Of a stretch of DNA of 64,000 nucleotides, positions 1 to 64,000 are shown piece after piece. The stretch's first letter is position 1; each line of letters begins with the position of its first letter. The position numbers were made by a program, and so were the translations under genes. The stretch lies in contig NC_083277.1 in assembly GCF_963506605.1 (NCBI RefSeq), positions 41,912,001 to 41,976,000 of the forward strand. The letters run 5' to 3'. Below the pieces are notes generated by a model. That model ran no database searches, was not told the DNA's origin, and saw only the letters and a program-made list of their open reading frames with translations. The stretch is from Zootoca vivipara (lineage: Eukaryota).

Positions 1-290
1 AATTCAAAAGCATCAATTCTTCGGCGCTCAGCCTTCTTTATGGTCCAGCTCTCACTTCCATACATCACTACTGGGAAAACCATAGCTTTAACATGGATCA
101 ATGCCTTGTCGTGGCAAAGGGGCTTGAATAACTCAGAGAAGCTATGAGCTATGCCATGCAGGGCCACCCAAGATGGACAGGTCATAGTGGAGAGTTTTGA
201 CTAAACGTGATCCACCTGGAGAAGGAACTGGCAAGCCACTCCAGTATCCCTGCCAAGAAAACTCCATGGACAAAGACAACAGGCATATAA
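1..290. mobile_element. BovB LINE with inverted 5' segment (continues left of the window)
   Basis: 1-91 is the reverse complement of BovB ORF sequence (cf. ~44375-44470); 92-290 resembles the BovB 5' region in + orientation (GGAGAAGGAACTGGCAAGCCACTCCAGTAT). Confidence 0.8.
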
Positions 291-837
291 AAGTTAAAGG
301 TTTACACACACACAAATCCAGGCAAACAAGTGGCATTATCAAGGGACAGATAGAAGTATCTGGAGTCCCAGGACTATCTTAAGAGACACTCCCTATTTCT
401 CTCCTAGGAAGGACTGGTTCTTCAAAGATGATGGTTTCTACAACATATTTGTGCTTCATCCAAGCTAATGATCTTAACCATATCCAATTCATATAGTTGA
501 GACTTATTTTAATCTCATGTCAGCTCCACTTATTTTCCATCATGGAGACAAATGGGTCTCATCTAGGAAGCTCCAAATCTGAACCAAGTGATAAAGACAA
601 AAGGGAGCAGAAGAAAGATTGTGTTGTTTCTGACTGGCACAGATAATTGCATTAACAAGAGTAGCCTTCCTGCTCCAGAAGTTGCACACAATGGACAGAT
701 CACAGGAAAAAGCTTACTAGTCAAATAGCTTGGGCTTTACGTCCAAGTGAGAGTCAGGGACCTGGAGAAACATTCAAAGATCCACTCAGAAAGTGCAAAG
801 CAGGAACTACCCAACTTTTTTTTTAAAAAAATCATAC

Positions 838-923
838 CATCCAGTTGAGCCATCAGTGCGTTACGAACAATGTTTTTGGCTCTCTTCACCTCGCTGTCAG
901 TCACACTGGTACAGAGGCGCATC
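838..923 (-). CDS. UQCRC1: UQCRC1 exon 10
   Basis: [28 protein letters not shown] (86 nt), gtgcag|...|gtatga. Confidence 0.95.
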
Positions 924-3900
924 CTGCACAGGAAGCAGAGGGGAAATGTTAATCAAATGCCAACCACTTTTAGGCGACTCTGCCTTTCATGTTTTCATAG
1001 GCTCAATATTTAATCTTTACTATGGTTACTAATCAATAGACAAAACCTGAGAGGTGCAAGCCATATAAGAAGTGATCAAAAAGCAGCACAATCATGGGCA
1101 AATGAGTTAATATCCTGAATGTGATGTCTGCATACCAGCCCTCAATGTTATTCATATTCTTTTCTATATAACACATGTAATTGATGCTTCTTCCTTAATA
1201 GGCTTAATTGACATTTTCAATACCTATGGCCCCGAGAGATTTACACATGTCATAGATGGGTTGTAGTGAGATACATTGTGAAGCCTTATACTGTCCTGTC
1301 TATACCTAGTATTTGTAAAGCTAACTCAATGTACTTTAGGAACAAAGCTGGCAATGAGCTCATACTCACCATTCACCCTGGGCAAAGTGCAGTGTATCTT
1401 CAATATTCAAAGCATCAGAAACAAAATAGAGACCGAACAGACCTGTGTCAGAGTAGCAAGTGTTGAAGGATTGGAAACTTTGACACAGCTTGTTTTCCAC
1501 AGCAATTCTAGCCAGCCTGCTCGACTGATTCTGTAGGTAAAATAATTATGACCAGTTATGGCCATCTGGTTTGCCCACCAAACCCACCAAGAAGTTAAAA
1601 TTAAGGAAGCAGAAAACCCAGACATCATAGACCACTGTGACTGTGGATGAAATCCACACTCTGTGACAGAGACTGTTCCTCAATTGCACAGATACTATGA
1701 GAATGGAAGTCAGAAAACCAAAGGGACTAGCCTGGCAATTACTTTGAAATTTGTTTGCTTTGGAGATAGTTTCAAACTTGCCATGTGAGAATCCCAATTC
1801 CTTGGGTCGCTCAGTATGCAGTTTCATGTTGCAGTGCAGTGCAGTCACTGCTCTCTCCACCCCCCCACCCCCCAAAATTTGGGGCACTAGTTTTTGCTGG
1901 GGTTTTTTAACCCAGACTATACAAGGAGGTACTTTATAATGAACGAAACCATTGTCTCACTTGTCCTGTTTTCAATTACCCTAACAAGAAGCAGATCAAT
2001 TGGAGATATTAAGGGCTGAGCCTGGGGTTTCTATATGCAAGGGACATACAATGAGCTACAACCCTTGTCGACACCTGCCAGAAAGACATCAAGGAGCACA
2101 TTCTCAGATTTATATTCATGTTGATAGTCAAAGATAAACACACAGCAGTTTGTGGTTCTATTCTCATGACTAGCAGTAGCTGAATTATCTAAGTGCATGA
2201 AGATAGCAGAAACAGATGCATCAATAAGTCAAAATCTAAGCATGTCTTGACTGTTCAAAGTGCCTGAATGCTGACCTACTCAAGCACTGCACCAGCAGCG
2301 AACGCATGTAGTGAACTGATGATTAACTCTAAATGATCTGAGTTCCCTCAATGAGACTTTAAATCCAAGGCATGTAATCTTGCCTTCCTCAAGCCTATTG
2401 TTTTCCAGAGACCTGTATATTCAAATGTGAAAGGCAAGAATCATTTTCCAGGCAACTCATGTTTACCTGACCATGTTAGATTTGAGGAGACTCACTGAAT
2501 AGATTCCCTCTCTATTCAGGAATTATGGCTTTTGAAATTACAATCTCCACAATACACTCTTCAATGTTAACAAAAATATTGGAAGTATATAGCTATAATG
2601 GAGAACAGGGCCGGCTCTAGGGGAAGGCTGGGTGGCGCGGGGTGCCAAGGCGCCGGGCCGCCAGCGGGGTGCTGCGCCCGCCCACCAGCCGCTGCAAGAA
2701 ATGGGGTGGGGGGTGGGGGCGCCGGAGCGATCTCCGCACCACGGCGCCAGGGCGCTTGACATGCTTAAGACGGCCCTGATGCAGGATATCACACATAATT
2801 TGAGATTTCAACAAGGACTAGAGCAGGCATCCCCAAACTGCGGCCTTCCATATGTTTTGGCCTACAATTCCCATGATCCCTAGCTAACAGGACCAGTGGT
2901 CGGAAAGATGGGAGTTGTAGTCCAAAACATCTGGGAGTTGTAGGGCCAAAGTTTGGGGGTGCCTGGACTAGAGCCTCTAGACAGTTTTAACAGATTTGGC
3001 AATCCTTTATGACAGATACAGTGGAAGCAACAGACAAGCCAAGCAAATCTGGAACTATGCTTGGTGTTCTGATAATTTAAAGGCAGCCCTGTTTAGGGAA
3101 GTTTTTAATGACTGACGTTTTATTGTGTTTTTAATATCCTGTTGGAAGCCGGCCAGAGTGGCTGGGGAGGCCCAGCCAGATGGGCGGGGTACAAGTAATA
3201 GATGATGATGACAGTCTACCTGAACTTTGCTATTTTAACTCATGTGCAACTAACTCAAACACAACATCAAATTAAGGCCACATTTTCACACTATGGGTTC
3301 ATCTACCTAAAACAGCAAAGTGCTGTATAATTTTGCTGGCATACAAAATGGAAATGCATGTGGGAGGAGACTGTTACAAGTAATGCAAAATAGATATCCC
3401 AGTCCCATAGGAACTTACCTTGCCACCACCAAAAGTAACATCGTATCGCCCAATGACTGCATTAGCTACCAGAAGGGGAATATTGTCTGGACTGGCCCAG
3501 CCTGGTCCCTCCACTGCAATAGCAACATGAGCCAAAGGCATATCATCATCTCTGACTCTGATCTGGAAAAACACACACGAGAAATGAGTTCAGGTTTCAG
3601 GAGTGGACTGTGAGATCACATGCACTGTTCCCTCTCACCACATATTGCTGATAGATAGCACAGAAGAGGGCAGAGCACATTTAAACAATAGGGAGGCACA
3701 GGAATCCATATGCAGGATCTTTGTGCCTGCACACTCCAATCCTAAACTTGGGTTTTCAGCTTCAAAAATATGTATAAATACAGAGCAGCCTCTTACAATA
3801 GTTTGTCCAAAAAGAGGGGTTTGACAAAAAGAAAAGAAAAAAAAGGGAGAGAGGAAGGCTATATTCTGGGGAGGTGAATTCAAGACTAGAATACAATTTT

Positions 3901-6900
3901 GCTACACAAAAGGAGTCAGCAAACTATTTTATCACTATTAAGAACTGCCTAAGTGAAATTGACACTTTCTGAGATTCACTCTCTGCTTGTTAAGGATGCA
4001 AAGTATTTAAGACTCTACCTCACTCCCAGTGAAGCGGCAGTACGGAGGAATGGGGATTGTGTCGTCCTTGTATTCGTAGGGAACATTGCCAAAATGCTGC
4101 TTGGCAAGCTCCACAACTTCTTTGTGGCTGACCCCTAGTAAAGAAAGCAAAAGGAGTGACAACAATACAATGGCTTCTGTTTTCAAGAAAGAATACAAAA
4201 AAAATTTGTTGTTTGGCAGCTGCATAAGATGTTAAAATCTTATTCTCTGATAGCTCTTTGGGCAAAAGTAGTTTAGCAGAAATTTACACAGTGCATATTG
4301 TCACAGGAAAGTTAATTCTCCCACCCCAATTAAAATTTATTCACCAAGTCTATCTACTCAAACGTCTTTTACTACATAAAAACATTTTATCTGATTTCAT
4401 GTGAAACTGAAAAAAGTAAACTGGACGTTCTGTTAGTTTAGGCCCTATTAATTTCATTTTCACTATGCTAGGAAGGAAAAAAAACTGGGAATGTGGTCCA
4501 TTCAATCATAACATAAGACCTCAAAAGACATGGAATATGATTCTTGATTCTAAGCTTCCTTGATTGATTGCTATGCATATACAGGGTGTAGTGTGTACTT
4601 CTAGAAAACATTCAGAAAAGATTCTGACAAAGGCCAGTGAAATAAAGGAACTGCAAGTACCACCAGGGGAAGTTGTTTGATTTCCCTCTTGCCTTTGATG
4701 GGCTAATCTGACTTGAGATATTTTGCCATCTGCCCAATGCTGGCCCCTACTGTAATCCTATTGACATTGGTATATACCATAATTGTACATCAGGCCAGTC
4801 TAAGAAAGAGGAGTTATTCCTAACAGTAAACTAGTACCGACCTCCAGCAGCTGCCAGGACCATGCGAGGGGCTTTGTAGTGAGTCTCAATATATTCTGTT
4901 AGATTTGCACGGGACAAATGCCTAATGAAAATACAAAAAAATACATTAAATATGCAGAGATGAGTTTCTTGTGCAGTTTTTACACCACTGCAATTCAAGC
5001 ACTCTGGAGACCCCTACCTTTCCTTCCTAACAGATAGTAGCTGCAATCAAACTAGCTTAGGATACTTAATTCCTGTTTTTTTTATTAAAAAAAACCAATT
5101 GTTCTAAAATATGTATAACTGCGCAGGATTGTAATGTCTCAGTCACATGGAATTAGCATGAGAATCATTTCATTGGACTTGGACCTGAAGAGATGCCAAT
5201 CTGGATCTCTGCTCAGAAGGGAAGTATTAGACAAATCACTGTTCCTCACCCAGTGTGCTTTATTTGGAAAACGGGAACAACAGTGATCAATTCTTAATAA
5301 AAGTTGTAAAAATACAGACTGTCAAGTCCTTGGCAACGTCTTGCACTACTGATCTGCTTTCAATTGCAACTTCTTTCTAAAGTTTAGTATGTTAAGCTTT
5401 TAGTCCTGTTGTTGGAAAGCCGTTATCCCTCTTCTTTTCAACATCCATTAAAATAATGCAGGAAGTCCCAGGTTCAATCTCCAGCAAGTCCGTGTAGGAC
5501 AAAGAATGTCACCTGCATGAAACCCTGGAGAGCTGTTGTCAATCAGTGTCAACAATATTGAGCTAGGTAGACCAACGGTCTAACCTGGTATAAAGTATCC
5601 TATGCTCGCCATTTAAATACACACCTTCTCTTTGCTTTTGTTAAGGCCCTTGCTACCTTATGTATTATATGATACACCTTACCATTTATTTCAGTTATTT
5701 ACTTCAAACAAGAACCTCCATAAAATATAATCTAGCAGTGGAGGGGAAATGATTTCAGATGCGCTTTATTAGCCAGGGAATAAGCTCTCCTTACTTTGCA
5801 TTTGCTGTTGTTCCTTCAACAGTCCGGCTCAATGCAGTGCCTTGATAAGCTGTAGCGTGAAGGTAATCAAAGGTGACATGGGACAAGCTGCCATCAAGTT
5901 CTTGCATTTCTTGAAGGATGACATTCCGCTCCTTTTCAATCTGGGAATCCTCATAGCTGCCGTTCTGCACTACATCAGCCAGAATCTCAATTGCTAAAAA
6001 AAGAAAAGAAAAAGGGGTGGGGGTGAGAAGAGACATGCTGCTTAAGACATATTTTCTTGCCAAACTGAATGGAGAAGACAACTAGACATTCTTGGGCAAG
6101 AAAGGAACTTGCACACAGATAAGCATAGAGCTAATAATTGCAACTGATCTGTTTTTCAAAAGCCAAGCCATGGACCTTACTTTGGAAAATGTGGATATCT
6201 CTGCTGTAGTTTCTGGTATGTGAATGGTGCCATCATACCCCTCCCCCTGCCAATATCTCCCAGTGCAAAACTGGCGTGTGCATCTTCTGGGCTGCACTCT
6301 GGCATGAGTCACATGACCTGTGCAAGAGCATGGTGCCCCAAACATGTGTTTTGGGGCACTGCAATCTCACATGTTTTCGGGTGCTGTGCTCTTCACGAGA
6401 GCACAGCCCACCACAATGGGATGTTCCGGACATTTGACGGGTATGTTCCAAAGGCACCCTGGGATCCACAGACCACCAAGTGGGAACCACTGGCCAGTGT
6501 TCAAAACTCCCATGGTTCTAGGAGCATTTTGTGACAGGAAATTTCATTAGAGCAAGCAGTTTCTGAGCTCTGGGCACAGTATTGTGCCAAAAATTCAGAT
6601 TAAAACTGCATAATGGAAGGAAAGGAGGGCCTTTTTTCTGCCTCCCCACTTCCAGCTACTCTCTTAAGACTGGAGAAGAGACCCTGTTAAGAGTAGTAGG
6701 GGGGTGGGCAGGGGAAGGACTAGACTATGTGAAAAATGAACATGATGTTTTAGCGTAATGCAGTTCATTCATTTTCAGCTTTGTATTTTTGTTATTAAAA
6801 AGCTTGCCTAGGCATTCTGTTGTTGTGCCCATAACCTAGGTTTAAGGTGCCATTTAGCTCCTAGCTTTCATATCTCAGTTTCTAACAATGCTACTGGCAT

Positions 6901-9900
6901 ACAGCATTTATGGCATCATAAAGCTACCACACAACCAACCCCCCAGTGATGACAAATAGAACACACCCTCCATCTTATTTCCTGCCTGTCATTCGCATTC
7001 TTCTCCGCTCTGCTGGTTTTATACTTCCCCTGCTTCTATTATTCTCCATCCCTACACCTCCCAAAATCCAACATCTCATTTGGGTTTACATCTCAGTTGC
7101 CATTATATGGACCTGAATGAACAGTTCAAATGCTTAAAATACAAAGCTTTTGCTAGCATATAGGGTAGGTGGTCTATGCATCTACCATTTCGTGAAATAA
7201 TCAAAGAGTGGAATTTCTGCCAAGGCAGCACAATTTTACATCTTTTGATAATTGCTGGGATCATTGTGGCCAATTTTGGCCATCTGAAGGCAATTGCTTC
7301 TTGACAGCAATAAAGTAACCATTTGTCCAGTCTTGGGCAACTTCCTTTAGGAAACCACAACACAGAGGCTGCCAAGTGGTTAATGCACTGTTATCATGTG
7401 GAAAATTGCTTCCTGCTGACTGAAATTGGCTTAAATCAAAAGCCATTATTTTGTGTGGAAGTGCAATTAAAATACAGCCTTCTACAAAAACCCCATGGAA
7501 TTGTTTTGTCCTTTGAAAGCTAATTAAACACAAATGCAAAAAAAGCAATATCCCCGCCTGCCAAATTCTCAAGTGTCAATTAACACAACCCAATGGCACT
7601 ACCTTTGGGCAAATCTTTGGCTAGCGCTTTCATGAAGAAGGCAGTCTGCTCACGAGAGGTGTAACTATTGAGATGTGCACCCATGCTTTCAACTTCCTTT
7701 TCAAATTCAGGACCAGGGCGTTTCTTTGTACCCTAAAGAAATAGAGATAGACAAACAATTGGATATCTGGGGGCATAATGAGTATGTATCAGTAGCTGAA
7801 ACACCAGAATTTTTAACGTATGTGGAAACTCTCAAATTGCGCAACAGAATACAAATTCAACTCAACACTGTCACAAAATACTGCCACAGAGCATTTGTCT
7901 TAAGTCAATTAAAAAGAAATTCTTTAAAAAGTAGTCTCTTTCAGAATGTCTTAAAAATGCTAAGCATTTGAAGAATTCACTCTGATGTGGTGAGCACAAG
8001 TTCTCCCTGCATGTAAAGGTAAAGGGACCCCTGACCATTAGGTCCAGTCGTGACTGACTCTGGGGTTGCGCGCTCATCTCGCATTATTGGCCAAGGGAGC
8101 CGGCGTATAGCTTCCAGGTCATGTGGCCAGCATGACAAAGCCGCTTCTGGTGAACTAGAGCAGCACACGGAAACGCCGTTTACCTTCCCGCTGTAGCGGT
8201 TCCTATTTATCTACTTGCATTTTGACGTGCTTTCGAACTGCTAGGTTGGCAGGAGCTGGGACCAAGCAACGGGAGCTCACCCCGTCACAGGGATTCGAAC
8301 CGCCGACCTTCTGATCAGCAAGCCCTAGGCTCAGTGGTTTAACCACAGCGCCACCTGGGTCCCTTCTCCCTGCATGTGGATATGTACAAATAATATTCAC
8401 CATACAAAGGACATAGTAATCACTTTATTACATTTTTATTCTTTCTCCTCAATGAAGTGGAATATGAGAATCTGATTTCAGCCACAGAGAATAATGGGAG
8501 AAACAATCATTAAGAACAGGCTGATTAAATTTACAGACACATATCATGGTGGATCAGAGAATCAGTGCTGCTTTATAAAGGCTATTCATGCTCTTCCCAA
8601 ATATACTGAAACTATCAGATAAGTATGATCCAATAAATCTGATTTTTCTAGAAGTCCTTGCCAGAGATCACTGCAAAGTCATGCACTCATTGCCAATGCT
8701 GGTCTTTCTTTTTTCCTATTAACTAGCCCTGATTATCTTTATGTGGGTTGTAAAGAAATCAGACTGTGTAAAAGAAATTGGGAGGGAATATGGGGTTAAT
8801 TTGCTTCCTAGAGCTAACCTTGGCTGGCTAGTAAATATCTCGAGATGCTAAAAAACTAAAGAGGTAAAGTGTGAATTCCAATTATACTGGTCTGTAAAAG
8901 GCATTAAAGCAAAAGAATGCATCTTTGATGTTGGTTTGTTTGTGGACTGGGATATAAAGGATAAGAGGTAATACCAAGCTTAGGGAAGGAGGAAGGAGAG
9001 CAGGCTGGTAAGATCCTAAGGATTCTGACTGAAAGATCCTTGCTTAACAGAACTCTAGCTGACAGGCTAGCAGGATTCAAAATGCCAATCAACTGTATCC
9101 AAACAAGACAAAAGACTGCTCCATGATCTAAGGAAACATCATGCAAAATTTGGTTACAATAGCCTTAGAGGTCTCCAGATGCATAGTGAACAGACAAACA
9201 AGTCTCCAAAAATATTTAGAAAATATTGACACCTCACCTTAAAAGCCAGGTGTTCCACAAAGTTGCCAACTCCATTGTTCTTCTCAGTTTCATAGCGGCT
9301 TCCCACTCTGATCCACACCCCAACCTGACAAAAAAGAAACAGTGAGTAAATACATTACGTATTAGACCAATTCTCCAGACGTTTGTCTGCTATTAAGAGT
9401 ACACAGAAAGCAGTAGCTTACCTACAATTTTCACTACACAGAGAATGACAATTACACTCTTAAATCCCTATTTCTCCCTGTATTTTGTAGTTTACAGAGG
9501 CTTTTCTTACTGAGGCACAGCCTTTCTACTAATTGAATTTGTTCAAAGCATAATTGGAATTGAAAGTACAACAGGGGTTTGGTTCTAAAGCCTCCTCAGT
9601 GGTGGCACCCCTGGTGTGGAATAGCCACCACAAAGATAAATGCCTTCCTTATGGCCGTTTTCATGCCAGATTAAGACCTTTTCATTATCTTAGGCCACGG
9701 GTGTCAAACACAAGGCCCGGGGCCCAAATCCGGCCCGCCAGACCTCGTCATGTGGCCCGCCGAGCGCCCCAGCCAGCGGGACCCAGCAGTGGGACCTTGC
9801 TGCTGAAGCGCCGCGCCAACAAAGCGCCGACAAACAGCTGGGGCCGGGGAAATGCTTTTTGCCCCTGGTTCCCTTCGCGCTCTTTTCTGGCGCTGAATCA

Positions 9901-12900
9901 AGGCGGCGACCCTCCCTTCCCTTTCTCTCTTCCTCTCTCTCGTTCTTATTCTTTCTTTCCCTCTCCTTCCTTCCTTCTTTATCTCTGTCTTCTCTCCCTC
10001 TTTCTTTTTCTTTCCTTCTTTATTCCTTCTTTCCTACTCTTCTTTCTCTCACCTCTTTCCTTCCTCTCTCCCTCCTGCTCCCTCTTTTCTTCCTTCCTTC
10101 CTTCCTTCCTTTCTTCCTTCCGTCCTTCCCAACTTTCTTCCTCTCCCTCATTCTTATTCTTTCTTTCCCTCTACTTCCTTCCTTCTTTCTCCCTTTCCGT
10201 CTTCTCTCCCTCTTTCTTTTTCTTTCCTTCTTTATTCTCTTCCTTATTTCCTANNNNNNNNNNNNNNNNNNNNNNNNNNNNNNNNNNNNNNNNNNNNNNN
10301 NNNNNNNNNNNNNNNNNNNNNNNNNNNNNNNNNNNNNNNNNNNNNNNNNNNNNNNNNNNNNNNNNNNNNNNNNNNNNNNNNNNNNNNNATAGGATGCTGC
10401 TTTATACTTCTGGCCCTTAAACCCTGGAACCAGGAGAGCAGCTCCAGTGAGTCAACCTCAGCCAGTCCCTTTGGTGAAGGGTGGTGGCTCACTGGCAGAA
10501 CATCTGTCCTGCATGCAGAAGGACCCCAGCATCTCCAGGTACTAGTAGCTCTGCAAAGGTCCTGCATGAAACCCTAGTGAGCCTCCACCACCCAGTGCAG
10601 TTACCAAAAATCATTTTTCAATAAATTGTACAATAATTGTACATTTGAATATCTACTTGCCATTATTCTGACTATGTTTCTGCTTTCAGAGCTAGTTATT
10701 ACTTACATTATTACAAAAAACAGTAATAATTGAATGCAGTGACAATAATTTATGATAATAAAGAGTGGACACATAGTCCTACAGATACAACCGGCCCTTT
10801 GAGGGTGACCAAACTGCTGATGCGGCCCCCGATGAATTTGAGTTTGACACCCCTGTCTTAGGCTCTTAAAATCTTAATTTTAATCCCACTGATTATATGC
10901 AGCAATGGCTTTTAAAATATTGTCATATATTGCATTTTATTATTTTATGCCCAGGAATGGCTTGTGTCTAGGTACAGCTTATTAGAACTATAAAGGTGTC
11001 TCTATTTGTAGCAATCTGGCTGAAGTTATTTATTCTACTCCATTGCCTTAAGGTACTCCAAGTGAGCCAGAGTTACATTATAGAAGAGTGTTTTAGTAAG
11101 AAGAGCAATTCTTTCCTTTAGCAGCAAACAGCCTTTAAAACTATAAAGTCGCCATTATAATAAGTCCTAAAAACAGGGCTGCTGATGAAGAATACTTGAA
11201 TGGGCAGAAACCAGTAAATATGCCAATGGGATGTCAAAGGCATAATACAGTCCAGAATTTGTGTTCCTTTCACTACCCTTTCATACACTTTTCAGAGTTA
11301 TTCAAACCTCATATGACCAAGATACGTTCTTCCTGTATCTTCTTACATTGTCTATCACCACTCTAGGTCAGTTGTTTTTAACCTTGAGAGAAATCTTTCC
11401 AAGTTGACTTGTCTACTGAGGTCAGAGGTCCTATGTGCCTTGTTGAAGATTCTGAAGCATATTTTAGGGATTGGCTCAGCCAGCTGGTCCTCACTGTTGC
11501 CCTGCCTAAACTGAAACTGAACCCGAGAAAACACTCAACGGCTATACACTGAAGAGTAGATCAGTTGCGCTGGGCATGTTTCAGGAACATTTGCCTGTCA
11601 TTCTGGCCTTCTCACGGAGAAGCCCCAGATAAGCTTCCACAGGAACCTTAGGGTTCTTCAGAATAAAGTATGAGAATCACTTTCATTGATCAGTAGCAAG
11701 CAAAGAACAAACAAGCAAAGTTCAAAGAGACGCATCGTCACTTGCTGCTTCATATCTGTGAATTCCTTTTCCTGGAGAGTCACTGAAGTCAGAACATTTT
11801 TTGAATCAGCGAGCAGAATAATTTAGTGTTTGGTCCTCATTTAGTTTGATATTTATCTTTTAGAATTTTCTTTTCTTTTTCAAAATTTCTTTTCTATTTT
11901 CCAAAATAGTACTTTTTAACTTAAAACTCGGAAAGATGGCAGGTTATATGCTTCAATAAAAAAATTAGCAAACTTAAACTAAACATAGGCCCAACTGAAA
12001 CAACAGAGATTCTTATTTTCAGAACCCCATATTATGCTTACCGTACAAGTAGGCTGGCCAGATTGTTCAGAAGCAACATGTAAGCCATTGTCTAGAGTGG
12101 TGACATGTGTCTCAGGAATATTATGCAGCACCTGAGCATAAGATGCAGTGCTTCCTCTTCTTGTAAAACTCCATAAAGCTGGCTAAAGAAAAGTTTATTG
12201 TCAAAAGCACAATTCATATAACAAGATAAATACACGAAGAGTCTTATAAAGACATCAGAGAAATGTGAAAAATTACTTGTATGAAATTTTATGTTGTTAC
12301 AGAAACCACCTGATGAAATGTGACCACCACCAAAAAAAAATCCCAGAGTTAATACAAAAAATAACTTCTGATCAGAAAGACGACACCATGGGATATGCAT
12401 ACATCAAATACCTGAATGGAGTTTTCAGTATTACATCACCAGTATCTAACTGACCTAACCAATTCCTTCCTATAAGGGTTCAACACACCAGAAAATCCAT
12501 TTTTGTTCAAAAGAAGCACTACAGAGAGATGGCTATGCAACTTTCCACTGACTGAGCTGAATGTAAAAGGTAAAGGTAAAGGGACCCCTGACCATTAGGT
12601 CCAGTCGTGACCGACTCTGGGGTTGCGCGCTCATCTCGCATTATTGGCCGAGGGAGCCGGCGTATAGCTTCCAGGTCATGTGGCCAGCATGACAAAGCCG
12701 CTTCTGGCAAACCAGAGCAGCACATGGAAACGCCGTTTACCTTCCCGCTATAGCGGTTCCTATTTATCTACTTGCATTTTGATGTGCTTTCGAACTGCTA
12801 GGTTGGCAGGAGCTGGGACCGAGCAACGGGAGCTCACCCCGTCACAGGGATTCGAACCGCTGACCTTCGGATCAGCAAGCCCTAGGCTCAGTGGTTTAGC

Positions 12901-15301
12901 CCACAGTGCCACCTGGGTCCACCTGAGCTGAATGTAGCACTCTCTTATTGCATTTTGTCTATAAGATCTGAAACATCCAATCTACAACACTGCAATAAAC
13001 ATTTATAAACAACTACCGGTATTTTAAATTTTTGTTGTTTAATCGTTTAGTGGTGTCCGACTCTTCGTGACCCCACGGACCAGAGCACGCCAGGCACTCC
13101 TGTCGTCCACTGCCTCCTGCAGCTTGGTCAAACTCATGTTGGTAGCTTCGAGAACTCTGTCCAACCATCTCGTCCTCTGTCGTCCCCTTCTCCTTGTGCC
13201 CTCAATCTTTCCCAACATAAGGGTCTTTTCCAGGGAGTCTTCTCTTCTCATGAGGTAGCCAAAGTATTGGAGCCCCAGCTTCAGGATCTGTCCTTCCAGT
13301 GAGCACTTAAAAAACCCAGTTACCGGTATTTCACCCAGCAATAAAGGAGAGTCCAAGGCACTCAAAGTCAATGGTCTAAGTAGTCACTAAAAGGTGCTGC
13401 TATTAAAGATATTGCCATTCGGCAGTAGCAGGTAAGTGGTATCTAAATTACAAAACTGAAAACGACAAAATATCCATCCTATCCCATTTATTGTTCTAAT
13501 GTATAAATCTCACCATAACCTACATCTTTCATAAATAGTACTGCCTCAGATTACTGCCCACCAGTTAGCTTAGCATGTGCATCTGTCAAAGTGTAATGAT
13601 GAGCCATTCTATGCCATGCCTCCCTAGACATTGCAATTGCAAGTGGAAGCAAGCATTTCGTAGACCCCAATGCCATCCATCCACAGAGGGGTGCCAAATA
13701 CATCAAAACTACCTGTTCAGGAGGATTTGCAGAAAAAAAAGCTTTACAATCATTGTAAAAAAAGTAAAGGGACCCCCTGACTATTAGGTCCAGTCATGAC
13801 CGACTCTGGGATTGCGCGCTCATCTCGCATTATTGGCCGAGGGAGCCGGCGTACAGCTTCCAGGTCATGTGGCCAGCATGACAAAGCCTATTAGCTAAAA
13901 AGAATGCCTTATGAAATCTTCCTTCCAGTACTGAAAACTACAGCTTTTAAAGTGAAAAATGAGGTGCAGAGGCTCCCCCAAATAAACTTGTGAATTGCTA
14001 CATTACATCTTTACAAATGCACTTGGGTAAATGCACAAATGAACACCACAAAGCATATAAATTACCTGTAGCAGAACATTAAACTTAAAAGTATTAAACT
14101 TGCCCCAAATACTAAATAAAAAAATTCCTTCAGTAGCACCTTAAAGACCAACTAAGTTTTTATTTTGGCATGAGCTTTCGTGTGCATGTACACTTCATCA
14201 GTGTATCTGATGAAGTGTGCATGCACACGAAAGCTCATACCAAAATAAAAATTTAGTTGGTCTTTAAGGTGCTACTGAAGGAATTTTTTTATTTTGTTTC
14301 GACTCAGACCAACACGGCTACCTACCTGTAACCCAAATACTAAGTCAAAATAACGCTTATCTTTCTAAATAGATTGATGACAGAGACAGCTCATTATTTA
14401 AATTCAATGTGATCATTTGGGAAACGTCTCTAACAATAAAAACATCCCCAAATTTCATTAAATGACCTGAACTCCTAATTCTATTACCCCATGAATCAAA
14501 TTTGATGTACACACATCAGAAGCTTATTTTGCAACACAAAAACAAAAAAGGAGATATTTTAAAATCTGCATAATGGTGGCAAGTTGGCAACTTCTGCCCA
14601 ATCTCACTTTAGCTCAACTATAAACTTAAGAGCTCTGGGACTACCACCACAAATGTTTCGGAAAACATGTTTCCTCCTGTTTTTTTGGACTGTGTTCCCA
14701 GAACGCTACCAAGCAAGATGTGGTCAGTACTTCACGCCTAAAAAGAACTGCACCGCTTGACTTCAGAAAGAAACCCTGCTCCTTCTTATGAAGTCTTAGA
14801 AAGGCTGCTCGGCGCGCAGGAAAAAAGACTCTGCATGTGCTCAGAGGCACGTTTTATTTTTCCCTCAAAGGACATGGCCAATGTGGGGATATGGGAGCGT
14901 AAGTGGCGATGCTGTCAAAATGAGCACCGCCCCAGCAACAGCAGCGGTATGTGTGGCGTGTGTGAAGGTTGGGTGTGTGTGTGTGTGCAACCCACTATAT
15001 CTGCAGAATGTCACGATTTGCGCTTCCATCGCCGGCAGCTCTCAGCCACTAGGCCTCGCCCGGCTGGTGAAATGGGCTGCCTGGACGGGCGCTGTGACCT
15101 TCGCGGGCGGCTTCCCCACAGGCTCCGCACACTCCCCGCTTCGTCCGCTCCCCGCTCTACCCACCACCGCCGCCCCTTCCTCCTTCTTTTCTACCCCGTC
15201 AGAGGCCCACCCGGTCAGGCACTCACCGGAGCGTGAGGACCCCGCAGAAGGGCCCGGCTGGCCACACAACCCGCTGCCCGGCACACAGAGGACGCCGCCA
15301 T
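838..15301 (-). CDS. UQCRC1: UQCRC1 gene span in window (coding exons 1-10, 1219 nt spliced; last exons lie left of the window)
   Basis: Ten GT-AG exons splice in frame: [11 protein letters not shown]...[12 protein letters not shown]...[24 protein letters not shown]...HATAYQGT...[14 protein letters not shown]...CRFTGSEIR...[16 protein letters not shown]...WMRLCTSVT. These are typical M16-family complex III core 1 motifs, and the gene is adjacent to SLC26A6. Confidence 0.97.
1370..1530 (-). CDS. UQCRC1: UQCRC1 exon 9
   Basis: [54 protein letters not shown] (161 nt). Confidence 0.95.
2606..2778. mobile_element. GC-rich hAT MITE (CAGGGCCG TIR)
   Basis: CAGGGCCGGCTCTAG...CTTAAGACGGCCCTG; imperfect 8-bp flanks. 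Confidence 0.7.
2824..2965. mobile_element. Palindromic hAT MITE (URR1-like)
   Basis: TIR CAGGCATCCCCAAACT; TSD GACTAGAG. Confidence 0.85.
3419..3562 (-). CDS. UQCRC1: UQCRC1 exon 8
   Basis: [48 protein letters not shown] (144 nt), donor gtaagt. Confidence 0.96.
4019..4134 (-). CDS. UQCRC1: UQCRC1 exon 7
   Basis: [38 protein letters not shown] (116 nt). Confidence 0.95.
4842..4921 (-). CDS. UQCRC1: UQCRC1 exon 6
   Basis: [26 protein letters not shown] (80 nt), cattag|...|gtcggt. Confidence 0.95.
5795..5993 (-). CDS. UQCRC1: UQCRC1 exon 5
   Basis: [31 protein letters not shown]...[19 protein letters not shown] (199 nt); overlaps ORF 5791..6081. Confidence 0.96.
7321..7469 (-). ncRNA. Candidate box H/ACA snoRNA in UQCRC1 intron 4
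   Basis: About 148 nt on the host strand: hairpin (AATTGCACTTCC/GGAAGCAATT lower stem, TGGCTT/AAGCCA apex), then H box ACATGA (7394-7399), second hairpin (CAGT/ACTG, CTTGG/CCAAG), then ACA+AAT at the 3' end. Confidence 0.5.
7603..7732 (-). CDS. UQCRC1: UQCRC1 exon 4
   Basis: [43 protein letters not shown] (130 nt), AG/GT flanks. Confidence 0.96.
8015..8363 (-). mobile_element. Sauria SINE, full length
   Basis: tRNA-like head, (ACCTTT)n tail, 14-bp TSD TTCTCCCTGCATGT. Confidence 0.9.
9238..9324 (-). CDS. UQCRC1: UQCRC1 exon 3
   Basis: tgtcag|...|gtgagg; [29 protein letters not shown] (87 nt). Confidence 0.96.
9696..10855. mobile_element. hAT-Charlie non-autonomous element containing a pyrimidine-rich tract and an assembly gap
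   Basis: TIR CA(C/G)GGGTGTCAAAC; 8-bp TSD TCTTAGGC. Confidence 0.8.
10254..10388. other. Assembly gap (N run)
   Basis: Run of n following CT-rich low-complexity sequence. Confidence 0.99.
12042..12182 (-). CDS. UQCRC1: UQCRC1 exon 2
   Basis: ttctttag|...|gtaagc; [47 protein letters not shown] (141 nt). Confidence 0.95.
12566..12922 (-). mobile_element. Sauria SINE, full length
   Basis: Near-identical to 8015-8363; 14-bp TSD CTGAGCTGAATGTA. Confidence 0.9.
13033..13307 (-). mobile_element. BovB 3' fragment
   Basis: Encodes [32 protein letters not shown]...SRTPLND, matching the end of the 43.4-44.8 kb copy. Confidence 0.92.
13762..13888 (-). mobile_element. Sauria SINE 3' fragment
   Basis: Matches the 3' third of the 8.0 and 12.6 kb copies. 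Confidence 0.85.
14116..14331. mobile_element. Penelope-like palindromic insertion carrying a minimal hammerhead ribozyme
   Basis: About 88-bp inverted arms, 12-bp TSD CCCAAATACTAA (14104-14115 / 14332-14343), shared tail cagaccaacacggctacctacctgtaac. Confidence 0.8.
14203..14240 (+). ncRNA. Minimal type I hammerhead ribozyme (PLE type)
   Basis: GTAT-CTGATGA-A-GTGTGCATGCACAC-GAAA-GC-TC-ATAC: stem I GTAT/ATAC, stem II palindrome, loopless stem III. Confidence 0.75.
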
Positions 15302-15660
15302 CTTGCCGCCTTAACCCCGGCAGCTCGGCAGGAGGAGAGGGAAGAGCGCGTGCGCGGGAGGAGGAAGGGGGGGAAATCAGAGCTGAAGCGAGACATACGC
15401 ATGCGCAGGATAAAGATGGTAGGTCCCGTAGTCGTCGTAAAGGGACTGTCTGTATTAAGAGGGAGTCACCAGAATGAGAGAGAGAGTTAAGAGTCACACA
15501 CACAGGCTAAACTTACGGTAAAAGATTGAAGGCCGCCGTTGGTCACGAGCCTCTTCTATGGGCGTCGCTCGCTTGCGTCATTAGAGGGAAGAGGCATATA
15601 CCTCGCATGGGAAGCCTGAGTGGAAAACTTGTTCCATTTTAGACCGGAAGTGTGTCAAGA
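15030..15660 (-). promoter_or_regulatory. CpG island / UQCRC1 promoter with NRF1, GABP(ETS), CRE-half and YY1 motifs
   Basis: High CpG density; NRF1-type ACGCATGCGCA 15397-15407 and GCGCGTGCGCG 15346-15356; ACCGGAAGTG 15643-15652; TGCGTCA 15574-15580; YY1 CCGCCATCTT overlapping the ATG. Confidence 0.8.
15227..15301 (-). CDS. UQCRC1: UQCRC1 exon 1 (mitochondrial presequence [25 protein letters not shown])
   Basis: Kozak-like AAGATGG start, donor CCG|gtgagt, 75 nt phase 0, inside a CpG island. Confidence 0.93.
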
Positions 15661-16877
15661 GAAGCTAGCAGTGTTTTTGGCGAATCTTCTACCTCTATGA
15701 GGGCATAGGTCCATGCTTTTTCTTTCAAAGTTAGTCCAGAATCTCACCCCCTGCTTGTGTGTTTCCGTGTTTCCGAAGATTTAATTCTTTCTCTTAAAAC
15801 ATAAAAAGTCAGAGATAGGGAGCTGAAGAAAAGAAGAACCCATCTCATTAAATGGACAGGCCATTGGTAAAATCTTCCGCCGTCCTGGAAGAGAGGATTT
15901 ATAACGGGGTTCCAAATTGGGTCTTTGACCAGGGTGAAATAAAGCCTAGTTTCGCCTCTGCCTTTTCCTCTGACAGAGACTCAAAGCAGCTTACTGCTAA
16001 AATAAAAGCAGCTAAAAACGGGGAAAGCAATCATTAAAAAAACAACCAATCAATCAAACATTAATAGAATCAAACTTCTAAAAATTCATCTCGTTACCCT
16101 CATTCTAATCCAAACGGGAAAATATTAAAACGTCCCCCCCTCCACCTGTTGCACAAAAGGTTCTTCAAGGCAGTGGTACCTGCAACATGATGTTTCAGTG
16201 TAGAGCATTGATGTTCAGGGTTTGGTAGTGGCTGTGTTTAGTGAGATGGAGCTATGAAGCCACCATCCTGACACTTGTGCTGCTCCTGCTTTCCTGGATG
16301 GGGCTGGGGGCAGGGCAATGGTGCAGTTGGGGCAGGCACCCCTGCCGGTTCAACTACACAGCCCTGATCTCGATGCCACCTTGCCCCAAACCTGTTAAAA
16401 AAAAATGTCAGGAGGGTGGCTCCATCCCAACATATGCGGTGCTCCTCTCAGTGTTTTATGCTCTCTTCTGGGATATTCCATTCCGTTCCATCTGGCCCCT
16501 CCTGATTTTCCGTTCTTTCCCACAACTGCCATGCCACATTCTGTGGTTGCTGAGCACTTTGGGTCCTCTTTGGGCTGCTTATTCTTAAAGAAGTCTGGAA
16601 ACCCCTTTTTGCTATGAGCAGGGTTATTTGGAGACAATAAATCTGTTCTTGTCCATTTTAAACAATTTTCTTAGTTATAGCATTTATGCTTACCCTTTTC
16701 TCCAAGGAGCTGAACGCGGCATATGTGATTCTGCCCTTCCTCATTTAATCCTCACAACAACCCTGTGACGTAGGTTAGGCTGAGAGGCAGTGACTGGCCC
16801 AAAGTCGCCCAGAGAGCTTCTCGGCCAAGTGCACATTTGAACTCTGGCCTCTCAGATCCTTGTCCAACACTCTAACC

Positions 16878-17041
16878 CAGGGCCAGCTCTAGGTAGACCC
16901 CTGGTGGCGCAGTGAGCCAGGGCGCCGGGCCGGTAAGCAGGGCGCCGCGCGGAAACCATGCTGCGCCCTGCGAGGGCAGGGGTGCCGGAGCGATCTCCGC
17001 CGCTCAGCGCCAGGGCGGCCGACCTGCTCGAGACTGCCCTG
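16878..17041. mobile_element. GC-rich hAT MITE inserted in a MIR-like SINE
   Basis: CAGGGC termini, TSD (C/T)TCTAACC; flanking aatcctcacaacaaccctgtga is MIR-like. Confidence 0.75.
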
Positions 17042-17291
17042 TTCTAACCTACCATACCAGCTTGCAAAACTATTTACCAGGGGAGAGTCCCTATTTCTGC
17101 TATCCATCACCAGCAAACCCTTGACCTTACTTTGCCTCTTGGGGCAGTTTTGGAGACACCACTTTGAAAATGGTTGTCATGTGTGCCACTGTGCGCTAGA
17201 GGCCACTATCTTCCTTTCAGCCACTGCTACAACTGCTTATTGAGATGAGTTGCAACTATTCTATAATAAGCACAAATAGATTCAGAGTAAA

Positions 17292-17330
17292 ACATGGGGT
17301 CACGAAGAGTCGGACACGACTAAACAACAA
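17292..17330 (+). mobile_element. BovB extreme 3' end
   Basis: catggggtcacgaagagtcggacacgactaaacaacaa. Confidence 0.75.
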
Positions 17331-17572
17331 GAAGACTAAACATTATCAAACTTTTTTTAAAAAAGGAAACAGTGGTGGATTCAGAAATAAAATATAAAAT
17401 AAAACAAAAACTGGACAGGAGATTTCTCAGAAAACCTATAGAGTTTACAGTAGACAGGAAATAGCCTTGACCAGTGTTGCAGCAGTTGGGGGCGTGTGTG
17501 TTAGCATAGTCACTTAAGTAATGCAAAAATTCCTTCAGTAGCACCTTAAAGACCAACTAAGTTTTTATTTTG

Positions 17573-17610
17573 GTATGAGCTTTCGTGTGCATGCACACTT
17601 CTTCAGATAC
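17573..17610 (-). ncRNA. Minimal type I hammerhead ribozyme (PLE type), inverted copy
   Basis: Exact reverse complement of 17636-17673. Confidence 0.75.
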
Positions 17611-17635
17611 AGTGAAATGGAACTTCCATTTCACT

Positions 17636-17673
17636 GTATCTGAAGAAGTGTGCATGCACACGAAAGCTCATAC
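17636..17673 (+). ncRNA. Minimal type I hammerhead ribozyme (PLE type)
   Basis: GTAT-CTGAAGA-A-GTGTGCATGCACAC-GAAA-GCTC-ATAC. Confidence 0.75.
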
Positions 17674-18269
17674 CAAAATAAAAACTTAGTTGGTCTTTGA
17701 GGTGCTACTGAAGGAATTTTTTTATTTTACTTCGATCCAGACCAACACGGCTACCTACCTGTAACCAGAACTTAAGTAATGCAGATGGAGTCCAGAGAGA
17801 AAAGAAATATTGACATCGCTTTACTGAAGAAAAAACAGGATAATTGAGCAAGGAACAGAGAGGTTTTGCCTTGCTTTACTTCAGGCCTTGTACAGAGCAG
17901 GGAGACATTCAGCTAAACATGAAGAGGAAAGCTCCTTCAGAACTACCCTACCAATTATGGCACGTGCTACCTCATCAAATATCATACCACTATGCATGGT
18001 TGCTAAGCAATACCTCCAACTGTCTGCCTCTTGGCTAGTTGACTTACCCTTAGACTGCACATGGAATGAGCTCTGCTGTTGCACTTTGCACAGGGGGTAG
18101 AGCTGGTGTTGTTGCTGCTTACTTGGACAGGGTAGGATAGGTGCTGGGGAGATCAAGGCTGCATGGGTGCACCGGTGAGAGAGCCAAATTGGTCCCAATG
18201 GGGCACCTCTGTAGCCTGAACCTCACCACCACCAGCCCTGTACAAGTTAGCATTTGTGTCACTGGTGTC

Positions 18270-18631
18270 AGGGGGGTGGCACTGTAGTCTAAACCACTGA
18301 GCCTCTTGGGCATGCCGATTGGAAAGTCAGTGGTTCAAATCCCCATGGCGGAGTAAGCTCCCGTTGCTCTGTCCCAGCTCCTGCCAACCTAGCAGTTTGT
18401 AAGCATGCCAGTGCATGGGTACCGCTGTGGTGGGAAGGTAAACGGTGCGCTCTGGTTTCTGTCAGGGTGTGGCGTTGCGCCAGAAGCGGTTTAGTCATGC
18501 TGGCCACATGACCCAGAAAGCTGTCTGTGGACAAACGCCGGCTTCCTCGGCCTGAAAGCAAGATGAGCCCCATAACCCCATAATCGCCTTTGACTGCTTA
18601 ACCGTGCAGGGGTCCTTCACCTTTTACCTTT
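18270..18631 (+). mobile_element. Sauria SINE (more diverged)
   Basis: ggtggcactgtagtctaaaccactgagcc...gtcatgctggccacatgacc...ccttttaccttt. Confidence 0.85.
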
Positions 18632-20573
18632 CTTCCCCATCATCAGTGCTGCTACTGCCAATGTGCAAAGTGGGATATTAGCATACCTTCCAACACCTCA
18701 ACAGCAAAATCCTGAGACACAATCTTCATGGACGTCATGATCTCACACATTTTCACACCCTGATTTCTCCCTGAAAAAAGCACTTTTCTTAGGCACGGTG
18801 CCTTAAACCACACGATTTGGGTGCTGAGCGAGATCACTGCCCCAGGAAATATCATGGTGAGAAATTGCCCAAGACCGCTGCTTCCAAAATGTCAGGCATT
18901 CTCTCACGAGAAAAAAACACCAGGATGTCCTGGTTTTTCTGGGACATTTGCGGGGTATGGGATGGAGGACTCAGACAATGGCCCTTGCTGTAAGAACCAG
19001 TTTGTAGTGCATGTGCACACACAATAGACTTGCCTGGGCAGGCCTGAGACATTTTGCTGCCTGAGACAGAGCTTAGTGCAGTCACAGTGCCCAAAGGGTG
19101 ATCAGCTACAACTAATCATTGGCAGGGGTAGCTTGCCCACAGTGTTTCATGTGCTGGTAACCTTGTGTTTGCATTGCTGCAATGTGCTCTAAGTGGGGCT
19201 GCTTTTGAGCTTGGTTTGGAAGTTTTGGTTATTGCGGAACACCGTGGCTGAGCCAGGGGCGAGGAACCTTTTTCAGCCTGAGGGCAGAGGCAGTTTTAGG
19301 GTAGCACAACCAGTGTGGTGGTACTGGGCGCCACACTGCAGGGGATGCCACAAGAATACTGTAGAACAGAGCTCGAGAGGTGGGGTGTGTGTGAATTTTA
19401 GCGTAGCAAAGGGCACCGCTGAAATTTCAGATCCCAAAGTCCACCACTGCTGAGGGCCACATTTCCTCTCAAGCAACCTTCTCATATCTCTGCTGCATCA
19501 ATGTGTTTTGCTGCTGTCAATGTTTTAAAATGTTATATTATTTTGCATTATGTGCTTTGTCAGTTATTTGTGCCCTACTTTGAGATAATTTTTTAAAAAA
19601 AATAAAGAGCAGGTTAGAAATCTTCTAAATAAATAAATTATATTTTTGCCTTCCCACCCCCAGCACAACCACTCAATTGGGCACCGAAGCCAAAAATTCC
19701 TGGTGAATTAATTATGAAAGCCTTTTATGTATTATTTAGGTCGTATTCAATTTATTTTGTCTCAGCAGTCAAATGTAATGTCATTTGCGTCTTTGGGATT
19801 TGGGCAAAATTCTGAGTCACTGGAGGGGACTTAAATAGAGGTGGGGGGTTCTCAAAGGAGCACATCAATCATCCAAATTAAAACAATGTAAGGCTTGTTT
19901 AAGATGGGGGGAGCTAGTAAAAACAAAGCAGGGACAAGGTTGAATAAAACCCAGGATTAGATTTATAGCAATTTATCATCCCTGACCTCTAGCATTTACA
20001 GTATCTGAAAAGAAGTTATCTTCTGGCAGCTTTGAGGCCGAAATCCAAAGGTCGCTTGCCAGAATGTATAGAGATTATTATTATTTCTCCATTAGCAACT
20101 CTGCAGACACTGAAACATTAAAAGTACACTTACATTGTTTACCTGCAATCCCATATAGCTACTTGCATGGGAGGAAGTCATATTGAACTAAATCAGGCTC
20201 TCTTCTGCATAGCAGCGGCATGGAGCCCTTTTTAGCCTGAGGTCCACATTCCCTTGTTGGCAACCTGCTTGGGGCCACTTGCAAATTGTGGGTATGGCAA
20301 GAAGCAAAAGTGGGTGTAGCAATGGGTGTGAACATTCCCATTGTCCAGTCGGCACTCAGGCAGAACAAAAATGTATGTCCGAAATATTTTCTGCAATTAC
20401 ATCAGTTGTTTGTCGCACTCTGCTAAATGTATACCTCATACAAAATGGACAAGGACATTTGGCATATAAGATTCTGCATATCGAAAACAAATTAAGAGCT
20501 GGGCACCAGCACACCCCACCCATTCCAGTGGGTTCTTTCACATGAAATCTCTCTTAGGTCAGTCTTCCATTCA

Positions 20574-20579
20574 TTTATT
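20574..20579 (-). terminator. Probable SLC26A6 polyadenylation signal AATAAA
   Basis: AATAAA on the minus strand about 750 nt after the stop codon. Confidence 0.55.
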
Positions 20580-21138
20580 GTTTCCATACAAATCTAATTT
20601 TCCAGAAGCAGTAATATTCCTCTTGACCTTGCCTCCTGTACGTTGTCTCAGCAAGCTGTAGTTAGGGTCTATTGAAATGGGGCAAGTTCAAAGATATGAA
20701 GCTGCTTTATACAGAGTCTGTCTAGAGTAGACCCACCTTTTCTGGTCTGGATGATGGCGGCTCTCCAACAGGTCCTTTTTATCACTGATTACATGATCCT
20801 TGTAACTGGAGATGCCACGGACGTGGTTTTAAAATTGCAATCCAGGAGAGGAGGAGTAAGGAGGGACTCAAGTCCCGCAGAGGGAATATGTTAGTGTTCT
20901 GCCTCTCCAGCTTGATAGGGCCTTCGACACAGGTAGAGAATACTGCAGGTGACCCTGTGCTTCACCAAATTAATTGGCAGGATTCAGTGGAAAAATCCAA
21001 AAGCAGTCATAGCGACAAGTGAGGCACTTCTAATGTCTGAAAGGGGTCTCTCCCCTGCCCTTGGCAGGAATTGTGGAGTCTTGAAGTAGGTGGGCAGGAA
21101 GGCCCTCAACCGAGTCTCCGTTTCTTGAAGGTCCCAGT

Positions 21139-21142
<4 letters not shown>

Positions 21143-21219
<77 letters not shown>
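21143..21219. repeat. (CT)n microsatellite in the SLC26A6 3' UTR
   Basis: Direct observation. Confidence 0.95.
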
Positions 21220-21221
<2 letters not shown>

Positions 21222-21331
21222 CCCAATGGTGGAGAATTCCACATAACTATTTTGAAAAAGGCAATTCATACAGTCATCTGAAAAGGTGCTGGCTCCTCTG
21301 TGAGAAGTGGAGGAGCAGATGATTCCACTGG

Positions 21332-21355
21332 TTACATTTTAGTGGCGTTGTTGTC
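21332..21355 (-). CDS. SLC26A6: SLC26A6 terminal coding exon (DNNATKM*; class I PDZ-binding motif)
   Basis: Strong acceptor ttcttcatcttcacag, phase 0; the T-x-hydrophobic C-terminus parallels mammalian TRL/TKL. Confidence 0.85.
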   Translation of the reverse strand, partial: DNNATKM

Positions 21356-24300
21356 CTGTGAAGATGAAGAATAAAGTTGCTAGCATTGGTTTCTGAGAGA
21401 ACCTCAAATTAACTCAACATTTCTCTTTGGTTTACTTGTTCACTATCTGAGGTCTCCATATCTCTGACAGAGATGTAAATAGATTCCTCTAGCGCCTGTT
21501 CAGTCATGGCCTTTACATGTCCATCAAAGAAGCTGTCAAGATCTGCCTAAGGAATAACTCATGGAAAATAGCTTCTTGTTTTCACAACATCCCCTCTAAG
21601 GGAGCTTCCAGGCCAGCAGTTTACTGAGCATTTACAAGTAACTTGCACAGATGTTATACAATGTCACTGGCTTATTGAGTGGTCATCCTGACGTGTCTGC
21701 ACGAATGTTACACAACACTGCCAGTTAGAGGCTGTTATCCTACAATTTCTACTGCAATTTCCCATCACTTTTCTTGTCAGACTTTTTGCAACGAGAAAAC
21801 TGATGGGATAATTTTACTAGAACATGCAGATCAAGAGCCAACATTTGTTGGGGGTTTGCATGACTGCTCAGGTATGGCAATTCCTACAAGGGAAGTCCCA
21901 TGTTACAGTTGTGGAAGCAGAGGTCAAGGCGAAGAAGTAATGACTTGCCTCAGGCAAACCAGTAGTCCATGGCAAAGAAAGCATTTGATCAAGCAACTTC
22001 CTGGTTAGTATATTGGCTGTGTCTTAGTTAAACCAATGTACATTTGATGGGCAGAGCACACAATGGATGGGGAGATCCACAGATCTGGCTGTGGAGTGTG
22101 CACTGGCCTTTCAATGTAGGGAGGCCTAATGATATCTATGATCAAACCCTGGGCTGAGCAAGGAAGATGAACAGGTCCACCATTGTGGTCTGAATGTGTG
22201 GCTTGGAAGTAGCAATGCGATACAGTCATACCTTGGTTTAAGTACGCTTTGGTTTGAGTACTTTCAGTTTAAGTACTCCGCGGACCCATCTGAAACGGAT
22301 GAATCCACTTCCCATTACTTTCAATGGGAAAGTTTGCTTCAGGTTAAGTACGCTTCAGGTTAAGTACGGACTTCCAGAACCAATTACACTCATACTTCGG
22401 GTTAAGTACGCTTCAGGTTGAGTACTCCATGGACCCGTCTGGAACGGATTAATCCACTTTCCATTACTTTCAGTGGGAAAGTTCGCTTCAGGTTAAGTAC
22501 AGACTTCCGGAACCAATTGTGTACTTAAACCGAGGTACCACTGTATTGCCCTGTGAGGTTTTAAGGGCTAAAGTTTCCAGCCAGTGAAGAAAAGAAAAGA
22601 AAAGGCTAACCACGTACTGTGACAGTTTGTGGCAAGCTCTCTCCCCGGTTCCTGGTAACATAGGTAACAGCGTCATGTACAGATGCGAAAAGGTGCTGCT
22701 TGGTGATGGTCTGGCTGAAGAAATTCCCTCTTTCCAGCTGGGTAATGATGGAAGCTACATGGGGGGGGAAAAGGAAAAGCCATTTGAGGGTGCTGTTCCA
22801 GGCCACTTCTGCCAACTGATGCCAGCCACACTAACCATGAATGCTCAAACCCACCTATCACCCGCTTTTTCCTGTAAGCCAAGAAGATAGGGATTTGATG
22901 GCTGGATCAGACTAAGGGTTTGTCTCCAGTGGTGGCTGCCCAGATATCCCTGGGAGCTCACAAGTTGGGCATGATGTAAGAGCCATGGCACAGAGCAGCT
23001 TCTTCACTTAGGGCCAAACCAGGCATAATGCTGATGTGGGAGAGATCTATGTTTAGGACCTCCTACTTAGTGTGAGGAGTGTGTCTGCTTAGCTAACTAG
23101 CAGCCCCCTGCAGTTGCTCTGGGAACTGGTGCTCTGGGAAAGAGTCTTTCATTTTTTTCATCCCTTTCCCTGATCTAAATCATTCCCAGATGCTATTACC
23201 ACCACAGGGGAGATGGGAGACACTTTTGCCCTTGAAGTTGCTGATCTAAAGGGGGGGGGGCAGAGGAAGAATTAGACTGGGCAAAGGTCGGCTGCTGTGA
23301 TGCCTTCCAGATGTTGTGGGACCCCAAGCAGTAGCAGCTGAAGCAAATGTAGTGAATTCTCAGTGTTATACAAGGACATTATACAATGACTCCAGAAGGA
23401 AGGAAGAACAAAGAGGCTTCTCCAATGTGCTCTGGCTCCTTTCTTTGGCCTTACTCCGCCCCCTCCAGCCAGGCGTCCTTTGTCCTAGCTGGCCAGGTGG
23501 TGGGTCATAGGACAAGTCGCTCAGGTGGGTTGCACTGGCCAGGTAAGCCCCGCGCGGTGTCGCAAACCCCGCCCACCTGACGGGGAGGGTGAGGGCGGAT
23601 ATTGTGCCACATATCATGAATAGTTAACAAGAGTCAGGTTCAAAGTTTAGCCTGAACAACTGTGCGTCCCACTGTCATTTAACACAAATTTCAGTCAGTT
23701 ATGTCCTGGACCCTCTGCCACAGCATCTGAGTCACTGGCACCTTCCGCCCTTCAGTAGCACATTTTTTAACCAATTCCAAGGCTTGATGGAATAATGTGA
23801 CTATGAAACAGAAGAAGTCCAACGGGCAGGAGGAAGGCGCATCCAGGACAAAGCCGAGAACAGAGGAATCACCAGTGATAGAAGATGCACACACTCTCCG
23901 GTTGTGTTAGGCTTCGGGGAATCGGATCCCACCCCTGGTGGCAGTGAAGAAGCAGATCAAACGAAAGGAGCGTTCTTTCCAGTGAGTTTCTTTAATAATC
24001 ACAGCGAGAGACAAAAGAATGCATATCTCTTCTAGAAATGGCTTTGTTCCCGGTACAGGCTCACCATCTCCTCTCCCATTAATCTACGTCACTCTTTACC
24101 TCAGGTAATTTGAGCTTGCTGCCTCTGCGCTCTCTGTTCTATCACTCTCAGAGCCCGCCTAGTCTTAGGCAAAGGTTGTGTGTGTGTGTGTGTGTGTCTG
24201 TCTGTCTGTCTGTCTGGAATGCTGTCCAAAGATACTGAATCTGCCAGCTGTCTCTCTCCTGGTGTTTCCTTTTCTAGCTGTTCCTCACCCAGTATTTCCC

Positions 24301-27129
24301 AGCTTTTCCCCTCTGGACTATGCCCCTCTGCAAACCACTGTTCTGAATCAATACTGTCCTCCTGCCCTTGGGAAAGTTCAGGAGAAAGGGGAGGCAGTGG
24401 CTCCCACCATTCCTCCTCAGTCCAGCTCCTGACAGGCTATGACTTGCTTACTGCAGTGTGGTTGACCCGTGACTTCCTAGAACTCCTTACCATGGCAACC
24501 GACGAGAAACACGTCCACTTCAATCTCTTGGAAATCTTTAAATATCTGCCAAGGACAACAAGCATAAACAACTGAGACAAGATACTTTGCAGGAACCTGA
24601 GGGGGTTACATTTGCCTATCCTGCCACGGCAGGGCAGCTCCAGATACTAGGAAGTTATTCCACAAAGCCCACATGTTATCTGCATGGACCTCCCTGTGCA
24701 ATCTTTTGCTTGAATCAATGAATTTTGGCAGTGGTTAAGGTGTCTGCCAAAGAAAAACTGAGAAAATAGAATGCCTTCCTCACATTTGACTGATTTGGAT
24801 TATTTGGTGTCTTAAATGCCAGTAATTTCTGTGACAGATGTGATTGGCAGAGAGAGAGAGAAGCAATTAACAGATGAAAGTGGGTGATGAACAAGGATCA
24901 GAAGCACAGATTAGCCATCACAATGTAATCAAAGCCAAAAGTTTGATGGAGACCCCTTTTGTAGGGCCAATGACACAATGTTAAATCTCCCCTTTAAAGT
25001 TAGTATTATCACCAGTGGGGAATGCAAAAAACAAAACCCCAAAACAAATACCAGCTTCAGAGGAGGGATTTCCCTCAGGACTCCAGCAGGGGAGGAAAGG
25101 GCTTAATTCCTTCTCTAATCCTGCTACATATCAATCCCCTCTTCACAGCCCCTTTTAGCTGGTGCTGTCTGCATTTTAAGAAACCTACAGGTTTAGATGC
25201 AAAGCTGCATTTAACCTCACATGGAGTTTGGCTCTCAGTCATCTAGCTGGCAGTCAAGCAGCTCAGGCCATCTGAAACCCCTCCCTTTCCAGAGGTCTTC
25301 CTCATGAGGCAGATTTGCCTTTTGGATTTGGCTGCACGCAGAACAACTCTCTCATGACAGGTGCCCTCTCCTGGTTGTTGTCCTCTCCTTACGTTTTTAA
25401 AGGTCTTTATGCCGACGGTGTCCACAAAGTTGACAGGGCTGAGGTCCAGGATAAGCGAGTGAAGAGGAGGCTTCTTCAGTCCCAGGGAATGCAAAGTGGG
25501 GTTGCCAGAAGGTAGTGGCTGGCTCTGGTTTTGGGGGGCCAAGTCATCTCCCAGTTCCTGTGAGGAAAGAAAAATCACAGTATTTTCCCCCCAACATGAA
25601 ATAGTGTTCTGGCCATAGGGTTTTCTCAGGTTGGCTCTGCTCATAGGGTGTCTCAGCAACACTAAGGGTGGGTGAGAAATTCACTTCACTTCACATTTAA
25701 TTTGCATATTCCAAAACACCACATGGAACTAAACACAACCACCCTTGAAAATTCACGCTTTTGCAAATTTCGCAGTGCAGTTCTCTAGTCAAGCAACGTG
25801 CACAAAAATGCACATACCGCAGTAAAACATGCCTAAAAATGCACATGCTAGTGTACTGATATTAATATGACAAAAGCGATTCATATTAAGGGAAATGTAA
25901 AAATTAGGGAAAATATGCTTTGCACAAAATCTGCATATATGGCAAAAATGCATACAAAATGCGTATATTAGAAGTTCGAACTGAAATGCTGCTGAATTTG
26001 CATAAGGACTTTAAAAATAATCACAAACCAATGTGGAAATGTGGAGAATTGAAGTTAAGATTGGGAAAATGAGGTACTAAGAGAAAACAAAACTGGCAGA
26101 TTCACCCATCTCTATTCAGAAGATGTACAGAGAGCTGAAGCCGCAGGAACAGCCCTTTTGGAAAAGGAGCAGGGGTGGACTTTGTTAATCTTTTGTAATA
26201 TGGCCAAAATTTTGCACCCCCAAATGGATCTTCTCAATTATGGATCATCTCAATTTTGCTCCCCCTTGGCTTGGAGCCCTGTGCAAGGGAACGGCCCGCA
26301 CTGCCCTAAATCTGGCACTGAAAGGGGGTTTCCATCTCCCTCATAATATGCTGGACTCTAACATCTTTGGGATGTTTCATTGCACATGTAGGCCGCCTCT
26401 CGGATATTTTGTATCTCATATTGTTTTTGGATTATTCCATTTATTACAATTAATTTATGAGTTGTCTAAAAGGAAAAAAAATCCTCTAGGCAACAGGTTC
26501 TGTTCTCATTGGCCTGGTTCGCATGTCATGCAAAGCCAAACCATGGCATTGCAGGAACTCATGGGCTCCCAAGGAGGAAACTGCATCTGCTGGGCTCCTC
26601 AGCGATTGTTCTGTTGCTGTGCTGAGTGAAGCCATGATTTCCCTTAACATGTTGTCAGAACCCAGGCTTGTAGTTTAGGACAAACCTCGGTTATAACTTG
26701 TGGTCAGTCTGGAGAGCGGCAACTCAGAAGCCTAGGTTCATGTGACACATTAAACCAAATCAGGGCATAGCAGAGCAGCAGAGTGACAGGAGAGGAGCAA
26801 AAAAAAAGCTCTGGGAGCCAGCACATTTCCACTAAACCATGGTTTGACTTTGTATGACATGCAAACCAAGCCAATGGGAAGATGTGCATACAGTCCTTGC
26901 AGTGGGGAAGCTCCTCAGTGAAGGAGAGGCATAAAACTGATTGCAAGCGGAAAGCCCAGGTCGCTTTGTGTTTTGCAACCCTCTTTTTGTGCCACAGCTT
27001 TTCTAACAGCTCTGGTGGGGAGTCACTTTATCAACAAGTATGAAGGGTTTGTGGCAAGTCTACTCAGAGACAGACCAACAGATTTTGGTGCCTGAGACAA
27101 CAAATCCAGATTGCCCCCATGGTACCAAA

Positions 27130-27162
<33 letters not shown>

Positions 27163-30100
27163 GGTTTTACTCATATGATCATGTTAAATGCCTGCTCCCG
27201 GAAATGTTGACCGCAACTTTCTTTCATGACCAGATTGATAAATACCTGTGGCCTTGCCTCCATATCTATATCCACAAACCCCAGGTTGTTGCTCCCAGAG
27301 TCACACACCGGTTTGAACTGAGAAGCCATTTTCTGTTATCAAAACAAGAGCAGAACAGAAGTCCGCATGAACTCAAAGCAATTGTGTCTCCATGTGACAT
27401 TTTGAGAACCTCCATAAATTACTTCTGGGACAAAGAGCAGCAGGGCAGAAGGAACAGAGAAGTTACATCTTCCGGCTTGAGCTTCTATAGAAAGCTTCAA
27501 ACCCTGTGCCCTTGTGGCTGGAAGATGTCCTTGAACTATGACATACAGGATAGAGCATGTGTAGTGTGTGAGCATGTGTAGAAACTGGACCTACTCTACT
27601 GTTCATTGCTCTGGCCATTTTTGCCTCCAGCCCTGCTCACCTCTGGTTTGTGGCCACTGTAAGGTTGCCCAGAATGGAATATGGCCCTTGTGCTGAAAAA
27701 GATTCCCCACCTAAATGGATCTCACTTCAGGTTGAAAATGGGGTAACTATCCTGTGAACCTCCAGATGCTGGAGAACTCCAATCCCTATCAGCTCCAACC
27801 AGCGTGGCCAGTGGTCTGGAATGATGGGAGTTGTAGTCCAACAGCATCTGAAGGGCTACAGGTCAACTATTCCCAAGTTAAAACATGGTTGCCTTAGGCT
27901 GTATTAACAAAATATGCAAGTACTTGCAAAACACCAAAGGTCCTTTTAGCAAAAGTGTGCTTAGTGTCATGTATGAACAGGTCCCCACATGAAAACAATG
28001 ATCTAGCTGCCTTTCCTTCTTTCCTCAAATTATTTATGAATTAACTACACACACAATAAACTTCATGGAAACACACTAATTAGCAATTTAGAAGAAAATG
28101 GTCCACCTTTGCCTTCTTGGCTTCCTCCTTGTCTTTTTTCTGCTTCTTCTTTAGGGCTTTTTTCTTCTTTTCAACAAGATGGTCCACATCAAAGCCACAC
28201 TGAAAAAGAGACAAATATTTAAACTGGCCTCAACCAGGGCCAAGGCCTTTTGGGCTTTGGCCCCAGCCTGGTGGAACGCTCTATCGCAGGAGACCAGGGC
28301 CCTGCAGGACTTGATATCCTTCTGCAGGGCCTGCAAGATGGAGCTGTTCCGCCTGGCCTTTGGTCCGGGCCCAGTTTGACCCCCCTCTATGGGACCCTGT
28401 AAGTTACCTCTTTGGCCCTTTTTATCAGCTCATGCGGGACCGACATGGATAGCTGGCCCTGATGAATACTTGAGGTTCCCAACCCCAATGGTTGTAATTT
28501 CATGGGTAGTCATTTAATTTTACCCTGATTCTAATTTGTAAGCTGTATTTTAATCAATTGTTTGATTGCGTTTTAATGTATTTGACATTTGACGTTAGCC
28601 GCCCTGAGCCTGGTCTTGGCCGGGGAGGGCGGGGTATAAATAAAAATTTACTTACTTACTTCTTACTTACTAGCAGCCATTGGTTTTAGCAAGGTATAGA
28701 TCACTCTAGCCTGTTTGCTTATTTCAGGCATCCCCAAACTTCGGCCCTCCAGATGTTTTGGACTACAATTCCCATTATCCCTGACCACTGGTCCTGTTAG
28801 CTAGGGATCATGGGAGTTGTAGGCCAAAACATCTGGAGGCCCACAGTTTGGGGGTGCCTGGTTTATTTCCTATGTGCTCCTTGTATGTGTTATATAGTGA
28901 TCCCCATAGCCATGGTCTATGAGCCTCTTTCATACTATGAATTCTGTTGGGCTTTTGCAAATGAGGCCCAAGTGGCCTCAGGTAATGGATGAGGTGAGTA
29001 ATTTAGGTGCTGCCAATTGATCCTGCTCTATTGTTAGAGGACCAAGCGTTGACAGTGGCATGAAGAAACTTGCTAAGACGTTGTTGTGCCCCTTCCAAGC
29101 TAGAGTGAAGCAGACTACGGCTATTTACACTCTGATAATCTCCAGGTTAGACTACTGTGATCTGTTGTACATAGGGCTGCCTTTGAAGGCTGCCTGGAAG
29201 CTGCATTAGTTCAAAACACGGCTGCTAAGCTACTGGTTGGGACCAAAGCTTTGGGAAACATGCCTTGCCAGTTCTTAAAGAACTCCACTGGCTTCCAATC
29301 TGTTTCCAAGCACAATTCAAAGTGCTGGTGCTTACCTTTAAAGCCCACCCTGGCTTAGGTTTCAGATGTCCGAGAGAACTTTTTTTCTCCTGTATCAACC
29401 TCTCCAAACACTAAGATCTTCCTCCAATGCTCTCCCACCAGCTATGTCTATGTCAGAGGGGGGGGGTCTATTTGGCTCAGGCATCTCACTTGTGGAATTC
29501 CCTCCCTAGGATAGTTTGTCTGCTAACTATGCTAATATCATTTAGGCACCATCGCTGTGAGTTTAATTGTATGCCCCTTGTATGCCCATGGCAAACGATG
29601 TTCAAAGCAGATCACAATACTGGAAAAGCGTACATAATAAAACAGTGAATTATCTTGAAACGTTGCTCGAGCAACTACCATGTCTAACAAAAATTAAACT
29701 GTCACACAAATATTAATAGGCCAATTAAAATGGGCTCACGCTAGTGAATATATATAAAGATTAAAGAACCTGCAAATAGTTAATACAAAGGCCTAACAAC
29801 AGGAATATAAGAACATAATCCAAACAGCAGCAAAACGAAACGAAAAAACCCCCCACCGTTCTCCAAAACAAAAATCTTACAGCTGTCCCACCCAGCAGCA
29901 ACCCTTAAATAAGACCCATTCACATTCACACACACACACACACACACACCCTGATGGCCTCTGCATGCTTATTATGTTGGGGCTGAAGAATGACTAAACA
30001 GGCTTCACTCTATGCCTCAGTTTCTTTCTATATAAAATCTGAGCAGAGAGGACTAAGAGTACTGTGGGAATAGAGACTCTGTCACATTTGTTTGTCTTTT

Positions 30101-33100
30101 CCCTCTAAGCGGAATACAGTCCAAAGCCATTTTATTTCTAATGCATTAGTCATCCTGGAGACCCTCTGCCCCCCCCCCCCAAGAAATATGAGGGACATCT
30201 TCTGAACCCTCCTCACCTTCTTCTTTAGGGCTTCTACATAAAGGTCAGCATTAGCAAAATAGACCGTAGCAGAGGAGCGGAAAATCTTCATGCCTGGGAT
30301 CTCCTCAGCCTGGAAACAGAACAAAACAAGGAGTTAGTACGGTGTCACAGTAGCTTGAACCTAGGGAAACTTTTGTTCAGATCCCCACTCAGCCACAAAG
30401 CTCACCACCTCGCTGTGGACAAATTACAATCTAACATCTCTCAAGTGGTTTTGTGAAAATAAAACAGAAAGTAAGTCGATGGTTGATCCCCTGTGCTTCT
30501 TGTTAGGATTCTTGCCTCGTGTTGCAGTTATGGGATTGGTTTTATCACATGACGGTGTATGTTTTCATTCCACATAGTGGGAAGTGACGGAGACAGGATG
30601 TTTGTATTACTGTGTTTCCGTGATGTAGGATGTTTGTTCCTTTGTCTCTTTCTCTTTGCTGTTTGATGCTGATGAGGAAGGAGCTGAGTTAGAATGCTCT
30701 GAGTGTATTATATGTAAATAAAGTAGTTTAGCCAAAATGCTGTGCTACTGAGTCTTTTACGCTGACAGCCAAGACTCTGCTGATCCTGAAGTGTGCTGAT
30801 GCCTGCAAGGCATCAGTCGCTGTGTTGTTGGGGCTGGAGAAAGCTTCTGAAGCTCCCGAACGACCAGGAGGGAGAGAACATGCCAGTTGGGCATGTGTCT
30901 CTGCCGGATGCCTACACATGTGTAGGACCTCCTAACAGGTGGGATAAGTATTTGATAAACAAAAAAGAAAAAGAAAAAAAGGCTAGGCTTTTGTACAGGG
31001 CACGTGATTTCTGTGGCTAGAAATCTGGATTCGAGACAGCACTTGGTGAAATGTTATGTGGTTGAACAGAGGTTGCTCCTAGTAAGATGTGAGCAAAAGG
31101 GCTTGAGAAGGATAAACCCTTCTGCATCTTGGGATTGCCTCATCCCAGCCCTCCATTAGGCATGCACATCTTCCTGGCTCTTCCCGCTCATGTTTGCTTT
31201 GGTCCAAGAGGAAGCACAGTGCTTTGTTTTTCAAAGCACACACACCATTTTCTACATAGCCCCTCCATAGTCATCTCCCCGAGTCGTTTTTTCAAATTTA
31301 CTTACCTTTTGATATTCAGCTACATCTCTGTAAACATCAGTTGTGGGCACTTGTCCTAAAATGGAATAATGGGGCCTTAGAGAAGATGGGGAAAGAGGGA
31401 TTAGCAAAGACTCTGTTCAGTCTACTTAGCAACAACTTCATGACACCTGGAATTTTATGTTGATGGAGAAGTTGCCAAATTCATATGGGTGAAAGTTGGA
31501 ACTTGTTCAATACACCAGTCTGAGATTATGACAAGTGTCAGTTCCAGTGAGAAGGATCTCCTGGGAGGTGAACACATTGGTCGGACATCACCACGCTTTC
31601 ATTGTTACAGATTGCTGCATTGATGAATGCCAAAGATCTAACACAGTTCCTGTAATATTTATTTCTTCCCAAATGTGTGGCCACTGGCTGTCCTTAAGAG
31701 AAAGGGCTATGAAGTGCTTCTGTTCAGGCTAAAATTGCTGGTAATGATACATCTTTCCTGGCTATGGCTTGCTCTCTGCTTTGGCTCTGATTCTTGGCTT
31801 GATCTTCTGGGTTCCTGGCTCAGCTCTGACATTTTAACTGAGTGGCACCAGGAGGTGGTACCAGAATGCTACCATTCTTCTGCTACCTGGCAAAGGGCCA
31901 TTCCCAAACCCACTTCCCCCTCTCCTTTGCAGGCCAAGGAATACTCACATCTGGGTCCGGAAGATTACGGTGAGAAGTGAAAAGGCCACAGCAACCCCCA
32001 GTCCCATGTCAAGATTCAACACAATAGTAGCTATAAAAGTTACAATCCAGATCAGCTGCAGAGCGTGGGGGGGGGGGGAGAGAGAGAAACAATAGATAAA
32101 GTGTAAGTAAAATTGTCCCCAAATATCAACAGAAGACTTAAGGAAAACTTGCTGAATTATGCAACTGTCTTTCCTAATCTACAACCGTTCCCTGTTGCAC
32201 CAAGCCGTTGGGACTGTTCAGAAGCTTCAAGGCAATGACACAGAGGTCTATTGCCTCCATGGCAACTGCAGAGTTATCCAATGGGTGGTAGAGGGTGGCT
32301 AATATACATTGTGCAGGCTACACACAGCAGGTGTGGAGCCCCTGGATGCTCCTAAGCATTATTATTATATTTATACCCCTGTCTCTTTACTGAAGTACAC
32401 AAGGCAGGATAAAATAGTGCAATACAAACAAAGTATGAAAGACAGCCTAAAAACTAAAGCAGAGCTAAAACAATAGCTTTAAGTTATTTTAAAGAGCATG
32501 CATGTGATCATCCAGGGATGTGTTGTTCCTGCATACACCAGGAGATGCACGGAAGCGTGGATCCTGGCACCGTGGGACACATGGTAGCCTTCGTGAAGGC
32601 TGTCGCGTTGCTCACGTAAGGTGAGCTTTCTGCACTTCGCTGCAAAGTTTGCAATGAGCCCAAGCATCTCGGCTGCAGTTGCCAACATTTACACCACTGC
32701 CATGTGCCAGGAGCAGCAGGCGAATCAGTCGCTGGAGTAACGAAGCCAAGACACACAGCAGGGGTCTGGAAAATACTTCAATAAATACAAATTATTTGCT
32801 AGCGAGATCTGCAGGAAATATATATTTGAATGCTGCCCCTTCTTTTCATTTCTGGGTAGAAAAACCACAACAACAACATTCCGGCACATAGAAAACTAGA
32901 ATGTTTGGGATAAAAATTGTAGCACTGAGATTTCTTTATGACTCAAGGGTTCTATGTGAAGGGATACCCCAAACCCCCACTCCTTAGGGGAAGCATTCAA
33001 ACATTTAATCCTGTGTGTTTTAGTTAGGGAGGACCAGTTTGGTTTCACATATTTTTCCAGGTGTCTGCTAGAGAGACATCTGGTTTGCTGTTTTGGAGTT

Positions 33101-36100
33101 CAGCAAGAAATGCACTGTGTTGTGTGGCACAGCAGTGTCAAAGCAGGGCCACGGCAGGCTAGAAGGTGAACCAGGCTTCCCCTTATTCCTATGGAGCTCT
33201 TCTTTTCTTCCTTACCAGGTCAATAACGTTGGATTTCCAAAGCATACGGATATCTCTAAACTGCTTGAACATTCCCTTCAGGTTGACAATGATGATGGAA
33301 GCTAAAATGGCCTGAGGAACAAGGAAATTTCGAAGATATAATAGAGAATCGGCAGTATCATAACACCCACAGCACAGAAAACAACAGAAAAGCCTCAGTT
33401 TAAAGAGACTTTTATCGCATAGTCATGAAGTCTTCAAAGGGAGATGTGACTGTTTAGTCTTGCACTTAAACGATAGTTTTCTTCAATATTCTATGTGCCT
33501 CTCTGCTGCTGTTGTCTTTCACAGGCTAGATACATATAAAGACACCCCCCTGCCCCAATAGTTAATCCCACCAACAGGTAAAATGAAACAAACAGTATAC
33601 ACCTGTGCATGTTTACACAGAAATAAGTCCTGTCGGGCTTACTCCCGCGTGTTTAGGATTGTAGGCAAAGACTGAGAGCACCAAGTTTGTTTAACGTACC
33701 TTGGGCAGCTGTTCAAAAAGTGCCCCAATCTTCAAGATGGTCACTAGGAGGATGAGACAGGAGACCAGGGCAGCCACCTGCAGAGGAGAGCATAGAGATG
33801 AATAAGTGCAAGGCTGGATGGAGTAGAAAAGGGCAAACAAAACAAAACAAAGCACACACACACACCCTCCCTTTCTTAAACTACTGATGACATTCCATTC
33901 GTTTTCCTTGTGAAAAGCCTAGAGCTCCTCCAGATTTATCGAAAATTCCTCCTGATTGGATTGCACAAAGCTTCTGTTTCAGTGTATCTGAAGAAGTGTG
34001 CATGCAGCGGTGGAGCTTCATGCTCTGCCACCGGGGGCGGAGAGCAGGCGTGCTGCCCCCAGGGACGTGGCACGCGTTCTGGGGGCGGGGCGTGCATTTT
34101 GGGGGCGGGACGTGCCGCGCACAGGGGCAAGGTGTGCGTTTTGGGGGCGGGTCAGGCAGCCGCGATGGTGCCCCTGGGATCGCGCCGCTTGGAGTGGCCC
34201 GCCCCCACCGCCCCTATCTTCCTACGCCCCTGTGTGCATGCACACAAAAGCTCATACCAATGACTAACTTAGTTGGTCTCTAAGGTGCTACTGGAAGGAA
34301 TTTTTATTTTATTTTCATAGAATCATAGAATCATAGAGTTGGAAGAGACCACAAGGGCCATCCAGCCGAACCCCCTGCCAAGCAGGAAAATACCATCAAA
34401 GCATTCCTGACAGATGGCTGTCAAGCCTCCGCTTAAAGACCTCCAAAGAAGGAGACTACACTCCTTGGCAGCAAGTTCCACTGTCAAACAGCTCTTACTG
34501 TCAGGAAGTTCTTCCTAATGTTTAGGTGGAATCTTCTTTCTTGTAGCTTGAATCCATTGCTCCGTGTCTGCTTCTCTGGAGCAGCAGAAAACAACCTTTT
34601 GCCCTCCTCTATATGACATCCTTTTATATATTTGAACATGGCTATCATATCACCCCTTAACCTTCTCTTCTCCAGGCTAAACATACCCAGCTCCCTAAGC
34701 CGTTCCTCATAGGGGACCTACGTCAGACCAACACAGCTACCTACCTGTAACTGACATGGAGGTTAGACAATGCCTGGTCTTTACTCAGCATTCATTTTGA
34801 TTTGCTTGCAGGGTGTTTATATCCTGTTCCCATGAATCATTCATCCAGTGCATTTCCCTCTTGCTTTTCCAATTTGGAAAAGCCTGCTTCTTCTTCTTTC
34901 TTTTTTAAAGGGGGGGGGGCTTTGTTGCACTGGAGTGAGAGAGCGCTTTAACCCACTTTAATTGTGCAAAGCCATGTTTTCCGGAAGGTGCTCAAACCCC
35001 TCCTGAAAAACACTTGACAGCCTGGAGGCACTTGCCTTGCCCTCAAACTGGGTACTGTTCCCTGTGAATGGATAGCCAAACCATCCTCAGCACATCAGGT
35101 CATTTGTGCCCTATGTTCTGTGAAAATAATGGCAGGGAAGGGGGGAGATTTGAACTAGGCATTTGATGAGAGAAGAGGGACGACAAATCCTAGTTACCTA
35201 ACTGTTCCATTAGCTCGAAGTGAGCTCTCTCTGCAACCCCAGGAATGAATAGAAATAACAAAGACTGTGAAAACACTAAATCATATACAGTATATGCAAC
35301 TGGAGGGAATGGAATACATAACACATATGCAATTGTCTCTGAAGAGGCGAATAAGACTCAAAAAGTGCCAAGTTCAATGTGCAAAAAGTCCAATGTAATA
35401 AGGTGCTAAGGTCTCTCAGGAACCGTTGAGGTTTGTGAGCGTTTTCAGCCTCGTTAAGTTTTAGTGTATGAACATGTTGGTGAGTAACTTTTAGATATTA
35501 TCATGTTTATGTACTTAAAAGTGATATGTAAATGCTTGCAGAGTGTATTGTAACTATTACCTAAGATGAAGTCCGTCCCTTGAAGAAACTGTACCAGTGA
35601 AACGGGGAGAACACAAGCTAGCCGCCCGTCAGAAGACAGACGAGGACGTCTGAGAGACCTTAGCACCGTATTACCGTGTTGTCTGTTGTTTGTCGCCTCT
35701 CTGCAACCTCGGCTCCAATGCTCATCAGCTCGATTTAGAAACTGCTGCCTGCTCCTACCAGAAAAAAGCCGACATCTTACATTGGGGACGTACCTGGCTG
35801 TTGCCTCCAGTGCTCTCCTGCACAAGGGAGCGGGACATGGAGCAGCTGATGCTGTAACATTGGAAAAAACTGCCCATGAAGTTACTGAGCCCCAAGGCTA
35901 TCAGCTCCTGCAAGAGACACACCATGGAGAAGGGCTGAGAGTCTGTCTGCATGGCTCTGTGGTCCAGTTTCCCATTACACAGGGCTTGACACTCATAAGC
36001 AGGGTCTCCAAACTAAGGCCCGGGGGCCGGATGCGGCCCAATCGCCTTCTAAATCCGGCCCACGGACGGTCCGGGAATCAGCATGTTTTTACATGAGTAG

Positions 36101-39100
36101 AATGTGTCCTTTTATTTAAACTGCATCTCTGGGTTATTTGTGGGGCCTGCCTGGTGTTTTTACATGAGTAGAATGTGTCCTTTTATTTAAAATGCATCTC
36201 TGGGTTATTTGTGGGGCATAGGAATTCGTTCATTTCCCCCCTTCCAAAATATAGTCCGGGCCACACAAGGTCTGAGGGACAGTGGACTGGTCCCCTGCTG
36301 GAAAAGGTTGCTGACCCCTGCTCATAAGGATTGACTAGGATGTTCCTATTGTGCAGCCTGCTCCTTTAAGGGGTTCTGGCCCAAAACCAGTTTAAAGATC
36401 AAGGACCAAACACAGGCCTTGAAGATGCCCGTCAACAGCACCTGGACAGGAGACTGAGCAGGCCCACAGGTCATGGGATATGCGGCATTTCTGTCCAAAA
36501 TTAATACAATCATTTCTAAGTGTGCATATAGTTTTAAGATCTGCAAATTTTATGCACACCTGCGGCCTGTTTGGTCTTTTCTTTGGTTTCCTCACTTTGG
36601 TGGTGCATAAACGGCCAACCTGGGACTGACAGGCAGAATATGTGAATGCTCCCCAAATTGAAGACCCACTTGTATCATAAGTACTCAACTATCCAACGGT
36701 AAATTAAAACAGATGATAAGACGGGGGAGGGAGCCCAACTTCATCCAGAAGGAAGCACCTACAGATCAATCCACATCTGACACAAAGAAAATGTGTCATG
36801 CAAATACAATAACAATATTATAGCACAACAGTAGTTTTCAAGCTTTTCGGACTTAGGCCTCACTTTCAACCCAAACATGCATTAGGAGACCCATTTCTTA
36901 ATCTTTTGCAATATATTTTCATGGTGGTATGTCTCCTGCTGCAGCCCACCTAGGATCAGGGCTGTGACCCATTAGTGCAGGCATCCCCAAACTTCGGCCC
37001 TCCAGATGTTTTGGACTACAATTCCCATCTTCCCCGACCACTGGTCCTGTTAGCTAGGGATCATGGGAGTTGTAGGCCAAAACATCTTGAGGGCCGCAGT
37101 TTGGGGATGCCTACATTAGCGGGTCCTAACCTGCCAGTTGAAGACCAGTGTAGTACAAGACAGACAGAAAAGCCGTAATAAATGAAGGTTTGTGTCTGAA
37201 GCAAGTAATGTAAGCAATAACGTAAGTCTGAAGTAAGTATAATGTAAGCAATGCAAGTAAGTAATGCAATAATCCTAGCCAACACAAAGGACGTCCAATG
37301 ATCCAATCGCTCAAAACCGCATTACTTCACCGGCTGAACTTATCAGTTGTGCTGACTCATACTGACTCAGCAGAATGCTGGTCGTAAATCAGTTTCAGCT
37401 TATTACCGTAGTCACGAATTCCTGATAATCATATCCTGAAAATGCAAGGTAAGCCACATGTGAAGCAACACCTGTGCTCAGCAAACCCTCAGGAAAAAGG
37501 TTCTCCTGAAGCGCTCTCACCACCGAGTCTCCACCGTTCTTCACAGCTCTGCAGTGTCCACTTCCTCCACCCATCTCCAGGAAATACATAAGGGAAGGAA
37601 GGGCAGAGGGGTGGGGCTTTCATTCCGATGGAGTGGGATGCGGGAGTGGGGGAAAAGTAGATAGCAAAGGCAGAGAACGTGAAGCAGCGATAGGGTAAAG
37701 GTGAAAGTAATGTGTTATGTACTGAGCTGAATCCTAGAACAATAGGATTCAGAATCAGCAGTCTGATTGGTCCGCAGGAGCTACCCAATCCAACTCCAGG
37801 TGGAAGTAAATCCGCAACCTGATTGGCCTGCAGGAGCAGCCAATCAGGCGGCTGGCAGAAGTGAATCTGCAACCTGATTGGCCTGTAGGAGCAGCCAATC
37901 AGGCTGCAGGCAGAAGTCAATCCACAACCTGATTGGCCCACAGGTGTAGCCATGAAGTAGCCAATCACGCAAGGCCCATTGTGTAAATAATGTATATAAG
38001 CAGATGGTTTTGGGAAAAGAGCCAGCCTTCTCTTCTTCTCCTTGATGACTATGAGCTGAATAAAGAGCATGAAATTCACTCTCGACTCCGAGTATATTTC
38101 ATAATGAAAACCAGGAAGCCAGATAATGGGCAGAGCCTCCTTACCTGGTTGCTGTCCACTTTGTAGCCATGCTTGAGAGCAAAGATCTTGCCGAGCGAGA
38201 TGGCGATGACGTAGCTAACCATCGCGATGGCAAAAGCATTTCCTACCACCTTCTCAAAATAGTCTGTTTTGGGGGCCACAGGGGGTCTCATCCTGCAATA
38301 AGGAAACACAGGCGCAGTGAGGCACTTCTGGTCCACAGGCAACACGTGGCAAGGTGAGTGAGGAAAAGCTTAATACCTCCCTGAGCAGTTCTTCTCTACC
38401 TGGAGATGGGTGTGGGTTGAGGGGGCAGGAAAGGGAGCTCAGTTTAGTTTCCTTGGGCCCAGGGGTGAGGAATCTCTGGGTCATGGGCCTAACAGGCCTC
38501 CCCCATCTAGCCCGAGAGGTCATTTTGGCCAAGCCACACCCTTGCATCTAATGTCATATATCTGGCGTCAGGAGTGGGGCAGGAAAAGGTTTCACTCAGC
38601 CAAATTGTGTTTTGCAGGTACAACTGATTGGTTGATTGGTAGTGCCTGCAAAGCCCATTGCATAGGGCTTCACAAGACCTGCCAATTGCCAGCTCTTGTG
38701 CAGCCCCTTCCAAAGCACTTTGAGGCCCGTGTCTGTGCCTGCATGGTTTGATTTCAAACTATGCGAGCCAAAATGGGTAATAACAGGTTTTTTGCAAGCT
38801 CTCAGACCCAGCTAAATTAACCAGTGCACAATATGATCAAGTGAAAGTGTGGATGAACCCCTATTATACATTTTCACCACGAGGTCCCGGAGTGGGTTAC
38901 AAAATTAATATCCTCTTCAAACAAACAAGAAAGCCAACAAATATTTAAAACGACAGCACCATAAATTACAGTAGAATCATAGAATCATAGAGTTGGAAGA
39001 GACCACGAGGACCATCCAGTCCAACCCCCTGCCAAGCAGGAAACACCATCAAAGCCTTCTTGACATATGCCTGTCAAGCCTCTGCTTAAAGACCTCCAAA

Positions 39101-39898
39101 GAAGGAGACTCCACCACACTCCTTGGCAGCAAATTCCACTGCCGAACAGGTCTTACTGTCAGGAAGTTCTTCCTAATGTTTAGGTGGAATCTAAAAAATA
39201 GTAGGTCTAAAAAATATTTTCCAGCTGTCAAAGGCCAGGGAAAACAGGTGCACCTTTAACGATCGATTGTAGCTATAAAATGAAGATGCATCTCTCTGTC
39301 AGGAGGGACTCCAAATTCCCTCTCCCAGGACACCACCACCTGAATTTCTGAATACAGCAGAGCTAGCAAGAGAGCTTCATCTCCGCATCAACACATGGGA
39401 GGAGAAAATTGCATGTCCTAAGGTGGTTATGGGAAGCAGCTGGAGTCACTCACCCGCTGGGGATTACACCCACGATGCTAATCTCAAACTTTTCGTTCAG
39501 GTTGGCAAAGTAGGAGATCACTGTGGATATAATAATCTGAAAACAGGTGGCAGGGTGAGAGGAAGGACTTGGCCACATCTGAGCATCGTTTATAAGTTCA
39601 TCCACTCCCCCCCCCCATTCAAATTAGATCAGAGTAGTCCACACTCACATACATTTGAATTCGAGTTAAAAGGATCAACTTTGATCTTTCTCATTCATGC
39701 CAGTAGGCATTCCCTTTTGTGTTTGCCCTTGATTTGTTGATTCTATTATGCCTAGTAGGGACCAACAGGACATTTCTGCAGGTAGCTGTGTGCATGCCTT
39801 TAAAAAAATCCCCACCCAATAAGTGTAAAATCACAGTTGGGCAGTGGTAAATTTGCCTGTGTATTTTTCAGAGTTTGGGCAAATGTGAGGAATCAGAA

Positions 39899-39954
<56 letters not shown>

Positions 39955-40986
39955 TGTGTGATTTGCCTGTGCCGTAGTCTGGTTTTGTACAAATATGAAT
40001 GATCTCAAGAACTGTCACCTCTTCTGCTTCTAGTTTCTGATATCCAAAGGTCACAAGTCAACTCCTATTGGCAGATCCATGAGTAAATATGAGCAATTCC
40101 CACCCAGAGGTAGATGGGATGCTCTGGTCTAGTGAAAGCTAAATGTTTGTAGGATATTTGTTAGGGGAGGCAGGAGTTTTGTATGGGGGGGGGGGTCAGA
40201 ACTGATGTGATTGGTCAGTTAGTTAAGTGTTTCTATTGTTTTACTTGATCAAGGGGGGGGCAGCTGCCCCCCTGCCCCTCCGGCTACACCCATGTTTGTA
40301 GAATGAAGCTGATCTAGACTAGGATAGACTAGGATGCCCGACCACTTTCAGAGCCAACAGCTCTGCCTTGACTTTCCATAATGGATAATTGCTGGCTATG
40401 CAAATACAGTCAAAACGACTGAGTAGAGCCTCCCAAAATATGTGGGAGATCAAGACAATTTTGCCCATTTAACTAACCTGGACTGTGCTATATAAAGGAG
40501 AGAAAGCACCACCGATTCAATTCCAGAGAACTCTATGTAAAAAGTGAAGGTCCAGTAACATGGCTTTCAGCTTGTCATCTTCCATTACAGAAGATTCCCT
40601 GGGTTGCTCAACCACTGGATGCAGAGCAGGTAGGCGCTTTGGACCACCCCTCCCACAAACCTGGTACCCTCCAGATGTTTTGGACTCCCACTCTCATCAG
40701 CAGGCTGAGGCTGTTGGGAGATGTAGTCCAAAACATCTGGAACGGATTGCACCACGTTAGGCGTAGCTACCGTACTTTAGACACAGCCTTTTCGGTTGCA
40801 GCCCCCAAATCTAGAGCCACCTCTGAAGAGAGATATGCCTGGCCCTATTGTTATTCACTTCTGGCTAAGCAGCAAAAAGTGCTTTCATTTCAGCGGTCCT
40901 TATTAAAATACTGCTTTTTAATAAGAACTTAGCTCCTGCCGCTTTGTTGTTTTAGTTTGTTAGCCTTTCTTATAATTGTTAAACAT

Positions 40987-41033
<47 letters not shown>

Positions 41034-44000
41034 CTTATTTATACCCTGCCCATCTGGCTGGGTTTCCCCAGCCACTCTGGGCGGCTTCCAACAAAATATT
41101 AAAATACAATGGTCTGTTAAACATTAAAAGCTTTTCTAAACAGGGTTTAAATTCCATTCGTTTTTCTGGAGAGTTCTAAGGATTATTTAATAGCTACTAC
41201 ATTGTTGTTTGTTGCTAACTTACTGTTTGTGAGCCCAGGGACAGGGTAGAAATCCTAGAAATACGGAGAATAAATTACCGTGAGAAGCTCGATGGGGATT
41301 GGGATCAGAAGCCTCTTGCCAATTTTGTCATTGAGCAGCTTCACAAGCAGGATCGAAACCATGGCGATCACAGAAGTGACCAAGGTGCCCACGTTGGTAT
41401 TTGGCAATTTTGAGCAAACTTCTAAAAAGGTCTGTAGGGGAGGCACAAAGCAGGGGAAGTAATTGTGAGAGAATGAGCGGGGAGGAAATGTGAGAGGAGC
41501 AACCAGAGACCCTAATGCAGTGTAATGTTCGCTGCACTCACTTAACCTAAACTTGGGGACAAATATGTGTAAATAAACCATATTTCTTAAAGATACCACC
41601 ATTTCTGCTGTGCTTCAAACCATGACCGCTGGAATTTTGCTAATGCTCAGTGGTGATTGGGGTGGCTGGTCACACTATGGTTTGTGAATGATGCTCCTTT
41701 GATACAGACATGCTGATCTCTTTTATTGTGGCTTCCATTTTCAATGCTGCTTTCTTGGTTTGTCCTCCTTAGATTTCAATTGATTTGAATGTTTGTTTAT
41801 TGTTTAGATCCCATCTTTAAATAATTAAAAAGAAAATATTGCAAGGAAAAGCCACCAAGCAACAGCAATAAAAAGAGCCATGCCCACGATCAGTGGCAGT
41901 TATTCCTCGTAGCGTGGCATGCATAAAAGCCAACAGACGAACAGTTTTAGTACAGTATTCTAAAATCTTTTATATGCCTCCCTCCTGTGGGTCCATTGGG
42001 GAGGAAAGGAGGAGTATTAAAGGACTGCAGACAAAAGAAGACAAAGGATCCGACCCTTGTTGCTTAAAGTGAAGTGATTCTCCTCAATCCCCAATTGATC
42101 TTTGCTGTAAATTACGTTTCCATGAGACTTTCTCTACTGTGGCCACACTTTGCAACCATGGACAGTGGCAATGTCCTGACAGTGTCAACATTCCAGAGGA
42201 GAAAATAGGAATGTTTCATGTTTCACCCCCATTCCCGTATCAAGGCCTTGTCCACACCTCACCTCTCTACTCCCACTCCCCCCCCCCCAGGAAAACCTGT
42301 GGTTTACTACTGAACCAGACCAACCCACAGATTGCCATTTGTTTCGATTCAGTGGTAAAGATCATGTTCCTCAGGGGAAAGCTGTGGGGAAAAGCAAAAC
42401 TGCTCAGACCTGTGCCAAGGAACCTCAGAACAAGCGGAAAATTGCTTGGACCTGAACTTTCTGGGCATGGTCGTACCCAGGATCAAAACTGGGGGGGCAA
42501 GGGGAGGGGCCAAGGCACGGAAGGGGAGGGGCCACAAAGTGGGCGGGAACGGCGAACTCGCGCTCCGCCGGGCTGTGCCCCTCCCTAGAAGCAGGGCTGG
42601 TGGGCGGAGGCGGAGCCCAGCCCAGCGGAGCGCGAGTTCAGCGTTCCCGCCCGCCGCGCCGCGCTCTCTGGTTCCCCGCCGTGCTTGGCCTTGCCAGAGG
42701 GCGCGACGGGGAGCTGGAGGGAGGGCGCAGCGCGGCGGGTGGGAAGGGCGAACTCGCGCTCCGCCGGGCTGTGCCCCTCCCTAGAAGCAGGGCTGGTGGG
42801 CGGAGGCGGAGCCCAGCCCAGCGGAGTGCGAGTTCGGCGTTCCCGCCCGCCGCGCTCCCTGGTTCCCCGCCGCGCTTGGCCTTGCCTGAGGGTGCGCTGG
42901 GGAGCTGGGGGGAGGGTGCGGTGCGGCGCGGCATGGCAGGAATGGCGAACTTGCGCTCCGCCGGGCTGTGCTCCGCCTCTGCCCACCAGCCCTGCTTCTA
43001 GAGTAGGGCAGCTGCCCTAACTTGCCCCGTGGTGGGTACGCCCTTGTTTCTGGGTGCGGGACCAGCAGAATTGTGGAGGAGCCCTCTCTGCCGGACCCCT
43101 CTCTGACCTTCCTTGGTTCTTCTCTGACTGTTGTATTCATTTTCTTGGAAATAGGCTGCCCTGCCCTGACTATGGAAGCTAAGATATTTATTAGTAGGCA
43201 GACCACAACAGCTTCCTTCCTTCAAAGCTTAAGAATTTTTAATCTGACAGACAGTGTAAGTGTGCTTTTTATAGAACCACTGCGCCACAAATATCTTCAG
43301 AAACATTTACAGTCTTTATAGGGAGTTATGGGGAGCTAATAACAAGCACTGCTAATAACAAGGCCAGTGGAAGTGATGATATTCCAGCTGAACTATTTAA
43401 AATTTTAAAAGATGATGCTGTTAAGGTGCTACACCCAATATGCCAGCAAGTTTGGAAAACTCAGCAATGGCCAGAGGATTGGAGAAGATCAGTCTACATC
43501 CCAATTCCAAAGAAGGGCAGTGCCAAAGAATGCTCCAACTACCGCACAATTGCGCTCATTTCACACGCTAGCAAGGTTATGCTTAAAATTCTACAAGGCA
43601 GGCTTAGGCAGTATGTGGACCGAGAACTCCCAGAAGTGCAAGCTGGATTTCGAAAGGGCAGAGGAACCAGAGACCAAATAGCAAACATGCGCTGGATTAT
43701 GGAGAAAGCTAGAGAGTTCCAGAAAAACGTCTACTTCTGCTTCATTGACTATGCAAAAGCCTTCGACTGTGTCGACCACAGCAAACTATGGCAAGTTCTT
43801 AAAGAAATGGGAGTGCCTGATCACCTCATCTGTCTCCTGAGAAATCTCTATGTGGGACAAGAAGCTACAGTTAGAACTGGATATGGAACAACTGATTGGT
43901 TCAAAATTGGGAAAGGAGTACGACAAGGTTGTATATTGTCTCCCTGCTTATTTAACGTATATGCAGAATTCATCATGCGAAAGGCTGGACTAGATGAATC

Positions 44001-55794: not shown

Positions 55795-56745
55795 AATAAT
55801 AATAATAATAATAATAAATTTTTATTTATACCCCGCCCTCCCCAGTCAAAAACCGGGCTCAGGGCGGCTGACACCAACAGAACCACAATAAAACATAAAA
55901 ACAATTAATTAAAATACAGATTAAAATACAGTATTAAAATTTAAAGTGCAGCCTCATTTCAAGTAGGCCATAAGTGGCTGACACCAACAGAACCACAATA
56001 AAACATATAAAAAAAAAATTAGTTAAAATACAGATTAAAATACAGTATTAAAATTTAAAGTGCAGCCTCATTTCAAGTAGGCCATAAATCCAAGCCATGA
56101 GGGAGAAAAACACAGGGGTCAGGCTGAGTCTAACCCAAAGGCCAGGCGGAACAGCTCTGTCTTGCAGGCCCTGCGGAAAGATGACAAATCCCGCAGGGCC
56201 CTGGTCTCCTGGGAAAGAGCGTTCCACCAGGTTGGGGCCAGTACTGAAAAGGCCCTGGCTCTAGTAGAGGCCAATCTAGCCATCTTATGACTCGGGATCT
56301 CCAGAATATTATTGTTTGTGGACCTTAAGGTCCTCCGCGGGGCATACCAGGAGAGGCGGTCCCGTAGGTACGAGGGTCCCAAGTCGCATAGGGCTTTAAA
56401 GGTCAAAACCAGCACCTTAAACCTGATCCTGTACTCCACCGGGAGCCAGTGCAGCTGGTAAAGCACTGGATGAATGTGATCCCACGGCCGGGACCCTGTA
56501 AGGAGCCTCGCCGCGGCATTCTGCACCCGCTGGAGTTTCTGGGTCAGCTTTAAGGGCAACCCTGCGTAGAGCGAGTTACAATAGTCAAGCCTGGAGGTGA
56601 TCGTCGCATGGATCACTGTGGCCAGATCGGGGCGAGAGAGGTAAGGGACCAGCTGCTTGATGCGGCGGAGATGGAAAAATGCCACCTTTGCTGTGGATGC
56701 AACCTGCGCCTCCATGGAAAGGGAGGCGTCAAAGGTTACACCCAA
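55795..56745 (-). mobile_element. L2-type LINE 3' portion (ORF 56119-56745) with ~105-bp tandem duplication in its 3' UTR
   Basis: SRLDYCNSLYAGLP, LQRVQNAAARLL, LHWLPVEYRIRFKVL motifs; (TTA)n tail; duplicated block 55866-55973 / 55976-56086. Confidence 0.9.
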
Positions 56746-57089
56746 GAATTACACACACACCCCAAATATAGAAGTAGGATGGGAGAGGAAGAACTAAGGG
56801 GCCAAACCCTCCCCAACAGATCAGTGAGCAGGACTGAACATGCTCACTGGATTTTACACCAAGTGTTCGGCTTCAGCCAGTCCCAGTTTCCTGTTGAGTG
56901 TACCTCTATAAGGCTATGTAAACACTGCACCTATAAAGCACATTTGAAGCACATTTTCCACCTTCTTCAGATAATTTTGGGCACTGTAGTTTGATCAGGG
57001 TTGCTTGGAATTGGAAACTACAGTGACCAGTAAACTACAGTGTCCAGAATACTTTGAGGGGGGAAATGTGCTCTGAATATACTTTAAAG

Positions 57090-57227
57090 CAGTGTTTCTC
57101 AACCAGTGTGCCTCCAGATGTTTTGGGACTACAACTCCCATCATTCCTGACCACTGGTCTTGCTAGCTAGGGATGATGGGAGTTGTAGTCCCAAAACATC
57201 TGGAGGCACACTGGTTGAGAAACACTG
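57090..57227. mobile_element. Palindromic hAT MITE with the same core but a different TIR (CAGTGTTTCTCAACC)
   Basis: Near-perfect palindrome; TSD CTTTAAAG. Confidence 0.85.
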
Positions 57228-57348
57228 CTTTAAAGATACCGTTTATGCAGCCAAAGCTAGGTTTTCAAATTTCCACACTAGTTATATTCACAATTTGCAT
57301 TTTAGGTGTATGATTGGTGAGGAGGACAGCTGTGGAATTCAGATGGCA

Positions 57349-57354
<6 letters not shown>

Positions 57355-57424
<70 letters not shown>
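57355..57424. repeat. (CT)n microsatellite
   Basis: Direct observation. Confidence 0.95.
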
Positions 57425-57429
<5 letters not shown>

Positions 57430-58291
57430 CCTCCCCCTATTCTGTCTGTACCAATAGCTCCTCCTCCCCTACCCTGGAGAATGCTAGAAAGGGAATCCCA
57501 AGAATCACCCTCTTACCTGATGTGTGATAAAAGGCAGCAGGATTGGCAATGAGTGCTGTGGCCGGACGGCTCTCTAACTGTGTGCTCCCCTTTGCTCACT
57601 ATTAATACCTGACAGTGATCTTTGAGACACCACTCCCTCCTTGGCTCCCTTGCAGTTAAGTTGACTGCACTACGTCTTGGGTCATTGGGTTTCCGTTCGC
57701 CATAAGCGCTGCTCTTGGGCTTCCTGGATCTGAGCCATGGGGTGAGCAAGCTGATGGACTCATTGATCCAAGAAGAAATTCTAGATATAATGGACACACG
57801 CACATGCTGTAGAAGGAATTGAGGGGCAGATGGGGCTCATCAACCTGGGAACGTAGCCCATCTAGAAGGAAAACTCTGATCCTAAACATCCATTGCCTTG
57901 TGGGATATCTTTGGGAGAAGAAAAAGCTCAGGAGTAAACCCTGCACAAATCCAGAATGAAGTTGCTAAGTCAGTTGTATGGTGCCTTGTATGCCTCTTTT
58001 GGGCAACTCCTGCAGCCAAGCTGGTGCCAAATGTATTGCTCTGCTTTCCTTTGGACCACAGCAGTGAGGTCAAGAGGGGACTCTTGTCATCTGGACTGCC
58101 CAGAACCTCCATACACACTGCCCAGGGCTGTGCCTCAGGGAGGTCACTTTGGTGCTGCTAACACAGCTGTTTGACTTCACCCCTGAAGGTGCACTCCATT
58201 GTCTCTCAATACAGAGAGATGCCATCAAAATCAGGGCTGAGATAGGCTGCATACACATCATATGTTTAAAGCACATGTCCTCCAATAAATC

Positions 58292-58540
58292 TGTTACAGG
58301 AGCATCCTACACACGAGTAGGACCTTGGTAAAGACATGCCCGACTGGTCTGTTCTCTCCCGCCTGGTCGATCGTTCAGGAGCTTCAAAAGCTTTCTCCAG
58401 CCCGGACATCACAGCGACTGATGCCTTGGAGACATCAGCACACTTAGGGATCTGCAGAGTCTTCGCAGGTTGCGTAACAGACCTCAGCAACTCAGCATTT
58501 TGGCTAATCTACGTTTATTTACATATAATACACTCGGAGC
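58292..58540 (-). mobile_element. LTR-like repeat fragment, same family as 30501-30937
   Basis: Shared agctttctccagccc...cagcgactgatgccttg...catcagcacact...cagcattttggctaa. Confidence 0.6.
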
Positions 58541-59503
58541 CAAAGGCTCATCTTTCCATCACTCTGCTCTCACAGTGGCTAACCATGGTTTGTTTTGCTT
58601 TTGCTCTTGCTTTTATTATGTATTTTGTGTTTTTCATCTTGTATTTTTATGTTGTGAACCGCCCTGAGATTTTTGAATGAAGGGCGGGATACAAATTTAA
58701 CAAACAAACAAACGTCAGGCTAGCTTCCTTATGAATTGCCAGGGCCATTAAAACAGAAGAGGGAAAGGGGCTCTGTGCCAGGTGACAAATAGGTGGGGCC
58801 CTTCCTCCAGCTCTTAGATGGTTAGAAAGACAAAGCCTGAGTTTTTAGGGCAAAGCTTTGTGTGATGTTAAGAAGCTATGGGAAAAGCAGGAAGCAGAGG
58901 TTAGAGAGTGATGCTCGATATCTGTTTGAATCCGAGGCTGCAGCTATGAGAGAAGCAGGATCTTTTTGGGATGTTAACACTGTGAACTCCTCCATCGTAG
59001 ACTCAGGTTGCATATATGTGTAAATAAACCATATATCATAAAGACAGCACCATCTCCACTGTGCCTCATTTCAAAAGGAAATGCAAACCCAAAGAGAAAA
59101 GCATCTGGAACCCCTTGAATCTTGCACCACCTGGAGACAGGTGCACACCCTTCACAGACTCTGTTCCTTGTCCTCTTTGAGTGCTGTTGTCTGGCTGACA
59201 TGGATCTGAGGAGACTTGCATTGGAAGTGCAAATTCTCTTGGCAGATGTGTTCTAGACTCAGCATCCATTGGCAAGTGCTGGCATTTACCAAACCCTGGG
59301 AAACATGGTGTGCTCTTTCTGTGAAATCGTGGCCAACACTATTATCAATTGCACAAATAGAATGTCCCAATCAGCTTCCTTATCTTGTTATGGAATTATA
59401 GATCGCAGATGGCAAATACTTCCTGTACTCCATGATCTTGATAACAAGATCAGATGTTGGACTGCAGAGGGTTTTGTTTTTGTGTCTTGTTAACCCTTTG
59501 AAT

Positions 59504-59724
59504 AATAGTTACAGGTAGGTAGCCGTGTTGGTCTGCCGTCAAAACAAAATAAAAATAAAATAGAAAAATTCATTCCAGGAGCACATTAGAGACCAAATAA
59601 GTTTGTCATTGGTATGAACTTTTGAGAAGTGTGCATGCACATGAAAGCTCATACCAATGACAAACTTACGGTAGTTGGTCTCTAAAGTGCTACTGGAATG
59701 AATTTTTCTATTTTATTTTTATTT
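59504..59724 (-). mobile_element. Penelope-like palindromic copy, degenerate
   Basis: Reverse-oriented tail gttacaggtaggtagccgtgttggtctg, inverted arms, TSD CCTTTGAAT (59495-59503 / 59725-59733). Confidence 0.75.
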
Positions 59725-60271
59725 CCTTTGAATCATGACCAGTATGTGCCACCTTACTATTTTTAGATGATTACGGGGGAAATGAATTAAATGACAACAA
59801 TGAAGCTTGGCTTGCAGATTCAAGACCCAAATGTGATGCTGTCAAACCAATGAGAACAATCACAGGACTTTCCAGCAAGCCATGCGGCAATGCTGTTAGG
59901 AAATTTCAGATTGTGGACTTAGTGGTCTTATGGGAGTGGGGTCATCTTTAGAATGATGGCAGCATGTATATGTATACCGTATCACTTCACCAACCACAAA
60001 ATGTGGTTGCTGCATTTGGAAGGGGACAGGGCAGAGAATGGCGGTTGGGGGCAGACTCCAACTCATTTTGCTGAGTGGGGCCCTGGTAGAGTTCAGAAAA
60101 GGGCAACTGAAATGGTCAAGGGGATGAAGTGACTCCCCCCCCCCCCCCGTGAAGAAAGGCTGAAGGATTTGGGATTTCTTAGTTCAGAAAAAAAAGTGAG
60201 AAAGCAGCAACATGATAAGGTTTATAAAGATTTGCATGGCATGGAGAAACCAAAAATGGCAAATATAAGTA

Positions 60272-60463
60272 CAGTCGTACCTTGGTTCTTGAACAGAATG
60301 CGTTCCAGGAGTCCATTTGACTCCCAGAACCATTCAAAAACCAAAGCACGGCCACACCAGACGTTCAGCTTCTGAAAATCATTCAAAAACCGGAACACGG
60401 GTTTTGATCGTTTGGGAGCCAATTTGTTTGGGAGCCAAGGTGTTCGCTTCCAGGGTATCACTG
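60272..60463. mobile_element. Tigger-like MITE inserted in an old CR1 fragment
   Basis: TA|CAGTCGTACC...GGTATCACTG|TA. Confidence 0.7.
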
Positions 60464-62392
60464 TACTGTACACACCGGGGCAAAAATGGTAAATGTCATA
60501 TATTCCCTATTATTCTCTTTCTTTACCACTTTGAGGTTGTTTTTGTACAATCAAGCAGTGTATAAATTCTGTAAAATTAGTAAATAAGACTGTTCATTTT
60601 TGGACATCTAAAAGAGCACAGGACCTAGCTCAATTATGGAATGTTGTCCCACAAAGACAGTGGGGGTGGGGGGTGGGGGGTCCACCAGCAGCATGGATGG
60701 CTTCACAAGAGGATGAGTCAGATTCACATAGGATAAGATGATCTGGGACAACTAACCCTGATGGATATGTTCTACCTCCTCAGTGAGAGGTGGCACGCTT
60801 CTGAATAGCAGTTGCTGGAAAGTGCAGTAGGGCAGAGTGCTCTTGTGCCCAGATCCTGCTTATGGGCTCCCCTTGGGCACCTGGCTGGCCACGGTGAGAA
60901 CTGATCGCTGGACCAGATGGATCTTATATCTATAACAATATGGCTAGCACCAAGAGCAAGGCAGACTTTAGGCTTTGTTATTCCCCTCCTCCTATCCAGT
61001 TACTGGCTATTGGATTCCCATCAAACCACTCCTTTCCTTATCTGCTTGTTCAAGGCTGAATTGCCACTTAAGCAAGAGAGACACAACCCCTCAATTAAGC
61101 TATAAACGAGGTCCTTGCAGAAAAGGACCCAGAGACCTTTCAGTCGTAACACTTATGCTTTCACTCTCCTGTGCCTGCCTAGTTATCTTTGCTCTCTTTC
61201 TTGTAGTCGGTTCTTGCTTCTTACCCGCCAATGAGTTCTGTTGCTTCAAAGCAAATTTTCAGTCCTCTTCACAATCAGGAAGGTGCAAATCCTGTGTAGA
61301 CAAATGGCAGCCCAAAGCCAGCGTACTATAGCAGCTGAACTGCCAGTTGGACCTTGCCTACTGTTACGGCTGCAGGGTGGTTAACTAGGAGCCCTTCTGG
61401 TGTTGCTCGACTACAACTCTCATCACCGTGGACCATTGATCATGCTAGCGGGGACTGATGGGTGCTGGAGTCCAACGACATCTGGAGGGACATAGGCCCC
61501 CTAACCTTGTTCAGTGGGGTATCAATTTAGCCAGTGGAGAGGACCAGTCTTTTAATTTCCTTATCCTCATCATGAACCTTCATGAACTGCAGCATGGTTC
61601 CTCATCATATAAGCATTTCTGCCATACTTTTTTTTCCATGAATGAAAAATTTAAAAGAAGTAAGAAGCAGACAGGCACAAAACGAGGGAGCCACACTGTG
61701 TTTTATCTTTTATTTCCAAATCTGTTGCTTTCATGGTACAATTTTACATGGCTGGGGAGGACGTCCACAGACCTCTCTCTGCCCCTTGCCAACAAACTGG
61801 AGAGGGGGAGGGAAAGACAAAAAATAGAATTAACCAACCAAAACAAATGCTCTCCAGAGCCTAGGCCACCACATGTACAATCAAAGAACCGCTCTGCAGA
61901 TTTGCACGGCAACTTCATCTCCCAGGAAAGAGATGGGGATGGGGAATGCCTCCTTCCAGGAACATTCGGAGCTCTTCAAGGCAGTGATAAGAGTGCCAGC
62001 TGTCAGCAGCAACACAGCAAACACTAGGAAGGCATGAGAGAGGCTGACACTTTTGCCTATAGCTCAGTGTCATTCTTTTTGGCACACATCTCTGCTAAGC
62101 GTTGGATGAGTTCGGTGGATCCTTTCCTTGCCCCCAAAGAGGCATGCAAACCTCTCGGGCAGAAGTAGCGCCTCTGAACATGACCCATCTGCTTTCTTCC
62201 TCAAACTAACAAACAGGGTCGGTGTTGTTAAAGGAGTGCCCAGGTAGACCAGGACAATCTGCACACAGCTTTGCTGGGTTTGATGGCCTCTTGCACCCCT
62301 CCAAGACAAAACCATGTTCAAGATGCTGGGAAGTATACGTGGAGGTTCTGAAAATGGAAGCCTCCTTCTAAGAAAGATCTGTACTGATGCAG

Positions 62393-62393
<1 letters not shown>

Positions 62394-62472
<79 letters not shown>
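62394..62472. repeat. Compound (GT)n(GA)n microsatellite
   Basis: Direct observation. Confidence 0.95.
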
Positions 62473-62476
<4 letters not shown>

Positions 62477-63708
62477 GGCTTTCTTTTGATGGCATGGCCT
62501 CTTCTAGATTGAATCAAACTCACAAGAAAACATAGCCACTTACCCAATCAAGCCCTTCCCGAAGAGAGAAAAAAGTCTGGTTCCAATATACATCAGTTTA
62601 AAATGGAAACAGAAACTCCAGTATTCCACCAACCCACCAATTAGCTTTCTCTTTTTCTGATGATCAATAAACATTGCAGACATCAATTGAATTATAAAGA
62701 GGGTAGAAAGTACAAACAGCATCCAAAAAAGTAGGAGACAATCTTTCTTGAGATCAATGGAACAAAGAGAAAATCTGGATCCTGGTTTGGCTATATATAC
62801 ATACACAGACTGGAAAAAACCCAGTGTAAACAAGCTCTTTAATGGAGCCCAACAGGTCACATTCAGGGATGATGAGTACACAAAGGACTTTTGCATTCAG
62901 CACGTCTGGAATGATCTGCACTTTTACATGAGAAAGAAGTTGCATTTCATTTCTTTTACATATTTGCACAAAAGCATGCCTGGGTCTTTGCTTGCTTCTC
63001 AGCCTTGTTTCCTCCTAGCTTGATTCTTATAAACAAGTAAGTTCTGCTTAATTTTTTTTTCTGGGCCCAATCCCCCATCTTCTGCCTTTGCAAGGGTCAG
63101 TGATAACTGTGCCCTCTGCATGGCATCAGAGGTAGATTGCCACCTGCCTCTGGGCTTGGCACATAATGGTTTCCTCCATTTCTACATGGGAGGATAAAGG
63201 CAGCTCTGACCAAAAGCTGGAGCAATCCCACCTTTGCTCAGGCAACCAGTGGGAAAGGTCAGAAAGCTTAACAGGAGCCCTTTCCCTCCCAGGGTAACAG
63301 ACTGTGGAATGTATTTGAGAATCATTAAAAAAAGAAAAACCCCATTCCTTTTTCTTAGTCACAGTTAGACCAATCAAAAGGCGTCTGGCCTGAGCGAGTG
63401 GAAGGGGCGGCCGCAAGCCAGCTGCCACCCACCTTGGACCATCACAGAAAAAAAGTCCCCCCAGTGTAAACATTAAGTCAGTTGTGTTTAACATTAAGCT
63501 GTAGCATTCTGTGGTAATAAGGCAGTAAACGGAGCATTGTCGCCGCTGAAAGTGAGTTAAGAGACATCAACATGCAAGGGAAGCCTGAGATTGGAATTAG
63601 ATCTTATATAGCACCAAAAGACCAGTTGCTTCTCTTATGAGCACAATCCTCTCGGCCACCAGAGCTAGAAATTTAAACATTCAGACAGATATGTGGTACA
63701 CTCCTGTA

Positions 63709-63749
<41 letters not shown>

Positions 63750-63751
63750 GG

Positions 63752-63987
63752 CAGGGGTCAGCAAACTTTCTCAGCAGGGGGCCGGTACACCGTCCTTCAG
63801 GCCTTGTGGGGGGGGGGCGGCGGACCACATCCTGAAAAAAAAGTGGACGAATTCATATGCCCCACAAACAACCCAGAGATGCATTTCAAATAAAAGTACA
63901 CATTTTACTCATGTAAAAACATGCTGATTCCCGGACCGTCCATGGGCCGGATTTAGAAGGTGGTTGGGCCTTAGTTTGGGAACCCTG
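63752..63987 (-). mobile_element. hAT MITE, same family as 36000-36320
   Basis: 8-bp TSD GTGTAGGG; reverse-complement similarity to the 36 kb copy. Confidence 0.85.
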
Positions 63988-64000
63988 GTGTAGGGTGTTA

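Follow-up and report, generated by a model that had tools for sequence, protein, structure and literature searches.

Structure of the Insertion Upstream of UQCRC1

In the window, that is, the whole 64-kb stretch of lizard DNA that was analysed, UQCRC1 lies on the minus strand, where its exons match core protein 1 in the PDB and its ATG is placed near 15301. The element at 17526-17769 therefore lies where the sequence-only reading had put it, 2.2 kb upstream of the UQCRC1 ATG, and a second copy of the same family sits in intron 1 of the gene. The whole insertion measures 244 bp, has no ORF and no direct pseudo-LTR pair, and is made up, together with its target-site duplication (TSD), of the following parts:

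17512-17525, left TSD, ACTTAAGTAATGCA, an exact 14-nt direct repeat with 17770-17783
17526-17622, minus strand, inverted arm without tail: element body, ending in the T-rich stretch GGAATTTTT
17623, central base C between the arms, a single nucleotide
17624-17726, plus strand, forward arm: body of the element, which begins about 12 nt upstream of where the family usually has its 5' boundary (about 17635) and takes in the T-rich stretch
17727-17765, plus strand, AC-rich tail of about 39-40 nt, on the forward arm only, ending in the family-wide 3' terminus CCTACCTGTAAC
17766-17769, extra junction bases CAGA between the 3' end of the element and the right TSD
17770-17783, right TSD, an exact copy of ACTTAAGTAATGCA

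An inverted-repeat scan placed the arms at 17520-17622 and 17624-17726 (103 nt, 97% complementary, 1 nt between them). The true arms of the element are 17526-17622 and 17624-17720, which are complementary at 96 of 97 positions, the sole mismatch being the G at 17699, where the majority of the family has an A. With arms of this quality and an exact TSD, the near-perfect palindrome with a 1-nt spacer at 17623 and a 14-bp TSD that had been read from the sequence holds. As a whole, the insertion at 17526-17769 is not a symmetric palindrome, since a tail of about 40 nt is found on its right side only. This forward-arm tail reads ...CCAGACCAACACGGCTACCTACCTGTAAC and has no counterpart on the left arm, and the 3' end of the family falls at 17765 (CTGTAAC). 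On the inverted arm, the nhmmer match runs along the minus strand from 17601 to 17518. The C at 17623 may belong to the forward arm as its first base; the alignment of the copy at 33972-34751 to the forward arm begins at this base.

A Minimal Hammerhead Motif in Each Arm

Each arm carries a motif of the minimal type I hammerhead ribozyme (min-HHR), which in its RNA form reads GUAU-CUGAAGA-A-GUGUGCAUGCACAC-GAAA-GC-UC-AUAC. The two motifs, and the parts of the one on the plus strand, are as follows:

17636-17673, plus strand, min-HHR motif GTAT-CTGAAGA-A-GTGTGCATGCACAC-GAAA-GC-TC-ATAC, matched by exact pattern and by descriptor
17573-17610, minus strand, min-HHR motif, the mirror of the plus motif, matched by exact pattern and by descriptor
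17636-39 with 17670-73, plus strand, stem I, 4 bp
17640-46, plus strand, C3-A9 (CUGAAGA)
17647, plus strand, bulged A between A9 and G10.1
17648-61, plus strand, helix II, 5 bp and the loop CAUG, with the G10.1-C11.1 pair formed by G17648 and C17661
17662-64, plus strand, G12-A14 (GAA)
17665-68, plus strand, A15.1-G15.2-C16.2-U16.1 (AGCU), palindromic at 15.2/16.2 and without a loop
17669, plus strand, C17, with the predicted cut between 17669 and 17670

The conserved min-HHR core of the plus motif is complete, with C3-A9, G12-A14, A15.1/U16.1, and C17 (an H17, not G) all in place. The minus-strand motif has the corresponding parts (stem I, CUGAAGA, bulged A, helix II, GAAA, the AGCU of helix III, and C17), and its cut is predicted after the C opposite G17577. 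That the cut on the plus strand would fall after C17669, as had been proposed, follows from the standard hammerhead numbering. Compared with copy 2 of the family, the core of 17636-17673 differs only at the free position N7, which is A here and U there.

A motif search that allows for a loopless stem III had been advised by the sequence-only reading, and was run with a min-HHR descriptor of our own (CUGANGA, a bulge being optional, a helix II no shorter than 4 bp, GAAA, Watson-Crick pairing of 15.2 with 16.2, U16.1, H17, and a stem I no shorter than 3 bp). The search returned three matches in the 64-kb window, namely both arms of 17526-17769 and 14207-14240, and 0 in 200 dinucleotide-preserving shuffles. 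Exact pattern and descriptor thus concur with the earlier statement that each arm holds a complete minimal type I hammerhead. The Rfam hammerhead models (Hammerhead_1, _3, _II, HH9, and HH10) gave no match, either over the whole window at the gathering score or over 17450-17850 at E<=10. This absence is no surprise, since only a closed helix III satisfies these models, but it means that they do not independently confirm the hammerhead. The only Rfam matches at E<=10 in 17450-17850 were plant and animal miRNA precursors, far below the gathering score, and they merely reflect the long hairpin.

Min-HHRs have been defined in the pseudo-LTRs of Penelope-like elements (PLEs) (Cervera and De la Pena, 2014; PMC4209133). 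They are distinguished by an extra unpaired nucleotide that separates position 9 from 10.1, a conserved G10.1-C11.1 pair, a palindromic 15.2-16.2 pair with a helix III that needs a dimer to form, and a long helix II beside a short helix I (PMC4209133). They occur by the thousands per genome, reptiles included, dispersed and mostly as single motifs; dual min-HHRs lying near each other on opposite strands have already been recorded, and the activity of min-HHRs in vitro is very low (PMC4209133). The same picture is given in a review (PMC6765202), where Lunse, Weinberg, and Breaker (2017) are cited for cleavage as a dimer. The lizard motif shares with these ribozymes the type I topology, the CUGANGA and GAAA boxes, the bulge between A9 and G10.1, the G10.1-C11.1 pair, the AGCU without loop 3, and the combination of a long helix II with a helix I of 4 bp, and hence fits the features described for PLEs (PMC4209133), in line with the earlier identification. 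It differs in having a sequence of its own, with a fully palindromic 14-nt helix II. A full-text search of papers for the sequence strings of the element gave no match.

Related Copies in the Window

BLAST and nhmmer agree on four insertions of this family in the 64 kb, the number given by the sequence-only reading:

Copy 1, 17526-17769, fold-back, its arms joined some 17 nt upstream of the core with a 1-nt spacer; TSD of 14 bp; arms 96/97; both hammerheads intact
Copy 2, 14113-14333, plus strand, fold-back in UQCRC1 intron 1, with the junction CTTCATCAG-TGTAT-CTGATGAAG; TSD of 12 bp, CCCAAATACTAA; arms 85/89
Copy 3, 59508-59718, minus strand, older fold-back of a diverged subfamily; TSD of 9 bp, CCTTTGAAT; both hammerheads incomplete
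Copy 4, 33972-34751, plus strand, forward copy only, without an inverted arm; no TSD identified; hammerhead split and G12 mutated to A

The junction of copy 2 lies about 12 nt closer to the core than that of copy 1. On its forward arm the hammerhead is intact and has a U at position 7, and its inverted arm carries changes in helix II and stem I. In copy 3, the forward arm (on the minus strand) begins at A13 and its inverted partner at about G5, and the two arms were not reliably aligned with each other. In copy 4, helix II is split by a 225-bp GC-rich insertion that has an 11-bp TSD of its own. Two smaller features of the older copies may be mentioned: copy 3, like copy 1, has 4 extra bases between the 3' end of the element and the TSD, and in copy 4 the tail is preceded by a further repeat. 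The tail is confined to the forward arm in each of the three fold-back copies (3/3), and every inverted arm ends within the T-rich stretch just ahead of it.

Copy 1 is 94.7% identical to the nearest other copy, and its arms differ from each other by 1%. Both of its arms carry the minority variants of copy 1, and a single TSD brackets the two. Because the arms are each other's closest relatives and share one TSD, they were formed in one event.

Conserved core or stem positions have been lost in 4 of the 7 arms in the window: G12A and the split helix II in copy 4, C11.1U and the truncations in copy 3, and the changes to helix II and stem I in the inverted arm of copy 2. Judged from the sequences, this pattern of loss is the one predicted by neutral decay of inserted copies that are not under selection, and the young copies are intact because they are young. 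A lack of conservation across copies, which the sequence-only reading had held to speak against a ribozyme, was thus seen for the old copies.

The Family in Genomic and RNA Reads

The contigs of one genomic run (X1) were aligned to 17300-18000 at a likeness of at least 80%. This gave 23,571 aligned contigs, with a summed depth of 2-3.5 million over the element vs. 23 over the unique flanks, i.e., about 10^5 times the single-copy depth, summed depth not being a strict copy number. The family is very large and non-coding, as the sequence-only reading had suspected from four copies; the 23,571 contigs of a single run and the absence of an ORF bear this out. Its boundaries are sharp at 17525/6 and at 17765-17772, with loose ends clustering at the latter, and the depth profile and joints of the contigs place the common 5' boundary near 17635. 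At the centre of the palindrome the depth dips, amounting at 17612-17635 to only about 11-17% of that over the arms, and more than 300 distinct joints between left and right arm are found among the contigs. Beyond the end of the inverted arm, the consensus of the loose letters is A-rich and then random and does not match the tail in reverse complement; a tail on one side is therefore the rule throughout the family.

Longer genomic copies continue upstream of 17622, with TATATATAA lying some 20 nt upstream in their consensus (agreement 0.7). At about 17635, which is roughly 32 nt past the TATA of this upstream consensus, many joints and loose ends are found. The common unit of about 130 nt suggests, as a lead, a transcript that runs from a pseudo-LTR promoter to the region where reverse transcription (RT) starts. 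Neither the hammerhead (27 nt) nor the tail (26 nt) had an exact match in the metagenome, viral, and prokaryote-genome collections that were scanned.

Two raw-read RNA-seq runs were examined as well. RNA depth over the unique flanks of 17526-17769 was zero in both. About 90% of the family RNA reads run on into unlike sequence, and therefore come from other loci. Among the family reads of these runs, no pile-up of RNA ends stood out, 17669/17670 included.

Folding, Ribozyme Activity, and Readings Based on RNA

Read-through RNA from the plus and minus strands is predicted to fold into hairpins of about 97 bp, at -173 and -175 kcal/mol, and forcing stems I and II of the right-arm hammerhead to form is predicted to cost about 69 kcal/mol. 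If copy 1 were transcribed, its hammerhead would thus be caged in the long hairpin. Of the two intact ribozymes claimed earlier, the intactness by sequence stands, but the predicted read-through hairpin would sequester both.

The double-hammerhead fold of a min-HHR dimer is also predicted to be weak. Since no transcript of the element carries two motifs of the same sense, the dimer that forms helix III must be intermolecular. The double-hammerhead dimer is predicted at -12.7 kcal/mol, two free monomers at -15.2 kcal/mol, and a dimer duplexed through helix II at -32.2 kcal/mol; in the latter, which is the lowest-energy dimer, the palindromic helix II zips into a 14-bp duplex. A dimer with both helix II and helix III intermolecular was also considered and was rejected on geometric reasoning, as coaxial stacking of helices II and III cannot close the 18-bp ring.

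One reading takes copy 1 to be a functional hairpin-RNA locus, whose double-stranded RNA would pass to ADAR or to endo-siRNAs or miRNAs, and would perhaps regulate UQCRC1 or silence the Penelope family. The predicted 97-bp hairpins and the sub-threshold Rfam matches to miRNA precursors agree with it, but these matches score far below the gathering threshold and reflect the long hairpin as such. Family RNA further shows a statistical hint of an excess of A>G and T>C variants: in the two runs, places with A>G or T>C outnumber those with C>T or G>A by 30 vs. 13 and by 36 vs. 19, as compared with 16 vs. 27 in the genomic contigs (Fisher p 0.005 and 0.008), in a comparison that is not like-for-like, as it pits raw reads against contigs, covers different subsets of copies, and has rows that are mostly not shown. 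The excess is no more than a hint, compatible with A-to-I editing of fold-back copies that lie within transcripts. Against a function for this particular locus stand the zero RNA depth of its flanks in both runs and the origin of about 90% of the family reads at other loci, and nothing ties the element to the regulation of UQCRC1. The self-silencing hairpin, the ADAR or siRNA substrate, and the DNA cruciform proposed by the sequence-only reading gained no support at this locus. We consider such a function unlikely.

A second reading makes of the element a retrozyme-like unit, whose hammerheads would cleave their own transcript into a small linear or circular RNA that propagates. Animal non-LTR retrozymes do have their origin in PLE pseudo-LTRs and contain type I hammerheads (bioRxiv 10.64898/2026.07.22.740005). 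They, and the Sm-alpha and Sj-alpha elements of schistosomes, resemble the lizard element in being short, non-autonomous, hammerhead-bearing derivatives that are thought to be mobilised by PLEs. Retrozymes, however, are tandem same-sense repeats that yield circRNAs, and Sm-alpha/Sj-alpha are Pol III SINE-like elements, whereas the element here is a dispersed single unit with an inverted partner. The tandem same-sense hammerheads that a retrozyme needs are thus replaced by two on opposite strands, which gives every transcript one ribozyme and one antisense. The weak predicted double-hammerhead dimer and the lack of RNA ends at the cut site point the same way. In all four copies in the window, moreover, the core remains contiguous with the sequence 3' of C17, and the copies were therefore templated by uncleaved RNA. 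For these reasons a retrozyme is a very improbable description of the element.

Least credible of the three is a MITE or other TIR DNA transposon, or else a pair of independent head-to-head insertions, with a hammerhead-like motif arisen by chance: long terminal inverted symmetry with a flanking direct repeat occurs in MITEs too, but here the TSD varies in length (14, 12, and 9 bp in the three fold-back copies), one end alone has a tail, so that the termini are asymmetric, the inverted part varies between copies and is absent in copy 4, the two arms share the minority variants of copy 1, differ at 1/97 positions, and lie within a single TSD, and the descriptor match has 0 counterparts in 200 shuffles.

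A Probable Insertion of a Penelope-Like Retroelement

The reading that we prefer is that 17526-17769 is very probably one recent, dead-on-arrival insertion of an abundant, ORF-less PLE retroelement, and that its palindrome was made at integration. No two of the three fold-back copies have their arms joined at the same element coordinate, and copy 4 is forward only. From the differing junctions it follows that the palindrome is formed at integration and that there is no palindromic master; from these together with the one copy that is not palindromic, it follows that what moves is a forward RNA, about 130-145 nt long. The presence of a hammerhead on each strand is then an automatic consequence of the inverted copy formed at integration. 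The "mobile palindrome" of the sequence-only reading has to be given up for the same reasons, with junctions that differ in every copy, more than 300 joints in the family, and a copy that is not a palindrome at all.

The architecture of PLE insertions was reportedly described by Evgen'ev and Arkhipova (2005), and also by Craig et al. (2021; PMC8557442). Such insertions show strong 5' truncation, an inverted 5'-truncated copy abutting a forward copy, a 30-40-bp tail at one end, and a TSD (PMC8557442). The lizard family has TSDs of variable length, an inverted 5'-truncated copy with variable breakpoints, and a tail of 30-40 bp at one end, and copy 1 has the same inverted 5'-truncated copy, one-end tail, and TSD; an inverted 5' end is indeed a standard feature of Penelope insertions (PMC8557442), as had been remarked before. 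Compared with a full PLE insertion, 17526-17769 is only the 3'-terminal piece of a pseudo-LTR, without an ORF or a direct pseudo-LTR pair.

The link to PLEs rests on the architecture of the motif and on the footprint of the insertion, and from these we infer a master with RT and GIY-YIG. The master expected by the sequence-only reading did not turn up in the window: a search for a PLE ORF (RT and GIY-YIG) in the 64 kb found none, and the only RT ORF there, 43426-44817 (463 aa), is LINE-like, its best PDB matches being LINE-1 ORF2 and R2. Pfam gave no matches for the ORFs neighbouring 43426-44817 or for those upstream of copy 4.

A lizard PLE for comparison is Poseidon_Ac (PAc) of Anolis carolinensis, in which RT starts at two internal sites that bracket an AC-rich tail (PMC11167929). 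The AC-rich site serves initiation, and the purified protein cleaves and extends both target strands in vitro; in RNA-seq of Poseidon_Ac, no RNA ends lie at the hammerhead cut site (PMC11167929). The Poseidon_Ac hammerhead (CUGAGGA-U-helix II-GAAA-CG-UC) has the same architecture as that of the lizard element and an unrelated sequence, and the Poseidon_Ac consensus contains neither the tail nor the hammerhead strings of the latter (PMC11167929, supplement). In addition, the ORF of Poseidon_Ac starts in helix II, whereas here the ATG of helix II meets a stop after 11 codons. With this difference in layout, the lizard element probably belongs to another PLE clade.

A Model for the Integration

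The copies show a retro-type insertion at a target cut with a stagger (TSDs of 9-14 bp), 5' truncation of varying extent, an inverted partner that the same event produced, and a one-sided tail. To account for these, we propose the following sequence of steps. The mobile forward RNA of about 130-145 nt would be a piece of a PLE pseudo-LTR, one that begins at about the transcription start, takes in the minimal hammerhead, and extends to the AC-rich region where RT starts. PLE machinery would nick the target with a stagger of 14 bp, which gives rise to the TSD, and would make cDNA. Both nicked strands would prime reverse transcription, at two different start sites: one nick would prime 3' of the tail and give the forward arm with its tail, and the other would prime at the U-rich site 5' of the tail and give the inverted arm without one. 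The two cDNAs, each having run to the same 5' end of the RNA, would be joined by an end-to-end template jump. A second, inverted, tail-less copy would thereby be set head-to-head with the forward copy, and the palindrome would be a by-product of integration. Priming at two sites followed by an end-to-end jump would account for both the 1-nt spacer and the one-sided tail. The hammerhead itself would be kept by master elements, its presumed role being to process tandem PLE transcripts as a dimer.

The near-equal lengths of the arms could equally come from the folding back of a single cDNA in place of dual priming. For copy 1, a snap-back hairpin was considered and is less likely, as complementarity of the second arm to the first extends to the very last base and leaves 1 nt in between; an end-to-end jump fits this copy better because a self-primed hairpin needs a loop of several bases. 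For copies whose arms are offset by 5-20 nt, the folding back of a single cDNA is possible. Taken further, the model of a jump between two primed cDNAs leads to a wider proposal, to which we give rather limited credence: that fold-backs of this kind record a two-ended integration, and that this process has scattered through the lizard genome thousands of near-perfect palindromes of 100-200 bp, which become A-to-I-edited dsRNA when transcribed.

The min-HHRs of PLEs, their requirement for a dimer, the inverted 5' copies, and the one-sided tail were all known already, and as a discovery copy 1 is modest. Its value is that of a clean, young specimen, in which arms complementary at 96 of 97 positions, a 1-nt spacer, an exact TSD, and a one-sided tail together constrain how Penelope elements build their inverted copies.

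Insertions and Other Features of the Window

The fourth copy of the Penelope-like family (c4; 33972-34751, + strand) is interrupted by a GC-rich insertion and by a copy of a dispersed repeat, both listed here with the other features of the window.

Features of the window
10254-10388: 135 N in a row, an assembly gap or masked sequence, surrounded by a low-complexity region
34007-34231, inside c4: very GC-rich insertion of 225 bp, mid-helix II of the hammerhead
34315-34723, 38972-39192, and 47434-47615: independent dispersed repeat beginning ATAGAATCATAGAATCATAGAGTTGGAAGAGACC
43426-44817, + strand: open frame of 463 aa encoding a reverse-transcriptase domain (Pfam RVT_1, E 4e-41)
52806-52876, + strand: marginal tRNA-like match (Rfam 29.5 bits; gathering 29)

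The GC-rich insertion is flanked on both sides by an 11-bp duplication, GTGTGCATGCA, and has no second copy elsewhere in the 64-kb window. The three copies of the ATAGAATCATAGAATCATAGAGTTGGAAGAGACC repeat are 91-93% identical, and one of them separates the body of c4 from its tail. The tRNA-like match is probably a tRNA-derived SINE head or a pseudogene.

To the left of the fold-back copy at 17526-17769, 17300-17347 is the end of another extremely abundant repeat, with a summed contig depth of ~0.2-0.9 million, compared with 23 in unique sequence. Short matches to it (31-33 nt) lie at 44779-44811, 13045-13075, and 47009-47039.

The Reverse-Transcriptase Frame

The closest solved relatives of the 43426-44817 frame are LINE-1 ORF2 and R2; judged by this likeness, the frame is a LINE fragment rather than the Penelope master, the hypothesized autonomous element carrying the family's pseudo-LTR.

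Family RNA and Possible Origin of the Short Unit

In RNA raw reads of the family, A>G and T>C variant places are over-represented compared with genomic contigs (Fisher p ~0.005-0.008), which may reflect A-to-I editing where fold-back copies lie within transcripts. In longer family copies, TATATATAA belongs to the consensus preceding the element, ~20 nt upstream of 17622, and many family copies start at ~17635. The short unit may represent the promoter-to-RT-start transcript of the pseudo-LTR.
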